A stretch of DNA of 64,000 bases from positions 96,875-160,874 of the IMG/VR virus record IMGVR_UViG_3300017605_000342; one strand, written 5' to 3'. Below the pieces are notes generated by a model, which saw nothing but the letters and a program-made list of their open reading frames with translations, made no database searches and was not told the origin of the DNA. The DNA is from a virus. Of this stretch, positions 1 through 64,000 are shown piece after piece. Made by a program: the position numbers and the translations under genes. Numbering within the stretch: the stretch's first letter is position 1; each line of letters opens with the position of its first letter.

Positions 1-3000
1 AATGACACGAATATTAGAACGTTCTAACTCATCGTTGAACTTTTGAATGTCATCAACATCCCCGAACAGTCTTTTCTTTTCTGCTCTAATTTCTTCTATT
101 CTATTAAACTGCTCTCTTTGAACGGAGTCAATTAATTCCTTAGCTTTTCCTACTTCGTTGAAAACACCCTCACTAAATCTAAGATCTGTAAGCTCACGAA
201 TTCTAGCTTCATTGCTTTCTATGCTAGAAAGAAATAACTGCAAATCCGATTCAATAAGTTCTAGGCGACGACGAACAGCTACTTGCGCATCTGCCAATCC
301 TGTTTCAATTGCTACACCTACACTCTTACCTAGCTCTTGTGCTTCTTTAGGCAAAGCTCTTTGAGCAGCAACCAACGGGGCCTGCACAGTATTGCGCAAA
401 AGCTCTTTCATACCCACACCACCGCTGGCAGGGGCTTTTGCAAGCTCTTTGTCAATTTCTGTGATCTTCTTTATAAGCAACTGTCTTGCTTCGAAGATTG
501 GAACAGATCCTTTTATGATTTCTTTCTTTCTTACTTCAGAAGTTTCTTTTTCTAAAAGTCTGCTCTTTTCTATAATTTGTACATGTGTTTCTTTAAGTTC
601 ATCAAGTAATCCTGCACGTTGTGTAGTCAATTCTTGCAGTGCTTTTTCTGGAAGTTTACTTACCTCTGCTGCTCCCACTATTTGATCCAATGCTTGGTTT
701 ACAGCCTTGACAGCGTTAGCCACAGCAGCCGGACCTATAGTAACTGCACCGATAGCCCCACTACCAGTACCACGGCTCTTTTCCGCAATCTGGCGGTTCA
801 AAGATTCCAGAGCAGTTTCCGCTCTTTCCGCATTGTCCGCAAGTGATTTGAATGGATTGATGCTTGCGATCTTAAGTAAGATAGAGGCTAAGTCTGTTAC
901 TGTAGACAGTAAACTACCAAAGACAGATCCTAAAGAAGATGCAAAATTAGTAATAGTGTCTTCGTTTTTTTCGAAAACTTCGATGATACGCTGCAATCCT
1001 GAAAGAGAAGCGTCGAACAACCCTTTAGAGAATGCACCAGAAAATATTTTTAGAAACAGTTCAACTTTGTCTAGAAGTCGTGCAAATATTCTGTCAGATA
1101 ACTGCAAGCTCTTGGCTTGGTTGCTAGACAAAGACACCAGCACTTCAAATAGATTGCCTTCTTCTTTAGCTGTTCTGACTATCGCTGCTAGTTCATCGCT
1201 TGTTCTCTTCAGTGCACGCGGCAACGCATCTCGGGCAGTTACACCTTCTGTAAGTAACTTACTGATTTCTGAAACTGTACGTCTGGCATCCTTTAAGGAA
1301 ATACCAACCGAACCCAAATCCTGAATAATAAGCTCTACGGAACCTACAGCCTTCTCGATGTCACCACCAACAGCACGTAAACCACCCGACTGCACAAAGG
1401 ATTCGAATGCCTGCTGGAAAACTTCGCTCGACGTGTTTACTCTAGTCGATGCAAGTTCTAGTCGTCTAGTTAGAGCTTCGGCAGCTTCCGTTCCCAACTC
1501 AAAGTTAGTAGCAATATCCGCAGAAAATCTGACGTTCTGTAGTAAGATTTCTCTTACTTGAATCATACGTTCTTGAAAGTCAATCAAGAATGCCAATCCC
1601 TTCTGTATTGCTAATCCAACACCTTCGATAGGTGCCAAAGCACTACTGATAAGTGGGCCAGCTAATCTCCAAGCCAACTGGAACTTAATAACCGAACCTA
1701 CCGACTGTCCTATGTTCTTCTCAAACCCTTTTAAGATCTCGTTGAAGAACGTTCCTTTAGCGTTTGCTTTATCTTGTTCACGCTGAACTTTACGCAGATC
1801 TGTAATCACCGCTGTCATTGATGGTGGAGGCGGTGTTACAGGGGGCTTAACTGGAATAGGTGGGGTACCCGGAGGCGCACCAGGAGGTGGTGCTAATCCA
1901 ACACCGGGCGGATGTGCGCGTAGTTGTGCGATCTCTTTTTCAATCACACGTATGCGCTCTAGTCTCTGTTTTTCAACAGCATCTAGTTGCTTATCGACAG
2001 CTTTTGCAGCCAACACTTTTTCAGTATTAGCTGAACTGTTAAGAAACTTTATATTGTCGTTAATGAACTGCTGACGCTTAATCTGTTCATCAGCCAATAA
2101 AGCTTTCTCTGTGTCTAGTTGTTTTTCTTTAGATTCTATCTCTCTATTGTGCTGATCTAGTAGTCTTTTTTCTTCTGCTAATCGTTCTTTTCTTAGCTTT
2201 GTGGCTTCCTTGTTACTGTCCTTGGAGATCTTAATAGTTCTCTCTGTTTCGTCAGTAAGTGTTTTAAGCTTCTTCGCACTTAGCTCATTAAATGCTGTTG
2301 CTATGTCTTCGTTAGCCTGATCTTGAGCTTTTTTATTGTCAGAGATAGTCTGTTGAAATGCCGCTTTTTCTTTCTGTGTCTTAGCTTCGTTAGCTTCTAA
2401 GGATAATTGTATACCCTTTGCTTCTAGCTCAGCTTTACGCAACACTAACTTCTCAAAGTCCGGTAGCTGTGCTTCAAAATCCTTAACTTGCTTTTCAAAC
2501 GTGTCAGTACTTTTAGTAGCTGCGGGTTTGGGAACAATCTGAAGTTCTTGTAATCTCTTTAGACTACCCGCCTTGTCTATTTCGCTTAGTTTGTTATTTG
2601 CAGCAGTAGCTTCTTGCTGGCGACGGGTACTTAAATCCTTTTCAGCACGTAGCAATTCCTCGTTAAGCGCAATAATATCGGCGTTCGCTCCGCGCTTTCT
2701 TAGCTTGCTAGTAGCAATCTCCTGCTGCTCGGCCTTATCTATGGCGGCGGCGGCTGTTGTAGTTTTGCTTTTTGCATCTGCTTCTGCTGCGTCTCTTATC
2801 TTATTAAACTCGACAGAAGCTTGCTTAGATGCGGCAATAATCTTATTAGGCAACGCCCCCGCAATGCGGTCGAATTGCGTTCCAAAAGACTTCAGCAACC
2901 CTAGCTCTTCATTCAGGGTTTTCTGCAAAGTCGCAACTTCATGCTGACGCGATGCATCGTTCTGAGCTGCTAGCAAATTATCTGCGGCCTTCTCGATGTC

Positions 3001-4614
3001 AACACGCTTCTGTAAAAAATCCAACTGCAAAGATTCTAACTTAGCCAAATCCGCCCGAACTTTGTCGGCTTTGGGCAAACCAGTGGGCAGGTCTACAACA
3101 GCGGCTTTCAAACCTACAACAGTGTCCGCTCGCGCTGACTGTTTCTCGGATATGGTCTTGAAAATCTTTGCACGGTCTGCATCTAGACGCAGTTGTTTTG
3201 AAATCTCGGCAGTGATAGCCTTTTCAGTTTCAAGGGACTGTCGTTGTAGAGTATTAAGTTCTGCGGTAAGTTCTAAAGAAGCTTTTTTAAGATCTTCTAT
3301 TTCCCCTTCTACTTTAGCAACATTGGCTGTTTCTTCGTTGCTTAAAGAAATACCAGTGCCTTTCTTCTTAGAAAGATCTCGTCTAAGTAACAAGGATTCA
3401 TTGTCAGATTCAAGTTTACGAATCTTTGACTGTATGTCTAAGAATTCTTGTATCTTCTTATTAAGTTGTTCTTGTAAAGCTATGTTCGCCTGGATCTTTG
3501 TTGGATGTAGCGGGTTTGATACAGGCACTTTAAATGCTGCGGCCTGTACAGCAAACGCCTTTGCGCGAGCTAGGGCATCTTCTGCTGCCTTAGAGAAATC
3601 AGTTACAGCTTCTCCAAGCGGACGAAATGTTTCTCCTTCTTCTGTGATCTTGAACCCAACACGCTTAACCAGCTCAAGAACAGCTTTCCCACCACGTTCT
3701 GCGGTTCTAAACTGGTCCGCCTCACCGTCAGATGCAATCTTATTTAGAGCAGTTGTTGTTTCCTTCTTTGAATTAATTCGACGCTTTTCTAGCTCAGCTA
3801 AAGACTCAAAGTTCTTGCGAGCAGCATTTAAATCGGACTTACTAACCGAACTGCTGTCTAAAGATATCTGTCTTTGTAACGACAAAAATCTTTCCAAAGA
3901 ATCCAAAAATTCTGGAGAAAACCCTTTGGCTACTTTGGCAAAATCTATTCTAGTTTGTAGCAACGATGCGTCATGGATCGCTGCCATTCCTTTTCCTAAA
4001 GTGTCTAAGAACTCTTTCAGTTCTTTGGAACGCTTTGCGGCTGTTGACGAACTATTACTTAGTTTAAGAAGTTTATTAGAAAGTAATTCAAGTTTTTCTT
4101 GTGTTTCGTTAGTACCCTTGATACCACGAAATGCATCAATAAATCCTTCACCAACTAGCTTCTTGATGGAATTAAGTTCTCTGGTAATCTTTGCTTTTTC
4201 GGCTGCTAGATTACCACCAATTTCTGTTATACCTGCTTTTTCGGCGGCCCGAGTTTTCCCAAGTTTTACTTGGATATTTTCCAAAACGGTCAGAGGGTTA
4301 GCGTCAAGTGTTTTCTGGGCAGTAGACGCAGCTTTAGCTAGCTGTGCAGCAAGATCTTTATCATCGACCTCAAATGTAGTTTTGAAGGGCTTTGAGAAGT
4401 TCTTGTTTAAATCTTCAACAGCAGTCTTGATTAGATTTTTCTGTGTATTTAGATTTGCTTCTAACTTTGTAATAGATTTTTGATCTATGTTAAAGTTAAG
4501 AGACGTAGTAGTAATAGTCTTAGAAAAGACCTCCCACTGCTTGGCCAGTTCTTCGACCTTACGTCCGAAATCCTTCCCGTCTAATAGTACACTAAAAATT
4601 TCTTGAAATGCCAT
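1..4614 (-). CDS. Tape measure protein (partial, runs off left edge; >=1538 aa)
   Basis: The ATG at 4614 overlaps the upstream TAA and reads MAFQEIFSVLLDGKDFGRKVEELAK. Long Ala/Glu/Lys-rich helical sequence with a tape-measure-like segment (VFQQAFESFVQSGG...SVGISLKDARRTVSEISKLL). Lies directly after the tail chaperones. Absent from the ORF track because it has no stop in the window; not every codon was checked. Confidence 0.85.
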   Translation of the reverse strand, partial: MAFQEIFSVLLDGKDFGRKVEELAKQWEVFSKTITTTSLNFNIDQKSITKLEANLNTQKNLIKTAVEDLNKNFSKPFKTTFEVDDKDLAAQLAKAASTAQKTLDANPLTVLENIQVKLGKTRAAEKAGITEIGGNLAAEKAKITRELNSIKKLVGEGFIDAFRGIKGTNETQEKLELLSNKLLKLSNSSSTAAKRSKELKEFLDTLGKGMAAIHDASLLQTRIDFAKVAKGFSPEFLDSLERFLSLQRQISLDSSSVSKSDLNAARKNFESLAELEKRRINSKKETTTALNKIASDGEADQFRTAERGGKAVLELVKRVGFKITEEGETFRPLGEAVTDFSKAAEDALARAKAFAVQAAAFKVPVSNPLHPTKIQANIALQEQLNKKIQEFLDIQSKIRKLESDNESLLLRRDLSKKKGTGISLSNEETANVAKVEGEIEDLKKASLELTAELNTLQRQSLETEKAITAEISKQLRLDADRAKIFKTISEKQSARADTVVGLKAAVVDLPTGLPKADKVRADLAKLESLQLDFLQKRVDIEKAADNLLAAQNDASRQHEVATLQKTLNEELGLLKSFGTQFDRIAGALPNKIIAASKQASVEFNKIRDAAEADAKSKTTTAAAAIDKAEQQEIATSKLRKRGANADIIALNEELLRAEKDLSTRRQQEATAANNKLSEIDKAGSLKRLQELQIVPKPAATKSTDTFEKQVKDFEAQLPDFEKLVLRKAELEAKGIQLSLEANEAKTQKEKAAFQQTISDNKKAQDQANEDIATAFNELSAKKLKTLTDETERTIKISKDSNKEATKLRKERLAEEKRLLDQHNREIESKEKQLDTEKALLADEQIKRQQFINDNIKFLNSSANTEKVLAAKAVDKQLDAVEKQRLERIRVIEKEIAQLRAHPPGVGLAPPPGAPPGTPPIPVKPPVTPPPPSMTAVITDLRKVQREQDKANAKGTFFNEILKGFEKNIGQSVGSVIKFQLAWRLAGPLISSALAPIEGVGLAIQKGLAFLIDFQERMIQVREILLQNVRFSADIATNFELGTEAAEALTRRLELASTRVNTSSEVFQQAFESFVQSGGLRAVGGDIEKAVGSVELIIQDLGSVGISLKDARRTVSEISKLLTEGVTARDALPRALKRTSDELAAIVRTAKEEGNLFEVLVSLSSNQAKSLQLSDRIFARLLDKVELFLKIFSGAFSKGLFDASLSGLQRIIEVFEKNEDTITNFASSLGSVFGSLLSTVTDLASILLKIASINPFKSLADNAERAETALESLNRQIAEKSRGTGSGAIGAVTIGPAAVANAVKAVNQALDQIVGAAEVSKLPEKALQELTTQRAGLLDELKETHVQIIEKSRLLEKETSEVRKKEIIKGSVPIFEARQLLIKKITEIDKELAKAPASGGVGMKELLRNTVQAPLVAAQRALPKEAQELGKSVGVAIETGLADAQVAVRRRLELIESDLQLFLSSIESNEARIRELTDLRFSEGVFNEVGKAKELIDSVQREQFNRIEEIRAEKKRLFGDVDDIQKFNDELERSNIRVI

Positions 4615-5456
4615 TATTTAAACCTGCGGTTTATTTGACGTACTTTGCGAGTTCTCTGTTCTTTAGAAACAGCCTGTGGCTTTCGTTTTGCTACTGCTCT
4701 TTCTACAAACTGAGATCTTTTAATTGCCTTAAGTCTAGAACCTCGTGGCTTGTTTGCAATATGAGAATCCCCAGTTACTATGTTATCTACAGACTGTGCG
4801 CCTATAGCTACTACGACAGCAGCCTCACGAAATATGGTAGCCGGGCTACGACCGCCTAATCTACCATCCAACCTTTTGTTAGGTTGAAACGAAGCACGCA
4901 TTTGCCTGGCAATCATAGTCTTGACTTTTTGCATCTCTTCTAGAGTTGCATTTTCAAGAGCTATAAAGTCTGATTCACCGCTAATACCTTTTGCTACTGC
5001 GTTTGCCATTCCAATACGCAAAGCTTCACGAGCATCGGCCAGTGCTGTACGTATGAATCGTTTGGGTGGATAACCTGGATGGGTGATAATGTAACCCTTA
5101 GGAGTTACTAACCTACCGCCGCGCCCTAAAACCCTAAAGCCGTATGTTCTACCTTTGTATGTAGGAAAAGACATCTGATCTGGCGGCTCTGGATTATCAT
5201 CTCCTGGAATGTTATATTCTTCAGAGACACCACCAACACCAAATTCTGGAGCCGCCTTAACCTTCGTGGCCGTACCAAATTCCTGCCACAACACCCATTC
5301 AAGGGCATTTGTGGTAGGATCAGTACCACCGGTAGGTATAAGGATCTTGGCTCCAATAGGATTCTTAAATAAATCTCTGCGCTTTCTAAGTTCAGCGCCT
5401 ATCCCAGAATCTAAGATGCCACGAGATCCAACACTCTTGACTGTTATCTTTGCCAT
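4614..5456 (-). CDS. Tail completion/neck protein, HK97 gp10-like
   Basis: W-x-EFGT and HPGYPPKRFIRTAL motifs typical of this family; tail-module position. Confidence 0.55.
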   Translation of the reverse strand: MAKITVKSVGSRGILDSGIGAELRKRRDLFKNPIGAKILIPTGGTDPTTNALEWVLWQEFGTATKVKAAPEFGVGGVSEEYNIPGDDNPEPPDQMSFPTYKGRTYGFRVLGRGGRLVTPKGYIITHPGYPPKRFIRTALADAREALRIGMANAVAKGISGESDFIALENATLEEMQKVKTMIARQMRASFQPNKRLDGRLGGRSPATIFREAAVVVAIGAQSVDNIVTGDSHIANKPRGSRLKAIKRSQFVERAVAKRKPQAVSKEQRTRKVRQINRRFK

Positions 5457-5458
5457 TG

Positions 5459-5881
5459 TTAGACACTCCAGTCAGACAGATATCTACGCAACACATCGAA
5501 GTCACTCGCTACTTCACTTAAGGACTTGTTAGGTGCGATCTGAGGATCATATCCAACTATCTTAGACGAGTCATGCGCTGCCGCAACATCTGCGTCATAC
5601 GGACGCTTCTTAGCATCCTCTGAAACTGTCTGTGATGAATTTGAATAGTCGTTGTATTCGTACTGTGGCGCGTTACTATTACGTCCTAGTCTCTCGTCCA
5701 TGCGCTTAGAATTAACATGGGCAGCATGGGACATCATAATGATTTGAGGCATCGTTAGATGCATCACATCACGCATAGGCCAGTGGTAAGCCTGACAGAA
5801 AGAGTCAACGATTAGTAAAGGATTGTCTTTGTCGTCAATGCCCGACTTTATACCATCAGACGAGCTAGTTGTGGAAAAAAA
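5459..5881 (-). CDS. Tail assembly chaperone -1 frameshift extension (gpT-like)
   Basis: The -1 frame from the T7 run is open (FSTTSSSDGIKSGIDDKDNPLLIVDSFCQAYHWP) and continues in frame into ORF 5459..5776 (MRDVMHLTMPQI). Confidence 0.8.
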   Translation of the reverse strand, partial: FFSTTSSSDGIKSGIDDKDNPLLIVDSFCQAYHWPMRDVMHLTMPQIIMMSHAAHVNSKRMDERLGRNSNAPQYEYNDYSNSSQTVSEDAKKRPYDADVAAAHDSSKIVGYDPQIAPNKSLSEVASDFDVLRRYLSDWSV

Positions 5882-6315
5882 CTTGTAAAATCCTCGATGA
5901 TGTTGTTTTTTGAAATCTGCATCAAAACAACTTCAAGCATTTTAAACGGGGTCTTGCAAAGCTGCTTGCACTCGTCTATCGTTATTGTAGGCTCAGTTGC
6001 TGCCAGAACAATCAACGTCATCTGGGGTAAGGTGCTTTCAAACATTCCAAAGACTTTATCCAAGTCAATATCTGATATTGAAAAACCAATAGTGGTCTTC
6101 CCACCTTCTTGGGCTTCTTTAGCCTTAGAAAGAATTTCGTTGAATAGCGGTTTTAGGAACAGAGTAAACTTCATGTACGAATCATATTCAAGATCTACGA
6201 TCTTAAACGTACGGCCACTAAGTTCAATTGAGTGCTGGGAAAGTTCGGGGATGTTAAGTGTAGCACCTATAATCTGTTCTTGAGTAAGGTCTACTTTCTT
6301 GGTGCGGGTTGCCAT
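5848..6315 (-). CDS. Tail assembly chaperone (gpG-like)
   Basis: Lies between tail tube and tape measure; ends in a slippery T7 run (..TSFFPQ..). Confidence 0.8.
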   Translation of the reverse strand: MATRTKKVDLTQEQIIGATLNIPELSQHSIELSGRTFKIVDLEYDSYMKFTLFLKPLFNEILSKAKEAQEGGKTTIGFSISDIDLDKVFGMFESTLPQMTLIVLAATEPTITIDECKQLCKTPFKMLEVVLMQISKNNIIEDFTSFFPQLARLMV

Positions 6316-6370
6316 TAGGCTCCTTTCGGGTTAGCTGGGGTGTTGTACCCACCCCAGCCCTTTAAACAAA

Positions 6371-6988
6371 TTAAGCGAAGAATGTCATTGAGAAGAACGA
6401 TTCAACTGAGCTACCTGATGCCGTAAACGACTTCAGTTTGCCCTGTCCCTGCAATTCTAGGAACTCACCGTTCTGCTGGAAGTTAAACGTCAAGTCACAA
6501 GACGGTGTGTACAACTGAATTTCCTTTCCGTCTAGCTTGTTCTGTAGTACTAGCAACATAGCCTTTGTGACGATATCTTCCGAACCCACCTGATAGTTAA
6601 TGGTAGATCCTGACACGACAGTAGATGCAGTCAAACCTGACACCTGTTCGAATGCCACGTCGTCAAACTGCGACAGGTTGAACTCGATGCTGGCAGTCTT
6701 TTCACCTACGTATGACTGACGCAAAACCAAGTCAATACCAGTCTTGATTTCCTTAATTTCTTTGGTATACGTCACTGTTGCAACAGATTCGATGATTCCC
6801 AAGTCTGTCCAGCCAGATGGCGTAGCTCCATTACTCTTGGTAAAGTATGCCTGCACTGGAGCTGCGGTAATAGATTCTTCGTTCTTGATGTACACGCGTG
6901 GTGCCGGAACGAACTTAACTACCTGAGTACCAGTACGCCCAGAGGTAATGGGGTTCTGTCTTGTATTCTTATTAACGATAACAGCCAT
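6371..6988 (-). CDS. Major tail tube protein
   Basis: 205 aa beta-rich protein with a GWTDLG motif; position between terminator and chaperones. Confidence 0.75.
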   Translation of the reverse strand: MAVIVNKNTRQNPITSGRTGTQVVKFVPAPRVYIKNEESITAAPVQAYFTKSNGATPSGWTDLGIIESVATVTYTKEIKEIKTGIDLVLRQSYVGEKTASIEFNLSQFDDVAFEQVSGLTASTVVSGSTINYQVGSEDIVTKAMLLVLQNKLDGKEIQLYTPSCDLTFNFQQNGEFLELQGQGKLKSFTASGSSVESFFSMTFFA

Positions 6989-7018
6989 ATTTTATGGTAA
7001 CTCCTATATGATTACTTA

Positions 7019-7438
7019 CTACTGTAAGATGATGTAATGCCGTAAATCAAAAGTAGCATTACTGTGGTAAATTCCTACTTCGGGAATTCGAATAAATCGA
7101 ATCACGTCCCTGTCCCAGAAAATGTTTGTGCCCGTTGGGACTGGTGCTGCCGGGTTGCTGTAATTATACTTTTCAGTGTAGAATCGTTTCGACAACAGAT
7201 TGAACACTTGCTGCTCTGCGTCCACTCCATCCAACTCACGTTCGTACACGATGTCAATACTTACAGTAAGTTCGTTAAGGTGTGGGTCGTAGCCCGCCAC
7301 GAGAAAGCCTATGTTAACCGCGTTAGTTTTAAATATCGAGTACTCAGGGTAGTCTGGGTCATCTCTAATCGGATGTACCGACAACCCCGTCAATTCAGCA
7401 TTTAACAATGATAAGAAAGTGTCGCGGCAGTTTCTCAT
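7019..7438 (-). CDS. Putative tail terminator protein
   Basis: Size and synteny, immediately upstream of the tail tube. Confidence 0.5.
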   Translation of the reverse strand: MRNCRDTFLSLLNAELTGLSVHPIRDDPDYPEYSIFKTNAVNIGFLVAGYDPHLNELTVSIDIVYERELDGVDAEQQVFNLLSKRFYTEKYNYSNPAAPVPTGTNIFWDRDVIRFIRIPEVGIYHSNATFDLRHYIILQ

Positions 7439-7905
7439 TAGTAACCAGATGTGCGCTTGTCACGTTCATCAAAAGATAGACTCAAAAATTCTGGATCATA
7501 GTCAATGGTTAGCCCATGACACTTAATGTCTACAGAGTTACTCCAACGACTCGTTGCATTATTCTTATTCCTGAAATAACGTTTTGGGTTAGGATCGGGT
7601 TCTGTTTTATAGACAATGGAAACTCTATCCCCATAGTCTTCTTTATACGGCCCTATTGAATTGATCTTGGCCGTTACCCAATCTACCTGTCGATCAACCT
7701 CATGGAACAAAAGCCTCTTTTTCTGAAAGACTTTGTAGCCCACATTCTCAAAGTGTTTAACTAACCACTTTGTTCCGGTCGCCGTCTCAGTAAATCGAAT
7801 TGTCATCAAAGGCTTTGTTGTATCGGCGATTGTTAGCTTAGGCCACAGTCCAGCAAACATGCTCGCTAATCCGGTTTTTAGTAGAGTTCTTCGTAACATA
7901 CTCAC
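7438..7905 (-). CDS. Hypothetical protein with twin-arginine-like N-terminus
   Basis: MSMLRRTLLKTGLASMFAGLWPKLTIA; translationally coupled within the operon. Confidence 0.5.
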   Translation of the reverse strand: MSMLRRTLLKTGLASMFAGLWPKLTIADTTKPLMTIRFTETATGTKWLVKHFENVGYKVFQKKRLLFHEVDRQVDWVTAKINSIGPYKEDYGDRVSIVYKTEPDPNPKRYFRNKNNATSRWSNSVDIKCHGLTIDYDPEFLSLSFDERDKRTSGY

Positions 7906-7906
7906 C

Positions 7907-8329
7907 CTAACGGTCAGTAGACCTGTAGAACCCTAAGTAAGCCACCGTAACAGAGTTTACTCCAGGATCTTTGAAATCTATCAACCTGAAAATTTCTTCA
8001 ACACCCAAAGAATCTTTCAGCACAAGTACCGTATCTTTGCTGGTAAACTCTTCACGTGTGATGCTATCTACCGACATTACAAACAACCAATCATCCACTA
8101 ACAAAATACTGCTACCTTGTAAATATGGAGATGATCGGTCTAATCTCAAACATGCGGGTTGTGGGTCTAACACTGTGTCCGCTTCAGATATGATAACGGA
8201 ACGTCCTAGTAAAGCACTACCGCCACTACGTGAGATCGTACGCTTGTAAGCAGTACGTTCGGTAATGGGAGCAAACTCTTCTAAGATATCAATAACTGTT
8301 TGGCGTAGTTCATCTGACAACGCAGACAT
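7907..8329 (-). CDS. Putative head-closure protein
   Basis: Size and synteny after the adaptor. Confidence 0.45.
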   Translation of the reverse strand: MSALSDELRQTVIDILEEFAPITERTAYKRTISRSGGSALLGRSVIISEADTVLDPQPACLRLDRSSPYLQGSSILLVDDWLFVMSVDSITREEFTSKDTVLVLKDSLGVEEIFRLIDFKDPGVNSVTVAYLGFYRSTDR

Positions 8330-8332
8330 TGA

Positions 8333-8965
8333 TTATGACCTATAAACCTTGTCCGCTTGCAACATATACGGTGAAAGATACTGCATTGCCTGGGTGGAAA
8401 CTGAGGCGGTAAGGGAGGCTGCACCGGACGAAGACACCTTAGCAGCATCTTGGTAGGTTGTGGCCTTTCTAATAGGACCAGGCAACTCTACTTCCTCGCT
8501 CTTTATCCCGGCCAGTATTTTTGCAGAAGTAGTGACCAAAGCCGTATCCGTGCTGGTAAAATTTTTCAAAAATATTGCCTGCTCACACTGAGCAATTTTA
8601 ACAGCCTCTGGGATATAGGTATCTCCACTGATAGAGTCAACGTCTAGGTTACGCGGAAATTGTAGATTTTGATTCCAAGTATATCTTACAGGATATTGTA
8701 CATGTAAAAAATCATGCACCAACCCTGTTTGAGAATCATAATGTAGTGTTAGTTCCCTACGTTCTAAAACGTAGGTGTACTTAAACTGTTCAATGATTAA
8801 AGCGGCTTGGACTAGTAACGATTGCTTTTGCCCATCCCCCAAAGCTTCCCATGTAGAAGTCTTAGTTGTGTCAAAGTGATCGCTGAAATACTCATCTGCG
8901 TAGGCCACATTAATATATGAATTACTGTATTCACCACTTATTGTGTCATCCACCAGAACAGCCAC
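8333..8965 (-). CDS. Head-tail adaptor (DnaT-like / gp6-like connector)
   Basis: NSYINVAYADEYF, QNLQFPR and IPEAVKIAQCEQA motifs characteristic of this adaptor family. Confidence 0.7.
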   Translation of the reverse strand: MAVLVDDTISGEYSNSYINVAYADEYFSDHFDTTKTSTWEALGDGQKQSLLVQAALIIEQFKYTYVLERRELTLHYDSQTGLVHDFLHVQYPVRYTWNQNLQFPRNLDVDSISGDTYIPEAVKIAQCEQAIFLKNFTSTDTALVTTSAKILAGIKSEEVELPGPIRKATTYQDAAKVSSSGAASLTASVSTQAMQYLSPYMLQADKVYRS

Positions 8966-9479
8966 GAGCTTTCTCCCGTTTTAATTCATGTTCCTTAGCA
9001 TGTCTTAGTCTGTGACAATTAGCACACAGAACTACCACACCAAGAGCCACTTCTTCTAGTATTTTCTCCCAAGTCGTAAGTAACAGCGTATTAAAATAGT
9101 TTTGTTTCTTACTTGGGTTAGTGTGATGAAAGTCAAATACTTCCGTATAGTCACAAATAAAACCACAATCGTAACATCTTCCACCTAAGTGGGCTATCAA
9201 CTTTCTTTTGACTTGTATTCTTCGGGCTTGCTGTGTAAGATTGTAAAGATTACTGCAAACTTGACAGTATTTAGTGCCGAGTTTTATAGGGTTTTTGCTG
9301 CAACGAATACACAGTCCGCCGACTAGATTTTTGACTCTGTATAAACTAATTCTACTGGCCGGATTTGAGCACTTTTCGCAGTACTTACAATACCAAGTAC
9401 GTTTTCTTCGCGGATTGGGATCAATCTTACTGTAATTTGTTTTACAAATCCCACAGAGTTGCGGTTCAAGACTAGCCAT
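8946..9479 (-). CDS. HNH endonuclease
   Basis: GGRCYDCG...FDFHH...LCANCHRLRH, plus N-terminal CxxC pairs. Confidence 0.85.
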   Translation of the reverse strand: MASLEPQLCGICKTNYSKIDPNPRRKRTWYCKYCEKCSNPASRISLYRVKNLVGGLCIRCSKNPIKLGTKYCQVCSNLYNLTQQARRIQVKRKLIAHLGGRCYDCGFICDYTEVFDFHHTNPSKKQNYFNTLLLTTWEKILEEVALGVVVLCANCHRLRHAKEHELKREKARGCSGG

Positions 9480-9494
9480 GTGTCGACAACTCCA

Positions 9495-9797
9495 TTAACT
9501 AGGTTCACCCTTTCTCGGTGGCTTAGCCCCAAGAGCTTTATTAATGATTTCAACAGTCTTGGCAGCTTTTTCGTTAGATGTTGTTTTCGGTGTGTTATAA
9601 TCTTCTACAATTTCTATAGCTTTTTTTAACTTTTCCGAATCAATCTCAAGTTTTTTTGATAAGTTTGCTTGCTCAGCTATCAGTTTTTCTGCTGCTGCCT
9701 GTACTTCTACAAAAGGAGTTGTATTAATTGGAATAGCCGCTTGCTGTATCATCACTCCTACAAGATTTCCATTACCATCGTTGATATACTCGATCAT
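9495..9797 (-). CDS. Hypothetical protein
   Basis: ORF coupled to its neighbours; coiled-coil-like. Confidence 0.5.
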   Translation of the reverse strand: MIEYINDGNGNLVGVMIQQAAIPINTTPFVEVQAAAEKLIAEQANLSKKLEIDSEKLKKAIEIVEDYNTPKTTSNEKAAKTVEIINKALGAKPPRKGEPS

Positions 9798-10003
9798 AGG
9801 GTTCTTTCAGCAACACCTTCTGCTTTGCCTTCTGAATGAGAAAGTTTTTTAGTTACTTCCAGCAATTGTGTCAGACGGCTATTCAATGAAAGTTCAATTT
9901 TCTGAATGTCATTAGCTGTTCTTCGTTGTGCCAGCAGCGTAAGGATGTTAGTCAAAAAAACAGTCAGTATTCCTATCAGTGTTACAAAACTAGATAAATC
10001 CAT
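9794..10003 (-). CDS. Small membrane protein (possibly holin-like)
   Basis: Single N-terminal hydrophobic helix followed by a coiled-coil. Confidence 0.4.
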   Translation of the reverse strand: MDLSSFVTLIGILTVFLTNILTLLAQRRTANDIQKIELSLNSRLTQLLEVTKKLSHSEGKAEGVAERTL

Positions 10004-10021
10004 GATATTACCAATTTGTGG

Positions 10022-10096
10022 TGGTGGAGACGGTGAGAATCGAACTCACCCACGTGCATTGCAAGTGCGCATCGCCCCCTTGGTACATGCGCCCCC
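10022..10096 (-). tRNA. tRNA-Ala(TGC), copy 1
   Basis: GGGGGCG/CGTCTCC acceptor with G3:U70, anticodon loop CTTGCAA, T-loop TTCGATT, A73, encoded CCA (followed by a second CCA). D-arm is non-canonical. Confidence 0.85.
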
Positions 10097-10100
10097 ACTG

Positions 10101-10159
10101 AAAAATTGGGTGAGGCTAACTGCTCATCATTATAACGCGACTCGCTCGTTGCCCCACCC
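10101..10159 (-). terminator. Probable intrinsic terminator after the capsid gene
   Basis: GGGTGGGGC...GCCTCACCC stem followed by AATTTTT; large internal loop. Confidence 0.45.
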
Positions 10160-10165
10160 TCTTCC

Positions 10166-11089
10166 TTAACGACTATTTACGCGTACAACAAGGATAGACT
10201 TGTTGTCTTCTGCAACTACACCACCAGTTGCATCGCTGTATCCGTACAAGTGTGGAGCGAAGTGAACCGACGCAGAGATCACATCAGAGAACTTCAATGT
10301 GTTACGGTCGAATTCAACCTGCACTTCACGCTGGTAGAACAACGCCAACGCATCCGGTGCTACTAGATAAGTCTTGTACTGCTGGATAGCAGATACAGTG
10401 TTACTTGTTACCAAGTCAGAAACGTGGATTTTTAGACCAGCAATCATAGGTAGCACGCCACCAACGATCACGTTGTCATTTCCAGACTTCCCGATCTGGT
10501 ACTGATTCTGAACTGCACCAGTCTGTAGCAGGTCACCGTACACCTTTGAGTGCATGATGATCCAACCACCCTGAAGCAATCGGCTGTGATTATCTCCCAG
10601 CTTGCGGGTCATAGCGCGGATAATAGCGTTCTGATCCATAGTACCGTTTGCGTTTGTCTGATCAGCCACAAGGTTCTGATCAAAGTTGTTGGGTGTTAGA
10701 TCCAACTGACCTACCAGCTTAGCATCGATATACTCTGCTGCACGACGAGCAATCTGGTTGGCAATTTCTTCCACAGGGCTAGCCTTAGAAACCAAGCTAG
10801 CTGTGTCGGCGACTTCCCATGATCCACCACCACGTACCACTGTAGCGGTTTCGCTATGTGTAGTGATGTTGTTGGGGGTTAGCGCCACACCTTCAACTAG
10901 GTCCGAAAACCCAGTCATACGGTTCCATGCAGGAATCTTGAAGATTGTTCCGGGGCTTCCCAAAGGAAACTCACCGTTAACCCGAACAAGATTTGTGTTG
11001 CCAAGTACCAGATGGTCTGGAAACTTAGCAGACACCTGGTCTGCAAGAACCTCCGGGTTGATGATGTTAGCAATTTGTGTTAATGCCAT
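10166..11089 (-). CDS. Major capsid protein (HK97 fold)
   Basis: 307 aa; IINPEVLAD..., PGTIFKIPAW, EVQVEFDRN; follows the scaffold; strong SD (AGGAG). Confidence 0.9.
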   Translation of the reverse strand: MALTQIANIINPEVLADQVSAKFPDHLVLGNTNLVRVNGEFPLGSPGTIFKIPAWNRMTGFSDLVEGVALTPNNITTHSETATVVRGGGSWEVADTASLVSKASPVEEIANQIARRAAEYIDAKLVGQLDLTPNNFDQNLVADQTNANGTMDQNAIIRAMTRKLGDNHSRLLQGGWIIMHSKVYGDLLQTGAVQNQYQIGKSGNDNVIVGGVLPMIAGLKIHVSDLVTSNTVSAIQQYKTYLVAPDALALFYQREVQVEFDRNTLKFSDVISASVHFAPHLYGYSDATGGVVAEDNKSILVVRVNSR

Positions 11090-11168
11090 ATTAGTATGTT
11101 TTTAACTCCTAAATATAAAAATACTCGTACAGAGTAGTACGCATCCGGCAGTTGTTAAACTACCCCTC

Positions 11169-11969
11169 TTAAATTAATTTTTTGTCTTTAGCTTCTTTGC
11201 GCATTGCGTCGTATTTAGCTCTGTCCTTAATAAATAGTTCATTCGCTTTGTTGATATCTGAATTCTTACCAAATACGTCTTCTAGTGCCCAACCCTTGCT
11301 GTTTAGCTTAGACTTAGATTCGCTAGAACCAAATCCTTGCAGCGCATCTGCTTGAACGTGTTGTGGGTTAAGTGTTCCGAACTCAATATATAGCTCGGTA
11401 AGACTCATAGGATCTGTCGTAGAATTAACGCGGGCACCGCCTTGTTCATTAACAACTATAAAATCGTCAAGATCCCTGTCATACTTAACCAAGTCTTCAG
11501 TTAGACGCAAGACCTGCTTTGGATTAATAAATTTGAATTTGCCAATCGCTTCAGACATTACGTTGCGTTTGCGGATCGCAATCATCTCGTGATCCTTAGA
11601 CACCAACGCCTGCTGATGGCGTTCAGCTTCCTTCTTTATTGCGTCTCTGTCGGCCTGAACTACTTTATTAGCTTTCTTTAGTTCTTCAACTTCGTTCTTC
11701 AGAATAATAAGTTCCTCAGAAGCATCCTTCGCTGCCTGAGAACCTTTGGGAGCAGCCTCTACCGCAGCCTTAGCTTCGGTTAGTGCCTGCTGTAATGCCG
11801 TTAGATCTTCCTCTAGCTTCTTATTCTTAGCTTGCAAATCTTTCTGGTGTCGTTGCAAACGTTCTGCAATCTTGTCATCGAAAAGTTTCTGCTGAGCTGG
11901 GGTTAATTTGTTCTCTGCACCGTCGTCTGACGTATTGTCCAACGCCGGATTTGTCGCATCCGTTGCCAT
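11169..11969 (-). CDS. Capsid scaffolding protein
   Basis: Acidic N-terminus and long coiled-coil; lies between portal and capsid; SD AGGAG. Confidence 0.8.
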   Translation of the reverse strand: MATDATNPALDNTSDDGAENKLTPAQQKLFDDKIAERLQRHQKDLQAKNKKLEEDLTALQQALTEAKAAVEAAPKGSQAAKDASEELIILKNEVEELKKANKVVQADRDAIKKEAERHQQALVSKDHEMIAIRKRNVMSEAIGKFKFINPKQVLRLTEDLVKYDRDLDDFIVVNEQGGARVNSTTDPMSLTELYIEFGTLNPQHVQADALQGFGSSESKSKLNSKGWALEDVFGKNSDINKANELFIKDRAKYDAMRKEAKDKKLI

Positions 11970-12020
11970 TTTAAAACTCCTTTTTACTTCAACCTAGTTA
12001 TAACGTACTAGTAACCGTGA

Positions 12021-12236
12021 TTAGTTGCGGCTGTCTTGGCCGTCTGGATTTGCTGTAGCGGCTAATTTCTTTTTAGAAATCAACGCCATCGCATCTCCTA
12101 GTTTTCCTACAGTCTTTCCCATCTTAGTAATGTCAGAGGCTGCCTCAGGCTTTTCTCCTGTAGCTGCTCCACCACCACCACGATTGGTAGTTGACTTATA
12201 CTGATTTCCTACTTCGGGTTTTTCCATATTAATCAC
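12021..12236 (-). CDS. Hypothetical small protein
   Basis: ORF between portal and scaffold. Confidence 0.4.
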   Translation of the reverse strand: MINMEKPEVGNQYKSTTNRGGGGAATGEKPEAASDITKMGKTVGKLGDAMALISKKKLAATANPDGQDSRN

Positions 12237-13821
12237 TCCGTAACTTATTATTAGGGCCTGTTTTCTGTTTCTCGGATTCCTTCTTTACTTCCGCCATCGT
12301 ACCGGTTTGCTTCGGCTTCTGCTGAGCAGCGGGTGATTTTCCACCAGCCATAACTTCCTCGTGCCATTCTGCAAAATCAAGGCTGTCAATTTCTTTCATG
12401 ACCTTGGCTAGGTCTTCCACAGAAAGCTTACCGTCATGTTCCTTGACTAAACGCTTAAGTTCGGCTTTAGCAAACGTCTCGGAGGGCAACGCCAAGTCCT
12501 TGAACAACATCAAGAGATTCGTCATGGAATCTACAAGGTTCGTTAGTTCGTAATGGTCCTTGTACTTGATCTTGCCTGACCACTTCTTTCCGTTAAATAG
12601 CCACGTTAAGCGGAACAGCTTGTTCTCGGCATCTTCTAACCGCTGTGCCCACGTTGCAATAAAAGGCACGGTGCGGGAAAATGACATCGACTGAGACATA
12701 CCAGAAGATTTCGCTCCGTTAGCTAAATCGCTACGTAAGTCTTGTACAGCCTGCCGAAAAATTTCGTTGATATTACTCTGACGTTCTTCCTGCAAGAACT
12801 TGGCGGGGTCTGCCGGCGGCGTAATGTATTGTGGCGGCTGCCCTCCCTTAGGGAAGTACACAACGTTAGACGTTGATACGTTACCCTGACTTGCATTCTG
12901 CATCGGGAACATCATGTCTTGTTCTTTGGCTAGAATATTAAAACACTGTCTATACAGAAACTCATCGATTAACGATGTAATATTCAAAATCGATCTGTTG
13001 GTGGCTCCAATATCTCGTAAAAAACTATTGCCCATTCCTTTATACTTCTTGCTGTGTTTGTATGCGATGCATACAATCGGTAACTCTTTTATAGGTAGCG
13101 GGCGTTCCTCACGGGACACAATCTCTGGTCGCTTTTCATCAGTGACATCTACTATGGTTACTGTGACGCGATCCAAGAACCACTCACGGTAAACTTCATA
13201 GTACTTTTTACTACCCGATAACTGGTCGTGAGAGATTTCCATCTGAAGTCTCTTCACATAAACGAAGTTACCAAAGTCGTCAGTATCCCAATCAAGTATT
13301 TCGTCTGGAGGTACTATGCACCAATAGGGTCTGATGCCTAACTCTTGGGCACGATAAACAGTGAAGATATCTCCTTCTGCCAATTGAACCAACGGAGTAT
13401 CTACAAAAACAAAAACATGTCCGTAAATACGGCCTAAGTTGGAGACTTCGTGCATAAACCCATCGACCGACGACCCACGTTTATCCACGTCCTTAATGAA
13501 CTCTGAAAACGCCAAGTTGTCTGCTCCACCGTCTCTATCGATAACATCAGAGAAAATGAAGTTTGTGTAAAAGTCAATAGTTAACGCACAGTAATTAAGA
13601 TAATGGGCGCGTTTAATACGGTCGTAATAATCTTCTTCGTTCTCACGCATATGCTTGAAGATGTTGTTTGCAATTGCATCCGCCCCACCTTCATAGCTAT
13701 TAACAAAAAATTCCCACTGAGGTTTATAGATGTCGTAGTACTCGTGAGTACTCCGTAAACGCTCTAGTTCATCCCTCTCAGACTGATTAGGAATATCGAC
13801 GTATGTTACAATGTCTGCCAT
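12229..13821 (-). CDS. Portal protein
   Basis: 530 aa; ENEEDYYDRIKRAHYLN, YGHVFVFVD, RPYW...EILDW and KSSG motifs; upstream of scaffold and capsid. Confidence 0.88.
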   Translation of the reverse strand: MADIVTYVDIPNQSERDELERLRSTHEYYDIYKPQWEFFVNSYEGGADAIANNIFKHMRENEEDYYDRIKRAHYLNYCALTIDFYTNFIFSDVIDRDGGADNLAFSEFIKDVDKRGSSVDGFMHEVSNLGRIYGHVFVFVDTPLVQLAEGDIFTVYRAQELGIRPYWCIVPPDEILDWDTDDFGNFVYVKRLQMEISHDQLSGSKKYYEVYREWFLDRVTVTIVDVTDEKRPEIVSREERPLPIKELPIVCIAYKHSKKYKGMGNSFLRDIGATNRSILNITSLIDEFLYRQCFNILAKEQDMMFPMQNASQGNVSTSNVVYFPKGGQPPQYITPPADPAKFLQEERQSNINEIFRQAVQDLRSDLANGAKSSGMSQSMSFSRTVPFIATWAQRLEDAENKLFRLTWLFNGKKWSGKIKYKDHYELTNLVDSMTNLLMLFKDLALPSETFAKAELKRLVKEHDGKLSVEDLAKVMKEIDSLDFAEWHEEVMAGGKSPAAQQKPKQTGTMAEVKKESEKQKTGPNNKLRSD

Positions 13822-14777
13822 TATCTATAACTGACCTCGTTCGTTAAGAACCAGTGCAGTTGTTCCTCCAGCGTCTTTAAGCGCCGTAACCGCAGCCACT
13901 CTGTGTAAGGTTTGCTGCGTTCTTTTGCTTCCATCATCAAATCAAACATTGACTTACTTTGTAATGGCTTTGCTTGTTTCTTAAAATGCTCAGCCATGTC
14001 GTACACATATTGATCGGCGGTTTTATCTGCCAAAATGTACGCACAAGAAAATAAGTTCTTGTAAAAGTTCGATGAATGGTGTCTTGCATACCCTCTGCTT
14101 GCTGCTGCCCAGTGGCGGTGTATTGACAGAGGTGACATATACACCTTACCGCCTTGCATCCAAATCGATAAGTCCGTGGATAACTCTTCACCCGCGTAGC
14201 CTTCGAACGCGCTGCATAGATGATACCCACCATACTTTACAAACGACTCTCGCTTAACACTGACTCCACCATGACCCCCAGCGGCGATTGGAAATGGCTT
14301 ATATGGATAATAAGGAACAGCTTCTGCCGAACCCCAAAAATCTCTTTTGAGTTGCAGCTTGTATCCATACAGCACCAAGTCTTTAGGATAGTACTGAGTA
14401 GCTGAATGCAGCATATCTGCGTCTGGCACTCGTTCCCAATCGTGCATCAGTTGCTTAAAGAACCCAGGACAAACCACGATATGGTTGTCAGCGAAAAACA
14501 CGTACTTTCCAGTAGAGTTCTCAAAAGCCCTTGCACGAGCAGCTTGGGGAGTAAGCGGGTTATCTGTATGGTCGTAATACGTTAAAAAATCTGTTGTGCG
14601 CTTCAGTTCACCTATTGTTTGTTTGAGATCAGCGTCGGGCTTTTCACCGTTTGAAACGATGCTAAACTCAAAGTCTAGCTTTGCTTCCTGTAGCTCAAAC
14701 TCGAGAGAATTGATTGTGGCCCACAACAAACCTGCCGGGCCTCTATGTGCTATACATATTGAAATGTCTTTCGTCAC
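13821..14777 (-). CDS. Glycosyltransferase family 2 (GT-A)
   Basis: ISICIAH start, ARARAFENSTGKYVFFADNH (DxD-like), YGGY and GYAGEE motifs. Confidence 0.8.
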   Translation of the reverse strand: MTKDISICIAHRGPAGLLWATINSLEFELQEAKLDFEFSIVSNGEKPDADLKQTIGELKRTTDFLTYYDHTDNPLTPQAARARAFENSTGKYVFFADNHIVVCPGFFKQLMHDWERVPDADMLHSATQYYPKDLVLYGYKLQLKRDFWGSAEAVPYYPYKPFPIAAGGHGGVSVKRESFVKYGGYHLCSAFEGYAGEELSTDLSIWMQGGKVYMSPLSIHRHWAAASRGYARHHSSNFYKNLFSCAYILADKTADQYVYDMAEHFKKQAKPLQSKSMFDLMMEAKERSKPYTEWLRLRRLKTLEEQLHWFLTNEVSYR

Positions 14778-14861
14778 ACATCTGCCTTTCCGAGGGTATA
14801 TTACCCGATATTTTTATTTTACCACAGTACTAGTACTGTTGCTTAATCATACCTGTTAATA

Positions 14862-15200
14862 TTACTCGTTATTCCCAGTACGTACTTTAACTTCTGCCGG
14901 AATTACCCATTTACCTTGAATACCAGATTGTACAGCTACAATCTCTAGTTTATAACCACCACCTAGTGTTGGATTAAAAGTTTCTTGGATAGGTCCTCGA
15001 TACATACCATTACTTGCTACCACGTAAGACAGCGTAATTGCATTGACTTCAGGTACTATGTCTCCGTCTCTGTCTTTAAGGGTAGCAGTCACAGTTGCGG
15101 CGTTGAAATACGACGCGTCATCCAACCCGTCATGGAGTTCGTCGATTTCCACATACATATCATTTTCAATAAATAGTGTTACTTTGGTTGGTATTGCCAT
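14862..15200 (-). CDS. Hypothetical beta-sandwich protein (likely virion)
   Basis: Probable start MAIPTKV at 15200; NAATVTATLKD...GMYRG beta-rich pattern. Confidence 0.45.
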   Translation of the reverse strand: MAIPTKVTLFIENDMYVEIDELHDGLDDASYFNAATVTATLKDRDGDIVPEVNAITLSYVVASNGMYRGPIQETFNPTLGGGYKLEIVAVQSGIQGKWVIPAEVKVRTGNNE

Positions 15201-15211
15201 TAAATGTCCCC

Positions 15212-16027
15212 TTAGATGCCTACTACTCTGAACCAATCAGATAGCATATGAGCGCCTGAACTAGATGTTTGCAGGCAGTAGCCTACCTGATCAAAGCTAG
15301 TAATGTACGTCGCAATGGTTTCAGAGTATACCGTTCTCCAGTCCGTCTCCGCACTATCTCCAGACGCTACTCTAAAAACAATGTTTGTACCATCATTCTC
15401 AATAGCTAGCATTGTTCTAGCCGATCTAGTCAGTTCAATGTCGGCAGTCAGTGCGTTCGCGTTGAACGTTGACGAGTCAGTATTTTTCTGAATAAGCACC
15501 TCACCAATATGAGAGGATAGTAGGCATATCAACCTACCATTGCTGTTATTACGCACGAACAACCCACCGTATGTAGCAGACGATCCTACTGGTAGAACAG
15601 TGATTGGTGCGTAATACCTTTTGTTAGTTGGTGACGAAGCTGTTTTGTAAAGATATGCACCACGACCAGAAGTACCGGAAGTAGCAGACATACGTAACAG
15701 GCTGGGTGTCAAATTGTTCACGTCTGCAACTACTACTGAATGGTTATCATAGGTCCACCCAGATGGCGGATCGGCATTGGCACCTTCCCACTCTTCGTCT
15801 TCAGAAGCGTCTCGTCTCGGCCAACCTGGTTGATCTACTGGCCTCCACAACGCCCCAGAAGAATCCTTAAAGTACAGCTTATTGTCCTTACTTAATTTAT
15901 ATAGCTGAGTCGCGCTAGCACCACCCACACTTGGCAAACTTGTCACTTCAATCATGTCATCCTCTTCTGATCTAACTGCATTTGTATAAATAAATGTGTC
16001 GGTGAAATCTATTATAGCTCTAGGCAT
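15212..16027 (-). CDS. Putative virion lectin/ConA-like domain protein
   Basis: Ser/Thr/Gly-rich beta protein ending in DWFRV, typical of jelly-roll C-termini. Confidence 0.4.
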   Translation of the reverse strand: MPRAIIDFTDTFIYTNAVRSEEDDMIEVTSLPSVGGASATQLYKLSKDNKLYFKDSSGALWRPVDQPGWPRRDASEDEEWEGANADPPSGWTYDNHSVVVADVNNLTPSLLRMSATSGTSGRGAYLYKTASSPTNKRYYAPITVLPVGSSATYGGLFVRNNSNGRLICLLSSHIGEVLIQKNTDSSTFNANALTADIELTRSARTMLAIENDGTNIVFRVASGDSAETDWRTVYSETIATYITSFDQVGYCLQTSSSGAHMLSDWFRVVGI

Positions 16028-16861
16028 TTAGTACTCTATAATTTCAAATCTTTTTGAATATGAATAATTGCTAGTATTGATACACTTCGGACTGGCAGTT
16101 ACACCACCCGACAACCACTTGTTTGTGAAATAACTGGTTGCTATGGCTAAGTCCGACCCTTGTCCGTTAAGGTCAACGTTGTACATGGCAACTTCGCCAA
16201 CACGGCCATTGAAGTAAGCACTTCCTGCCGTACCATTCCTACCAAGCATAATGTTTCCGGTAGTTGTGGAAGTTGCTCCACTAGCAACACTAGACTCTGC
16301 CCCGCCATTAATAGCCATGTACAGGTTTGTTCCATTATGTCTAAGCATGACAACATAAGATGTAGCCAAACTGATTGTAGCTTCAACTTTGTCTTCATTC
16401 CCATCCCAGTTATACCCTTGTAAAGTATGAACTCCAGCAACACTCTTAACATGCAAACCAAAAAACTGCCCAGAATCTACAAAAATTCCATCGTTGTTAA
16501 ATGCACTTGCATCCGAACCAACTATTGCCTCAACATAAATAGACAACAAAACTGTTTTGGCACTTGCACTCAAAACATTGGCCAAACTTTTTGGAGTAAC
16601 CCCGGCACTATCGTACAAACCCATTCGGTCATTTGTACCATCAAAATCTAAACATGCCAAAGCCATCAACGGAACAGAAGTTCGGTAAGTCGGTTCGGCA
16701 GACGGGTCTGACAAATACCAAAAAGACAAATCTTTACCGTCATCGTCTTCCCATTCTTCTACAGTTTCCCCATCCACAGCAGAAGTTGAACCTGTCTTGA
16801 TAACGTCGTCATTATTAGATGCATCAAAATGTGCCGTTAAGTTCGTTGTTGGTAAAGGCAT
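16028..16861 (-). CDS. LamG/concanavalin A-like domain protein
   Basis: LTAHFDAS, LDFDGTND and IMLGR...YFNGRVGEVAMYN motifs. Confidence 0.7.
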   Translation of the reverse strand: MPLPTTNLTAHFDASNNDDVIKTGSTSAVDGETVEEWEDDDGKDLSFWYLSDPSAEPTYRTSVPLMALACLDFDGTNDRMGLYDSAGVTPKSLANVLSASAKTVLLSIYVEAIVGSDASAFNNDGIFVDSGQFFGLHVKSVAGVHTLQGYNWDGNEDKVEATISLATSYVVMLRHNGTNLYMAINGGAESSVASGATSTTTGNIMLGRNGTAGSAYFNGRVGEVAMYNVDLNGQGSDLAIATSYFTNKWLSGGVTASPKCINTSNYSYSKRFEIIEY

Positions 16862-16863
16862 AA

Positions 16864-18411
16864 TTAAACTGGAGTTGGCATGTTTGCCCCAATATCACCA
16901 CCATCTGTCGCAGCATTGTGATATGGGCTAATATTAGTTAAACGTAGGTCAGCATATCCAGATAATGTTACAAACCCGACCTCAGCCAAAGTATCAGGAA
17001 AGTAATTACCAGCGGGATAAAATGGTCCCCACCCTTGATCTACGGGAGTTGCAAATACATTCTTAGAAATCACAGAATTTGGAAGATATGTATTGATTGA
17101 CGGAGTACCAGAATTCTGTCCATCGCCTTTAATTCCATATTGATTGTGCTGAACGATGTTATTGGTAAAACGCATTCGCGGACAAGGAGCTGCGCTAAGA
17201 ATCATCGTATCTCCACTATTCAAAATAGTATTGTGGTCGATGTTAATATCTTGATAACCATTAATTAATAGGAATGGATTTACATCAATGTCATAAATCA
17301 AATTTCTTTGAATACATAGTCTTTGAGCGAAATCACTTGGAACGCCACTTTCTGTGTCCTGCCCGAGCATATTAATACCGTTGTACGAATTACGGATCGT
17401 GTTACGTAAAAACGAAACATCACTAACAGTAGCCCAAGGATTTGTACCACTTTGGTTACGTACAGTAAATAGAACCGCGTAGCCAGTCTGAGCATCCGCC
17501 CAACAGTTTTCAACAATATTGTCAGAAACTAGAACTCTCTTGGCGTGTTTAAGTTCCAAGCTATTCTTCACTGTCCAGTGAGTTCCCAAATAACTAGGAT
17601 CGTCTATCTTCCAAGTTAGTGGCTTAAACAATAAATTATTGCGAATCTCAATGTCTGACGGAGTAAGGTTGTGAATAGCTGCATCTGCCCCTCCAAACAA
17701 AACATTCTCACCAGCACCCTCTAGGTAATTGTTAACAATCTTATAGGGGCCTAAACCTGTCCACCCAGCAATAGCTTGAGTATCTGCTCCGACCTCTTTC
17801 CAGTCGGAAACATAAGAGTCAATAACTGCCTGGTGACTTCCTGCAAACATAACCCCGCGTCTCCCGCCATTTACCGAACTACCACGCACGCCACAACGAT
17901 CTAAAATGATGTGGTGCGGAAAATTGTTTGCGTTTGTTTCAGAGCCTGTACCAAGACACACTAATCCACCGTTTGTTGCCGTTGCGCCGGATTTAATGTC
18001 ACAGTTAATAAAACGGTAATGATGTGCTCCTGCTTCTGCTTGGATAGTTGCGGCAGTATTGGCAGTAGCGATCTTAGGAAATCCGGTCAAGTCCCCGGTA
18101 GTAACTCGCGTACCCTCCGTAGTTAACGAAGCAGAACTACGAATATAAATGTAACTACTACCACTCTTAACTGGTAGACTGAAATTTCCAGTATAAACAG
18201 ATCCAGCATTAAGCGTAATTATATCTCCAGGATTTGCAGAGTTTAACGCGGCTTGAAAATCTCCACCATCTCCTACTACAATGGTTGACCCAGAAGGAGT
18301 AACGTACGTTGTATCTATATACACGCGTGGTAATTCTGGATCTGCAAATGGAACTGGCTTAAAATGTTTATGTGTGAATGGAAAATTATAACCAATCATT
18401 TTATTCATCAT
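16864..18411 (-). CDS. Right-handed beta-helix (pectate-lyase-like) protein, possible depolymerase
   Basis: DFQAALNSANPGDIITL, IVNNYLEGAGENVLFGG, IEIRNN and DGGDIGA repeats; start uncertain. Confidence 0.75.
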   Translation of the reverse strand: MMNKMIGYNFPFTHKHFKPVPFADPELPRVYIDTTYVTPSGSTIVVGDGGDFQAALNSANPGDIITLNAGSVYTGNFSLPVKSGSSYIYIRSSASLTTEGTRVTTGDLTGFPKIATANTAATIQAEAGAHHYRFINCDIKSGATATNGGLVCLGTGSETNANNFPHHIILDRCGVRGSSVNGGRRGVMFAGSHQAVIDSYVSDWKEVGADTQAIAGWTGLGPYKIVNNYLEGAGENVLFGGADAAIHNLTPSDIEIRNNLLFKPLTWKIDDPSYLGTHWTVKNSLELKHAKRVLVSDNIVENCWADAQTGYAVLFTVRNQSGTNPWATVSDVSFLRNTIRNSYNGINMLGQDTESGVPSDFAQRLCIQRNLIYDIDVNPFLLINGYQDINIDHNTILNSGDTMILSAAPCPRMRFTNNIVQHNQYGIKGDGQNSGTPSINTYLPNSVISKNVFATPVDQGWGPFYPAGNYFPDTLAEVGFVTLSGYADLRLTNISPYHNAATDGGDIGANMPTPV

Positions 18412-21400
18412 CCTTACATGCTGCAAGATCAACATCGGCTTGCACTGCCTTGACTATATCAGCCGACCCAACAACAGCCGCAGGGATAACTTCGGCAGTA
18501 TTGGTTACTGCTGCTGGTATAACATCAGCCGCCAGCACAACAGCCGCAGGGATAACATCAGCAGTGTTTGTGACACTAGCTGGAGTAACTTCAGCAGTGT
18601 TGGTTACCATAGCCAAAATAACGGCGATGGTAGTTAGACACATTGTTCTTAAAATAAACAACGACTGATCTGGTGTCAGATGTATTTGCTGAATTAACCA
18701 TGATTTTACAAAATGTGTAAAAATCGGTTCGTTGGTTTGTAACAACCAATCCAAGTCAATCAGAGGAGTATTGAACTCCATTCCACTAATTAGTGAAAGC
18801 AACTCGGCACGGAACTTTGCTGATCGAGTGATTTCGGTAAACGCCGGCAACCACGTAGAAAGATCAAAGATTTCTTCACGTTTTACAAAAGATAACCGTG
18901 ATAGTTCAACAGAGTTCTTTCTCCCTAACAGCGTTGGAACAAAGTTCTCTTTGAACCACTTGTCCAAAGTAACCACTTCACTAGGAGTAAACTGGAATGT
19001 GCCGTTTCTGTCTATAAGTGCGAATCTCTTCTGGGGACGCTCTAGTTCTCTAGCCCATTTATCCAGAGTTACTTGCTCTCCGCTAGGAGTAAACTGGAAT
19101 GCACTACCCTTATCTAGTAGTGTTAACTTCTTAGCTGGGCGTTCTAATTCTTTAAACCACTTATCGACAGTAACACCACCATCTTGGCGTGGAACCACTA
19201 CTCCCAGAACATCACGGAAAAATTTCTTAGAGAAGATCGGGTTGTGATCTTTGTACCACTTATCAACCGTAGTTCTCTCGGCTTGTGTTAGCTGTCTTGG
19301 ATCAATTGCGTAATACCCCGTACGAATAAGAGGAATGCGGGTTGTGGGTGGTATACCAGTTTCTCTGAACCAACGATCCACGGGAACTCTAAACTCGCGT
19401 GTATCCATAACAGACACACCCTCTCTTACCAAGCGAAGCTTATCTCTCTGTGGTACAGACAACTGCTGCCAATACTTATCCAAGTCAATTCTGAACTGCT
19501 TGGCATCAAACACACTAGCCCCTTCACGCACCAACTGTGGTGGAAATCTTCTAGGTTCTGCTAGTTGTCGCCAGTACTTATCCAGTGTAATTCTTTCTGC
19601 TTGTGTCAATTGTCGCGGGTCAATAGTGAACCACCCAGGCAATCTTGGGGCAGCTTTCTTTGGCGGTGTTTCTGTTTCTTTAAACCACCGATCTGAAAAC
19701 GCAGACGTGTCCTCGTATCTAAACGGAGAAACTGAATGATCATACTGGGGCAATTCACGAATAGGCAAATACAAACTAGTCTTAGTACCAACCACAAAGC
19801 TAACTATAAACCGTGGTAAAACCTGAGATTGGCTTTCACGAACTAGCGGTAACACGCTGCGTCTTGGTTCTGAAAGTGGTCCCCACCACTTATCTACAGT
19901 TACTATTTCTTGTTGCTGTTGGTACGGAGGATATACCGAAGTATCGCGCAAACTTGGTCTAGCTTTGTTGAAGTCTAGATAAAAAGTACCATCCTGTCCC
20001 ACAACAAATGAGATATCTTTTGCATCTATAAACTCATTAACATAAGGTGTTAATTGCTTTTGTATGCGCTTATACTCTTGTTGATAAACAAACTTATCCA
20101 CATCAATTCTAAACTGCTTAGGATCAAAACCAGACACGCCCTCTTTCACTAGCTCAGACTTAGAACGACGTGGCTCTGACAACTGCTGCCAGTACTTATC
20201 GATGGTACTGCGTTCAGCCTGAATCAATTGATATGGATCTATTGTGTACCCCTCTTTCACCAACGGCTTAGCAGTCTTTGGAGGTGTCTGAGTTTCACGA
20301 TACCATCTATCCAGATCTACCCTGAATTCTTTTAGATCAAACGCAGAAATGCCTTGCTTCAACAGTTGGGCCGAAGTTCTTACTGGTGTTTCAGTATTAC
20401 GATACCAACCGTCCAGTCTCGCAACAAACTGTCTTACATCGAAAATACTAAGACCTTCTCTGACAAGTGCTGGTTTGGAACGCACTGGTTCTGTTAGTTG
20501 TTGCCAATACTTATCAACTGTAGAACGCTCAGCCTGTGTTAACTGACGTGGATCAATAGTGAACGCACCTTCACGAACTAGTGGCATACGTTGCCAAATA
20601 GTCTTTTCAGTTTCCTTGAACCATTTATCTACAGTTATTGTTTCACCACGAGAAACTAAGTCCTTCGCAAAAAATCCTTCTGGTACTAATGGTTTCTTTG
20701 TCCAAAGTGTTCTTGCAGTTTCTCTGTACCACTTATCCAACGTACTATTCTCAGCCTGTGTTAGCTGTCTAGGATCTATGACAAATAAACCCTCACGCAC
20801 AAGCGGTCGAACCCTATCCGGTGGCGTCCCAGTCAGTCTAAACCATCTATCTAATGGTACCAGAAGCTCGTGTGGGTCTGTAACAGATATACCAGATCTA
20901 GGTAGTATCTTAGCTAACGGCATCGGCTCAAAAATATTTCTAAACCACTTATCTACTGTAGATGTTTCTCCAGTAAAGAACGGGGCGGCTTTACCTTGGT
21001 ACTGAAACTTGGTTAGATATCTTAAATGCAAGTCATTGGTTACAACTGCAATTACGTCAGGCTGTGAAAACGGATACGTAGGAAACGTACTTTGTTGCCC
21101 TGTGATAAGTGGATCACGTAATGGCAAGTAAATACTTGTCTTTGTACCTACTGCGTATCTCACAGTAAATTCAGTGAACGCCTGCGTATGACCTTCTCTA
21201 ACCAACTGGCGCGGCACCATTCTTGGCTGATTAGGTAATTGGTAATGCTTGTCTATCGTCACTATCTCTTGCTGCTGTTGGTATGCGGGTGCTGCCAACA
21301 TATCCAACGTCGCTAATCTAGCCTTACCAAAAGGACGGTACGACACTTGATAGTACTTGTCGATAGAACTACGTTCAGCCTGTGTTAATTGTACAGGGTC

Positions 21401-21856
21401 GATTATTGAAATACCTGTCTTAACTAGTGGCTTGTAAACATTGGGCGATCTCTCAGTTTCCTTAAACCACTTATCCAAGTTAATCGGAAATTCAGCTTGA
21501 GCATCTTTCGAGAAATGGCCTTCAGCGACCAGCTCTCTGCGAACCATCTTCGGTTGATTTGGCTGCTGCCAGTATTTGTCAACCGTGCTGCGTTCAACCT
21601 GTGTTAGCTGTCGCGGATCTACAGAAAAATGCCCTTCTGGTACAAGGTACTTCGGAAATTGTTTTGGCTGATTTGGTACTTGGTAATACTTATCTAAAAA
21701 AACAACTACCGGAAAAGAGGCAACAAACGGTGGTTCAGCCTTAATCTGATACTGGAACCGCTCGTCAACCCCAATAGCTGTACTATCAAGTTCGACTTGA
21801 AGAGTGGGTGATGCCCCTCCAACATCTGTTCCACCAAATAGCAATAGCAAAGACAT
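18401..21856 (-). CDS. 1151-aa repeat protein of unknown function
   Basis: About 20 imperfect repeats with DK(W/Y), P..LV(R/K)EG and DPRQLTQAERST; 11-aa C-terminal repeats. Confidence 0.8.
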   Translation of the reverse strand: MSLLLLFGGTDVGGASPTLQVELDSTAIGVDERFQYQIKAEPPFVASFPVVVFLDKYYQVPNQPKQFPKYLVPEGHFSVDPRQLTQVERSTVDKYWQQPNQPKMVRRELVAEGHFSKDAQAEFPINLDKWFKETERSPNVYKPLVKTGISIIDPVQLTQAERSSIDKYYQVSYRPFGKARLATLDMLAAPAYQQQQEIVTIDKHYQLPNQPRMVPRQLVREGHTQAFTEFTVRYAVGTKTSIYLPLRDPLITGQQSTFPTYPFSQPDVIAVVTNDLHLRYLTKFQYQGKAAPFFTGETSTVDKWFRNIFEPMPLAKILPRSGISVTDPHELLVPLDRWFRLTGTPPDRVRPLVREGLFVIDPRQLTQAENSTLDKWYRETARTLWTKKPLVPEGFFAKDLVSRGETITVDKWFKETEKTIWQRMPLVREGAFTIDPRQLTQAERSTVDKYWQQLTEPVRSKPALVREGLSIFDVRQFVARLDGWYRNTETPVRTSAQLLKQGISAFDLKEFRVDLDRWYRETQTPPKTAKPLVKEGYTIDPYQLIQAERSTIDKYWQQLSEPRRSKSELVKEGVSGFDPKQFRIDVDKFVYQQEYKRIQKQLTPYVNEFIDAKDISFVVGQDGTFYLDFNKARPSLRDTSVYPPYQQQQEIVTVDKWWGPLSEPRRSVLPLVRESQSQVLPRFIVSFVVGTKTSLYLPIRELPQYDHSVSPFRYEDTSAFSDRWFKETETPPKKAAPRLPGWFTIDPRQLTQAERITLDKYWRQLAEPRRFPPQLVREGASVFDAKQFRIDLDKYWQQLSVPQRDKLRLVREGVSVMDTREFRVPVDRWFRETGIPPTTRIPLIRTGYYAIDPRQLTQAERTTVDKWYKDHNPIFSKKFFRDVLGVVVPRQDGGVTVDKWFKELERPAKKLTLLDKGSAFQFTPSGEQVTLDKWARELERPQKRFALIDRNGTFQFTPSEVVTLDKWFKENFVPTLLGRKNSVELSRLSFVKREEIFDLSTWLPAFTEITRSAKFRAELLSLISGMEFNTPLIDLDWLLQTNEPIFTHFVKSWLIQQIHLTPDQSLFILRTMCLTTIAVILAMVTNTAEVTPASVTNTADVIPAAVVLAADVIPAAVTNTAEVIPAAVVGSADIVKAVQADVDLAACKDDE

Positions 21857-21859
21857 AGG

Positions 21860-22555
21860 TTATATACCAAACATACCGGCTGACCCAACTGGGTCCACCA
21901 TGCTGATTCCAGTGCCAGAAACGTAGAACTCCATCACAATAATTCCCCACGCAGTTGTGTTTGCGTTAGTCCAAGTAATCGTCGATCCAGTCTCACCACT
22001 TGCACGAGACGCAGTTTCCTGACTATGTGCTGGATTGGTAAAAGATACCTCTGAGCTTGCGATTTCTCCCCATGATCCTGGGGCAGTCCACTGAGCTGCT
22101 GAGTTGGTTGTATTCGTCGCAAACCCCAAACAGCCGTTACCTGTAAGAATAGCAGCATCCATAGTAACTGCGGGATTTGCAGAAGAGCCTGTAGCCGTCT
22201 TGAATTGACGCAGTAAAGGATTAGTCGTTGAATCACCACCAGTCACACGAACCACATGCATCGCACTACCGGTGGAATTTCCTGAAATTGTATAGACAGG
22301 AGTCGTTGAAGTGGCGGCTGTAGCAGCAGCATAAAATATGAAGATTGTATCTGCGCCAGCATTTTTTGTAAAGCTTGTTAAGAAGTACCACGTCCAAGCA
22401 CCAGACATGGAACCGACAGCGGTATTACCGGTCACGCTTACACAAGCAATTAACAGGTCACCAGCCGCTGGCGTTCCAGCAGTACCAGTGTGATTAGCTG
22501 CGTTGTTAGATGTGTTCGCTGAAGCTGCCGCCAAAGCTGTAAAGGCTAGTGCCAT
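21860..22555 (-). CDS. Putative virion protein (Ala/Thr/Gly-rich)
   Basis: AGDLLIACV motif and beta-rich composition. Confidence 0.5.
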   Translation of the reverse strand: MALAFTALAAASANTSNNAANHTGTAGTPAAGDLLIACVSVTGNTAVGSMSGAWTWYFLTSFTKNAGADTIFIFYAAATAATSTTPVYTISGNSTGSAMHVVRVTGGDSTTNPLLRQFKTATGSSANPAVTMDAAILTGNGCLGFATNTTNSAAQWTAPGSWGEIASSEVSFTNPAHSQETASRASGETGSTITWTNANTTAWGIIVMEFYVSGTGISMVDPVGSAGMFGI

Positions 22556-22743
22556 TATTCCTCTTTAACACACTGAACTCTGTTGTTGTGGGTGTGGTTA
22601 TTACCTTTTCGTTCCTCTTTAGTTTCAGGTTGCCCACATTTGCAGCAATGATACCATCCACGTCCGTTGTAGAATTCTCCGAAAGTGTCGTCGTTTACTT
22701 CTTTGTAATCGCAAAAACAATGTTTATTCATAGTCCTTACCAT
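22555..22743 (-). CDS. Small Cys-rich protein
   Basis: HCFC and CCKCG; coupled to its neighbours. Confidence 0.35.
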   Translation of the reverse strand: MVRTMNKHCFCDYKEVNDDTFGEFYNGRGWYHCCKCGQPETKEERKGNNHTHNNRVQCVKEE

Positions 22744-23555
22744 TCATACCCAGCTACACAGACATCGATTGAAATACCAGCATCCGTAGTAATGTGTAAT
22801 TCTCGGTCTGCTGTTGTACAAAAGATCGGTGAGGCTGGCGTAAAAACTAAACCAGGTTTAGATGTAGTACTTGGAGCCGATGAAAATGCAAGCACGGCTT
22901 GGTCAGTACCCGCTGAGTAGGTGGTATCCGCATTATCACCGAACCACAAAATAATACGGGCGGCAGTCGTCGCGTAAGTACCGACCACAATCGACGTAAT
23001 GGCAATTTTCTTACCAGAGGTTGGGGACCATACGTCAGTACCAGTCTGAGTAGAAGTGGCGTTAAATGTCTTATGGATAAATAGCGCGGGATCAATATGC
23101 GCAGTAAGTTGTCTTCCCCAAAGGTCGCTCACACCATTTGCACGATCTGAGTTTGCAACAGCAGTTGGTAAAGCGTTGATCGCCTTGAAACCAACCTTGA
23201 CTGGGTTACCAGAATCGGCAGAATCATGCGGCGTGCCTCCACCAACTGCCAATGCATCCACAGCAGAAGAACCCGTCTCATCAACCACGGAAGTTTGTAG
23301 AGTACCATCACCGATTCTTACAGCAACTGGAGTCCCTGATGGGGCATCGACTGTGATCGAGTTACCACCGTCGTTCATACGAGTTACATCAACGTCTAAA
23401 CCGTTGGTCGCATCTCCACCTATTTTTCCGGTTGCATCTGCCGTTCCATCTACCAACTTTACATATTGATAATGAACACCGGAAACGTCGTCAGTTGCAA
23501 CTACTGGGGTTGCTGTGCCTGTACCAGATGCTGGAATTGTTACGTTATCTGCCAT
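22737..23555 (-). CDS. Putative virion structural protein
   Basis: MADNVTI...VATDDVSGVHYQYVKL start; Gly/Thr/Ala-rich. Confidence 0.5.
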   Translation of the reverse strand: MADNVTIPASGTGTATPVVATDDVSGVHYQYVKLVDGTADATGKIGGDATNGLDVDVTRMNDGGNSITVDAPSGTPVAVRIGDGTLQTSVVDETGSSAVDALAVGGGTPHDSADSGNPVKVGFKAINALPTAVANSDRANGVSDLWGRQLTAHIDPALFIHKTFNATSTQTGTDVWSPTSGKKIAITSIVVGTYATTAARIILWFGDNADTTYSAGTDQAVLAFSSAPSTTSKPGLVFTPASPIFCTTADRELHITTDAGISIDVCVAGYEW

Positions 23556-24842
23556 TTAGTAACCTACCTGTTTTCTACTTTTGTAAAAGTTTATGTTTGA
23601 TGCAGAAACAAACGGAGACAAACTAGCCGCTGTTACACGTATGTCATCAAACCACATGGTGTGTGCGTTAGTTGCCGAACTATCCAAGTCTATAGTAGTG
23701 ATTGAAGCATAGCTGCCGGTATTAACAGTATTCCAAGGGGTCCATGATCCACCGTCGATTCGCGCCCTATACTGATTCGGCTGGTTAGTGTTATCAAACT
23801 GCATCTCGCATTGATACCACGTATCAGCCGAATAAGCTTGAATCGTTTCGTACACCCCACCGCTATCGTCATACGTTTCTATGTTACCTGTTGGGCCGAA
23901 TCTAATATACATCCGACCACCAGTATTACCAATCGATGACCTTAACGTCACACCTATATTGTCATTAGGATTGGTGATACTGATACGCATTCTCCAAGAA
24001 ACGCTTCCCGCAGAAAGCGGGGCAATTTCTCGGTAGTAATGAGTTTCAGTAGTTGTATTGGCCCGTACCGCTTTGCCGCCTTGACCACCGGATGGAGCAA
24101 CTTCAACACTCTTATGACCAGTCGTTGGAGTAGACCAGCCCGTTAAAAACGCAGCCCAAGGACTCACCCAATTCGCACCGTCAGACAAACCAACCAATTC
24201 GGCACCAGTCGCGTAACTATCAAAAGAATCTGCCGCCACCCACGAAGTTCCTAATGCTACTGATCGGATGTCATCAACATAGGCAACTGCATTAAATCCA
24301 GTCTCAGCATCAATGTGAAACCGTGAAATGCTGGCGTAAGATCCACCGTCTACAGACTTAAAAGCACTCCAGTAAGAATCATTGATTCGAACTCGATACA
24401 AACCAGGATGGTCAGTATTATCAAAGTGAACCACAATGGTATACCAAGTATTGGCGGCGTATGTTTGTAAAGTATCGTAGACGACGGTATTCCCATTCCA
24501 TATCTTGATGGTTCCGTCAGACGCAAAGTTCACAAACATCTTACCGTTTGTACTGTCATCCAATACGATCTTAAAATCACCGCTTGGGGACGCGGAATCC
24601 AGCCGTACTCTGTAAGAAACAAACCCTTGCGTAATAGCAGTCATACTACGATGGTACTCTGAAAGTGGGTCGGCATTACAACGCACTGCGTTGCCACCCT
24701 GTCCGCCACTGGGAGCCGTTTCGATGGTCAACACACCAGCCACTTGCGTCCATGCGGAAGTCCAGTTGCTACCACCATTCTTGCCGTTTAGGTCATTTGT
24801 TAGTGTGTAGCTATCAAAGTCATCTGTTGCAATCCAAGCCAT
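23556..24842 (-). CDS. Tandem two-domain lectin/ConA-like protein
   Basis: Internal duplication: WIATDDFDSY/WVAADSFDSY, APSGGQGGNAVR/APSGGQGGKAVR, YAANTWY/YSADTWY, YVDDIR/WFDDIR. Confidence 0.65.
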   Translation of the reverse strand: MAWIATDDFDSYTLTNDLNGKNGGSNWTSAWTQVAGVLTIETAPSGGQGGNAVRCNADPLSEYHRSMTAITQGFVSYRVRLDSASPSGDFKIVLDDSTNGKMFVNFASDGTIKIWNGNTVVYDTLQTYAANTWYTIVVHFDNTDHPGLYRVRINDSYWSAFKSVDGGSYASISRFHIDAETGFNAVAYVDDIRSVALGTSWVAADSFDSYATGAELVGLSDGANWVSPWAAFLTGWSTPTTGHKSVEVAPSGGQGGKAVRANTTTETHYYREIAPLSAGSVSWRMRISITNPNDNIGVTLRSSIGNTGGRMYIRFGPTGNIETYDDSGGVYETIQAYSADTWYQCEMQFDNTNQPNQYRARIDGGSWTPWNTVNTGSYASITTIDLDSSATNAHTMWFDDIRVTAASLSPFVSASNINFYKSRKQVGY

Positions 24843-25138
24843 TATCTAAGTACCGATATCTTACCGTTCTCAAAATCTTCCATACGTTTCTCAAATGGGT
24901 AACATTTTGCAATACATGCGGGCGCACCACAAAGCCAAGAATCGCACTTAGTGCAATAACCGCGTAATACACCACTACCTTTCACAGAAATACAGTGTTT
25001 ATGGCAATGACCACATTGAAGTGTCTGCGCGATTTCCTCGCCATCTGCGAGGATATATCCTGACGGTTTTCTGCTTGTTGTGGCAGATTCACCGGGTTCG
25101 AGGATTAGTTTGCCTTCCGCCATTACCCAATTCTCCAA
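24842..25138 (-). CDS. Cys-rich zinc-finger-like protein
   Basis: CGHC, CTKC and C-x3-C motifs. Confidence 0.5.
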   Translation of the reverse strand: MENWVMAEGKLILEPGESATTSRKPSGYILADGEEIAQTLQCGHCHKHCISVKGSGVLRGYCTKCDSWLCGAPACIAKCYPFEKRMEDFENGKISVLR

Positions 25139-25454
25139 TTAGTTCCCCAACTGTGGGATATGGACTTTTTCTTACCACTAGCCAACATAGCTTCCTGAGT
25201 TCTGCGATAAGCTTTTTCTTCTTCTGTAAGGGGAAATAATGCGGCTGTAAAAACACATACTATCATGTTAACCTGCCTTTTGTTTTTGAAGCATGTAGTT
25301 GTTAAATGCGCGGTTTTTCTCGGCACATAAAACACAATGCATATCTTGGTTTATCTTGGTGTCTAGGCCACAAGACATACATTTGTGGGGTTGTGGGGTT
25401 GGTTCAACTAGTATGATGTTTTGAAACTTTTCGTCATCTATCTGATTGTTCTGT

Positions 25455-25802
25455 TTAAGGTAGATCGGTTGTGACATCACGTTCTTCTTTCTTATGCTTT
25501 TTACTATAAACAGCCACCGAATCTGGAAGTGGGGCCTTAGGGTACTTCTCTTTGAAAGCATCCAAATAACAGTCAACACAATACTCTGCGAAAATTGATT
25601 CTCTACCATTTACACCCAAAACAGGTCTTAAATGGAAGTGGTGTGGGACTGGAGATTGAAACCCATTTCCCTGCATATTTAGGTACTGTTCTAGAGTATC
25701 TCCACACGCATTACATGAACGTCCTGCTGTCGTGTTTTCGCGCCATCCTGCACAGATCTCACAAGCACCATCCTGCTCGTCGATCAAAACTGGTCTTACC
25801 AT
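25455..25802 (-). CDS. Cys-rich hypothetical protein
   Basis: Three CxxC pairs; SD-like AAGGA upstream. Confidence 0.5.
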   Translation of the reverse strand: MVRPVLIDEQDGACEICAGWRENTTAGRSCNACGDTLEQYLNMQGNGFQSPVPHHFHLRPVLGVNGRESIFAEYCVDCYLDAFKEKYPKAPLPDSVAVYSKKHKKEERDVTTDLP

Positions 25803-25896
25803 TTGATATCCTTTGAAATAAATTGAGGTGTCATTGCTTACGATTGCCAGCCATTGTAGGCGTATGATCTTACTCGCTGGCGCAACCCCAATTCAA

Positions 25897-26346
25897 TTAC
25901 TCTTCGAACAAAATTGTGTAGGTCATTGCAACAGCAGACCCACCGATAGCGTTCTGTAATAGCCCGATACCGTTAGATGCTGTAGACGGTGCTTTCAACT
26001 CACTTCCCGGTGCAGCGACCCAACGGAATGTCGCACGTTGGTTTGTTGCAAAACGAAGTAAGATTGTGTTTGCGGTGTAGGTAGGTTCTACAGAGTGGTT
26101 AACCTTCACCACAGATGTACCTGCCGGATCACCAGAATCTAGCGCTGCGTAGGTAAAGGTTGTACCAGTACCGTCAGCAGTGTAACGCTGTAGGATGTAC
26201 TCACCAGCGTTGTCGGCGGGTGTTGCTACCGAACCCACCAACACGTCATAAATTAACGGACGAACTGCTGCTGTCGCTGTGATAGAAATCGCAGACGTGC
26301 TAGCAGTGTTTGTATCCGTAGTTGCTACTGAATATTTTCTTGCCAT
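25897..26346 (-). CDS. Putative virion structural/decoration protein
   Basis: Ala/Thr-rich beta protein with strong SD (AGGAG). Confidence 0.5.
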   Translation of the reverse strand: MARKYSVATTDTNTASTSAISITATAAVRPLIYDVLVGSVATPADNAGEYILQRYTADGTGTTFTYAALDSGDPAGTSVVKVNHSVEPTYTANTILLRFATNQRATFRWVAAPGSELKAPSTASNGIGLLQNAIGGSAVAMTYTILFEE

Positions 26347-26505
26347 AATAGTTTATTAGCTCTCCTAAATTAACATTCAAAAAATTCTACACGGTCATCT
26401 TGTAGAAAATTATCAAACCCATCTGTTATGCGGGCTATTTCATTCTGATAGCAAAACTCTATCAATTCTAATGCTTCAGCCATTGACACGACCGGACTGA
26501 CAATT

Positions 26506-26802
26506 CTAACCACAACTTTGGTTGATTTCGAATCGGTAATCTTTTCCAATGAATTCCTCACCAAGGTACTCGTACAATGCTTTGAAGTTCTTGGAAAATG
26601 CATCGCGCATTCTCTCAGCGACTAACGTAGATGCACTCTGTGTATCAACGTGACAGTCTAAACAGTAAAACTGTGTGCAATACTTACAGTACTCTAGGTG
26701 CGGGTGCAGACACGGTGCGTACTGTTCCGGGTGTTTGTGCTTCTCACTCTGACTAATTGGGGTATAGTTGGCTCCCCACGCGCCATAAAACATATTAAAC
26801 AT
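26506..26802 (-). CDS. Hypothetical Cys/His-rich protein
   Basis: CLH, CKYC and CLDC motifs. Confidence 0.4.
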   Translation of the reverse strand: MFNMFYGAWGANYTPISQSEKHKHPEQYAPCLHPHLEYCKYCTQFYCLDCHVDTQSASTLVAERMRDAFSKNFKALYEYLGEEFIGKDYRFEINQSCG

Positions 26803-27025
26803 TGTAATTCTCTACTTCCTTTCGCAAGATTTCCTTGAGTTCGATTTCAGAAGTAACCCCGGCTGTAAACTCTGCAATTTGATGGTCGATTGTTTCGGAT
26901 AACTCACTAACAGCCTTAGGTGGCGACCACGTAAATGGTACAAACCAGTCTTGAAATTCATTAAGGGAAGTCTCTCCAAAGATATACTTTTGTAGTTCAA
27001 ACACTAACAAGTCGGCTTGTTTCAT
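26795..27025 (-). CDS. Hypothetical protein
   Basis: ORF immediately after the tRNA; coupled to the next gene. Confidence 0.45.
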   Translation of the reverse strand: MKQADLLVFELQKYIFGETSLNEFQDWFVPFTWSPPKAVSELSETIDHQIAEFTAGVTSEIELKEILRKEVENYNV

Positions 27026-27030
27026 TTTGT

Positions 27031-27104
27031 TGGTCTGGGTAGCTGGAATCGAACCAGCTCTTCATGATCCCAAGTCACGGGTGCAACCATTACACCATAC
27101 CCAG
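27031..27104 (-). tRNA. tRNA-Pro(TGG), copy 1
   Basis: C1:G72 acceptor CTGGGTA/TACCCAG, anticodon loop CTTGGGA, T-loop TTCGATT, A73, CCA. Confidence 0.9.
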
Positions 27105-27250
27105 ATATGTCGGGTATGGGTTGGGGTTCTCAGGATTTGTCATTGTGATATTCCTTCCACTTTTTCATAGTATCTGGTCTTGAGAGATACATGAACTTCC
27201 AATATGCTTTAAAACAAAACTTACAGCGTGGGCCTTCTTTGCAAGGCACG

Positions 27251-27385
27251 TTATGAACGACTGCCACTTTTCTTTTTGTCCTTAGCTTTGACGACTTTGA
27301 TGCCGCCGTCTTTCTTGAACTGCTCGTAAATTTCTGGCTTATGTTCTTTAAGCCAAGTACGCTGTTTACGTGAATAAAATGTCAT
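27251..27385 (-). CDS. Small basic protein (44 aa), paralog of next
   Basis: Manual translation: MTFYSRKQRTWLKEHKPEIYEQFKKDGGIKVVKAKDKKKSGSRS; ATGA overlap with the upstream gene. Confidence 0.55.
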   Translation of the reverse strand: MTFYSRKQRTWLKEHKPEIYEQFKKDGGIKVVKAKDKKKSGSRS

Positions 27386-27495
27386 TTGCGTTTACCACGG
27401 CGAACCTTGGTGCCGTACTTCTTTGCCCAACGTTTCGCAATTTTCGGAAGCTTTGCAAACATGTAACGACGTTGTTTAGCAGACTTAAATGGCAT
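27382..27495 (-). CDS. Small basic protein (37 aa)
   Basis: Manual translation: MPFKSAKQRRYMFAKLPKIAKRWAKKYGTKVRRGKRK. Confidence 0.6.
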   Translation of the reverse strand: MPFKSAKQRRYMFAKLPKIAKRWAKKYGTKVRRGKRK

Positions 27496-27647
27496 CCTAG
27501 ACCTTCTTTACAGTCAAAAGTTTTAGAAAATTACTATCTATTATTTCTTCTAAGATATATTCAAGTTCTTTATACGTTGCCACTAACTTTGTACATTCGC
27601 GTGAAGTTTGCAGCTCCATATAAATGATTTCATACATCTTAGTAACC

Positions 27648-28073
27648 TCATGATTTTTTACTCGGTTTGATGTACTGCACGGATGCTGGCAATGGTGAAT
27701 CTTTTTCCCAAAATGCTAGTCTAGTTTGATTTTTGTTTACGCTGAGTATTCCTGTTACGCAGTGGTTATGGCGTCTATGGTCTTGAAAGTCGCAGTGTGA
27801 CATCACAGTGTCATCGTCTGGATGACTATGAATATCGCCGATTACTACCATGCCCCATTCTCTTGCGCGGGCATGCACTGTCTCAACAGCACCACGAACT
27901 GTTTCGATATTACCCGGAGTCTTTGTCGCTAGCTCCGGGTAAATCCATCTATGTACCTCAACTAATGAGGGTGATATCCGATATCCAAGCAACATTGCAT
28001 ACTCTTCATCCAGCGACCGAATACACTTGCGGCGAAAGTAGTCAAGATGATGCCGTTTTAACCGGACTATCAT
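27648..28073 (-). CDS. JAB/MPN (JAMM) metallo-isopeptidase domain protein
   Basis: E...HSHP-x5-S-x2-D (EEYAMLLG...GDIHSHPDDDTVMSHCD). Confidence 0.8.
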   Translation of the reverse strand: MIVRLKRHHLDYFRRKCIRSLDEEYAMLLGYRISPSLVEVHRWIYPELATKTPGNIETVRGAVETVHARAREWGMVVIGDIHSHPDDDTVMSHCDFQDHRRHNHCVTGILSVNKNQTRLAFWEKDSPLPASVQYIKPSKKS

Positions 28074-28075
28074 AC

Positions 28076-28393
28076 TTACTGTCTGAATACTAAAATCACA
28101 TCAGAGGTTTTAACATCCGGTAGGGTTTCTAACGGAGTTGTAGGACGATCTTCTGTTAACAGTGCCACTACAGCGTATGCGGCACCGATAGTGCCCGTCT
28201 CATCGCCAAAATGACAAGACACTGCCCAATGGCCACCATGCTTTTCTACTTCACGCTGCAAGTACCATTTGTTGTCAGCAGCCTGTACATAGACCTGCAC
28301 AGGGAGTTTAGCTGGAGTAACTTTACCACACACTGTGAACTCAAAGCCCACAGTGTCAAACATCTCAGGACTGTCTATTCTTACTTTGCTCAT
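28076..28393 (-). CDS. Hypothetical Ig-like protein
   Basis: Beta-rich ORF in the operon. Confidence 0.4.
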   Translation of the reverse strand: MSKVRIDSPEMFDTVGFEFTVCGKVTPAKLPVQVYVQAADNKWYLQREVEKHGGHWAVSCHFGDETGTIGAAYAVVALLTEDRPTTPLETLPDVKTSDVILVFRQ

Positions 28394-29452
28394 TTAATCC
28401 GTCCTTATGTCATCTTCATTACGACTCTTAAAGTATGCTCTAATCTTGTCGCGTAAGATAACATTACGATCAGTTAAAGTGTACAATCCCTGAACATCTT
28501 TCTTCAGGTCTAACTGGTAGTTGAACTGCTCATCTACCAGAATTTTCCAACGGCTGTTATAGCGTCTGTTACGCTTTGGTCCGTGGAAGTAATGCAGGAC
28601 CAAACCAGGTGTATATCCGATGTTCTGCTTAATGTGCAGATCACATCGATTCTGCCATTCCTGCCAGTAATCTTTAAATGTCTGGTGCATTCCTCCATGA
28701 ATGGACTCTTGCACTTTCCCAATTAGGGCAGTTGCTTGGTGATGGTCCCCAGATCCCAATATCGCAACGTCTCCCAAACCACCCAAGTCAGCCAACGCTG
28801 ACCTACGATATGCCCAAGAATAACCGCTGTGAAAGGCAGCTCCACCACTACCATATGGATAGTTCCAATGCCCCTGTTCTTGCTTCTTTGTGTTAACACG
28901 TGTGGGTTGTTTATGCCCGTGCATCCAATCAAAGACAAAACCCGTCTGTGTATTTAACGGCTCAAAGTCAGGGTTTAAGTCTGTTGCATAAGAAAACATC
29001 TGTACAATTTTGTACGACTGTAGTTGGTGTAATGTTTCGTTCACCCAATCTGGGCGTGCAAACTCGATGTCTGCGTCAATTGTTGCCACATACTCCCAAT
29101 CTGCGGGTAGTCTCTGAATAGCTAAGTTTAGCAACAGCTCTTTAGACCAGATTTCAGATGTTGTGCGCAACTGAATGTGGTGTGGATTATCTGGTTCAGT
29201 TACTTCAAAAGCACGATCACGCAACGCAAGCTCAATGGTGTACAGAATACCACCAGCATTCTCAACCATCTGTTCAAACGCGTGATACAACTTATATCGC
29301 GTGTAGTAACGTGGCGGATTAAAGATAGCGGTCACCACGTACAATGGAGAAACAATCGGCGTAACATGATGCTGACGACGTGCAGGATCGTTTCTATAAG
29401 GATCAATCTGCTGAATCTTTTCTACATGTCTTGAGGGTGTAATATATTTCAT
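28394..29452 (-). CDS. Putative glycosyltransferase (GT-A)
   Basis: WSKELLLNLAI...YVATIDADI (DxD), GYSWAYRR and GSGD motifs. Confidence 0.65.
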   Translation of the reverse strand: MKYITPSRHVEKIQQIDPYRNDPARRQHHVTPIVSPLYVVTAIFNPPRYYTRYKLYHAFEQMVENAGGILYTIELALRDRAFEVTEPDNPHHIQLRTTSEIWSKELLLNLAIQRLPADWEYVATIDADIEFARPDWVNETLHQLQSYKIVQMFSYATDLNPDFEPLNTQTGFVFDWMHGHKQPTRVNTKKQEQGHWNYPYGSGGAAFHSGYSWAYRRSALADLGGLGDVAILGSGDHHQATALIGKVQESIHGGMHQTFKDYWQEWQNRCDLHIKQNIGYTPGLVLHYFHGPKRNRRYNSRWKILVDEQFNYQLDLKKDVQGLYTLTDRNVILRDKIRAYFKSRNEDDIRTD

Positions 29453-30777
29453 TAAATACCACGTTCGTTACAATAGATATATTTATTTTCCGGCTGGTTT
29501 AATAACATTGCTGCCAATGCTAGTGAAATAACACAGTCGTCAAACTTTTGTCTACCTCTTGGAGCACTATATTGAACAACACCGCCCGGTGTTATGTGGA
29601 TCTCATAATCTTCCAACTCTCGCATCAATTCGGGAATATTAGGGTACGTGATCTTGCGTTGCTCAATCATGACGCGTAGATTTTCTATGGCTTCACGTTT
29701 AGCGATGTTGGTGTAAAACCGATATGGAATCACATTCAAACCAGAAACCTGCAAGGTGTTGAATATCGGATCTCCCTGAGAAGTTGCGTCCATTATTAGA
29801 ATCGCATTATTATAACGACGACATACGTCGATAATACGAGTATATTGCAGTTGCCAGTCTATTTCATTAAAACGTTCAAAATAAACAACTCGCCGACGAT
29901 TAAGGTCTACTACCGTTATAACAGTGTAGTCGTGTGACCTTGCTAAGTCTAGCCCAACACCATACCTAGTATGCGGGTTAGGCAGCTCTCCGATACCATC
30001 CCAAGGACCATGTACGCAGTCCTTGTAAGTACCGAACACTGTTGAAGCGTTGTCCAAAAACTCTGCTTCAATTTCCTGGCGAAACACCTCTGTGGGCATG
30101 TTTCTGCGAGCATCTTCGATGTCTTCCGGTTTGATCCACGGATTTGCCCACGTGGGCATTCTCATCGAAAACCACTCTGGGTGTGGATCAATCTCGCCTT
30201 TGCCTAAACGTTCCTTGTTCCCGCGCTGGAAGAAATCGTAGAACAAGTTATGCCCTTTAGGGGTTGACAGAAAAATAACTCGACCACGAGTCTGTGTGAT
30301 AGTCGTTCTAAACGAATCGTAGGCAGCGTCTTTGATACGCGCCATCTCGTCTGCAACTATTAAGTGAACTCTGAATCCTCGCAGTTTGTCTTCGTCTTCC
30401 GCAGTTTTGAACCACATTTCGCTATGCGGTTCGCCATCAGGCCGAAATAACGTAATCATGTTTTCTTTCTTGGATTCTTCCCAAGAGCCTTTCGGCAACA
30501 ATTTCTTTACGTAATCTTTTCCAACTTCTGCCTGCGCGTATGACGGCGCGATCCACCAATTCACCGACTCCGGTGTTTCCCACGCATGCTTTGTGAATAC
30601 GATACTAGCACCGTAGGATTTTCCTGCTTTTGATCCCCATGCTCCAACCACGTAGCGGATTTTGGGATCTCTATAAAATGCCATTAGCAACTGAGCTTGA
30701 CGATCATATAACTCAGGTAAAATTAAAACTACATCCTTTGCCGCTGGCGGGCGTGGTGGTTGAACTATTCCTTGCAT
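29452..30777 (-). CDS. terL: Terminase large subunit
   Basis: Walker A GSKAGKS, Walker B LIVADE, motif III STP, nuclease GLDLARSHD and FDDCVISLA. Confidence 0.93.
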   Translation of the reverse strand: MQGIVQPPRPPAAKDVVLILPELYDRQAQLLMAFYRDPKIRYVVGAWGSKAGKSYGASIVFTKHAWETPESVNWWIAPSYAQAEVGKDYVKKLLPKGSWEESKKENMITLFRPDGEPHSEMWFKTAEDEDKLRGFRVHLIVADEMARIKDAAYDSFRTTITQTRGRVIFLSTPKGHNLFYDFFQRGNKERLGKGEIDPHPEWFSMRMPTWANPWIKPEDIEDARRNMPTEVFRQEIEAEFLDNASTVFGTYKDCVHGPWDGIGELPNPHTRYGVGLDLARSHDYTVITVVDLNRRRVVYFERFNEIDWQLQYTRIIDVCRRYNNAILIMDATSQGDPIFNTLQVSGLNVIPYRFYTNIAKREAIENLRVMIEQRKITYPNIPELMRELEDYEIHITPGGVVQYSAPRGRQKFDDCVISLALAAMLLNQPENKYIYCNERGI

Positions 30778-30781
30778 TTAA

Positions 30782-31393
30782 CTACTCCGACGGTACAGTC
30801 CCGTCGTCAGACTCCTTAGGCGCTTGTATCAACGCCTTGTAATGGTATTGCGGACCATCTTCATGAATCTTGTCCACAATTTCTTTGGCTCTGTTCTGGT
30901 CTTGTACCGTCTCGGTTACCACAGTCCCATCGTGAGTATTGACTACTGCGATGTGTACGTATGATGGAGCATGTGCTCCAGCAACGTTCTTAGGCAACCA
31001 ACCAAAGTCTTGAAGGAGTTTTAACATTTGTACTCGCATGTCGAAAATCATCTTACATGCTTGGTTAAATGTAGGCGATCCTTCTCTCGCCTGCTTCTTG
31101 TTACGCTCTAAATCTGCTCGCTGTTTTTCAAAGTCTTGAAAAATGTCTGCAATAACGAAGTTAATATCTTTGTTATCTGCTAAAGCTTTAACTGCGTCTT
31201 CGCGGACCTTTTTACGATCTACACGGATCATGCGCTCTGTAACGCCGAATATCTTTGCCAGATCAACGTTAGTGCGGGATGTATCACCCATCACTTGCAG
31301 CCACTCTAAAACATGGCGACGTTGTTGTGTTGTTACCTTTTCACCGTTCTGCGCTCTAGCCCACAGCTCTTTCGCTGTCAGTGCGTGTGTCAT
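30782..31393 (-). CDS. Terminase small subunit (putative)
   Basis: N-terminal HTH (NVDLAKIFGVTERMIRVD); directly upstream of TerL. Confidence 0.65.
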   Translation of the reverse strand: MTHALTAKELWARAQNGEKVTTQQRRHVLEWLQVMGDTSRTNVDLAKIFGVTERMIRVDRKKVREDAVKALADNKDINFVIADIFQDFEKQRADLERNKKQAREGSPTFNQACKMIFDMRVQMLKLLQDFGWLPKNVAGAHAPSYVHIAVVNTHDGTVVTETVQDQNRAKEIVDKIHEDGPQYHYKALIQAPKESDDGTVPSE

Positions 31394-31778
31394 TTAGTAA
31401 TACCAGCCATCCTTGTGTTTGTGTGAGACAGGTTTGTGCTGACACTAAAGCGTCATCATTTATATCAGTCGAACTAACTACACCATGAACCCTAAATCCA
31501 CGTAAATGGCACGGGTTGTTCGCTGATCTAAACCAAATCTCAGACCCGTTGTCAAAATACAACGTATGTTCGCGTTTGTTAATCTTGGGGAAATTGGGTT
31601 TTAGCTGTGGCCCGAAATACTGACCTTCTGGGTTGCAGCAATCTAGAATATCCTGTAAGACTAACTCACTATCTTTGTAAGTCTGATCCAACCAAATATA
31701 GACGGTGTTAGGATGTTGCACACCGTCTAATATTTTCTCAATTGCCTCAAGCTTAGTTGCTTGAGAGATTCTTGTCAT
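31356..31778 (-). CDS. Truncated TerL-ATPase-like paralog
   Basis: SEIWFRSANNPCHLRGFRVHGVV...TCLTQTQGWLVLL aligns with TerL SEMWFKTAEDEDKLRGFRVHLIV...TTITQTRGRVIFL. Confidence 0.6.
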   Translation of the reverse strand: MTRISQATKLEAIEKILDGVQHPNTVYIWLDQTYKDSELVLQDILDCCNPEGQYFGPQLKPNFPKINKREHTLYFDNGSEIWFRSANNPCHLRGFRVHGVVSSTDINDDALVSAQTCLTQTQGWLVLLNDTRTDSERAVG

Positions 31779-31991
31779 ATTACCTGATCTTTGGTAATGG
31801 GGGCAATGCTCCCAATAACCCAAATCCTTGGAGTACCCAGAGGATTACAGCTACGACAACGACAATGTTAAAAATCTTTTTGATTGTTGGGTCCATAGGT
31901 ATGTAGGTATTAACCAACCATAACAAGACACCAACGACGATTATCCAAATAAACATGGTATTTCTACCCGCTCATAAGAACTGAGCTTATG

Positions 31992-32067
31992 TGGTTGCGT
32001 CGGCCTGAGTCGAACAGGTGATTTCAAGGTTATGAGTCTTGCGAGCCGCCGTTGCTCCATCCCCGCA
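31992..32067 (-). tRNA. tRNA-Met(CAT)-like, degenerate
   Basis: Anticodon loop CTCATAA, T-loop TTCGACT, CCA; two mismatches in the acceptor stem (TGCGGGG/CGACGCA). Confidence 0.65.
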
Positions 32068-32072
32068 CCATT

Positions 32073-32105
32073 AAAAGAAAAAGGCCACCGTTGCCAGTGG
32101 CCTTT
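32073..32105 (-). terminator. Intrinsic terminator upstream of the packaging/structural operon
   Basis: AAAGGCCAC-TG-GCAA-CG-GTGGCCTTT followed by a T-rich tract. Confidence 0.75.
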
Positions 32106-32229
32106 CAAGTCCTGCCTTAAGTTGTCTCTATGCGGCAAACGATATGACTAATCGTATGGGTGAGGCCGCGTACAACGTTGATAATTTTCAACCGGAAGGA
32201 ACTTCTTCTCTAATTACAGTCTACCATAT

Positions 32230-33495
32230 TTAGACTACTGTATTTGAATCATGTTTGTCAATATATTCAGCTATCTTTCTGTGCTCATCCGCTGTGCCGT
32301 TACTTTTTATAGTATTAGCTTTGCTGGAGATTATTAGCACATTTCCCTTAGAATATCCCATACTAGGGTTTATTCTATCAAAGCTAGGACTATTGTCTTG
32401 TTTCTTTTCCGAGAAATAATCCAACTCAGTTCCAAGTATAGGACAATGAGTAGGCCAATAAATGTCTTGGAATTTCAGTGTAAAAGAAACCTTCCTGTGA
32501 CGGCTGTTGTACTTCTTGTAGCGAAAGCGTGCACGCTGGGCCGACAATAGATCCCGCTCTTCTCTACTCAAAGATACGTCTACAGCGTTGGGTGAATGAA
32601 TGCCAAACTTACGTCTAAGAAAGTGTATTCTCTGCCTAGACATACCCAAAAGCTCCGCAATCTGCGCGTTGTTTTTATCTACAGATTTCTCTAGAAACTC
32701 CTTGAGGTCACTTTGCGATAGTTTCCTGTTGTATGGATTACTTCCTATACAAGCACGACAGCGGAATCCAAATCTTCTTTTATCGATGTATAAAAAGTTA
32801 TCCTCGTTTAAAAGTTTAAACTTTCCACAACCTACGCAACATCTATCCTTCTTATCAGTGAAGTCTTCATCAACGGGCTGTTCTCTAAGTAGACTGTGCA
32901 CCTTATCTAAACATGTAGTAGGAAACTTATGTTTTTTAAGTAACTCTATCCACACTGGTAGTAAAACATCAAGATTCTCTTTGTCAATTATAATCTTTCT
33001 TGACATTACTCCATTATGCCAAGATTTGTTCTCTTTACTTAGATACAATGATAAGCTATGTGTTTTATTGAAAACATCTACAAGACGTTGTAAGTCTTCT
33101 CTGGAAAACCCAACAAAGCGTAGTCCAACGTGGTAGGGGCCTAAAATTTTACCACGATCCAAGTACGCTACAAGCAAACCCAAATACCCCAACGTAGCAC
33201 CAAGATTACTGGGGATATGTCGCTTGTAGTGGCCTTCCCAATAAAACCAATCCCTCATCGTTGCTAAAATACCTTCATCTCGGCATTCTAGTAACACTGG
33301 ATCTTCTGATCCAATAATACGCGCCTTGTCTAAACCTAAATGATCCGCTTTCCATCGCAGGTAATCTATTAATTTGAGAGGTTGTTTCTCACAGTATAGT
33401 AACCCGTATTCTCTTTTTACAATACCACCAGTAGTTAGTAAACTTCCTAGCAAAACTTGATTATACTTTGCCTCCGGTGTTTGTGGTTGTTCCAT
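32230..33495 (-). CDS. Homing-endonuclease-derived fusion (degenerate LAGLIDADG + Zn finger + HTH + HNH-like)
   Basis: LLGSLLTTGG and LLVAYLDRG helices; CxxC pairs; NAQIAELLGMSRQRIH HTH; CPILG...SFDRINPSMGYSKGNVLIISSKANTIK. Confidence 0.7.
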   Translation of the reverse strand: MEQPQTPEAKYNQVLLGSLLTTGGIVKREYGLLYCEKQPLKLIDYLRWKADHLGLDKARIIGSEDPVLLECRDEGILATMRDWFYWEGHYKRHIPSNLGATLGYLGLLVAYLDRGKILGPYHVGLRFVGFSREDLQRLVDVFNKTHSLSLYLSKENKSWHNGVMSRKIIIDKENLDVLLPVWIELLKKHKFPTTCLDKVHSLLREQPVDEDFTDKKDRCCVGCGKFKLLNEDNFLYIDKRRFGFRCRACIGSNPYNRKLSQSDLKEFLEKSVDKNNAQIAELLGMSRQRIHFLRRKFGIHSPNAVDVSLSREERDLLSAQRARFRYKKYNSRHRKVSFTLKFQDIYWPTHCPILGTELDYFSEKKQDNSPSFDRINPSMGYSKGNVLIISSKANTIKSNGTADEHRKIAEYIDKHDSNTVV

Positions 33496-34144
33496 TCTTT
33501 AGTAACTCCTCATTTTGCACAGCTTGATCTTCTGCTTTAAACGTGTAGCCTTTTGTCAAACCACCACGGTATGCTGTAGTATTGGAGCTTAGCGATGCAA
33601 ACACATTGTTAACCCCACCAGCGGTTGCAGCATAAGTGATCGTGCCAGTAGTTGGGATAGACAAGCGGTTTCCAACGTCAAACGCATCCTGGTTTGCACC
33701 CAAGTACACAAACTGCCAGTTGTAAACTGTAGTCTGATGTTCGATTTTCTGACGCACCGCTTCTATACCAAATCTACGGCTAGCATTCTCCAGCCCGTCT
33801 GTCATAATCACAAAAAGCACTTTGGCAGGACGTGACGATGGTGCAATAGCACGGAGTCTAGCACCGACTTCATCGATTGTACGCCCCAACGCGTCCAACA
33901 GCGCTGTGCTGTTGCGCGGAACAAAATCGTCTAGACCTAGCAACTGTACCTCGTTGATGTCTTTTGCAGAATAGTTAATCTCATATCTATCGTCGAACTG
34001 AATCAGTGATACGCGGGCTTGACCCGACGCTTTCTTCTGGTCAGTGATGAACGTGTTGATACCACCGATGGTGTCCATACGAATGGACTCCATAGAACCA
34101 GATCGATCCAATAGAATCACAATTTCGGTCAAATCTTCTTTCAT
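33461..34144 (-). CDS. von Willebrand factor A domain protein
   Basis: MIDAS LLDRSGSM, TALLDA and MTDGLENAS; probable start MKEDLTE at 34144. Confidence 0.88.
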   Translation of the reverse strand: MKEDLTEIVILLDRSGSMESIRMDTIGGINTFITDQKKASGQARVSLIQFDDRYEINYSAKDINEVQLLGLDDFVPRNSTALLDALGRTIDEVGARLRAIAPSSRPAKVLFVIMTDGLENASRRFGIEAVRQKIEHQTTVYNWQFVYLGANQDAFDVGNRLSIPTTGTITYAATAGGVNNVFASLSSNTTAYRGGLTKGYTFKAEDQAVQNEELLKNGTTTNTGGKV

Positions 34145-34419
34145 TAGTTTTCCCTCAATAAGCATCACACCAAGCTGCATGGCCTGGTGATCCAAGACTT
34201 ACAGCCCCACATGTACACTTCTTGCCCGTAACGGTTGGGCTGCTCGTCATCGTCACGGTCATTTCAGGAATCATGTCACCCTCTTGTACTTCTGGGAATG
34301 ATGGGTGTTCCAAAACAAAGTAGTGGCAAGCCCGCAAAAGATCATCACCAAAATTCATGAACTTTGCATCGTCTGGTACTAACATTAGGGCTTGTTTGAT
34401 ATGGCTAAATTCTAAGTAG

Positions 34420-34671
34420 TCATTCAGCCGCAGTAACTTTAACCTTCGACTTGTGGTGGCCACTGGGTTTACTCCTACGTTTAATTTCTGATACGAATGT
34501 AATCCCTAAAAAAGTGTTTATTTTACTAATAGTCTCTTCTGAAGGAAGATTAACACCTTTGCACAAGTTGTAAAATCCCTGACGTGAAAGTCCCACCGCA
34601 GAACAGAACTCGGATATAGTATAATGCTTATTCAATACTTCTTCTTTTATGATTCTCTCGAACTCAGTCAT
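34420..34671 (-). CDS. XRE/Cro-family HTH regulator
   Basis: TISEFCSAVGLSRQGFYNLCKGVNLPS; SD AAGGAG before the ATG at 34671; first gene of the left arm. Confidence 0.75.
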   Translation of the reverse strand: MTEFERIIKEEVLNKHYTISEFCSAVGLSRQGFYNLCKGVNLPSEETISKINTFLGITFVSEIKRRSKPSGHHKSKVKVTAAE

Positions 34672-34697
34672 ATAACAATACTCCTTTATACTCTCGG

Positions 34698-34726
34698 ACT
34701 TTATCATACTCCAGTCTGACTGTCAA
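34698..34726 (-). promoter_or_regulatory. Leftward sigma70-like promoter
   Basis: TTGACA-17 nt-TAAAGT with a TGn extension. Confidence 0.65.
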
Positions 34727-34741
34727 GGGAAATCTTTTTTC

Positions 34742-34770
34742 TTGACAAAAATCATAATTGGGTGTAGCTT
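34742..34770 (+). promoter_or_regulatory. Rightward sigma70-like promoter
   Basis: TTGACA-17 nt-TAGCTT at the strand-switch point. Confidence 0.6.
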
Positions 34771-35694
34771 TGTTTTGCGTTTCCGGTGTCTGCGTGGATT
34801 AGGTAGTTACTTACAGGGATAGTAGAGTCGGGAGCATCCATGACATTCTCCATGAGGGTATGCCAAGACTATGACAGGAGAGCAATGCTTTTACTGTAGG
34901 CGTGGGGACCATCGTAAGTGTCGTAGAATCAAGCTAGATTCAAAAATGTGTGAGTGCAAATGCGATTATGCTAAAGATTTCCGCCAAGATGCCGTATTAT
35001 ACCAAGAGCTTGACGGCAGCAACATTGTGGCTGTGTACCAACGACTATTCCCTTGGAAGAGGTTGAGAACTATATGAGTTATCAGGATACCAGATATTCA
35101 GCTAAGAAGTTTGTTGCAGAGAAGTTGCTGGGACGACCGCTAACCCCAGAAGAAAAAGACATTGTAGATGAGTTTGTTGAATTGGTTTGGAGAGATGCTG
35201 TCAGCTACGACGCTGTTTGGGACAGCGACTAATCGGAGAAAATAATGGGAAATCAAACACATAGAGGGACGTGCGGGGGAGCCAGACCGCCTGTGGAATT
35301 GAACGAGGATGCGCTGAAGGCTGCGATGGAGTACGCACCTGAAGGCTTCGAGGAAGACGAAATTGAGCCGATCATTAACGCCTACCTCGCTGCCCTGCCC
35401 AAGCAGGAGACTACAAATGAAAATTGAGACTGTAGGCGATTTGAAACAAGCGCTGGACCTCTTTGGTGATTTTACGCGGGTTCTCGCCACATCAGCGTCC
35501 ATCTGCACACCCATTGGTGACTTGTACCTAGCTGCGGACGGGACGCTACTGATTGATGTGGATGCTGATCCTGGCGGTCAGTATAAGGAATTCTTTCAGA
35601 GAGGCAGACTGCAACCATCTAAGCGCATGGAGCCGCCGTTGAAGGAACGTGAGGTATTTCCGAGATAATGACCCGCCCAAAACTAGGAGACTGA

Positions 35695-36159
35695 ATGAAC
35701 ATACCTTTCAAGGTGTACCTAGCAGGACCAATAGCCGGATTGAACTATGCAGGCGCAACAGAATGGCGTAATCGAGCAACAGAGTTGATTGCCGAGAAGT
35801 CTTCTGGTGCAATCCTACCCTACAGCCCGATGCGTTCCAAAGAGTACCTAGCTGGTGAAACTTCCATCGGTGGAGATTATCCACAACCAATGTCCACTGC
35901 CAGAGCAATCGTCACCCGAGACTTCAATGACGTTAAAACCGCCGACCTTATCTTGGTCAACTTGCTAGGCGCACAAAAAGTGTCGATTGGCACCGTAGCA
36001 GAAATTGCCTGGTGCAAGGTGCTGTTCAAGCCTGCGATCCTTGTCATGGAACGTAGCGGGAATGTCCATGACCATCCTTTTATCACAGAGGTAGTGGGGT
36101 TTCGAGTAGAAACACTTGAAGATGCTGCTACCCTAGCCTGCCATATTTTGCTACCATGA
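35695..36159 (+). CDS. Nucleoside 2-deoxyribosyltransferase-like protein
   Basis: VYLAGPI...DFNDVKTADLILV...SIGTVAEIAW. Confidence 0.82.
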   Translation: MNIPFKVYLAGPIAGLNYAGATEWRNRATELIAEKSSGAILPYSPMRSKEYLAGETSIGGDYPQPMSTARAIVTRDFNDVKTADLILVNLLGAQKVSIGTVAEIAWCKVLFKPAILVMERSGNVHDHPFITEVVGFRVETLEDAATLACHILLP

Positions 36160-36744
36160 CTTGTTCTTATCAGTGGGTTCTGGACCTATACAACAACGCA
36201 CGTGGTATGACTCGTGAGGAATATGATGCTTACACGATCAGAGAAGCAAATCGCCGCAAAGACAGAAAAGATAAGAAAACTGTATCAAGAAATAAACGAC
36301 ATAAAAGGAAAAATGGGTAAATGCACTCATGCGTTTTATCATCCGTACTCGTGGGAACATGACAACGGCTATGGTAGGCAGTCCATGCATAAGGGTAGGA
36401 GATGCTCAACCTGTGGTGCCGTGGACCTTTGGAATGATGGTGGTTGGGTAACTCAAGAGGATATACGACGTGGCTATTAAATGCAGATTATCTGACGGAT
36501 ATTACGAGGAGGGTTAGTGTCGGCTATCATAAAATACACCTGTGATTTGTGCGGGTTTGACATAGTTAAAAACGAAGATTCAGTAGGGTTGATATGGCCT
36601 GTAAATCCACTTACAAAGAAAAGTGTTAATTTTGTTGATATGAGTGCAACTAACATGCACGCTCACGTAAGATGTTTAGAAGCTATTAGAGAAACTTGTG
36701 TTAATCGAGAAAATTTTATCAAATCTCAGAACTGCAAGGTGTAA

Positions 36745-38994
36745 ATGGACTATCTAAAAACAAACATCACGTTTATCGATCATATAGACAAGTTGCCCGC
36801 ATTAGCTGACTTCTTTCGACGCAAGAAAGAGATCTGCTGGGACTTGGAAACCAACGTTACCGACGAAGTTTGGGATCGCAGAATACGTACAATGTCTTTC
36901 GGAGACATGGAAGAACAGTACGTAGTTGACATGCTGGCCTTCACGCCGGATTTGGTTAACACCCAAGGGTTTTTCATAGGCAACCCCTGCTACAAACCGC
37001 TGCTAGACATTATTACCCCAGTCTTGGATTCTCCAGACTGGATTAAGATTGGTTACAACTTGGAATTTGAGTACGTTACTACACGCTGGTGTTTAGGTAT
37101 CTGGCCTTGGAAGTTCTTTTGTAGTTTCCAAGCTGAGAAGGTTTTACTGTGTGGTAGATGGTCGTTTAAGATCAAAGGGTTTTGGGGTTTGGATGACGTT
37201 TTGAAAAGATACTTCGGTATCGAGTTGGACAAAAACCTCCAGAAAAGCTTTGACCTAATCACCCCACTTACCCCAGAGCAAATCACATACGCTGCTCTCG
37301 ACGTTAGCCTACCTAAGTTACTAAAAGACACTCAAGTAGAAAAATTACAAAGCTTCAAGTTAATACCTACTGTAGAAATTGAAAACAACACAGTACCAGC
37401 ATTTGGTGAGCAGTACCTAAACGGTATCAAGCTGGATACTATCGAATGGCAGAAGCGTATTGAAGAGTTAAAAATCAAAAAAGCCGAGCTACTAAAGGCT
37501 TTGGATGAAGCCTTCATTCCTGTGTGTGGTATAAAAGCTATGCCAGATATAAACCTAAACCGCATGGAACAAGAATGGCGTGACACCATACCAGACAAGG
37601 TTTACCGCAAAACGCTGAACAAAGAGCAGAAGGCTGCTTACGACGACGAAATCCGTAAAGCGCGGGCGGCTAAGAAGGCGATATACAGCGAAAATTCAAA
37701 GCGTGTCACTGAAATGCGCACTCGTATCGCAGACTGTGAGGGAGAGGCTCTGATCAACTATAACTCTCCAAGCCAACTACTGGCAGTATTGCCCAAGTTG
37801 GGAGTTCCCGTAGAGGAATTGCCAGACACTAACGAGCGCACCCTGATAAAACTGTCAAGTAAATATGCCGCAGTCAAAGTACTGAGAGATTTCCGTGGAG
37901 TTAAAAAGCTTGAAGGCACTTACGGACAGCCGTTCTTGGATCATATCAGTCCGGTTACAGGTAGGATACATTCTCACTTACATCAGATTGGTGCTGAAAC
38001 TGGACGTGCCAGTTCTACCAGACCGAACATTTTCAATCTCCCACAGGGAGAAGAGTGGCGGCGTGGGTTTATTGCCGAACCAGGCAACAAGATCATAACC
38101 ACCGACTTTTCAGGCCAAGAGTTACGTATCCTGACCGAAGTCTCCCAAGAACCTGTGTGGGTCAAGGCTTTCCGGTTAGGCTGGGACGTACACTCGGTCG
38201 TTGCTGAAATGATATTCGGTGATGATTGGCGTAACGGTTTTGTTAAAGACGGTAAGTTTAATGGAACTGAAGTCTTTTATAGTAAAGGTCATCCAAGAGA
38301 AGGACAACCTATAGACGATTGTGGTTACTATTTTAATGAAAAGAAAAAGTGTGACTGCCCTAGACACAAAAAATTACGTAACAACGTTAAGTCTATTAAC
38401 TTCGGTATTGCTTATGGAATGACCGAAAACAAGCTCTCAGAAGAATTGGGCATTACGCGTGGTGAAGCCCGCATGCTTCTGGAGAACTACTACCAGGCCG
38501 TAAGAGTCTTGAAGAATTATCTTGACAAATCGGGAAATTTTGCTAAGCTAAACTTCAAAGCTTTCACCGTGGGTGGTCGAGTACGTTATTTCAAGAAACC
38601 CACGAGAGAGTACATTATCAAGTTGCTGGTAGAAGACGGTATAGAGAAGCCCACTTGGGAAGAGATTTCCCGCAAACAGTGGTCGTTAAATGCTTCGATA
38701 GAACGTGAAGGTAAAAACACGGTCATACAAGGTACAGGCGCTGATATGCTCAAGCTTGCAATAGGTGCGGGTTTTGACGAAAAAGGCCGACCGTATCTGT
38801 GGCATATTTTGAGACAAGCTGGCGCTAAGTTGGTAAACAATGTCTACGACGAAGTTGTTGTTGAATGTAACGAGAAACAAGTCAGCGACCTTGGCCCGAT
38901 CATTTCAGAGAGAATGTGCGCGGCTGCCGGCACGTTTGTTAAATCGATACCGTTCGATACAGAGCAGCATGTAGAAAATCATTGGCAGAAATAG
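36745..38994 (+). CDS. polA: DNA polymerase family A with 3'-5' exonuclease
   Basis: Exo WDLET and YAALDV; TGRASS..PN; motif A DFSGQELR; motif B KSINFGIAYG; motif C VYDE. Confidence 0.95.
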   Translation: MDYLKTNITFIDHIDKLPALADFFRRKKEICWDLETNVTDEVWDRRIRTMSFGDMEEQYVVDMLAFTPDLVNTQGFFIGNPCYKPLLDIITPVLDSPDWIKIGYNLEFEYVTTRWCLGIWPWKFFCSFQAEKVLLCGRWSFKIKGFWGLDDVLKRYFGIELDKNLQKSFDLITPLTPEQITYAALDVSLPKLLKDTQVEKLQSFKLIPTVEIENNTVPAFGEQYLNGIKLDTIEWQKRIEELKIKKAELLKALDEAFIPVCGIKAMPDINLNRMEQEWRDTIPDKVYRKTLNKEQKAAYDDEIRKARAAKKAIYSENSKRVTEMRTRIADCEGEALINYNSPSQLLAVLPKLGVPVEELPDTNERTLIKLSSKYAAVKVLRDFRGVKKLEGTYGQPFLDHISPVTGRIHSHLHQIGAETGRASSTRPNIFNLPQGEEWRRGFIAEPGNKIITTDFSGQELRILTEVSQEPVWVKAFRLGWDVHSVVAEMIFGDDWRNGFVKDGKFNGTEVFYSKGHPREGQPIDDCGYYFNEKKKCDCPRHKKLRNNVKSINFGIAYGMTENKLSEELGITRGEARMLLENYYQAVRVLKNYLDKSGNFAKLNFKAFTVGGRVRYFKKPTREYIIKLLVEDGIEKPTWEEISRKQWSLNASIEREGKNTVIQGTGADMLKLAIGAGFDEKGRPYLWHILRQAGAKLVNNVYDEVVVECNEKQVSDLGPIISERMCAAAGTFVKSIPFDTEQHVENHWQK

Positions 38995-39372
38995 AGGCAC
39001 CATGACAAAATCGGTTAGAATAGAAAACGCAGATACTTCTTCCTATAAGGTGAAAGTTTACATAGAGCGTAAAGATCCAATGAATGGTGAATGGGTTAGA
39101 GACAGTGCCGTCAAGTCCTTGGATTTCCCTACGCATATGTTGTCAGAGTATATCCACGACAGTCAGAGACTAGTTATTGAAGAAGCATGACACCCATAGA
39201 ACTCTTTAACATAGATTGTCATGGTAGTAAAGAAGACGTTTTGTTTATAAAACGCCTGCGAGAATTTTTTGATGATGACGAGATAGAGGAAATTTTGGAA
39301 GCTATAACAGACACGTGCAGATGGTGCTGGAACAACAACTCAGATTGTTATTGTATGTGTGATGACTAATGT

Positions 39373-39449
39373 GGGGGCGCATGTACCAAGGGCGGCGATA
39401 TGCACTTGCAATGCAAATGTGGTGGGTTCAATTCCCACCGTCTCCACCA
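39373..39449 (+). tRNA. tRNA-Ala(TGC), copy 2
   Basis: GGGGGCG/CGTCTCC with G3:U70, loop CTTGCAA, T-loop TTCAATT, CCA; similar to 10022..10096. Confidence 0.85.
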
Positions 39450-39454
39450 AACAG

Positions 39455-39581
39455 ATTCTTGGTTCCTTGTGCGGGACGGCGACTTTCGTAGATTCCCGGC
39501 AGCACCGGCAATCCTTAACAAGCTGCGTGAGAGCGCACATTTCGAGAGGCTGAGACTCATAAGCCACTTTCACGGCCAAGA
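39455..39581 (+). ncRNA. Candidate structured RNA of unknown class
   Basis: Terminal ATTCTTGG/CCAAGAAT pairing enclosing the hairpins GATTCCCGG-CAGCA-CCGGCAATC, TGCGT-GAGA-GCGCA and GGCT..AGCC; intergenic. Confidence 0.35.
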
Positions 39582-40381
39582 ATATGCTTAGACAACAAAA
39601 ACTCAGTTGGTACCAACGTTGGCGCATTAAATTCGATTGGTGGTGGAATCCGCCAACCAAGGAAACCATGTGTGGTACCAAGATCAAGTATCGAGAATCT
39701 TCCGCTAGACGGGCAGCCGAAGCTATGGAACGCAAGCGGGGCGTGGTTTTTGATGCATACAAATGCCGCTTCTGTGACGGCTGGCATGTAGGCAAGGCAA
39801 GGGATGTGTGAATGTATAGACAATTTGAGTTAGAGTCTGAGAATAAAAAACATGTTTGTTGGATTGAAGATGATCCAAAGCTAAAAGTAGGCGCTTTATT
39901 TTCGTTTAAAAACGATCCTGTTGTGTGGAAGATTACACGTAAATATGGCATAGCTTTAGAAAAACCACCACGCACAGACTGGAATAACAACATATGACAA
40001 ACGCAGAAATAGACGACGCGATAAAAGATTTAGACAATGAATACTGGAAACTTTTGAAAGGCTATCTAACCGAAGATGCGATTGTTTGTGGTCACACCCG
40101 CCCCAGTGTATCCAAAGGTGAGTTAATAAAGCAACTGACAGACGACTACTACAATAAAAAGATAGCACTAGAAGCAATGCGTACCGGAGGGGCACAGGCA
40201 TGACATACAGATGTGTCGGCGTAGCGTCCTCGATTACCGAGATAGGCGCTATATTGTACGATGTAGAGTTTGACGGTAGCGATGGTTCAACTTTACTGTT
40301 AGCAAACACCACAGATGCCCACTATAATCTGGGTATGTTGTACACTTTAACCCTAGATGGGTTTCTGCCTGCGGAGGGCCA

Positions 40382-40747
40382 ATGACTTTTAATGTCGGAT
40401 CAGACGTGCATGAGACACTAACATTCTCAGATTATCAGCGATTAGCGCTGACTACAGCAAAGTACCCCAACGTAGGGAGTAATTACATCTACCCGCTATT
40501 AGGGCTTGCTGGCGAGTCCGGTGAAATCTTTGAGAAGGTTAAAAAGGTTCAGCGTGACGGGGACGGTAGCTTCACAGAAGAGAAGTTGCTGGAATTGAAA
40601 AAAGAAATCGGCGACGTGTTTTGGTACCTAGCCGCATTGTGCTCTGAATTCAAGTTTGACTTGGGTGATGTAGCGGTTGGCAATCTAGAAAAACTGTTCT
40701 CCCGTAGAGCACGCGGAGTTATCTCAGGAAGTGGTGACAATCGATGA
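40382..40747 (+). CDS. MazG-like nucleotide pyrophosphohydrolase
   Basis: LGLAGESGEIFEKVKK...KEIGDVFWY...NLEKLFSR...SGSGDNR. Confidence 0.9.
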   Translation: MTFNVGSDVHETLTFSDYQRLALTTAKYPNVGSNYIYPLLGLAGESGEIFEKVKKVQRDGDGSFTEEKLLELKKEIGDVFWYLAALCSEFKFDLGDVAVGNLEKLFSRRARGVISGSGDNR

Positions 40748-40969
40748 CAGACGAAGAAAAAGTAGTGTATAAAGATCCTGAAACAACATACAAACTGTTG
40801 CTAGCATGTGATAAAATTGGGATTACAACCGAAAAAGGCAAATGGACAATAGCACGTGTAGAACAACTTAAGGCTGAGGGTGATCCCCATGCAGTCCTTA
40901 AAGCTATTTTTGAGGCTTCTGAAGTATGGGACGGCTTCGACCACGACAAAAAACTTCCGGTAAACTAAT

Positions 40970-41716
40970 ATGCAAGACTCTCTCGGTGACAGAATGAAGA
41001 ATGACTACGAAAACAGGACTCGGTACTCCCTGCCCCGTAGAACCTACACACTGGCGCGTATAGACGGTAAGGCGTTTCATACTTTTACTAAAAACTGCAC
41101 CGCACCGTTCGATGTACGCCTCATGAATTCCATGAACTATGCAACTAGGGCCGTATGCGAAGGAACTCAAGGCTGTCAGTTTGCGTATGTTCAATCTGAT
41201 GAAGCGTCGTTCTTACTAACCGATTTCGATAACGTAAACACAGCAGCATACTTTGACGGTAATTTGCAAAAGATTTGTTCCATTATGGCGTCGATGTTTA
41301 CTGCAAAGTTTAACTATAGCTACTCTAATCTGCATAGCAAAGACATGTCATGTGCAATGTTCGATTGCCGGGTGTTCTCAATCCCAGATCCTATCGAGGT
41401 AGAAAACTACTTTTACTGGAGATGGTCCGATTGGCGACGTAATTTCTCTCAGACTGTTGGCAGAACTCACTTCTCGCACAACGAACTTGAGGGACTAAAC
41501 CGTCAGCAGATACAAGACAAACTGTACAACGAAAAACAAGTTGATTTGGCAGTATTTCCAGAAGAACAGAAACATGGCAGGTTGTGTGTTAAAAAGAATG
41601 TAGTTATAGGACTACCAGCCACAATAGTTAGTTCTTTTTGGGAAGTAATTCCATGTATGAATTTTAAAGAAAACAGAGACGTATTGCAAAGCTTAGTACC
41701 TAGACCTGGATATTGA
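40970..41716 (+). CDS. Thg1-like tRNA(His) guanylyltransferase / 3'-5' polymerase
   Basis: RMKNDYE, RIDGKAFHTFT, YVQSDE and FDCRV motifs. Confidence 0.9.
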   Translation: MQDSLGDRMKNDYENRTRYSLPRRTYTLARIDGKAFHTFTKNCTAPFDVRLMNSMNYATRAVCEGTQGCQFAYVQSDEASFLLTDFDNVNTAAYFDGNLQKICSIMASMFTAKFNYSYSNLHSKDMSCAMFDCRVFSIPDPIEVENYFYWRWSDWRRNFSQTVGRTHFSHNELEGLNRQQIQDKLYNEKQVDLAVFPEEQKHGRLCVKKNVVIGLPATIVSSFWEVIPCMNFKENRDVLQSLVPRPGY

Positions 41717-42368
41717 AATGAAGAAACTGTACAACTCTAAGGAGTTTAAATTGTGGCCTCACCCGTTTGTGGTGAACCACCTGCCACGGATTCCCGATAA
41801 TGCTACTGTATCCGTGGCAGATCTCAATCTTACGGAAGCACAACAGTTCTGCTGCCACCTGATTGAGCAACAAGAAAAAATGAGTAGTAAATTATTAAAG
41901 TTGGTGGGCACTATTAAAGATGAGTTATATTACAGACGAGATTTTAGAAGGGACTGAAGAATACATACACGAGGCTGCGGAAAGGTTGTTTGATGAATAT
42001 TCATTACTTGAATCATTTCATTGGGAACAAGGATATGACGAAGAAGGTACCCAGTTCTGCGCGGAAAACTTCGAGGTCAACGACGGAGCTTATTACGGGG
42101 AAGATCGACTGTGGCGTTACAACGTATGCAATCAACTCCGCTGGACGTTTGACTCCTTGGAACCAGAGAACCTATTTGCCCTGTATGGAAAAAACGTCAG
42201 AGTTACGGTGACTAGAGATGGCACGGAAACCACGTCGCTTGGATAAAGTCAAGCTACTGAAGGAAATTAGCCGGGAAAGGCTGGGTCCACCAAAACCCGG
42301 CAAAGTCCTTAAAACAAAAAAACGTAGTAGATTAGCAAAAGCTATTACCAAAGATGTACTAGAAGAGA

Positions 42369-42608
42369 TTAGGTCACTTTAATCTCGACTTTTCTGGCTT
42401 CAGTCTTTTTTCGGGGTACAGTGATGGTCAGCACATTGTCTTTGATATCGGCGCTAATCGCTGTAATGTCAAAGTTATCAGGGATATGGCAGCGATAGGT
42501 CAGTGATTCGTCTTTGCTATCTGGAAGCGATCTGGAAATATCAGGCAATTCTTGAAAAAAGTAGTTGACAAAATCAAAATCTCGTGCTAGTCTTGTTAGT
42601 GAGTTCAT
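42369..42608 (-). CDS. Minimal Hsp20/alpha-crystallin small heat-shock protein
   Basis: IPDNFDITAISADIKDNVLTITVPRK...RKVEIK (IxI tail); own promoter and SD. Confidence 0.75.
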   Translation of the reverse strand: MNSLTRLARDFDFVNYFFQELPDISRSLPDSKDESLTYRCHIPDNFDITAISADIKDNVLTITVPRKKTEARKVEIKVT

Positions 42609-42642
42609 AGAAGTCTCCTTCGGGAAATGTCCCGTAGAGGTT

Positions 42643-42671
42643 ATTATAAGATCCTACTTGAGGGTTGTCAA
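42643..42671 (-). promoter_or_regulatory. Consensus sigma70 promoter for hsp20
   Basis: TTGACA-17 nt-TATAAT, a perfect consensus. Confidence 0.8.
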
Positions 42672-42705
42672 ATGACAAGCGATAGCGACCCAAACCCCAG
42701 CATGT

Positions 42706-42779
42706 CTGGGAATGGTGTAAAGGCCGCATCCCTGTTTTGGATACAGGAAGGCTAGGTTCGATTCCTAGTTCCCAGACCA
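42706..42779 (+). tRNA. tRNA-Pro(TGG), copy 2
   Basis: CTGGGAA/TTCCCAG acceptor, CCTGT-TTTGGAT-ACAGG anticodon arm (A37), T-loop TTCGATT, CCA. Confidence 0.85.
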
Positions 42780-42854
42780 CCCACGAAAAGGACTAAAGTT
42801 TCGTTCTACGAAAGCCGTATAATGGAAATGTACAGGTTGTGTGGTAAATGACTC

Positions 42855-43116
42855 GTGGTCCCATTTAAATGTAAAAAATGTGATGTTGCTGAGCCGTACA
42901 TTTATATCAATAAGTACGGAAAGCCAAGACGTAGATGTCGAACCTGTGCAGATGTCTATAATAAAAAGTGGGTTAAAGACCACAGGAACCACGTTTGGGT
43001 CTAGAATATATCTCTTACTACGCAACATGGGTTATCCCAAAGACGAATATCAGTTACTCTGTCATAACTGTAATTGTGCCAAAGGTTTTTACGGTGTTTG
43101 TCCACACAAGAGGTAG
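42855..43116 (+). pseudogene. Disrupted HNH endonuclease
   Basis: One frame gives FKCKKC...RCRTC (stop). Another frame gives the HNH C-terminus GYPKDEYQLLCHNCNCAKGFYGVCPH. The central DH core is missing. Confidence 0.55.
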
Positions 43117-43630
43117 AAATGGTATGTGGTAGTGATTCCTTTTACATGCACTACGTAATGACGGCCACAGCGATGCGTCGGGAATCGGAAAAGCAAGAAC
43201 TTGCTCTGAAGGCAAGAGTAGATATCTTGACTGACGCTATGATGTTGTTGATCTACGCAGGGAAAGAGACTATAACTGGCAAAGACAGAGTTGATACCAT
43301 GTTTTTAGAGTATTTCGAGCGATTAACGGAACTAGTCAATGAGTCGCGGCCTTGAACTAACGTTCTTTTTGATGATGTTGGCGGGGTTGATCGGGTTTAT
43401 GTGGCACGAAGCTCGTAAAGACCGTACCTGTAGTATAACAGAAATGTATAGGTCTATGGGCCATGACAGCACTGAACGTGAGGGAGTGTGGCTGGACCTA
43501 GACGGAAAGCAAGAACATTGCCGGTATATTTTTTTCGAACACGGACCAGGTAGAATAGTTGGCAGCGTTGATCGGTGTCCTGAAGGACACTTGGTTATTT
43601 CAATCTCAATTCCGAAAGGACACTATCCCA

Positions 43631-44380
43631 GTGAGTAAATTACACGAACTTCTAGCAGTCGATTCAAGCTTGAAAGGTCAGGCGGAAAAAACCCGCACTG
43701 AATTAAAAAACACGTTTGAGAAAAAGCGTCATTTGTTTGAAGAGAAGAAAGTAACATTCAAGTCTTTTGACGAAGGTAAGACTCCTATTACTGAGGAACA
43801 GAAAGACATCCAGTCTACTGTTAATCAAGAACTAAAATGGATTTCTGACTTCCTGTCAAACGCAATCAACGTCAGTTTGCAGATTTCTGAGGCAAACACT
43901 GTGGCAAAGGCTTCTATCGTGCTGGATAACGGCACAGAGATTGCCAAAGACGTGCCGGCAACCCACTTGCTGGAGCTAGAAAAGAAGCTAAAAGACATTC
44001 AGGATTTGGTTTTTGCTGTCCCCACACTCGATCCTGCCAAGGGTTTTGTGGAAGATCCGGGCCGTGGCAAAAACATCTTCAAGGCGCGTGACGTTTCTAA
44101 GACACGTACCAAAAAGAAGAATGAAGTTTTAATCCTGTATCCACACACAGAACAGCATCCAGCACAGACGAAGGAAATTGTGGTGGACGTACCTGTGGGA
44201 GAAATTTTGGAACAAGAGTGGTCAGGGCTTATCACCCCGGCTGCAAAAGCTGACATGTTGTCGCGGGTTGAAGACCTAACAAGAGCCGTAAAGAAGGCAA
44301 GATCGCGTGCTAACGAAGTCGAAGTTAAATCCAAGCCTTCTCTCGGACAGACGTTGGTAAATCACATTTTCGGGTTCTAG
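43631..44380 (+). CDS. Conserved helical protein of unknown function (resembles DUF7873-type proteins from memory; unverified)
   Basis: Probable GTG start (MSKLHELLAV); VPATHLLELEK, PTLDPA, TEQHPAQ and VKKARSRAN motifs; followed directly by a structured RNA. Confidence 0.7.
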   Translation: MSKLHELLAVDSSLKGQAEKTRTELKNTFEKKRHLFEEKKVTFKSFDEGKTPITEEQKDIQSTVNQELKWISDFLSNAINVSLQISEANTVAKASIVLDNGTEIAKDVPATHLLELEKKLKDIQDLVFAVPTLDPAKGFVEDPGRGKNIFKARDVSKTRTKKKNEVLILYPHTEQHPAQTKEIVVDVPVGEILEQEWSGLITPAAKADMLSRVEDLTRAVKKARSRANEVEVKSKPSLGQTLVNHIFGF

Positions 44381-44655
44381 TAGGCTCACAGTTAAGGTTC
44401 AAGCTAATGGCGTTGTGGCAACAACGCGCTCAAGCTGAGGCTTTCACTAGATGAGGCTTACGTTGCGGTCCTGAGGGTGCAAGTTGATTCAGATTCGCTA
44501 ACCTTCTACGTTGGTTCAAATCCAACCTGGGCGGCCAAACAAATTGCATGTAGTTTATGCCTATCGCCCGGTAGTTTAGTGGTAAAACAGAAGACATAAA
44601 GTTGAGATCTGGGTCGTAACTATTCTCTCTAAATGGATTGCGTTCATTCGACCTA
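44381..44655 (+). ncRNA. Large structured RNA with embedded circularly permuted tRNA-like domain
   Basis: T-arm GTTGG-TTCAAAT-CCAAC, then CTGGGCG-G-CCA, a linker, CGCCCGG-TA and a D-arm GTTT-AGTGGTA-AAAC. Closed by CTTCT/AGAAG and the outer helix GTTGCGGTCC/GGGTCGTAAC. Boundaries approximate. Confidence 0.7.
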
Positions 44656-44678
44656 TTTTAAAGGTGATGAAACACACA

Positions 44679-44708
44679 GGGGCGGTTCGCGTGCTAGCGG
44701 GCCGCTCC
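44679..44708 (+). other. GC-rich hairpin downstream of the ncRNA
   Basis: GGGGCGGTTCGC-GTGCTA-GCGGGCCGCTCC; no U-tract. Confidence 0.5.
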
Positions 44709-44730
44709 ACTCTACACTAAGGTAAGAACA

Positions 44731-44985
44731 ATGGGAAAAGTGATTGTTGGATTTTTACTGTGTTTGATCGGCGTTGTTGTCGGTGCTTATGTTGGAATTT
44801 ATTGGGCCTTTATCGGCGGTATAGTTCAAGTTGTTACAGCAGTGCGGGCCGTCGAGCTTCTGGTTTGGCCTCTGGCTATCGGGATTGCGAAGATCATGTT
44901 CGCGGGGTTGGCGGGTTGGGTGTCGGCTTTTGTGTTCTGGATTCCCGGTGGTATTATGTTAGGCGCGGGATTGGACGAACTTTAA
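44731..44985 (+). CDS. Small two-helix membrane protein
   Basis: Almost entirely hydrophobic. Confidence 0.6.
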   Translation: MGKVIVGFLLCLIGVVVGAYVGIYWAFIGGIVQVVTAVRAVELLVWPLAIGIAKIMFAGLAGWVSAFVFWIPGGIMLGAGLDEL

Positions 44986-45225
44986 ACTAAAGTTTTATCA
45001 GCGAAATGTCGATAGGTAGGCATAGTTTCTACGGATTAAACGAGATCAAGTTGTCTTGCGGGCATAATGCTCATTCAGCTTGCGGTCGTTGTGAGAAATG
45101 TTACCAGTGCAATCACAGATCGTGGTACTCTGGTACTTCAAAAGCTTGGTACTGGCAGTGCGAAAACAAGACGGTCAGGAAAGCTCTAGGCTTTGAAACA
45201 ACGTTTCTCTCAGAAGAATTTTAAC

Positions 45226-45376
45226 TCTGACATAGTGCTTGCACGTCATACTTCTTATAGGAACCGCTGCCCTTACGGGTGCTGTGGGTTCGACCCCCAC
45301 CTTGGTGCTTCGGCATCTTGTGGCGAAACTGGCAAACGCGGCGGTAAAAGGCAGACTGCTAATAATTCTTGTCAGA
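45226..45376 (+). ncRNA. Y RNA-like 1 (YrlA-type; permuted class II/Leu-like tRNA domain)
   Basis: TCTGACA-TAGTG..ATACTTC / TTCT-TGTCAGA; variable arm GCCC-TTAC-GGGT, T-loop TTCGACC, UUCG-capped acceptor, D-arm GCGAAACTGGCAAACGC. Confidence 0.8.
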
Positions 45377-45391
45377 TATAAATTTAAGATA

Positions 45392-45454
45392 ACCGTGGTG
45401 TCTGGGTACAGTTACTTCAATTGGTGAAAAACGCTGTATTCAAGTGTTCCCGGT
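45392..45454 (+). ncRNA. Y RNA-like 2 (minimal)
   Basis: ACCG-TGGTG-TC-TGGGTACAG-TTACTTC...CTGTATTCA..TTCC-CGGT. Confidence 0.7.
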
Positions 45455-45484
45455 ATTAAGTTGAGGCGGCTACGGCTGCCTTAT

Positions 45485-45580
45485 GAAAACATCATAGTGA
45501 AGGATACGGTTACTTCTTTCTAACCAAAAGTCGGCTCTACGGGCCGAAACGTTCCGTGCCGCTCGTTCTTGATGCTTTTC
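45485..45580 (+). ncRNA. Y RNA-like 3 (hairpin insert)
   Basis: CATCA-TAGTG-AA-GGATACGG-TTACTTC...CCGTGCC..TTCT-TGATG; insert TCGGCTC-TACG-GGCCGA. Confidence 0.7.
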
Positions 45581-45584
45581 CAAT

Positions 45585-45669
45585 AACGGTCATAGTGCCG
45601 AAACAGTTACTTCTTTAACCGTGCTTTCGAGCGCCCAACAAAAGCCTGTTTCACTCATTCTTGGCTGTT
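45585..45669 (+). ncRNA. Y RNA-like 4 (hairpin insert)
   Basis: AACGGTCA-TAGTG-CC-GAAACAG-TTACTTC...CTGTTTC..TTCT-TGGCTGTT; insert GTGCT-TTCG-AGCGC. Confidence 0.7.
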
Positions 45670-45702
45670 TGCTAACTAATGGTCATTCCTTAGGAGAACA
45701 CA

Positions 45703-47061
45703 ATGAAGTCAAATGTTAAAAGAGTCAAAGCACCTGTATATACCCACGAAGGTGCGCGTGCGTACAATATCAGCGCATACAATGAGCTACGCAGATCTAT
45801 TCTAAGCTGCTTGCTGTGGGAAAAAGAGTTTTACGAAAGTGGCGTTGACATTGCAAAGCGTGTCGCTGATCTGGTCACGAAAGTGTCGCCGGATAAGGTT
45901 GCTGCTCTAGCTATCGAGGCGAGAGAGAAACAGCATTTGCGCCACATGCCTCTGTTCTTGGTACGACAGATGGCTAAGTTGGATACACACAAATACCTAG
46001 TTGCGGAAACTTTGCAGCGCGTGATTCAGCGTGCTGACGAACTGGCTGAGTTCTTGGCGATTTACTTTGGAGACAACAAGTCACAGCCGCTGTCTGCACA
46101 GGTGAAAAAGGGCCTTGCAAAAGCCTTTGATAAGTTCAACGAATATCAGTTTGCAAAGTATGATCGTGACGGCGACTTCAAGTTGCGTGACGTGATGTTT
46201 TTGACTCACCCTCGTCCGAAGGAAACTTCAGGGACTTACGGGAAAAAGCGTCAGCGTCTAACGTCTGAGGAAAAGCTGTTCAAGGGTATCGCAGAGCGCA
46301 CACTGGCAACCCCGGACACGTGGGAAGTGGAACTGTCTGCGGGTGCTGACAAGCGTGCGACCTTCGAGCGTTTGATTGCAGAAGAAAAGCTTGGTGGTTT
46401 GGCTTTCTTGCGCAACCTACGCAACATGGCACAAGCTGGTGTTGATCGCAAGGTAATTAAAAGATACGTAGAATCTTCAAACTTTAAGCGTGTGCTGCCT
46501 TTTAGATTTATTTCTGCTGCAAGATTCGTTCCTCAGTGGGAAGACCTGATCGAGCAGGGCATGTTGAAATGTGTTGCAGATTTTGAAAAGATGCCTGGAC
46601 GCACTGTGTTGCTTGTAGACGTTTCTGGGTCTATGAACGACAAGTTGTCGGGTAAGTCTGAAATGTTGAGACTGGATGCGGCCTACGGGTTGGCAATTCT
46701 GGTCCGAGAGTTGTGTGAAGATTCAAGTATTTATAGCTTCTCAAATAGCACGATTGCAATTCCTAATAGACGCGGGTTTGCTCTGCGGGATGCCATCGAC
46801 AAGTCGCAATCACACGGCGGCACGTTGCTAGGCGAAGCTGTGAAGCATGTAGATAAGCATGTGAAATATGATCGGCTGATCGTTATCACAGACGAGCAGT
46901 CACACGACCGTGTGCCGGCTCCTAAAGGTAAAGGTTACATGATTAACATCGCATCAAATCGAAATGGTGTCGGTTACGGTCCTTGGACACACATTGACGG
47001 ATTTTCGGAAAATGTGGTAACTTACATCTTGCAGGCTGAACAGTTTTCTGAGACACGCTAA
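45703..47061 (+). CDS. rsr: Ro60/Rsr TROVE-domain RNA-binding protein
   Basis: THEGA, LLWEKEFYESG, QRADELAEF, FNEYQFAKY, TPDTWEVELS, LRNLRN, LPFRF; vWA VDVSGSM and ITDEQ; SD AGGAG. Confidence 0.93.
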   Translation: MKSNVKRVKAPVYTHEGARAYNISAYNELRRSILSCLLWEKEFYESGVDIAKRVADLVTKVSPDKVAALAIEAREKQHLRHMPLFLVRQMAKLDTHKYLVAETLQRVIQRADELAEFLAIYFGDNKSQPLSAQVKKGLAKAFDKFNEYQFAKYDRDGDFKLRDVMFLTHPRPKETSGTYGKKRQRLTSEEKLFKGIAERTLATPDTWEVELSAGADKRATFERLIAEEKLGGLAFLRNLRNMAQAGVDRKVIKRYVESSNFKRVLPFRFISAARFVPQWEDLIEQGMLKCVADFEKMPGRTVLLVDVSGSMNDKLSGKSEMLRLDAAYGLAILVRELCEDSSIYSFSNSTIAIPNRRGFALRDAIDKSQSHGGTLLGEAVKHVDKHVKYDRLIVITDEQSHDRVPAPKGKGYMINIASNRNGVGYGPWTHIDGFSENVVTYILQAEQFSETR

Positions 47062-47068
47062 ACAAGAA

Positions 47069-47198
47069 AGCCAATGGTGCTAGGAAACAGATACTTCTCC
47101 TTTTAAGAGGGTGAACCGAGGGTCGAATCTCGGCATGTGCATCTGCACTGTAGCTTATAGCAAAGCACCAAACGTCCTGTTCCGCTCTTTCCTTGGCT
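47069..47198 (+). ncRNA. Y RNA-like 5 (degenerate permuted tRNA domain with Lys-UUU-like loop)
   Basis: AGCCAA-TGGTG..ATACTTC / TTCC-TTGGCT; CTC-CTTTTAA-GAG, CCGAG-GGTCGAAT-CTCGG, GCTT..AAGC D-like arm. Confidence 0.75.
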
Positions 47199-47239
47199 CC
47201 AAGAGTGCCGGGTAGCCACTAGGTTATCCGGCATCAAAA

Positions 47240-47375
47240 ACCTAATGGTGTTAGAGACAGATACTTCTCCTTGAATAGAGAGTGATCTGGGTTCGAATCC
47301 CAGCGGCCCCAACACTGTGGGGCTGTAGTTTAACGGAAAAACCCTAAAAATAGCTGTTTCGTCTGTTCCTTAGGT
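47240..47375 (+). ncRNA. Y RNA-like 6 (permuted tRNA domain)
   Basis: ACCTAA-TGGTG..ATACTTC / TTCC-TTAGGT; CTGGG-TTCGAAT-CCCAG, CGGCCCC/GGGGCTG closed acceptor, GTTT..AAAC D-arm. Confidence 0.8.
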
Positions 47376-47402
47376 ACACATAAAACAAACAAAGGGAAAC
47401 AA

Positions 47403-47807
47403 ATGGCAAACTCAATCAACAAAGTGACTTTGGTAGGTAGACTTGGAAAAAATCCTGACCTTTCTTTTTTGCCCTCTGGCGTAGCAGTTGCAAAGTTTCC
47501 TGTCGCAACTGACGAGCAGTGGACAGATAAAGACGGTAACAAGCAGGAACGCACAGAATGGCATAACGTAGTGGCATGGCGCAAACTGGCCGAGATTTGC
47601 GCGAAGTACCTCGTTAAAGGCAAGTTGGTCTACCTGGACGGCAAGATCCAAACTCGGTCTTACGAAGATAAAGAGGGCAATAAGCGGTACATTACAGAGA
47701 TTATCGCCGATAATATGGTGATGTTGTCTCGTACTGGTGAAGGTAGTGACGACGCTGCTAAGACGGCGGCGGCAACTGCCGGAAGCGACGGTGACGCTCC
47801 CTTCTAA
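47403..47807 (+). CDS. ssb: Single-stranded DNA-binding protein
   Basis: INKVTLVGRLGKNP, TEWHNVV, YLDGKIQTR; acidic DAPF C-terminus. Confidence 0.95.
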   Translation: MANSINKVTLVGRLGKNPDLSFLPSGVAVAKFPVATDEQWTDKDGNKQERTEWHNVVAWRKLAEICAKYLVKGKLVYLDGKIQTRSYEDKEGNKRYITEIIADNMVMLSRTGEGSDDAAKTAAATAGSDGDAPF

Positions 47808-47815
47808 CAATTTAC

Positions 47816-47890
47816 TGCGGGTGAGTGAACCGGTTGTCACGCTAGTCTCATAAGCTAGAAAGCAGGGTTCAACTCCCTGACCCGCAACCA
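47816..47890 (+). tRNA. tRNA-Met(CAT)
   Basis: TGCGGGT/ACCCGCA acceptor, CTAGT-CTCATAA-GCTAG, T-loop TTCAACT, CCA. Confidence 0.88.
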
Positions 47891-47894
47891 AAAT

Positions 47895-47961
47895 TCCGAT
47901 GGTGCAGATTACAGTTACTTCTATCTAAAGAAAAAACGACTGTGATCGTTAATTCCTCGGA
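47895..47961 (+). ncRNA. Y RNA-like 7 (minimal)
   Basis: TCCGA-TGGTG-CA-GATTACAG-TTACTTC...CTGTGATC..TTCC-TCGGA. Confidence 0.72.
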
Positions 47962-47965
47962 TACA

Positions 47966-48115
47966 TTTTTATCAATGGTGCCGTGTACGGTTACTTCTCC
48001 ATGCAGAAGGCCGTGGGTTCGAATCCCACCTTGGCGGCTTTAAACGCTGCCTTGTAGCTCAGTTGGTTAGAGCATCCGCCCAAAAAAGCCCGACACATTA
48101 ATTCCTTGATAAAAA
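47966..48115 (+). ncRNA. Y RNA-like 8 (YrlA-type permuted tRNA domain)
   Basis: TTTTTATCAA-TGGTG..TTACTTC / TTCC-TTGATAAAAA; GTGGG-TTCGAAT-CCCAC, closed acceptor, D-arm GCTC-AGTTGGTTA-GAGC. Confidence 0.85.
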
Positions 48116-48468
48116 CTTTCTATATTATCAATGACAAAACTACATCCCAGCGTAGCTGAGCATTATGCTGCTTACAAGCGGCGATGGGATTCCCTACCTT
48201 CTCACGTACAATCACAGATAAAAGCAATCATAAGCACAGCAGCCTTCGAGCAGAATGGCCAAGGGTTTACCTTAGGGTTCACGATGGGATGCAACGTCAT
48301 GTTGGAACATACCCTGAATTGGGTCAACACGGCATTGACTACCGAACCGGAAAGCCCAGAACTGCTCACCCTAAAAGACATGGTTTCTTGGACACTAATC
48401 GCATTGTTCTTACAAACATATGAGGTTACACTGTTAGAGCAACTAGACACAACTAAAGGTTTGGCAAA

Positions 48469-48858
48469 TTGACAGATAAAGACCTCACAAAGTATAGGAA
48501 GTTAGCACTTAGATTCTTGAACAAATGGATAAAAGTACTAGGTTTAGATAGATGTCAGTTAACTATAGACTTTTCTGATGAAGCAAAGGTGTCCGAAGAC
48601 GGTATGCACGTGATCGCCGAGACTTCCGCAAGCTGGCAGTATAACGCCGCGCTTGTTATTTTTTACCTTGCAAACTTCGACAAGATCAAACCGGATCGTC
48701 TCGAAATGGCAATTATACATGAATTGGTACACATACTAGTCAACGAAATGCGGTCCTACACGGCGTCGGACGGTGTTTGCCACGAAGAGCGCGTTGTATG
48801 TGGCTTAACAGACGCTATCATGAATGCGTATAAAACGAACAATGTACACAAAGGATAA
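48469..48858 (+). CDS. HExxH metallopeptidase-like protein
   Basis: IIHELVHIL with a downstream EE. Confidence 0.6.
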   Translation: MTDKDLTKYRKLALRFLNKWIKVLGLDRCQLTIDFSDEAKVSEDGMHVIAETSASWQYNAALVIFYLANFDKIKPDRLEMAIIHELVHILVNEMRSYTASDGVCHEERVVCGLTDAIMNAYKTNNVHKG

Positions 48859-49043
48859 AAATCTATTCATACTCCCTAGCGGAGTCCGCATCGTCGGCTT
48901 TGATTCCTTGGAGATCATGGCTAGGATATGTAACATCTCTGTCATGGACTTTGCCCAAGGTTATGGTACTATGGTAGAAAAACTGATGGTTTCAAGGTTA
49001 TCGTCACGTAAAGATCCCCTTGCCGGGAAACTTGAAGAGTAAT

Positions 49044-49418
49044 ATGTCAGGTAAAGAGTTATTATTTTCCGTCACCGCCAAAGACTGCGAGTTACAAACG
49101 TTTACTTGCGGTAAGAAAGGCGGTGGCGGGAAAGACACTAGCAACAACGGAGTCCGGTTGATACATCATCCCTCTGGGGCACGTGGAGAAGGACGGGACA
49201 CGCGTGACCAGAAGGTTAACAAGCGCAATGCATTTTTGCGCCTGATAAGAACCAAAGAATTTAAGGATTGGCATCGGGCCGAAGTTGTTAAACGGCTGTG
49301 CTATCCTGTTACAGACGTGAACAAAGCTGTGGATACAGCAATGGCTCCACAAAATTTGCGTGTTGAAGTACAAATAGAGCGAGGATGGGTCGATGAAAGT
49401 AAAAACACTGTTGAATAA
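49044..49418 (+). CDS. Peptide-chain release factor (RF-1 domain)-like protein with GGG in place of GGQ
   Basis: ELQTFTCGKKGGGGKDTSNNGVRLIHHPSG...RDQKVNKRNAF matches the RF domain-3 layout. Confidence 0.75.
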   Translation: MSGKELLFSVTAKDCELQTFTCGKKGGGGKDTSNNGVRLIHHPSGARGEGRDTRDQKVNKRNAFLRLIRTKEFKDWHRAEVVKRLCYPVTDVNKAVDTAMAPQNLRVEVQIERGWVDESKNTVE

Positions 49419-49698
49419 AGAATCTAAATGGGTAAAGAATGTCTACGAAGAACAAGGCAGATATTGTTTGCTGGGAGCGCTTCAGGAATGTTATGGAGGC
49501 AGTGCGGGGCACCCGCCACTCGGCAATGCAGGCGAAGCTTATAGAGATGCTAAGAAGAAAGTAGAGTCAGCGATCAAGGAATTTGCAACGTTACGTAGAG
49601 TTAGAGTAGCAAAAAAGCCTGATATCGTCAGATTTAACGATAACAAAAATATTACCTTTAAGGATATTCGCAAAGTAATACGAGCAGCAAATGTTTAA
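49393..49698 (+). CDS. Hypothetical protein
   Basis: W.K..Y...GRYCLLGA...FND motif common in phage small proteins. Confidence 0.5.
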   Translation: MKVKTLLNKESKWVKNVYEEQGRYCLLGALQECYGGSAGHPPLGNAGEAYRDAKKKVESAIKEFATLRRVRVAKKPDIVRFNDNKNITFKDIRKVIRAANV

Positions 49699-50128
49699 TC
49701 TAAGTTACACACAACCTGCGAGGTTACGGGGCCAGATTCATATGGAGAAACCTATAACCTCGTTAGGTACGCACACAGACATTCACGGTAATCGTTGGGA
49801 TGTCAAGATGGCTCGCTTTGTAGACGGTAAAAACTTTGTCGCTGCTGTACCTACTGATGAATTACACCCATACTATAGCGACACTTCTATGACACAATAT
49901 GACTTTGTAGAACAAGTTTGGGAACCATACGAGGTAATAGTCCATGAAAATCACAAGCAAGTTAGTAAAAGACTTTGAGTTGTCACAGGAACTTTACGGA
50001 ACTAAAGTAGCATTGGGTAACATCTTGTGGGATGTTGCGGCCAGTTTGTACAAAGACTTGGGCGTAACAAGAATACGTACTTCTTACAAGATCCACGAGT
50101 CTAAAGACAGAACACGAAAGTCACTCTA

Positions 50129-50605
50129 ATGCAACTTACAAAGGTAATCAGTGGCGGGCAGAACGGGGTAGATCAGGCCGGGTTGCACGCTGCTAGGATC
50201 GTGGGAATTCCCACTGGAGGACATGCTCCACGTGGGTTTAAGACCTTGGACGGGCCTAATCTGGCATTAAGAGATACGTTCGGACTGGAAGAAACGTTAG
50301 AATCCGGCTATCCACCTAGAACAGAGCTTAACGTGATGAACTCCGATGCTACTCTACAAATAGCCAAGGACTTCAGTTCTGCTGGAGAGGCTCTAACGAC
50401 TAGGCTGATCCTGAAGCATATGCGCCACCGCCTGCCACTGCATCCGGCGCTAAATCCAGGTGTAGACCAAGTTGTTGCATGGATCATATCAAAGCAGATT
50501 ACAGTGTTAAATGTAGCCGGCAATTCTTTGAAGACGTGGCCTGAAGCTTTCGAGTGGGCTTATCCCTTTTTAGTAGAGGTCTTTGGTAAACTACATGCTA
50601 GGTGA
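50129..50605 (+). CDS. SLOG-family (molybdenum-carrier-like) nucleotide-binding protein
   Basis: KVISGGQNGVDQAGL, YPPRTELNVMNSDATL and VLNVAG. Confidence 0.8.
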   Translation: MQLTKVISGGQNGVDQAGLHAARIVGIPTGGHAPRGFKTLDGPNLALRDTFGLEETLESGYPPRTELNVMNSDATLQIAKDFSSAGEALTTRLILKHMRHRLPLHPALNPGVDQVVAWIISKQITVLNVAGNSLKTWPEAFEWAYPFLVEVFGKLHAR

Positions 50606-50779
50606 CTGCCCTATGTGCTGGGATGGCACATGCTCTTGTGGCTATATGTACAAAGATTGGACTGCCACGTCCCTTGCGAAACTGGTTGCTCGTTTAGATA
50701 GGTTGATAGCACTGAAACAAAACAAAGAGAAAGACATCTTAAATAACGATGACGCTTTAATGAAGGAGTTGGACAACGC

Positions 50780-51313
50780 ATGAACAGACGTAAATTTATT
50801 ACAGTAAGTGCGGTTGGGGCTATTGGGGTTGCTTTACCTCAGTTTGTACTACCAGAATCAGCCAAACATCTCAAGTATTTACCAGAAAACTTAACAGTCC
50901 TAGTTAATGAGTCTCCAAAGGTTTGTGAACTTTCCAAAAATAGCTGGCCTATAGAGTGGCAAATACTAGGACACACAGTTTGTACAACAAAACTGTTGTA
51001 TGACTCAAAGCGTATTAATGAGGTTTTGCTTACTGAAATCTCCGTAGAAAAACTGGACATCAAACTAACAGGCATTCCTGTTAATCCCAACAAAGTTAGA
51101 CAAGTTGCGTTTGTACTTAACAACAAACTAACCGATGGAAAGCTTCACCTATTAAGCCGAAATGCACTATTAACTAGAATACCTTATACACGATCAAAGG
51201 AAGAAAAGCCCACGGATTTTGTTGAAAATGCAAGTTATATAGCTACTTTTTTTCCGTTTAGATCCAAAGGCTCAAAAAAACTGTCTTACTTTGAAATGAC
51301 GTTTTATTCGTGA
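50780..51313 (+). CDS. Hypothetical protein with twin-arginine-like signal
   Basis: MNRRKFITVSAVGAIGVALP. Confidence 0.55.
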   Translation: MNRRKFITVSAVGAIGVALPQFVLPESAKHLKYLPENLTVLVNESPKVCELSKNSWPIEWQILGHTVCTTKLLYDSKRINEVLLTEISVEKLDIKLTGIPVNPNKVRQVAFVLNNKLTDGKLHLLSRNALLTRIPYTRSKEEKPTDFVENASYIATFFPFRSKGSKKLSYFEMTFYS

Positions 51314-52441
51314 ACGATGAAACTGCTTGACATTGTGAAGGATAATCAGGTACACTTTAGGTATTTCAGGGACGGGCTGTTTTACTACGAATCGGACAAC
51401 GGCTTCTTGTTTCCGGTGCCCTTGACCGATATCGGGACTGCTACTCTGAAAGACACCGATAAAGCTATATTGTTTATGCGTTGGATAAGACCGCACTTTG
51501 AAATGTTATGTAAAGAACAACGTAAAGCAATTGAAGAAATAAACCAACTGCTTAATGCGAAATTCTAGACATAGTAGCAGAAAAGCTGAGTCAGGGAACT
51601 GCCTAACAATCGTGACTGACATAAGACGGCGCTAAACCGAAACTTGAGGGAGAGGCAGAGTTGGTTATGTCTAAACACTGTTTAGTGTGTCAACAGAGAA
51701 AAAACGCAGAGGAACTGTTGTATGAGGCAGAACAAGAAGTAACACGCCTCCAAAATGCAATCCGTCAACACCGCGACGAGCGTGGTGATGATCGCTGTTG
51801 GCAAGATGACGAAACGCTGTATGGTGTCTTACCGGAAGGGTACACACCACCAGAACGTGATACTGCTGTAGAACTAGAGAACTGTAAAAAGTATATAGCT
51901 TGTAGGGGAAATCCTCATACAGAATATATTTCTCCACAAAGAGAGATAGTGTTATTAAGAGAGCAATTGAAAAAAGCACTAGAAGGATAATCATGCAATG
52001 TGATTGTGTTGTGATAAAGCAGTTTATACGATACTGCGATCTACACGAACAAGAGTATGAACGTAGAATACACGAACTTGTAGAAGAAATTAAAAAAGAC
52101 AAGGTAGAACCTTTATGGAATCCGATACCTACTCTGATAGAGCGAGTATATGACAGATACCAACCTGTAAATTGTCATGCTTCTATGGTTGTTTCTAACT
52201 CTATGTACTATGACAACCCGCAATACCAGCAAAAATGTCTAGAACACTCTGTAGAAATGTTACTAGATAAGCTGTTCAAAGAAGCTAAGCAGTTCGTACA
52301 ACTGAACGTGAAGGACAGTTTGTACGGTAAAGAAATGAGTGCAGAACTCGGAGTTTTCAAGAGGGAAATCAAATGGGACTCTTCGACTGGTTTAATCGGA
52401 AAAGACGGGGATCTCACCAACCTTACAGGAGAAAGTAACCG

Positions 52442-52774
52442 ATGATAGGCGCAATACTATTTTTAGCTACAACGATCACCCTTCAGTGGGGAACTCCTTG
52501 TGGCGGCGATCTTGCACAGGGCAGCCCTGTGCCCGCAAGTCAACCAAAAGCACAAGTACAATTACACATTGTCAAAAATACTAACGGTTCATGCCAAACT
52601 ACAGTAGATGTAGGACCTGGTTCTTATGTATTTGCTATCTGGTTTGGGCAAAATCCTACTACCGGAGTTTTGCAGGAGTCTAACAGAGTTGGGGCAATTG
52701 TGTACTCTACAGGAGTTGTTGTTCCCGATCATGGGCCACTACCATCACCACCAACTGGACTCAGAATACAGTAA
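52442..52774 (+). CDS. Putative secreted fibronectin-III-like protein
   Basis: Hydrophobic N-terminus, ITLQW, ESN and terminal PSPPTGLRIQ. Confidence 0.5.
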   Translation: MIGAILFLATTITLQWGTPCGGDLAQGSPVPASQPKAQVQLHIVKNTNGSCQTTVDVGPGSYVFAIWFGQNPTTGVLQESNRVGAIVYSTGVVVPDHGPLPSPPTGLRIQ

Positions 52775-53135
52775 ATGACCCACGAAGAACGAGAAGTGTT
52801 AAAGAAGCTAATTCGAGATTTTGAACAGTCTATGGCTCGATGTAGGTATTGCTGTACATTCGAGGCCGAAAGAGTAGATGATCCTGACAGATTGTGTCCC
52901 AAATGCTGGAAAATATTCCAGAAAGCCTACGATTACGAAGAAGAACACGCTAAATTTAGGCTTAATGACACTGAAATTGCTATGGGATTTCAGCAGGCTA
53001 TGGGACGTGGGCTTGAAGAAGACGAGTTACTACGGCTCAAGTCCTATATGCTAGACTTTGAATGTGAAGATGCAGACAATATGGTGGATGTGATAAAAAA
53101 GATTGTTGTATCTTTAAGAATGCGCAACCCACAAC

Positions 53136-53702
53136 TTGAGGCAATGTTTACCGATGATTGATTACAGAGCTAAAGCTATTAACGGTCTAATAGACGAAGC
53201 TGCAACTATGAACCTGGGCATGTATCCAGCACAAGTTATTGGTAGCGAAGGTGCCTATTCTGAGCGTACTGAGTGGATGGAAGGCTGGAATGCCGCTGTT
53301 GCACGTCAAAATGAGTACGTTTTGCAGATATATGCTTGGTTTAAGACCGTTCCTCCAGAGTATTTGACTCAAGTCCAAGATTTGCTGCTAGAAGGTACAA
53401 TAGAACTGAGCATCGGCGACTCTGACGGAGTTCATCTTATCTTTATGTGCAGCGATATCTTTTTCTGGGGCTGTGCCGATTGTGAAGACATTGCTGTAGA
53501 AGAGTTAAAAGATCTTGTCGCATGTTTCTCCGAAAGCCCTAAGTGGGGAGGCGAGCTGTGGGTTGCCCGTAAGCGCAAGGAACGCCCACAAGGGGCGGTG
53601 CTCAAAATGATGTCAGCGGAAGAACGGAGACTATTCGATGTTTGTGGCCCTGTAAAGCCGGTGGGTTTAGGCAATCCAGTGGCACACCCGGATGACAAAT
53701 GA
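53136..53702 (+). CDS. Hypothetical protein
   Basis: 188-aa ORF coupled to its neighbours; CSDIFFWGCADCE motif. Confidence 0.55.
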   Translation: MRQCLPMIDYRAKAINGLIDEAATMNLGMYPAQVIGSEGAYSERTEWMEGWNAAVARQNEYVLQIYAWFKTVPPEYLTQVQDLLLEGTIELSIGDSDGVHLIFMCSDIFFWGCADCEDIAVEELKDLVACFSESPKWGGELWVARKRKERPQGAVLKMMSAEERRLFDVCGPVKPVGLGNPVAHPDDK

Positions 53703-54547
53703 TAGCTGGCGCTAAACAGTCAATGTTTTGTCGCCGTACATGGTACGCGACAGTCGATGATAAAGCAAAGTGCGACCATCTGCACAGAACATCGGCTGCG
53801 GCGATTAAGTGTGCCCAACGATGGATTGCCTTCCAACACAAAGTTGAGCAACTACGTATACAGCGTGATATGTTAAGGAGTATGTAATGCTATCACCCAT
53901 AATGCAGACAGCACTGAATGAAATAAACAAGCAATTAAATAGACCATCCTATCTAGAACTAGAAGAAATTGGGGCGATACAAGCATTGGCAACAGTAGCG
54001 GTAGCCGAAGCAATAAACAACCTTGTCGAAGAACTTAGAAAGCAGAGGGCGTCAATCCAATGGTAATCACAGAACAAGATGTAGGTCGATATGTTTGGCA
54101 CTACAATCCAGACACTAACGAAGGTGCATTGGGCCGAATTAAGTCAGTGACTATAAATGAAGTTTTTGTCGTGTTCGGATCATTGGCGGATTTGAAAGAC
54201 TTTGCGAACCGGCCAGCCGGTAGCACACCCACAGAGAGGCTAACGTGGAGCAACAAGGCAAAAGATTAGGCGAAGATGGTTCCAATGTCGGCATGTGGGT
54301 TTGCATTATTTTTGAATTTCTCACACTACTTGTATTAATTTGGGCGGCACTTAATGGAATATGTATTTAAACAATTGTCTATCAGTGACGAATTTGTAGA
54401 TAACCCGCAAATACTGGTCATCGAAGATATCACAGATCCTACTACTAAGTATGTAGACTTGAATGAATTTTGTTTGGGCAACGTACTTAAGCTTGTTACG
54501 ATTGTACAAAATAAAAGAACTACGTTAGGTATATTTGAGAGGGTGTT

Positions 54548-55048
54548 ATGAACAGACGACAATTTTTAGTAACACCTATCGTGCTGATTCCATTTGCTAC
54601 TGTTGCTACTGAAGCAGCGTTAGACGCTTTACCACAAAACGAATTCATAGACATGCCCGGTGGCCGTGAGCTATTTAACGAAATCGTGGGAAAGCTACGT
54701 GCAAGAATGCTAAATGTGGATGATTTTGTCCCGCTGGGCAGCCCCGGCGTGGTGTTTAAGGCACCTCACGATGAGTTGGCACAGGTTTATCGTGGTGGCG
54801 CGGCATACGAGATCAAAGACTTGGCAGTTTTTGAAGAAGAGAACTTTGACGTTATGGGCTGGTTAAACGCTACCGCAAGTTTCAGATCCATAGTCGCGGA
54901 TAGGGCAGTTGACTACGTTGAGCGCAAAGCTAACTCTCTAGAAAAAGTCAACGTGTGTATGTGGCCTGGTTCTGTGTCTGTTGACCAAGACTATGACATT
55001 ATCCAGCATTCCCGTGTTCTAGTAGTATCTGTGATCTTTGCACTATGA
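54548..55048 (+). CDS. Hypothetical protein with twin-arginine-like signal
   Basis: MNRRQFLVTPIVLIPFATVA. Confidence 0.55.
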   Translation: MNRRQFLVTPIVLIPFATVATEAALDALPQNEFIDMPGGRELFNEIVGKLRARMLNVDDFVPLGSPGVVFKAPHDELAQVYRGGAAYEIKDLAVFEEENFDVMGWLNATASFRSIVADRAVDYVERKANSLEKVNVCMWPGSVSVDQDYDIIQHSRVLVVSVIFAL

Positions 55049-55548
55049 GTCATCATCTTGCCTCACCAATCCTTAAAACAGGGGAAATTATTCGTATAGT
55101 GGTAATACACCCATCGGATGAACGCTGGCATGATCCTATTTATGCCATGTTAGTCCACAAACCTGAGAAATATCTCACACATATCTCCGCAACGTTTGTA
55201 AATGTGGCCCATAATGTGGTAAGATACTACGTGGCGTTGAGTGACATGGATCAAATCTATGGCATTGCAATGACAGCAGAGACACAAGACGGGCGCGGGC
55301 ATGTAGCTCATGTGTTTGTGCGAGAAGAGCATCGAGGCAAGGGTGTAGCGCGAGCGATCATGCGCACACTTATGGACGCTTTCAAACAGAGTGGTGGAAC
55401 GGTGCTATTTCTGGGGACCGAGTATAACTCTCCTGCGTATCGCTTGTACTTGGACCTTGGTTTCAGGGATTACCACGGCCTACCGGATGGCCGGATGATA
55501 TGGGTGCCTGACTACCAATTTCTTACAGAAGACGAGGCACTACGATGA
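55045..55548 (+). CDS. GNAT acetyltransferase
   Basis: VFVREEHRGKGVA acetyl-CoA motif and PAYRLYLDLGF. Confidence 0.88.
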   Translation: MSHHLASPILKTGEIIRIVVIHPSDERWHDPIYAMLVHKPEKYLTHISATFVNVAHNVVRYYVALSDMDQIYGIAMTAETQDGRGHVAHVFVREEHRGKGVARAIMRTLMDAFKQSGGTVLFLGTEYNSPAYRLYLDLGFRDYHGLPDGRMIWVPDYQFLTEDEALR

Positions 55549-55951
55549 ATGTGTCATTTACATGCAGAGGCCACTGCCGGCCCACAGAGTTTTACTTTAA
55601 AACCATACCAGATTTTTGTGAGTATGTGGTAAATAACACTGTAAAATGTAAATACTGTAAGCACATAATTCGTGAAAAAGATCTATGGGTATAGCTAGCT
55701 TCTTAACAGAGCATGATACTTTGTGTGACGAGTGTGGGACGATTATAGAACCGGGTTTAATAGCGTACTACGATACAGAAGAACCGAAACATTATTGTCC
55801 AGACTGTGTGGAGGGTGATTGATGAAATCTCGCTATCAAAAGTTACAGCTAGACTATGATATGGTTTGTCCTGATTGTGGCCATTTACTTTTAGATGGCG
55901 ACTACGTTATCTACGACCGAGAAAAAGACGTTGAAGTCTGTTTGGAGTGCC

Positions 55952-56719
55952 ATGACAGCAATTTGGGTAGTTCAAAACTGTAAAGACCGTCAGTTTGGTA
56001 AGATAATTTCGGCGTTAGACGCTACAAAGTCGCCGTATATCGTGGCAAACACCAAATACGAGGGCGGGTTAACTGTGCCTGACAGAGCATTGGGCACCAA
56101 GTTCATCCCTTACGGTTCGACTACTCTGATTAAGCTGGCCGATGCTTTGAGTTGGGACTACCTGTTCTACAATGACAATTTTAATGTGACTACGTACAAC
56201 GCACGGCATCAGTACATGCTCAACCCGGACTCTATGGTTGTGTCGTTAGAAGCGGCAAAGCAATTAGCCGACTTTCGTGATAAATGGTTTGTTCGTCCGA
56301 ATGATGACACCAAAGAATTTGCGGGGCATGTTTGTAGCAATACGGAACTTAAGCAGTGGATATCACAGTTGGAAGATATTTTTGAGTACACTGATATTAG
56401 ACAACTGGCACTATCTTCTGTAAAAGAAATACAAATGGAGTGGAGACATTTTATAGTTGGTGAGAATATCATTACTAGTAGTATTTACCGCTGTAATGGG
56501 GAGTCTTTACAAGAAGCTGAGAAAGACGAGGCTGTTCTACGCGAAGCACAGTTACTGGCAAAACACTGGATGCCACATCCTTGTTGTGTCATGGACGTAG
56601 CGTTGTGCGGCGACCGCCCATATGTGATCGAGTTCAACACACTCAATGCTTCGGGGTTTTATGACCACGATGTAGAAGCGCTTGTAACAGCAGTGAATGA
56701 AGTAGCATCTAGGTACTAG
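55952..56719 (+). CDS. ATP-grasp domain protein (R2K/DUF4343-like)
   Basis: WFVRP...KEFAG, EWRHFIV, VMDVA and VIEFNTLNASGFY. Confidence 0.8.
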   Translation: MTAIWVVQNCKDRQFGKIISALDATKSPYIVANTKYEGGLTVPDRALGTKFIPYGSTTLIKLADALSWDYLFYNDNFNVTTYNARHQYMLNPDSMVVSLEAAKQLADFRDKWFVRPNDDTKEFAGHVCSNTELKQWISQLEDIFEYTDIRQLALSSVKEIQMEWRHFIVGENIITSSIYRCNGESLQEAEKDEAVLREAQLLAKHWMPHPCCVMDVALCGDRPYVIEFNTLNASGFYDHDVEALVTAVNEVASRY

Positions 56720-56728
56720 GAGATACTG

Positions 56729-57205
56729 ATGACTGGGTTTGAGATTATTGTAGTACTGGTATTACTTACAGTGCTGATTATTATCATTGATGCAGACACG
56801 GCCATTGCATCGTTTTTCGGCGTTTGTTTGTTGGTAGGAGCAGGCTTTTTGACTTGGCACGGTTCCACCATTGCCAGTGTAGTTGTCCACTTTCTACTTC
56901 AAGATCCTCTGCGTACGGCACTTTTGGGTGTTGGATACCTGATCGGCGGGTGTCTAACAATTCCTCTACGGTGGTACTGGTACTGTTTAGAACGTAGAGA
57001 GCAGGGGCACAGATACCCAGTAGTGAGAACAGAAGTCGAACGCATCGTCCGTTGGGGTACATTCTGGCCGATTACATTGGTATGGAACTTGGTATGGAAT
57101 ACGTTTAAATACACTTTGAAGAACTTCTTTAGACGTATGATCCTTAAGTACGAGTTTGTGTTAACTGATATCACAGAAAAGGTATTTGGTAAAAACGCAT
57201 CATGA
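56729..57205 (+). CDS. Multi-pass membrane protein
   Basis: Three to four hydrophobic segments. Confidence 0.6.
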   Translation: MTGFEIIVVLVLLTVLIIIIDADTAIASFFGVCLLVGAGFLTWHGSTIASVVVHFLLQDPLRTALLGVGYLIGGCLTIPLRWYWYCLERREQGHRYPVVRTEVERIVRWGTFWPITLVWNLVWNTFKYTLKNFFRRMILKYEFVLTDITEKVFGKNAS

Positions 57206-59378
57206 CCCTAGAAGAGCGTATCAAAGCAATTCCAGGTAAAGACGGTTTCTGGAAGTCGGACACAGAGCGTGTTTTCGTCAATACAGCCAAGATGTTACTA
57301 ACAATTGGATGCGGAGATGAACGCCCGCTAACAGAAGACGAAGTTGTTGACATGTTGGAAAATCTGTGGTACGCTGTATCGAATGAGTACGGTAACTAAA
57401 TGGAATACTTAGTCCTGTCAGTTTATCTCACCATCGATGAAACTTTTGGCGAAGATCGTACAGAAGAACTTAAAGTCATGAGAAATGTTAGGGAAAAATT
57501 GAACGAGCTACCCAAAACAGAAGTTACCTTTATAGAAATTACAGAGGTCGGGGCGTAGGCTATGCCAACAGTTGATGGGTATGATCCTTGGAAACACGTG
57601 CACCAGCTTGAAGGGGAGCTAGAAGCCGCCGAGCAACATGTTAAAATACTACGCTCAGTACATCACGATTTAGACTGTAAAATTATTGGATTAGAGTTGG
57701 AGCTTAAGAAGCAGCGGGCATACCGGGACCAACGAGATTACTACGCACAACTGTTATACGAAGTTAAAAAAGAGAATACTGCACTCAAGCAAGTCATAGC
57801 AGATCTGTCAAAATAGCTACGTACTATGGGTATAGAACGATGAGCGAAGAACGGCATGTAACTGAAGTACGTCTCAGAAATGATATTCAACCACCTTACG
57901 GTCATTGGCGCGTGAGTTGTAAATACTCAGATGGTTCGGAGTGGACTACCGGAGCGCTAATACACTTCTCCGTGCTTGACCCAGTTGCCATTGCTCAAGA
58001 GATAGCTAACCAGTTTGGTGTTTGTCTTATTGACTACAGGCGTGAACAAGACGGGCGTATGCTAAAAGGTACAGGCAGGTACAAGTGGGTTCCTGCATCC
58101 CAACGTAAGGAAGGGCAAAAGACTAACCTTACACAGGACTAAACTATGAAAGTCGGAGACAAAGCAACAATGTTGTTTCATGGTGCGGGTGTGACATCTA
58201 AAGAAAAGATGTCTGTAACAAAAGTTACAGCTAACCAAATAACACTCGATGGCAAATGGATCTTCAATGCCCATACCGGGCGCTGTATTAATGATCTAAA
58301 CGACTTTGGCTTTTGGCGGGAATTGGCTTTGCCCAAACACAAGCCAAACAAACCATGAAAGTACCAACACCATTACTGAGCGGAGGTAATATCCAACGGT
58401 GTTATTTTTCATCTAAGGATGATACTCATTACATACCCCTAGAGCCTTTTGAATACAACAATTGGGTTGGATGTGCGTGTCCCGATGTTAGCCACGGGCT
58501 AACCTTTGAGCAGATGGAGCAGGAACGTGCAGTTAAAAAAATTTGATGAGTATTTCTATCGCTACCAAGATGTAGCGTATTCGTTGGGAACAGACGAGTG
58601 GGATAACCCACTGCCGGGATATAACCTTGCCGTTGAGTGTTACAAGTACCCTGTAATAAAGCACACTGCAAAAGGTACGTGGATAGACTTAGGGTTTGGC
58701 AAACGGTTTGTGCTGCGGACAGCTAGGCGTAGATTTGCAGCGGCTACCCAAGCTGACGCAATGGTTTGCTTCCGCGCCCGCAAGCAAAGTCAGATACGTA
58801 TTCTACGTGGTAAATTAAAACGCGCTGAGCAGGCATTGGAGTTGTGTGATGGCATCGAAGATCTGTTCTAAATGTCAGCGTAGTGAAAAGTATTATATCC
58901 TACTAGCACTGTTACAGTTGCATACGCAGACAGAGGCCCCACCAGCCGCGATTTGCCCTGCTGACGGTGGCACCCACGAGTTTTTGGTATTCCGAGACGG
59001 CGACCATGACGAAGACTGAACGACGTAGATTAGAAGACAAAATAGACAATGAGGGATTTGATTACTGTTTCCGCCATTACAGCAGCTTTCCCGAAATCAA
59101 GGACAAGAAGTTTCACGAGCTACGTAAGGCTTACATCGCTGCTTCCGAAGCTTTAGAAAAACATCTTTTAGGTATTAAATGAACACACTTAAAGAATTTG
59201 AAACACTGTATCATGAACAGTACGGTCAAGAGTTAGCACAATGTGACAGTTGGATAAAATGGTGTAAGAGCCAAACCCCGCCCGATACACATGGAATCAA
59301 CTTCTACCAAGGAATGCGCTCTGCACTTATTTTTAACGACATCAAAATGTATCAGTTGCTTCAGATTTTAAACCGTAT

Positions 59379-59471
59379 GGAAGGTTCCCGCTAAGTGGTT
59401 GGCAACCGGATTTGAACTCCGGTGGGCGACGGCTAATACCGTTGGGCGTTCGACTCGTCATCCTTCCTCCA
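59379..59471 (+). tRNA. tRNA-Ser(TGA), class II
   Basis: GGAAGG/CCTTCC acceptor, CCGGA-TTTGAAC-TCCGG, long variable arm CGACGG/CCGTTG, T-loop TTCGACT, CCA; discriminator is T. Confidence 0.8.
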
Positions 59472-61053
59472 AACCTATCAAGGAATTACAATGAGAACAC
59501 TGTGGTTACTGACATTACTGTTATTAAGCGGGTGTGAAACCCCGGCACCTGTCAAGGTAGAAGACCAGCCAAAACCAAGAACCATTATGACCTGTGTTAA
59601 AACAGAGCGTAGAAAAGTGTTAGTATACGACCCGTTTACTCCAAAGATGTTTAAGGAAGAGTTTTTCATGCCCAAGAACTGGGACCGTAAATGGAAAGAC
59701 GTGTGTGTAGAATACAAAGAGACAGTGGTACCATGAGACTATTTAACTTCTTTTCAAAAGAATCTTTCAAAACCAAAAAGTTGCCTAAGAAGCTTTATGC
59801 TAAACTTACGGGTGATATTCTAAGCTTCCACGAAGCTGACGAACACTACTCGCTGCAATTACAAGACGGTGATGTTATAGGTGTGTACCACTTACATCGC
59901 AGTGAAGATGTGCATACTGTGCTAAGCCCCAGCCACCATGATAGTTGAAACTCCCGACGAGCTAGCTGAGACTATCGCAGATTGGTGCGGTGTTTACGGT
60001 AACATCCCCGAAGGGGAACGCGGCCATCTAGATAACTGCAAATGCAGGATGTGTTTTGTTGGAAAACTGGAACGCCGCATAAGACAATCTGTAGCAAACG
60101 AAAAGATACTTCAAGCTATTGCCGATGACAGCCACAGAAGCTCAAGCACAACTTAGAGATTACCTCAAGGAATGTCAGGGTTGCCGGCAGCGTGCGGCAA
60201 AGTGGTGGTGTGCCTACTGTAAAACCCCGCTATGTCCTGTGTGTTATAGACTAGATCGTAGAGCGTGGGCTTTCTGTGACCAATGTTATACAACCGTGTT
60301 AGATTCGAGATGGCGCTATGAGTAACCCAACAACACCCATAAAATTCACCCTAAGTTATATCTGCCCGACAACCCAAAACTTGGTGGTGCTGCAACCGCA
60401 TCAACTGCACTTGAGCAACGACTGCCAGATGGCCTGGCTGACAGTGGAAGAGTGTCCGGCCTGTAAGAGCTACCATTATTTTCTGGAGAAGTGAAATGGA
60501 GAAAGACAATCAAGGTTGGTACGTTGTAGAGACGTTGGAGTACAAGTCCAGACATTATACCTACGGGGATGCGGTCGCGCAGGCGGCGTCCATGTCAGAG
60601 ATCACTGGCTTCCCCTCCCTCATATTTAAAACAGTGAGCATTGTCAATGTCATTAATAAAACAACGACTATCCGACAATACCATGACCCTGACCCTACAC
60701 TATGACACACTGGTTTAAGCACAAGCGTTGGATTTGGTGCATAAGTTGTAATCCACGTCGCTGGCTGGTTGGGATCGAGTGGACACGCGGCAACCCCAAC
60801 TGGCCTAGCTTTCCGGTTATTGAGATCTTTGTGGGCTGCCTGCACGTGGCCATCACCCGCAGAGTGATTTTTAAAAACATACCTTTACAAACCATAGGAC
60901 TGTGATGCGATATATCAAATCAAACAACATGCATGGTTTTTACTTACACGATTCCCTAGAGTCTTTCCGGTGGGCCACCTGTGTCTCACAAAGAATTGAA
61001 GGTGAGTGGGGCGGCGTTGGTTGGGGTGAGCACGAGGTTCACGTATACATCCG

Positions 61054-61713
61054 ATGAGGCTTTTAGATTTGTTTTGCGGAGCCGGTGGGGCTTCTATGGG
61101 GTATGCTTTGGCGGGTTTCGCGGTATGTGGGGTGGACATCAAACCGCAGCCGCATTACCCGTTTCAGTTTATCCAAGCCGACGTTTTAGGATTCACTGTA
61201 GAAGATTTAGCGTCTTACGATGTTATACACGCAAGCCCTCCATGCCAAGCCCATGTCAAGGGTTTCGCCGCCGCAAACAAGTCATTAAACAGAGATAACT
61301 CTCACCCAACACTAATCCCTGTAATTAGAGATCTACTGGTTGCTTCTGGGAAAACTTACGTCATAGAAAACGTTGTCGGGGCACCTTTACAGACACCGAT
61401 ACAACTCTGTGGGTCGTCGTTTGGTTTGGGTGTCCGCCGCCATCGCTTATTTGAAAGCAACGCGACACTTAAACCATTACAATGTAAACACCATTTACAG
61501 ACAGAGAAAAAGTACTGGACTGGTTGGTGTCCCAACGGTGAGCGCAGGTTGGCCACTGTCGCTCAGGTTTACGGAAATGGTGGAGGGCGCGACCAATGGG
61601 CAGAGGCAATGGGGATAGACTGGATGACTCCAAAAGAACTGACCCAAGCCATACCGCCAAAGTACACCGAATATATCGGTAGACAACTACCTTTACAAAC
61701 GCTTTTAGAGTAA
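61054..61713 (+). CDS. DNA cytosine-5 methyltransferase (short type)
   Basis: LDLFCGAGG, HASPPCQ, ENV, RHRLF and QAIPP. Confidence 0.88.
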   Translation: MRLLDLFCGAGGASMGYALAGFAVCGVDIKPQPHYPFQFIQADVLGFTVEDLASYDVIHASPPCQAHVKGFAAANKSLNRDNSHPTLIPVIRDLLVASGKTYVIENVVGAPLQTPIQLCGSSFGLGVRRHRLFESNATLKPLQCKHHLQTEKKYWTGWCPNGERRLATVAQVYGNGGGRDQWAEAMGIDWMTPKELTQAIPPKYTEYIGRQLPLQTLLE

Positions 61714-62576
61714 TAAAATTTATGTTGACATTTGATCCTTAAACCATAAATTTTACCTTTACAATTACATATAAAATCATTTCTAAAATGTGTTTCCTCG
61801 GAAATACGTTTACATGTTTTACTTGCCAACGGTAACTTCCCTACCACTACCACTACCTTCCCGGTTAGCCTGCCCGTAACTCGTTGATTCTAAAGCCCGC
61901 ATAAACATTTAGTTACAGAAAAGAGATATATAAATAGATAAAAGAATGTCGGCGCGACGACATCAAAAGTACGACCGGACCTCTGCCGACCATCCGGTAG
62001 GCCCTAAACCCCCCATAAATCGTTGATTTTACACTGTTTAGGCTACGTTTACCTTGACAAAACGTTGTAGGGCCACCAGCCCGCAGGAGGACTAACGCAC
62101 ACCCCTGCGGGGTGTCTCCGACCTACCATGACTGTCTGCGATATATCCATGATATACTTATCGACGCCGCTAAGTCGTTGATACGACTATGTTTAGTTCC
62201 AGGCCTGCCGGCTGGAGAATGGCTCTGGATGCGGCTCTCCGGCCAGGCCGTGGAAACCCGCATGAACATTGACCTTGACAGCGACTGTCCTCGAAGATGC
62301 CCACTGGGCGCGGCTCGAGGCGGACAGGGTGGCGGGTAGACACACTCCGCAGACCGGAAAGCCTCGGCGCCCAAGAACGGCGCCCAGTCTATGTCTTCAG
62401 CCATCGTCGATGAAGACCATGTTATACAGTGTATCTTCGAGGAGTCGCTGTAGAACCGCTTACAGTGCGGGTTCGCGGGCATGGTGGCTGGAAACCCGCG
62501 TGGGCAGGGCATCCACCACAAGTCGAGCCGGATGTCAAGATATTTATTTTCACAGGGCGTCTTTTTTTCTTGAGGC

Positions 62577-64000
62577 GGGCAGGGCAAAAGCCGATACTAG
62601 TCCTGTAGTCGGGCAGGGCAGGGCTGGGGCAGGGCATGGCAGTTATCGGAAAAGTTTTCCATACGGATTAAGCTCTCCGAAACTGAAGTAAAAAACCAAA
62701 AGCACGTAGTGCGAAACGAGGTATCTATGAGACTAGCATTAGCAGTTCCCGCAATGATGTTTGCGGGGTTAGCGTATCTTCTATTGCAGCATGCGGGCAA
62801 GCTACTAGGGGGTTTCTAATATGAGACTGTCAAGGCGAGTCAAAGTTACCATGCTGGATGGCAGAGTACTGTTAGCAGAGTCCACAGAACGTGTCGATAT
62901 TCTTGCAACCTTGGGGATTAAAAAACTTGAGAGTATCGACATTGCAAGGGCAGGGCAGGGCGAGGCGGTCCAGCAGGGCGAGGCGGTCCAGCAGGGCAGG
63001 GCAGGGCTGGGCTGGGGAAGCGAAACCTACCTTGAAGAAAACGAGGTAATCTCTGAGCTTGTTTCGAGTTATCATCGACACGTTGCCCCACTATGTTAGC
63101 AGGGCAGGGCTGGGCTGGACCCCAGCAGGGCGAGGCGGTCCAGCAGGGCAGGGCAGGGCTGGGCAGGGCAGGGCAGGGCAGGGCAGGGCAAGGCAATGCT
63201 ACAGCTAAAGAATGTCAAGGGCAGGGCAGGGCTTTGACATTCTTAGGATGCTAGCATCACCAAAGCATCACCCAATCTAACAGAGGAGATAAACATCATG
63301 GCCCGTAAGCAAAAGAAGCAGCTAACGAACGCAGAGAAAGCCGCAAATCTGCGGGAAAGGGCGGAAAAGTATGAAGCAGGGGAAGTAACAACCAAAGTGG
63401 ACTTGCAGTTGCCCTTTGCAGAGTACGCCGAAATCGTTAACGGTAACATCCGGATTATCAAATTCCCAAAGCGCGTCGACGATGTGCGGCATTTTCTCCA
63501 CGTTTCACAGGGCGAGGCGAAATTCAAAGTTTTCTTACGCCCTTCAAAAGCAGGTGCGGGATTGCCGATTCCATCGTCCGTCCGTCCGTCTGTGGAATTT
63601 CCTCAAGGTATCGCGTACAAAGAAAGTGCGCCATCGTATTTCGGTACCATCTCCACAGTTTGTGAGGAAGCAATCGGCGCTTCTTTAGTCATCGGACTTT
63701 GCGCAAAGGAATTAGACATCTCCACACGTAAGAATGCTGAGCTTGAGAAAGCTCTCGCGGAGATGGCGGACAAAGCTAACAAGCGCGGGAAATAAGCAGG
63801 GCGAGGCGGTCCAGCAGGGCAGGGCAGGGAAGGGCAGGGCAGGGATTTTTCCCTGCCCTTTTTCTTTTGGTACAAAGGGCAGGGCAGGGCTGGGCTGGAC
63901 CCCAGCAGGGCGAGGCGGTCCAGCAGGGCAGGGCAGGGCTGGGCTGGACCCCAGCAGGGCGAGGCGGTCCAGCAGGGCAGGGCAGGGCTGGGCAGGGCAG
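62577..64000 (+). repeat. G-rich (GGGCA/GGGCT)n repeat clusters with a recurring core
   Basis: CAGGGCGAGGCGGTCCAGCAGGGC at ~62956, 62974, 63126, 63797, 63906 and 63955; 49-bp period at the right end; continues past the window. Confidence 0.9.
63298..63795 (+). CDS. Hypothetical basic protein between repeat clusters
   Basis: SD GAGGAG; clean 165-aa ORF whose stop abuts a repeat block. Confidence 0.7.
   Translation: MARKQKKQLTNAEKAANLRERAEKYEAGEVTTKVDLQLPFAEYAEIVNGNIRIIKFPKRVDDVRHFLHVSQGEAKFKVFLRPSKAGAGLPIPSSVRPSVEFPQGIAYKESAPSYFGTISTVCEEAIGASLVIGLCAKELDISTRKNAELEKALAEMADKANKRGK

What the first reader, a model, noticed from the sequence alone, without database searches (positions are those of the whole stretch)
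45226..48115. Phage Ro60 surrounded by an array of eight diversified Y-RNA-like genes with a constant handle and a variable domain
Seen: eight non-identical intergenic units (45226, 45392, 45485, 45585 upstream of rsr; 47069, 47240, 47895, 47966 downstream). They share the architecture [stem1]-T-RGTG-nn-[stem2]-WTACTTC-[variable]-[stem2']-n4-6-TTCY-[stem1']. The stem sequences differ in every copy but still pair. One position covaries perfectly: TAGTG with TTCT in units 1, 3 and 4, and TGGTG with TTCC in units 2, 5, 6, 7 and 8. This points to selection on RNA structure rather than a DNA repeat. Known: bacterial Ro60/Rsr binds Y RNAs (YrlA class) whose second domain mimics tRNA, can tether PNPase, and is usually encoded with one or two Y RNAs; a few phages carry the pair. 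Inference: eight modular RNAs would let one phage Ro60 form a family of RNPs with different effector or decoy specificities. Possible roles are redirecting host RNases or absorbing tRNA-targeting defences.
Basis: partly seen in the sequence, partly recalled or inferred. Interest (0 to 1): 0.92.

Follow-up and report, generated by a model that had tools for sequence, protein, structure and literature searches.

The report
Eight Y-RNA genes around phage Ro60
An uncultured 161-kb soil phage encodes the RNA-binding ring protein Ro60 flanked by eight small RNA genes that share one Ro60-type "handle" (four also carry a tRNA look-alike); this is a real but unusually large set of Y RNAs, and I found similar unannotated sets of 4-9 in related phages and bacteria.

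Summary
Eight + strand units (45227-48111) surround a bona fide TROVE/vWA Ro60 gene (45703-47061). All share this plan: stem 1, a bulged U, RG:CY pairs, an internal loop, stem 2, then WUACUUC.

There are two classes, not eight:
- Four units (u1, u5, u6, u8) are YrlA-type, carrying a permuted tRNA-like module (T arm, closed acceptor-like hairpin, D arm).
- Four units (u2, u3, u4, u7) are short hairpins with A-rich loops.

My covariance models find exactly these eight handle-bearing units in the 161-kb genome. Across 50 homologues, 95% of cells pair and 30 of 31 pairs show compensatory changes.

In relatives the handle reads GGCGAAG, which matches the published bacterial Y-RNA motif GNCGAAN0-1G. 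The units are therefore diverged YrlA/YrlB-class Y RNAs that fall below Rfam's threshold.

The array is not unique. Related loci carry 2-9 units:
- Caulobacter phage CcrColossus has 8.
- Brevundimonas phage Kikimora has 6.
- Bacterial chromosomes have up to 8 plus 1.
In GenBank these are unannotated or called tRNAs.

Different effector or decoy specificities remain untested. The tRNA-like modules lack anticodon loops and CCA ends, which argues against anticodon-nuclease decoys. This scan has already noted similar Ro60-like proteins with RNA arrays on other DNA.

Verdict: a real Y-RNA array and a new variant of a known kind. Interest is moderate.

The parts
45227..45375 (+). u1: long, YrlA-type Y RNA. 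Handle is CUGACA-U-AG-UG...AUACUUC ... UUCU-UGUCAG. It carries a V region, T arm, UUCG-capped acceptor-like hairpin and an atypical D arm.
   Evidence: R2 gives 66.3 bits, E 4e-15. Fold; parse. Stem 2 is the weakest of the eight (5/8 ungapped).
45390..45456 (+). u2: short hairpin-type Y RNA (GG:CC handle, 8/8 stem 2, A-rich loop).
   Evidence: R1 gives 50.1 bits, E 2e-11.
45489..45575 (+). u3: short-type Y RNA with an extra GC-rich mini-hairpin in the loop. Its handle, AGUGAAGG, is the closest in the window to GNCGAAG.
   Evidence: R1 gives 43.5 bits, E 1e-9, and u3 was not in the model seed.
45587..45667 (+). u4: short-type Y RNA with an extra mini-hairpin. It ends 35 nt before the Ro60 start codon.
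   Evidence: R1 gives 26.0 bits, E 9e-5, and u4 was not in the seed.
45703..47061 (+). rsr: phage Ro60 (TROVE HEAT-repeat ring plus vWA domain with DVSGS MIDAS motif), 452 aa.
   Evidence: Pfam TROVE 5.8e-15, vWA_Ro60 6.5e-5. PDB 9KOP/9L5Y (phiLo Ro60) 8e-31. Translation.
47069..47198 (+). u5: long YrlA-type Y RNA, starting 7 nt after the Ro60 stop codon.
   Evidence: R2 gives 74.8 bits, E 2.5e-17.
47240..47375 (+). u6: long YrlA-type Y RNA with a 7-bp acceptor-like hairpin.
   Evidence: R2 gives 96.2 bits, E 7e-23. Rfam YrlA gives 26.1 bits, below the gathering score of 69.
47403..47807 (+). ssb gene interleaved in the array (context, not part of the RNP).
   Evidence: Pfam SSB 5e-38.
47816..47890 (+). 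tRNA-Met(CAU) gene, 3 nt upstream of u7. It is a likely processing anchor for RNase P and 3'-end trimming.
   Evidence: ARAGORN and Rfam tRNA, 49.9 bits.
47894..47962 (+). u7: short hairpin-type Y RNA (8/8 stem 2; loop 61% A).
   Evidence: R1 gives 70.7 bits, E 4e-17.
47970..48111 (+). u8: long YrlA-type Y RNA. T arm GUGGGUUCGAAUCCCAC, D arm UAGCUCAGUUGGUUAGAGCA.
   Evidence: R2 gives 91.2 bits, E 1.4e-21. Rfam YrlA gives 31.4 bits, below the gathering score of 69.

Best explanation
What it is. The locus is a phage Ro60/Y-RNA module with an expanded RNA repertoire.

The RNAs. All eight RNAs end in the same closing structure. A 6-bp terminal helix is followed by a bulged U and two R-G:C-Y pairs. 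Next come an asymmetric internal loop and an 8-bp second helix, capped by the invariant WUACUUC. This structure is the diverged homologue of the Ro60-binding stem of bacterial YrlA/YrlB (GNCGAAN0-1G ... YUAY). I infer that it docks each RNA on the outer face of the Ro60 ring.

The distal ends. The other end is either a permuted tRNA-like L-shape (u1, u5, u6, u8) or a short A-rich loop (u2, u3, u4, u7).

Biogenesis (inferred). The units sit 3-41 nt from each other and from rsr, ssb and tRNA-Met. I found no promoter-like or + strand terminator-like sites between them. They are therefore most likely cut out of one long + strand transcript by host tRNA-processing and trimming enzymes, and then stabilised by Ro60.

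Function (inferred). By analogy with Deinococcus, Salmonella and phage phiLo, the RNPs would gate Ro60's cavity. They would also tether it to host RNA-decay or tRNA-handling proteins. PNPase S1/KH domains are candidates for the A-rich loops, and elbow-binding tRNA enzymes for the tRNA-like modules. This would fit a phage RNA-maintenance programme.

Shown versus inferred. Shown here: RNA structure conservation, linkage to Ro60, and homology to YrlA and to phiLo Ro60. Inferred: transcription, processing, binding and partners.
For: 1. The Ro60 identity is secure.

2. The units are found by two covariance models, and nowhere else in the 161-kb genome with a handle.

3. Covariation is strong.
- Short-form alignment A2: 94% of cells paired and 14 of 16 pairs compensatory, against 39-49% paired when partners are slid. 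Stem 2 was not used to pick the sequences.
- Long-form A3: 27 of 31 pairs compensatory by RNAalifold.
- A4, with 50 sequences: 95.1% paired and 30 of 31 pairs compensatory.

4. Linkage to Ro60 is consistent.
- Nearly all Ro60-selected loci with intact flanks carry units (IMG/VR, cultured phages, bacterial genomes). The exceptions are Ralstonia phage RsoM2USA and two truncated loci. The units lie on the Ro60 strand and mostly within about 1.3 kb of the gene.
- A Ro60-blind motif scan found multi-unit loci only next to Ro60.

5. The handle in relatives reads UGGCGAAG and UUAC. This matches the published GNCGAAN0-1G and YUAY of YrlA.

6. The long units have the YrlA T arm, acceptor-like hairpin and D arm order, and give sub-threshold Rfam YrlA hits.

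7. The phiLo Ro60 homologue binds two adjacent Y-like RNAs and host PNPase in vitro (PMC12135203).

8. No promoter-like site and no + strand terminator-like site lies between the units. The only promoter-like match is inside rsr. tRNA-Met abuts u7.

9. The genome context concerns RNA maintenance: a Thg1-like enzyme, an RF-1-domain protein, 25 tRNAs and three RNA-ligase-family genes.
Against: - There is no expression, end-mapping or binding data.
- In this phage the handle's internal loop is much less conserved than in relatives. After GGUG it reads CUU, UCU, CCG and so on, instead of the A/U-AG of relatives. The 3' CGCUUGUU is degraded in u1, u2, u4 and u8.
- The window's units also score lower than relatives (66-96 versus up to 124 bits). 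Some copies, notably u1 and u4, could therefore be weak binders or decaying.
- None of the units reaches Rfam's YrlA gathering score.
- The genome record lacks RtcB and a CCA-adding enzyme, so the classical rsr-rtcB repair link is absent. The record is only 77% complete.
- The alignment made by the model (A4) leans towards the model's structure.
Confidence: 0.82

Rival explanations
1. Same molecules, different logic. The eight genes are largely redundant copies kept for dosage, or as spares against nuclease attack. On this view they are not eight functionally distinct adaptors. The two classes (tRNA-like and hairpin) are the only functional distinction.
For: - There are only two architectural classes.
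- The tRNA-like modules show generic T and D arm similarity to the phage's tRNAs and no distinct identities.
- Arrays gain and lose copies quickly between close relatives. L172 has 6 and L173 has 9, with 1:1 orthologues at 88-99% identity.
- Copy number varies from 2 to 9 across the clade.
Against: - Paralogues within the window are only 43-64% identical yet all keep the fold. Each copy has therefore been maintained for a long time rather than recently amplified.
- V arms, acceptor-like hairpins and D loops differ in length and sequence between copies.
Confidence: 0.35
2. The units are cis-acting processing or stability punctuation for the polycistronic mRNA, like tRNA punctuation. On this view they define the ends of the rsr and ssb messages and are not trans-acting Ro60 partners.
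For: - The units abut ORF boundaries: 3 nt after the upstream ORF, 35 nt before rsr, 7 nt after rsr and 28 nt before ssb.
- No internal promoter-like or + strand terminator-like site lies between the units.
Against: - In most relatives all units sit in one block upstream of Ro60 and do not flank other genes.
- The conserved single-stranded motifs and bulge match the Ro60-binding site of known Y RNAs.
- The family tracks Ro60, not operon structure.
Confidence: 0.07
3. The units are degenerate or rearranged tRNA genes (pseudogenes or tandem-tRNA junctions), or DNA-level repeats with no RNA function.
For: - The long units contain T and D arms.
- Tandem tRNA junctions elsewhere in the genome do hit model R2 weakly.
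- GenBank annotators called pieces of homologous units tRNA-Gln, tRNA-Thr and tRNA-Ser.
Against: - ARAGORN calls none of the eight a tRNA.
- Four units have no tRNA-like part at all yet share the handle.
- The T arm, hairpin, D arm order is permuted and closed.
- Compensatory changes occur in every helix across 50 homologues.
- The units show strict strand bias and linkage to Ro60.
Confidence: 0.03

Closest known systems
Bacterial YrlA / YrlB Y RNAs with Rsr (Salmonella, Mycobacterium smegmatis; Rfam RF02553; Chen et al. 2014, PMC4201824; Wang et al. 2018, bioRxiv 10.1101/312249)
   Same: - The RNAs are encoded within a few hundred bases of Ro60 on the same strand.
- A terminal 5'/3' stem carries the conserved 5'-strand motif. 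Relatives read GGCGAAG, which matches GNCGAAN0-1G.
- A YUAY-type motif (UUAC/AUAC) follows the second helix.
- The long form has a T arm, closed acceptor-like hairpin and D arm, and the short form is a hairpin. This mirrors the YrlA plus YrlB pairing.
- tRNA genes lie adjacent.
   Different: - There are eight genes here. The species characterised experimentally in that paper have about two each, and it lists 355 putative YrlAs in 276 genomes.
- In this phage the motif is GGUG/AGUG rather than GNCGAA.
- Both strands of the internal loop are conserved in the clade, whereas only the 5' strand is conserved in bacteria.
- WUACUUC is invariant even in units without a tRNA-like module.
- Rfam scores are far below the gathering score (31 and 26 bits against 69).
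- The short-form loops are A-rich, not pyrimidine-rich.
- There is no rtcB neighbour.
Thermus phage phiLo Ro60 with Yrl1/Yrl2 (PMC12135203; PDB 9KOP, 9L5Y)
   Same: - The protein is a phage-encoded Ro60 and the only PDB sequence match (E 8e-31).
- The Y-like RNAs are encoded next to the gene.
- The published in-vitro work (binding of both RNAs, ternary complex with host PNPase) is the best experimental analogue.
   Different: - phiLo has two RNAs, identified there by a CGAA motif and described with a stem-bulge-stem fold.
- Here there are eight RNAs in two classes, on both sides of the gene, interleaved with ssb and a tRNA.
Caulobacter phage CcrColossus TROVE locus (NC_019406; cited as a YrlA-bearing phage in PMC12135203)
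   Same: - Its Ro60 is 50% identical.
- By my models it has eight handle-bearing units (GGUGGCG-U/A-AG ... UACUUC ... GUUCCCC) directly upstream of gp139.
   Different: - All eight units are in one upstream block.
- The handle is close to the clade consensus.
- The GenBank record annotates only one 'tRNA-Gln' inside one unit.
- I could not see how many units the 2014 supplement listed.
Metazoan and Deinococcus Y RNAs (Y1-Y5, Yrn1/Yrn2)
   Same: - The RNAs are modular: a Ro60-binding bulged terminal helix plus an effector-binding distal module.
- Several paralogous Y RNAs serve one Ro60.
   Different: - The binding motif differs (GGUCCGA with a bulged C).
- There is no sequence homology detectable here.
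- Human cells have four.

Membership tests
Ro60 / Rsr (TROVE + vWA) | TROVE HEAT-repeat domain | tested here: met
   Pfam PF05731 at 5.8e-15, 55.8 bits against a cut-off of 23. Phmmer to phiLo Ro60 9KOP/9L5Y gives 8e-31 over residues 11-405.
Ro60 / Rsr (TROVE + vWA) | C-terminal vWA domain with MIDAS DxSxS | tested here: met
   LLVDVSGSM is present in the translation. vWA_Ro60 scores 23.4 bits, just under its 27.7 cut-off, and VWA_2 scores 21.3.
YrlA (Rfam RF02553) | Reaches Rfam gathering score (69 bits) | tested here: not met
   The best hits are 31.4 bits (u8) and 26.1 bits (u6). There is no YrlA hit for u1 or u5 even at E up to 10. None of 14 related loci, CcrColossus included, reaches it either.
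YrlA (Chen et al. 2014 criteria) | Within 4 kb of Ro60, same strand | tested here: met
   All eight units lie within 1.05 kb of rsr on the + strand.
YrlA (Chen et al. 2014 criteria) | GNCGAAN0-1G motif near the 5' end | tested here: inconclusive
   The window units read UGGUG or UAGUG at that place, and only u3 (AGUGAAGG) is close. Homologous units in relatives read GGCGAAG or GGCGUAG at the same position of the same structure. The position is homologous but the literal motif is not met here.
YrlA (Chen et al. 2014 criteria) | tRNA-like module in the order T arm, closed acceptor-like stem-loop, D arm; YUAY before the V region | tested here: met
   Met for u1, u5, u6 and u8, from the RNAalifold consensus with compensatory changes in all three helices. 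AUAC or UUAC is present in all units. Not met for u2, u3, u4 and u7, which have no tRNA-like part.
YrlB / Yrn2-type short Y RNA | Long hairpin with the Ro60 motif and a small pyrimidine-rich loop | tested here: inconclusive
   u2, u3, u4 and u7 are hairpins with the handle. Their loops are A-rich, 45% A in 16 homologues against 28% background, not pyrimidine-rich.
Y RNA (functional definition) | Bound and stabilised by Ro60 in vivo | not testable with these tools
   This needs RIP, EMSA or Northern blots in infected cells.
tRNA | Cloverleaf with anticodon arm and free acceptor end | tested here: not met
   ARAGORN calls none of the eight. The Rfam tRNA model scores 20 bits for part of u8, below its gathering score of 29. 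The layout is permuted, with a closed acceptor-like hairpin.

The most novel reading that the evidence does not exclude
A widespread Ro60 clade in phages, Acidobacteriota and Alphaproteobacteria does not work with one or two Y RNAs. It works with a heritable repertoire of 4-9 handle-tagged adaptor RNAs, in which each paralogue recruits or sequesters a different host RNA-handling protein: tRNA elbow or acceptor binders for the tRNA-like ones, and S1/KH or Hfq-type binders for the A-rich hairpins. A phage could then reprogramme several RNA-decay and tRNA-maintenance or defence pathways at once from a single protein scaffold.
Probability: 0.15. Interest if true: 0.8.

Novelty: new variant of a known kind. 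Interest (0 to 1): 0.55.

Why it matters
Y RNAs are usually discussed as one to four adaptors per Ro60. For phages, the literature I could search names the presence of YrlA and, in phiLo, two RNAs.

This work shows that a large Ro60 clade routinely carries 4-9 RNAs that share a handle. The clade includes cultured, tractable phages: CcrColossus on Caulobacter, Kikimora and Bambus on Brevundimonas, and 43-kb Xanthomonas phages. The RNAs are missed by Rfam's YrlA model and are partly mis-annotated as tRNAs.

That supplies three things:
- covariance models and coordinates for re-annotation;
- a natural series of handle variants for defining what Ro60 recognises;
- experimentally accessible systems to ask whether Y-RNA paralogues have distinct partners, which is an open question for Ro60 biology in general.

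For this particular window the gain is mainly annotation. It is one more member, in the upper tail of copy number, with an unusually relaxed handle.

Tried and rejected
1. Rfam at its gathering score finds only tRNAs in the window and in 14 related loci. YrlA appears only below threshold. Formal RF02553 membership is therefore not claimed.

2. The short model R1 could not span the roughly 100-nt inserts of the long units, so I built a second model, R2.

3. R2 hits outside the locus looked like extra copies. They are junctions of tandem tRNA genes, the artefact Chen et al. also warn about.

4. The R2 hit at 44463-44619 shares the permuted tRNA-like core but has no handle. It belongs to the DUF7873-linked RNA that another report of this scan covers, and I did not count it.

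5. A Ro60-blind scan of viral contigs with a 14-base handle pattern mostly returned chance matches. Only three of the 80 loci checked held multi-unit arrays, and each of those had Ro60. This is weak as an independent linkage test.

6. I searched for specific tRNA identities in the tRNA-like modules by comparing them with the phage's 25 tRNAs.
- Only generic T and D arm matches appeared.
- The 'tRNA-Lys anticodon loop' in u5 is a 9-nt match at E 0.37.
- I rejected this as evidence of identity mimicry.

7. The sigma-70 promoter and intrinsic terminator scan found no promoter-like site and no + strand terminator-like site between the units. This is uninformative about phage-specific promoters.

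8. Long-range orthology of individual paralogues across phages is clear only between close relatives.

9. The supplementary tables of Chen et al. 2014 and the 2020 Annual Review were not available. I could not check how many RNAs per phage were already listed.

Full report
**Observation**

T[AG]GTG-N7-14-[AT]TACTTC occurs nine times in 64 kb. Eight of these lie on the + strand between 45233 and 47976. The ninth, at 9119, is what chance would give.

Each of the eight folds on its own into the proposed shape:
- a terminal helix;
- a bulged U;
- two pairs formed by RG with CY;
- an internal loop;
- a second helix;
- single-stranded WUACUUC.

Parsing the units shows that stem 1 pairs at 4-6 of 6 positions and stem 2 at 5-8 of 8 without gaps. 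The stem sequences are different in every copy. The AG:CU (u1, u3, u4) versus GG:CC (u2, u5-u8) swap is exactly as described.

The gene in the middle (45703-47061) is a genuine Ro60:
- Pfam TROVE scores 5.8e-15.
- A vWA domain carries the MIDAS signature DVSGS.
- The only matches among solved structures are the Ro60 of Thermus phage phiLo, 9KOP/9L5Y, at E 8e-31.

An SSB gene (47403-47807) and a tRNA-Met gene (47816-47890) are interleaved with the units.

**What the units are**

They fall into two classes.

The first class is u1, u5, u6 and u8, which are 130-149 nt long. Between the handle halves they carry a V region, a T arm (GGUUCGAAUCC type), a closed 6-7-bp hairpin and a D arm. This is the permuted tRNA-like layout that defines YrlA. 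Rfam's YrlA model hits u8 and u6, but only at 31 and 26 bits against a gathering score of 69.

The second class is u2, u3, u4 and u7, which are 67-87 nt long. They are hairpins with an A-rich loop, and u3 and u4 carry a small extra stem-loop.

I fetched 35 viral contigs encoding relatives of the Ro60, at 28-57% identity. The same handle lies beside almost all of them. There it mostly reads UGGCG-A/U-AG ... UUACUUC ... CGCUUGUUCC. GGCGAAG is an instance of GNCGAAN0-1G, the motif that Chen et al. 2014 propose as the Rsr-binding site. UUAC is their YUAY. The window's UGGUG/UAGUG is therefore a diverged form of the canonical Y-RNA handle.

**Structure statistics**

- Seed alignment of 16 short units (A2). 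With my hand-drawn structure, 94.1% of cells pair and 14 of 16 pairs show compensatory changes. When partners are slid, 39-49% pair.
- Selection bias in A2. Stem 1 pairing was used to pick these sequences, so only stem 2 is an unbiased test. Stem 2 is 94.5% paired, with 7 of 8 pairs compensatory.
- Alignment of 25 long units (A3). RNAalifold recovers the handle stems, T arm, acceptor-like stem and D arm without guidance. 27 of 31 pairs are compensatory.
- Model searches in the window. R1 finds u7, u2, u3 and u4 (u3 and u4 were not in the seed). R2 finds u6, u8, u5 and u1. E-values run from 9e-5 to 7e-23.
- Model-made alignment of 50 long units from 30 sources (A4). It gives 95.1% pairing with 30 of 31 pairs compensatory, against 43-49% for slid partners. 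Such an alignment leans towards the model's structure.

**Specificity**

In the whole 160,874-bp virus record (77% complete), the other R2 hits are junctions of tandem tRNA genes. One further hit, at 44463-44619, has the permuted tRNA-like core with an encoded CCA but no handle. It follows a DUF7873 gene and is the subject of another report of this scan. I treat it as a neighbour, not a ninth member.

**How common are arrays?**

I combined R1 and R2 hits, dropping partial hits and those lying over tRNA genes.

| Source | Units per locus |
|---|---|
| IMG/VR loci | 2-6, median about 3 |
| Caulobacter phage CcrColossus | 8, all with a clear handle |
| Brevundimonas phage Kikimora | 6 |
| Brevundimonas phage Bambus | 5 |
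| Xanthomonas phage 10KY502B | 5 |
| Bacteroides phage crAss001 | 3, weak |
| Microcystis phage Mvi-JY20 | 2 |
| Ralstonia phage RsoM2USA | 0 |
| Bacterial genome contigs, complete flanks (Ro60 45-60% identical; mostly Acidobacteriaceae and Alphaproteobacteria) | 1-9 |

Among the bacterial loci, one (L173) has eight units plus one with a variant handle. Its close relative L172 has five plus one, and lies next to an acyl-CoA dehydrogenase in a 5.2-Mb chromosome. Arrays are therefore not restricted to phages.

GenBank annotates none of these RNAs. In three phages it calls a piece of one unit a tRNA. The window's eight is thus in the upper tail of a clade-wide habit, not a singular event.

In the literature I could search:
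- Chen et al. report 355 putative YrlAs in 254 bacteria and 22 phages. They characterise two or more Y RNAs in each of three species.
- The phiLo paper describes two.
- Iyer and colleagues mention the TROVE protein 'with a tRNA-like partner' in jumbo phages.
- I found no description of arrays of 5-9.
- The 2014 supplementary tables and the 2020 review were not available.

**Divergence and turnover**

The four long units of the window are only 43-64% identical to each other. That is about as far apart as they are from units in other phages. They are therefore old paralogues that each keep the fold.

Between two closely related bacterial loci, units are one-to-one orthologues at 88-99% identity while the copy number differs (6 versus 9). 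Across more distant phages, orthology is clear only for some positions. Arrays evolve by gain and loss on top of long-lived members.

**Mechanism**

Shown here:
- a Ro60 gene;
- eight RNAs with a conserved, covarying closing structure homologous to the known Ro60-binding stem;
- two kinds of distal module.

Inferred:
- Ro60 binds the handle.
- The units are excised from a long + strand transcript. This rests on three points: no promoter-like or + strand terminator-like site lies between them, spacers are only 3-41 nt, and tRNA-Met sits 3 nt upstream of u7.
- The distal modules tether or gate Ro60 with respect to host proteins, as for Yrn1-PNPase in Deinococcus and the Yrls with PNPase in phiLo.

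The setting concerns RNA maintenance:
- a Thg1-like enzyme and an RF-1-domain protein lie in the window;
- the genome has 25 tRNA genes;
- it has three RNA-ligase-family genes;
- I found no RtcB and no CCA-adding enzyme.

In the tRNA-like modules the anticodon-stem equivalent runs into the handle, and the acceptor-like stem is closed by a loop without CCA. They can imitate only the tRNA elbow and body, not the anticodon loop that most tRNA-targeting nucleases cut. Comparison with the phage's own tRNAs shows only generic T and D arm similarity.

In this phage the internal loop of the handle is noticeably less conserved than in relatives. The units also score lower with R2 (66-96 versus up to 124 bits). 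This could mean graded affinities, a co-diverged Ro60 surface, or partial decay of u1 and u4.

**Host and identity of the phage**

The nearest Ro60 homologues (55-60% identity) are in Acidobacteriaceae genomes. The nearest cultured-phage DNA polymerases are those of Tunturiibacter (Acidobacteriota) phages, at about 30-33% identity. An acidobacterial host is a reasonable guess, no more.

**Verdict**

The identification as Y-RNA-like genes under structural selection is supported. Specialised or decoy functions are untested, and the anticodon-decoy version is disfavoured. The feature is a new variant (an expanded, two-class array with a diverged handle) of a known kind.

This scan has already noted comparable arrays beside Ro60-like proteins on other DNA. 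I did not test those notes.

Noticed in passing
window 44463-44619 (+), after the DUF7873 gene 43559-44380: This is a ninth permuted tRNA-like RNA (T arm, long acceptor-like hairpin beginning CUGGGCGG-CCA, D arm). Model R2 hits it at 31 bits, but it lacks the Ro60-type handle. Its closing stem contains GGUCCUGA, which recalls the metazoan GGUCCGA motif.
   Followed up: partly
L044 (Caulobacter phage CcrColossus NC_019406) 1717-2910; L046 (Kikimora) 2066-2899; L045 (Xanthomonas phage 10KY502B) 2371-2958: Cultured phages carry 8, 6 and 5 handle-bearing Y-RNA units upstream of their TROVE genes. GenBank annotates none of them. It places a 'tRNA-Gln', 'tRNA-Ser' and 'tRNA-Thr' inside single units, which are probable mis-annotations.
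   Followed up: partly
L173:1625-1754 and L172:1977-2091: Inside otherwise uniform arrays, one unit has a different closing structure (GGUGGAGAGAUCGCGCG ... CGCGCGACUCUCGCCACC) around a tRNA-like core. It is conserved at 88% between the two bacterial loci, so it may be a second handle class.
   Followed up: no
L046:6341-6686 and L050:6777-7034 (Brevundimonas phages Kikimora and Bambus): Rfam permuted tmRNA (RF04321) matches above its gathering score (57.7 and 57.9 bits against 47). The matches lie about 2 kb downstream of the Ro60 gene.
   Followed up: no
window 40970-41716 (+), 49020-49418 (+), 50129-50605 (+): The neighbourhood contains a Thg1-like 3'-5' nucleotidyltransferase (2.6e-30), a small RF-1-domain protein (below the Pfam cut-off) and a circularly permuted YpsA SLOG protein (1.4e-27). 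It looks like an RNA and tRNA maintenance neighbourhood.
   Followed up: partly
G000:C1:20097-20549, 22625-23215, 49609-50091 (outside the window): There are three RNA_ligase (PF09414) family matches in the phage genome, one of them beside the tRNA cluster. No RtcB or CCA-adding enzyme was found in the 77%-complete record.
   Followed up: no
A2 columns 30-49 (loops of 16 short units; window u2 and u7): The loops of the short Y RNAs are A-rich (45% A against 28% in the window; u7 is 61%). The YrlB/Yrn2 type is described as having pyrimidine-rich loops.
   Followed up: partly
L166-L190; window 36745-38994: The closest Ro60 homologues (55-60%) are in Acidobacteriaceae genomes. The phage's PolA is nearest to those of Tunturiibacter phages (30-33%). 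Both hint at an acidobacterial host.
   Followed up: no
window 47199-47239: The 41-nt spacer between u5 and u6 holds a separate hairpin (GCCGG ... CCGGC) with no U tract. Its role is unknown.
   Followed up: no

What the first reader, a model, noticed from the sequence alone, without database searches (positions are those of the whole stretch)
45226..48115. The Y-RNA domains mimic different tRNA classes; one shows a perfect tRNA-Lys(UUU) anticodon loop
Seen: unit 1 mimics a class II Leu-like tRNA (long variable arm, GCGAAACTGGCAAACGC D-arm). Unit 6 has an Ala-like GGGGCTG acceptor without G3:U70. Unit 8 has a canonical AGCTCAGTTGGTTAGAGC D-arm. Unit 5 has CTC-CTTTTAA-GAG placed 5' of the variable region and T-arm, like an anticodon arm. 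Units 1 and 8 share a C-TT...TT-G tandem U.U mismatch at the base of the loop-closed acceptor. Most units form a small hairpin with a different loop right after TACTTC. Known: tRNA-Lys(UUU) is the target of PrrC and of the PARIS effector AriB. Inference: these uncharged, loop-closed mimics may act as a decoy panel for anticodon nucleases or tRNA-binding enzymes.
Basis: partly seen in the sequence, partly recalled or inferred. Interest (0 to 1): 0.72.

Follow-up and report, generated by a model that had tools for sequence, protein, structure and literature searches.

The report
Phage Ro60 Y RNAs mimicking tRNAs
A large phage carries a Ro60 gene surrounded by eight partner "Y RNA" genes, four built like rearranged tRNAs; the lysine-type anticodon loop in one is an instance of a family-wide, fast-changing anticodon-arm imitation that published work labels a "variable arm".

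Summary
A TROVE+vWA Ro60 gene (45703-47061) is flanked on the same strand by eight units sharing one handle: N6-(A/G)U(G/A)GUG ... UACUUC on the 5' side and UUCC(U)UG-N6 on the 3' side. U1, U5, U6 and U8 carry a permuted tRNA body; U2, U3, U4 and U7 are short. These are Y RNAs of the known YrlA/YrlB kind.

The hairpin after UAC is what Chen et al. 2014 call stem-loop "V". In 100 viral and 125 bacterial relatives it has anticodon-arm geometry. The stem is 5 bp, with free pairs Watson-Crick in 100/100 viral units. The loop is 7 nt, with U33 99%, R37 99% and A38 92%. An AGGUC variable loop follows. Positions 34-36 change 4-12 times faster than the rest. U36-A37 and G36-G37 are strictly coupled, as in real tRNAs.

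U5's CUUUUAA is one of about 30 triplets, so the hairpin is conserved but "Lys" is not. Folded alone, U5 prefers a slipped hairpin. Only one of this phage's four tRNA-like units has a canonical 7-nt loop.

The decoy idea is plausible but untested. Other agents of this scan reached the same anticodon-arm reading on other genomes.

The parts
45227..45375 (+). U1: Y RNA with a class II (Leu-like) permuted tRNA body. Small hairpin 45252-45263, extra arm 45268-45281, T-arm 45284-45300, closed acceptor 45301-45320, D-arm 45323-45339; CCGC 45264-67 can pair with GCGG 45341-44.
   Evidence: best match to the phage's own tRNA-Leu genes; class A model 15 bits, E 0.03
45392..45454 (+). U2: short Y RNA, handle plus small hairpin UUCA-AUUGG-UGAA, no tRNA body
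45490..45574 (+). U3: short Y RNA, handle plus a GC-rich hairpin, no tRNA body
45585..45669 (+). U4: short Y RNA, handle plus a small hairpin, no tRNA body
45703..47061 (+). Ro60/Rsr ortholog, 452 aa, TROVE plus vWA domains
   Evidence: TROVE E 5.8e-15; Ro60 vWA E 6.5e-05, 23.4 bits, below its 27.7-bit cutoff; Thermus phage phiLo Ro60, PDB 9KOP/9L5Y, E 8e-31; 35 IMG/VR homologs
47069..47198 (+). U5: Y RNA with a permuted tRNA-like body and a degenerate elbow. T-arm 47116-47133 has an 8-nt loop; closed acceptor 47134-47150; D-arm 47153-47166 lacks GG.
   Evidence: class A model 33.8 bits, E 3e-07, full-length alignment
47095..47111 (+). U5 anticodon-arm mimic: UUCUC / CUUUUAA / GAGGG, loop identical to tRNA-Lys(UUU)
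   Evidence: aligned at high posterior to the model's anticodon-like hairpin; 26 of 30 real tRNA-Lys(UUU) loops in the held loci read CUUUUAA; a slipped register is more stable in isolation
47240..47375 (+). U6: Y RNA with a permuted tRNA body. Hairpin 47265-47282 with an 8-nt loop, T-arm 47287-47303, 7-bp closed acceptor 47304-47325 (GGGGCUG strand), D-arm 47328-47342.
   Evidence: YrlA 26.1 bits; 45.4 bits, E 2.6e-10
47895..47961 (+). U7: short Y RNA that starts 5 nt after tRNA-Met (47816-47890)
47970..48111 (+). U8: Y RNA with a permuted tRNA body. Hairpin 47994-48009 with a 6-nt loop, T-arm 48013-48029, closed acceptor 48030-48054, canonical D-arm 48057-48073.
   Evidence: YrlA 31.4 bits; 52 bits, E 4.7e-12

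Best explanation
The stretch is a phage Ro60 (Rsr) gene embedded in an array of eight Y-RNA genes of the YrlA/YrlB kind. Every unit closes with the same two-strand handle, which by homology is the Ro60-binding module. Four units insert into that handle a circularly permuted tRNA-like body. Its order is UAC, anticodon-arm-like hairpin, variable region, T-arm, loop-closed acceptor, U8-N9, D-arm. The handle therefore enters between tRNA positions 26 and 27.

The hairpin after UAC, called 'V' in the literature, is an anticodon-arm mimic across the family. U5 carries the tRNA-Lys(UUU) loop version.

Proposed mechanism. Ro60 holds the handle; this is inferred from homology. The tRNA body and its anticodon-like loop are displayed to tRNA-recognising proteins. 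The triplet at positions 34-36 is the variable specificity element. Its most likely partners are anticodon-loop-directed enzymes (nucleases or modifiers), with the Y RNA acting as bait, competitor or sentinel; this last step is inference only.

My sub-odds: YrlA-type Y RNAs 0.9; the hairpin is an anticodon-arm mimic 0.8; bait for anticodon-directed enzymes about 0.25.
For: Identity. The gene is TROVE+vWA and matches phage phiLo Ro60. All eight handles lie on the same strand, at most about 1.05 kb from the gene. There are weak YrlA hits. A covariance model built from 63 relatives scores U8 at 52, U6 at 45.4 and U5 at 33.8 bits.

Anticodon-arm reading. The search pattern left positions 30, 31, 39, 40 and the loop free.
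- In 100 viral units, 30:40 and 31:39 are Watson-Crick in 100/100, with four pair types each.
- U33 is 99%, R37 99% and A38 92%.
- An AGGUC variable loop and a T-arm follow; this part was fixed by the pattern.
- 125 bacterial units look similar.
- On alignment A1, 98.3% of cells pair against 74.3% when shuffled. Covariation is 0.626 against 0.140, with 0 of 500 shuffles reaching it, and slid controls pair at 51% or less.
- In-silico un-permutation makes ARAGORN call most relatives with a well-formed hairpin as full tRNAs, with the expected anticodon as the commonest call.

The triplet as a specificity element.
- In independent close pairs, positions 34-36 differ at 0.33-0.47 per site, against 0.03-0.11 for the rest and 0.20 for the closed-acceptor loop.
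- U36-A37 occurs 72 times and G36-G37 21 times; the crossed combinations U36-G37 and G36-A37 never occur, p = 3e-21.
- 71 of 100 loops are identical at 7/7 positions to real tRNA anticodon loops, against 45 +/- 3.4 when column-shuffled.

Context.
- The genome has 25 tRNA genes, three RNA-ligase-family ORFs and a Thg1-like gene 4 kb upstream.
- The PARIS nuclease AriB cleaves tRNA-Lys(UUU), Thr(UGU) and Asn(GUU) (PMC12409363). These three triplets make up 36 of the 100 viral units.
- A Ro60-like protein of phage Bas63 counters a defence system (PMC11482910).
Against: There is no expression, binding or cleavage datum for any unit.

In U5 the 7-nt-loop form is not the predicted minimum: -1.8 against -5.0 kcal/mol for a slipped hairpin. 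U5's T- and D-loops are degenerate, and ARAGORN finds no tRNA in un-permuted U5.

U1, U6 and U8 have loops of 6, 8 and 6 nt, so this phage shows one canonical anticodon-like loop, not a panel.

The same design sits at chromosomal rsr loci of Bradyrhizobium, Dactylosporangium and others, so a phage-specific counter-defence role is not required.

The high rate at 34-36 is only about twice that of the closed-acceptor loop, so relaxed constraint cannot be excluded. The match to AriB targets is post hoc.

The only phage Ro60 studied biochemically acts through host PNPase, with no role assigned to an anticodon (PMC12135203).

Rfam's YrlA gathering score is not reached: 31.4 and 26.1 against 69 bits.
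Confidence: 0.5

Rival explanations
1. The hairpin is only a structural spacer, the published 'variable arm'. Its triplet drifts freely. The RNP works as described for Thermus phage phiLo and Deinococcus: Ro60 plus Y RNA binds host PNPase and modulates RNA decay, and the tRNA fold mainly protects the RNA from nucleases.
For: Chen et al. 2014 label the hairpin V and propose nuclease protection or PNPase binding. phiLo Ro60 with Yrl1/2 forms complexes with host PNPase and attenuates it. The window's Ro60 matches phiLo Ro60. Four of the eight units have no tRNA body at all. In U1, U6 and U8 the loop is not 7 nt. U5's loop is predicted to collapse.
Against: A spacer needs neither U33 at 99%, R37 at 99% and A38 at 92%, nor a strict U36-A37 / G36-G37 coupling, nor 7/7 identity to real anticodon loops well above the column-shuffled expectation. 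The hairpin is followed by a separate 5-nt AGGUC variable loop, so it does not occupy the variable-arm position. U1 has a real extra arm in addition to the small hairpin.
Confidence: 0.27
2. Adaptor model. The anticodon-like loop recruits one specific tRNA-binding enzyme to Ro60, such as an anticodon-reading aminoacyl-tRNA synthetase, the t6A or TrmD machinery, or a repair enzyme (RNA ligase or Thg1-like). It acts as a tether rather than a decoy.
For: Y RNAs are known tethers, for example to PNPase in Deinococcus (PMC4201824). 71% of loops carry U36-A37-A38 and 21% carry G36-G37. From textbook knowledge, these are the determinants of t6A37 and m1G37 enzymes. Thg1-like and RNA-ligase genes are in the same genome. 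Salmonella YrlA is a substrate of TruB and DusA (PMC4201824).
Against: A tether to one conserved enzyme predicts a conserved triplet within a lineage. Instead, near-identical Bradyrhizobium and Dactylosporangium units differ mainly in the triplet. No partner is known.
Confidence: 0.13
3. Guide model. The displayed triplet base-pairs with a complementary RNA, either a codon-like triplet or another tRNA's anticodon, and so directs Ro60 and its nuclease to particular RNAs.
For: A U-turn loop with U33 and R37 is the classical way to present three bases for pairing. The triplet is the only fast-changing part.
Against: Three base pairs give little specificity. The 36-37 coupling and the whole-loop identity to real tRNA loops are not needed for pairing. 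No complementary target was sought or found.
Confidence: 0.06
4. The tRNA-like units are working permuted or split tRNAs. RNase P and 3' processing open the closed acceptor, CCA is added, and the two-piece RNA is charged and decodes.
For: M. smegmatis YrlA is cut by RNase P and receives CCA in vivo (PMC4201824). U6 has exactly 7 acceptor pairs. ARAGORN calls un-permuted relatives as tRNAs.
Against: No CCA is encoded in the closing loops of U1, U5, U6 or U8. Many relatives close the acceptor with 6 bp and a GNRA-type tetraloop. The Ro60 handle remains inserted at position 26/27. No CCA-adding enzyme was found in the phage genome. The phage already has a normal tRNA-Lys(UUU).
Confidence: 0.04

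Closest known systems
YrlA (Y RNA-like A, Rfam RF02553) with bacterial and phage Ro60/Rsr (Chen et al. 2014, PMC4201824; Wang et al. 2018, bioRxiv 10.1101/312249)
   Same: - Encoded beside Ro60 and on the same strand.
- 5'/3' closing stem with a conserved 5' motif.
- Conserved YUAY (here UUAC or AUAC).
- The order T-arm, closed acceptor-like stem, UA, D-arm.
- Several Y RNAs per locus, including short YrlB-like ones.
- Already found in 22 phages.
   Different: - Salmonella YrlA, the solved structure, 'lacks the anticodon loop'. Its handle-proximal helix plays the anticodon stem.
- The published model calls the hairpin upstream of T a 'less-conserved' variable arm. Here and in 225 relatives it has anticodon-arm geometry and an anticodon-loop signature, and a separate AGGUC variable loop follows it.
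- The literal GNCGAA motif is replaced by GGUG-type sequence.
- Rfam scores (31 and 26 bits) are below the 69-bit threshold.
- Eight units in one locus is the largest count among the loci I inspected.
Thermus phage phiLo Ro60 with Yrl1/Yrl2 (PMC12135203; PDB 9KOP, 9L5Y)
   Same: A phage-encoded Ro60 with its own Y RNA-like genes next to it. The window's protein matches it at E 8e-31.
   Different: phiLo has two short Y RNA-like genes, and that paper describes no tRNA-like body or anticodon-like loop. Its tested activity is binding and attenuation of host PNPase.
Phage-encoded tRNAs that neutralise anticodon nucleases (T5 tRNA-Lys/Thr/Asn variants against PARIS AriB: PMC11464382, PMC12409363)
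   Same: A phage RNA carrying a Lys(UUU)-type anticodon loop, in a genome rich in tRNA and RNA-repair genes. Asn, Thr and Lys triplets are common in the viral class A units.
   Different: Those are real, chargeable tRNAs that replace the cleaved host tRNA. The units here have a closed acceptor and a Ro60 handle, and cannot decode as they stand.
Permuted tRNA-like RNAs that follow DUF7873 genes
   Same: The order is T-arm first, then the acceptor strands, then the D-arm. The class A model gives a weak hit of 24.9 bits.
   Different: There is no Ro60 handle, CCA is encoded after the acceptor 3' strand, and the partner gene is different.

Membership tests
YrlA / bacterial-type Y RNA (RF02553) | Encoded within about 4 kb of a Ro60/Rsr (TROVE) gene, on the same strand | tested here: met
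   All eight units are on the + strand, from 476 nt upstream to 1,050 nt downstream of the TROVE+vWA ORF. The same holds in 86 of 100 viral and 95 of 120 bacterial loci.
YrlA / bacterial-type Y RNA (RF02553) | 5' and 3' ends form a stem carrying the Ro60-binding motif (GNCGAAN0-1G near the 5' end) | tested here: inconclusive
   All eight units have a terminal stem of 4-8 bp and a conserved (A/G)U(G/A)GUG opposite UUCC(U)UG. The literal GNCGAA is absent; relatives read GGUGAAG or GGCGUAG. Binding was not tested.
YrlA / bacterial-type Y RNA (RF02553) | Conserved YUAY before the V region | tested here: met
   UUAC or AUAC (CAUAC in U1) immediately precedes UUC in all eight units.
YrlA / bacterial-type Y RNA (RF02553) | tRNA-like T-arm, then a closed acceptor-like stem, then UA and a D-arm with GG | tested here: met
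   U1, U6 and U8 are canonical. U5 has the arms, but with an 8-nt T-loop and no GG. U2, U3, U4 and U7 lack the body and are YrlB-like.
YrlA / bacterial-type Y RNA (RF02553) | Reaches Rfam's gathering score of 69 bits | tested here: not met
   U8 scores 31.4 bits (E 4e-4) and U6 26.1 bits (E 0.014). The other units give no YrlA hit. The Rfam model has no anticodon-like hairpin.
YrlA / bacterial-type Y RNA (RF02553) | Bound by Ro60 in cells; carries pseudouridine-55 and dihydrouridine | not testable with these tools
   Needs RIP or CLIP and modification mapping.
Class A YrlA with anticodon-arm mimic (my model R1, built from 63 IMG/VR units) | Full-length match to UAC / 5-bp stem / 7-nt loop / AGGUC / T-arm / closed acceptor / UA / D-arm | tested here: met
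   U8 scores 52 bits, U6 45.4, U5 33.8 and U1 15, which is marginal. Only U5 keeps the 5-bp/7-nt hairpin; U6 has an 8-nt loop and U8 a 6-nt loop.
Genuine or permuted tRNA gene | Detected as a tRNA, with a free acceptor end carrying or able to receive CCA | tested here: not met
   ARAGORN calls none of the units and Rfam gives none a tRNA hit above threshold (U8: 20 bits against 29). The acceptors are loop-closed and have no CCA. Un-permuted U5 is not called as a tRNA.
Anticodon-nuclease decoy or bait | Is bound or cleaved by an anticodon nuclease, or protects host or phage tRNA from it | not testable with these tools
   Only indirect evidence: a fast-changing triplet, loops like real tRNA loops and a tRNA-repair gene context.

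The most novel reading that the evidence does not exclude
YrlA-type Y RNAs are Ro60-tethered anticodon-loop baits. The 'V' hairpin is a faithful copy of a real tRNA anticodon loop, including the determinants of its position-37 modification. Its triplet is under diversifying selection because it tracks the specificity of anticodon-directed nucleases or toxins, whether phage-defence systems, colicin-type tRNases or toxin-antitoxin RNases. The Y RNA either soaks up the nuclease or, once cut, signals through Ro60 to RNA repair or decay. On this reading U5 would be this phage's Lys(UUU)-type bait, against PrrC- or AriB-like enzymes.
Probability: 0.2. Interest if true: 0.85.

Novelty: new variant of a known kind. 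Interest (0 to 1): 0.6.

Why it matters
What the tRNA-like domain of bacterial and phage Y RNAs is for has been open since 2014: no partner of that domain is known. If the hairpin called 'V' is an anticodon-arm copy whose triplet is the fast-evolving part, the search narrows to proteins that read anticodon loops. That gives a simple experimental handle: swap the triplet and look for changed partners, cleavage or phage plating. It also supports the proposal that YrlA arose from a tRNA dimer, because the first tRNA's anticodon arm is still there. For this phage, it adds a Ro60 particle with eight alternative RNAs to an already heavy investment in tRNA supply and repair.

Tried and rejected
- Rfam at gathering thresholds finds no YrlA in the window. 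Only sub-threshold hits appear with E-value reporting.
- blastn against 50,697 phage records found no close relative. The only hits were three short stretches at 70-78% identity covering 3-5% of the query.
- Un-permuting the window's own units for ARAGORN gave nothing for U5 and inconsistent calls for U1, U6 and U8. The 'full tRNA' result therefore holds for relatives, not for this phage's copies.
- Recent copying of the anticodon arms from tRNA genes is rejected. The stem is constant across the family (UUCGN/NCGAG) while only the loop changes.
- My first close-pair rate estimate was biased because identical pairs were excluded. I redid it with them included and added the closed-acceptor loop as a weakly constrained yardstick.
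- My first 'identical to real tRNA loops' count was contaminated. ARAGORN itself calls about 100 class A units as tRNAs in linear order. These were removed.
- The promoter and terminator scan of 44900-48300 gave nothing above shuffles.
- RtcB and a CCA-adding enzyme were sought in the phage genome and not found. The record is only about 77% complete.
- A 'Lys-specific' reading is rejected: CUUUUAA is rare among relatives.
- PMC10870794, the 2020 Annual Review on bacterial Ro60, could not be read. I therefore cannot exclude that the anticodon-like nature of 'V' is mentioned there.

Full report
WHAT IS THERE

The window is the last 64 kb of a 160,874-nt IMG/VR virus record. At 45703-47061 (+) lies a 452-aa ORF with a TROVE domain and a Ro60-type vWA domain. 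It matches the solved Ro60 of Thermus phage phiLo (PDB 9KOP/9L5Y) at E 8e-31.

Eight units surround it on the same strand and share one design. Each has a terminal stem of 4-8 bp, a conserved (A/G)U(G/A)GUG on the 5' strand opposite UUCC(U)UG on the 3' strand, a second short helix, and then (U/A)UACUUC. A regex for the 5' handle over the whole genome shows these eight as the only cluster; its other hits are scattered single matches that I did not examine.

U1, U5, U6 and U8 carry, inside the handle, a T-arm, a loop-closed acceptor-like stem, U8-N9 and a D-arm, in that order. U2, U3, U4 and U7 carry only a small hairpin. U7 starts five bases after a real tRNA-Met. No promoter or terminator stands out, which fits a processed polycistronic transcript; this last point is inference.

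Each one holds.

- U1 has a 3-bp D-stem with an 11-nt loop, preceded by UG rather than UA, and an extra 5-bp arm in front of the T-arm. When its two halves are put back in tRNA order, its best matches among the phage's own 25 tRNAs are the tRNA-Leu genes. They take ranks 1, 2 and 4, with score 45 against a shuffled mean of 16.8 and max of 37.
- U6 has GGGGCUG with G3-C70.
- U8 has a textbook D-arm.
- U1 and U8 share tandem U-U at the base of the closed acceptor.
- U5 has UUCUC-CUUUUAA-GAGGG at 47095-47111, then UGAA and a T-arm.

One correction: the small hairpin does not follow TACTTC. Its 5' strand is the UUC of that motif.

WHAT KIND OF THING IT IS

This is the YrlA/YrlB class of Y RNAs. 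Chen et al. 2014 (PMC4201824) described RNAs next to Ro60 in 254 bacteria and 22 phages. [quoted passage not shown] Wang et al. 2018 (10.1101/312249) solved the Salmonella domain and state that YrlA 'lacks the anticodon loop'.

tRNA mimicry, phage copies and several Y RNAs per locus are therefore known. Rfam's model recognises only U8 (31.4 bits) and U6 (26.1 bits), below its 69-bit threshold.

THE HAIRPIN IN RELATIVES

The Ro60 protein retrieved 35 IMG/VR loci at 28-65% identity by best segment, 47-57% for most full-length matches. Most carry two to six units with the same UACUUC junction.

In many tRNA-like units the sequence after UAC reads UUCNN, seven bases, NNGAG, AGGUC, then the T-arm. 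I searched IMG/VR with a pattern that fixes only UACUUC, GAGAGGUC and GGUUC and obtained 100 distinct units.

- In 86 of the 100 loci a TROVE gene lies on the same strand, usually within a few hundred bases.
- At the two stem pairs the pattern left free, pairing is Watson-Crick in 100/100, with four pair types at each.
- The loop has U at position 33 in 99 units, a purine at 37 in 99 and A at 38 in 92, while 34-36 take about 30 different triplets.
95 of 120 loci have a TROVE hit, and the loop signature is similar.
- On a 63-sequence alignment, the four-helix structure pairs in 98.3% of cells against 74.3% when shuffled. The covariation score is 0.626 against 0.140, with 0 of 500 shuffles reaching it, and slid controls stay at 51% or below.

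A 5-bp stem with a 7-nt U33/R37 loop, followed by a separate 5-nt AGGUC loop, is the geometry of an anticodon arm plus a class I variable loop. It is not the geometry of a class II variable arm. The handle therefore enters the tRNA between positions 26 and 27, and the body is a complete tRNA mimic in rotated order.

In-silico rotation makes ARAGORN call most relatives with a well-formed hairpin as full tRNAs, with the expected anticodon as the commonest call. ARAGORN also calls about 100 of these units as tRNAs in linear order, using the 5' handle as acceptor and D-arm. This fits the tRNA-dimer origin proposed by Sim and Wolin, as cited.

THE TRIPLET

- Among independent pairs of units that differ by at most 5-20% elsewhere, positions 34-36 differ at 0.33-0.47 per site, against 0.03-0.11 for the rest.
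- The closed-acceptor loop, used as a weakly constrained yardstick, differs at 0.20 per site.
- U36 is always followed by A37 (72 units) and G36 by G37 (21 units); the crossed combinations U36-G37 and G36-A37 never occur, p = 3e-21. This is the rule seen in real tRNAs.
- 71 of 100 viral and 82 of 125 bacterial loops are identical at all seven positions to anticodon loops of real tRNAs in the same loci. Column-shuffled controls give 45 +/- 3.4 and 52 +/- 4.2.
- The stems are nearly constant, so the loops were not imported along with whole tRNA arms.

The loop therefore looks like a maintained copy of genuine anticodon loops whose identity changes quickly. The commonest viral triplets are GUU (21), GCU (17), UGU (12), GAU (6), UGG (6), UCU (5) and UUU (3).

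BACK TO THIS WINDOW

My covariance model of the class scores U8 at 52, U6 at 45.4, U5 at 33.8 and U1 at 15 bits. U5 aligns over its full length, with its hairpin on the model's anticodon-like hairpin.

- U5 is the only unit here with a 5-bp/7-nt hairpin.
- Its loop equals the commonest real tRNA-Lys(UUU) loop in my set, 26 of 30.
- Its elbow is degenerate: an 8-nt T-loop and no GG in the D-loop.
- Un-permuted, it is not called as a tRNA.
- Folded alone, its hairpin prefers a slipped register with a 3-nt loop, at -5.0 against -1.8 kcal/mol.
- U6 and U8 have good elbows but loops of 8 and 6 nt.

So this phage shows four different tRNA-like bodies but only one canonical anticodon-like loop.

HOW IT PROBABLY WORKS

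Shown: the anatomy, the linkage to Ro60, and the family-wide conservation and variation pattern.

Inferred from homology: Ro60 binds the handle. This rests on Stein 2005 and Chen 2013 as cited in PMC4201824, and on phiLo Ro60 binding its Yrl RNAs (PMC12135203).

Inferred: the tRNA body is displayed to tRNA-recognising proteins, and the triplet sets which one. I rank bait, competitor or sentinel for anticodon-directed enzymes first, at about 0.25.

In favour of that ranking:
- The fast-changing triplet and the real-loop mimicry.
- The phage's 25 tRNAs, three RNA-ligase-family ORFs and a Thg1-like gene.
- The published fact that AriB cleaves tRNA-Lys(UUU), Thr(UGU) and Asn(GUU), while phage T5 counters with its own tRNAs (PMC12409363).
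- A Ro60-like protein of phage Bas63 counters a defence system (PMC11482910).

Against it:
- No experiment exists.
- The design is equally common at chromosomal rsr loci.
- The rate excess over a weakly constrained loop is only about two-fold.
- The only phage Ro60 tested acts on PNPase.

COMPARISON AND NOVELTY

These are members of the known YrlA kind by linkage, handle, YUAY and arm order, although they fall below Rfam's threshold. Four things seem to go beyond the papers I could read:
- the hairpin called V is an anticodon-arm mimic;
- it has a hypervariable triplet;
- it obeys tRNA-like 36-37 coupling;
- one phage locus can hold eight units, including a class II Leu-like body.

I could not read the 2020 Annual Review.

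Other agents of this scan reached the same anticodon-arm reading on other genomes (e1-5618027, e1-5358201, e1-3458875). I saw those notes only after my own analysis. They are not independent evidence.

Noticed in passing
window 44484-44595 (+), just after the DUF7873 ORF 43559-44380: A permuted tRNA-like RNA. Its order is CUUCU, T-arm, acceptor 3' strand CUGGGCG, G, an encoded CCA, a 27-nt linker, acceptor 5' strand CGCCCGG, UA, D-arm, GAAG. It has no Ro60 handle. The class A model scores it at 24.9 bits. It appears to be a separate tRNA-mimic family that travels with DUF7873.
   Followed up: partly
window 39373-39449 (+): A candidate unannotated tRNA-Ala(UGC)-like gene. The acceptor is GGGGGCG/CGUCUCC with G3-U70, the loop is CUUGCAA, the T-arm is good and ACCA is encoded, but the D region is aberrant. 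ARAGORN and Rfam at gathering score both miss it. It lies opposite a 217-aa minus-strand ORF (39340-39993). It was found through a 22.5-bit hit of my model.
   Followed up: partly
window 45676-45693 (+): CUAAUGGUCAUUCCUUAG looks like an empty Y-RNA handle, with both handle strands and nothing between them. It overlaps the ribosome-binding site of the Ro60 gene. It could be a remnant unit or a Ro60 autoregulatory site.
   Followed up: no
window 40382-41716 and 49020-50605; genome C1 20097-23215 and 49609-50091: An RNA-maintenance gene set around the locus and elsewhere in the genome. In the window: MazG, a Thg1-like 3'-5' nucleotidyltransferase, an RF-1-domain protein and a cpYpsA SLOG protein. 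Elsewhere: three RNA-ligase-family (PF09414) ORFs and 25 tRNA genes. No RtcB or CCA-adding enzyme was found.
   Followed up: partly
loci L037-L268 (class A units): ARAGORN calls about 100 class A Y RNAs as tRNAs in their linear order, using the 5' handle strand (GGCGUAGAG...GGUUAC) as acceptor and D-arm. Such units may be mis-annotated as tRNA genes in public records. The result also fits an origin from a tRNA dimer.
   Followed up: partly
window 45463-45482 and 47206-47234 (+): GC-rich hairpins lie between U2 and U3 and between U5 and U6. Neither has a following U-run. They may be processing signals or further small RNAs.
   Followed up: no
L023:2732-2800 (+): In one related locus a normal-order tRNA follows a UACUUC junction directly. 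The handle-plus-tRNA arrangement therefore also exists un-permuted.
   Followed up: no
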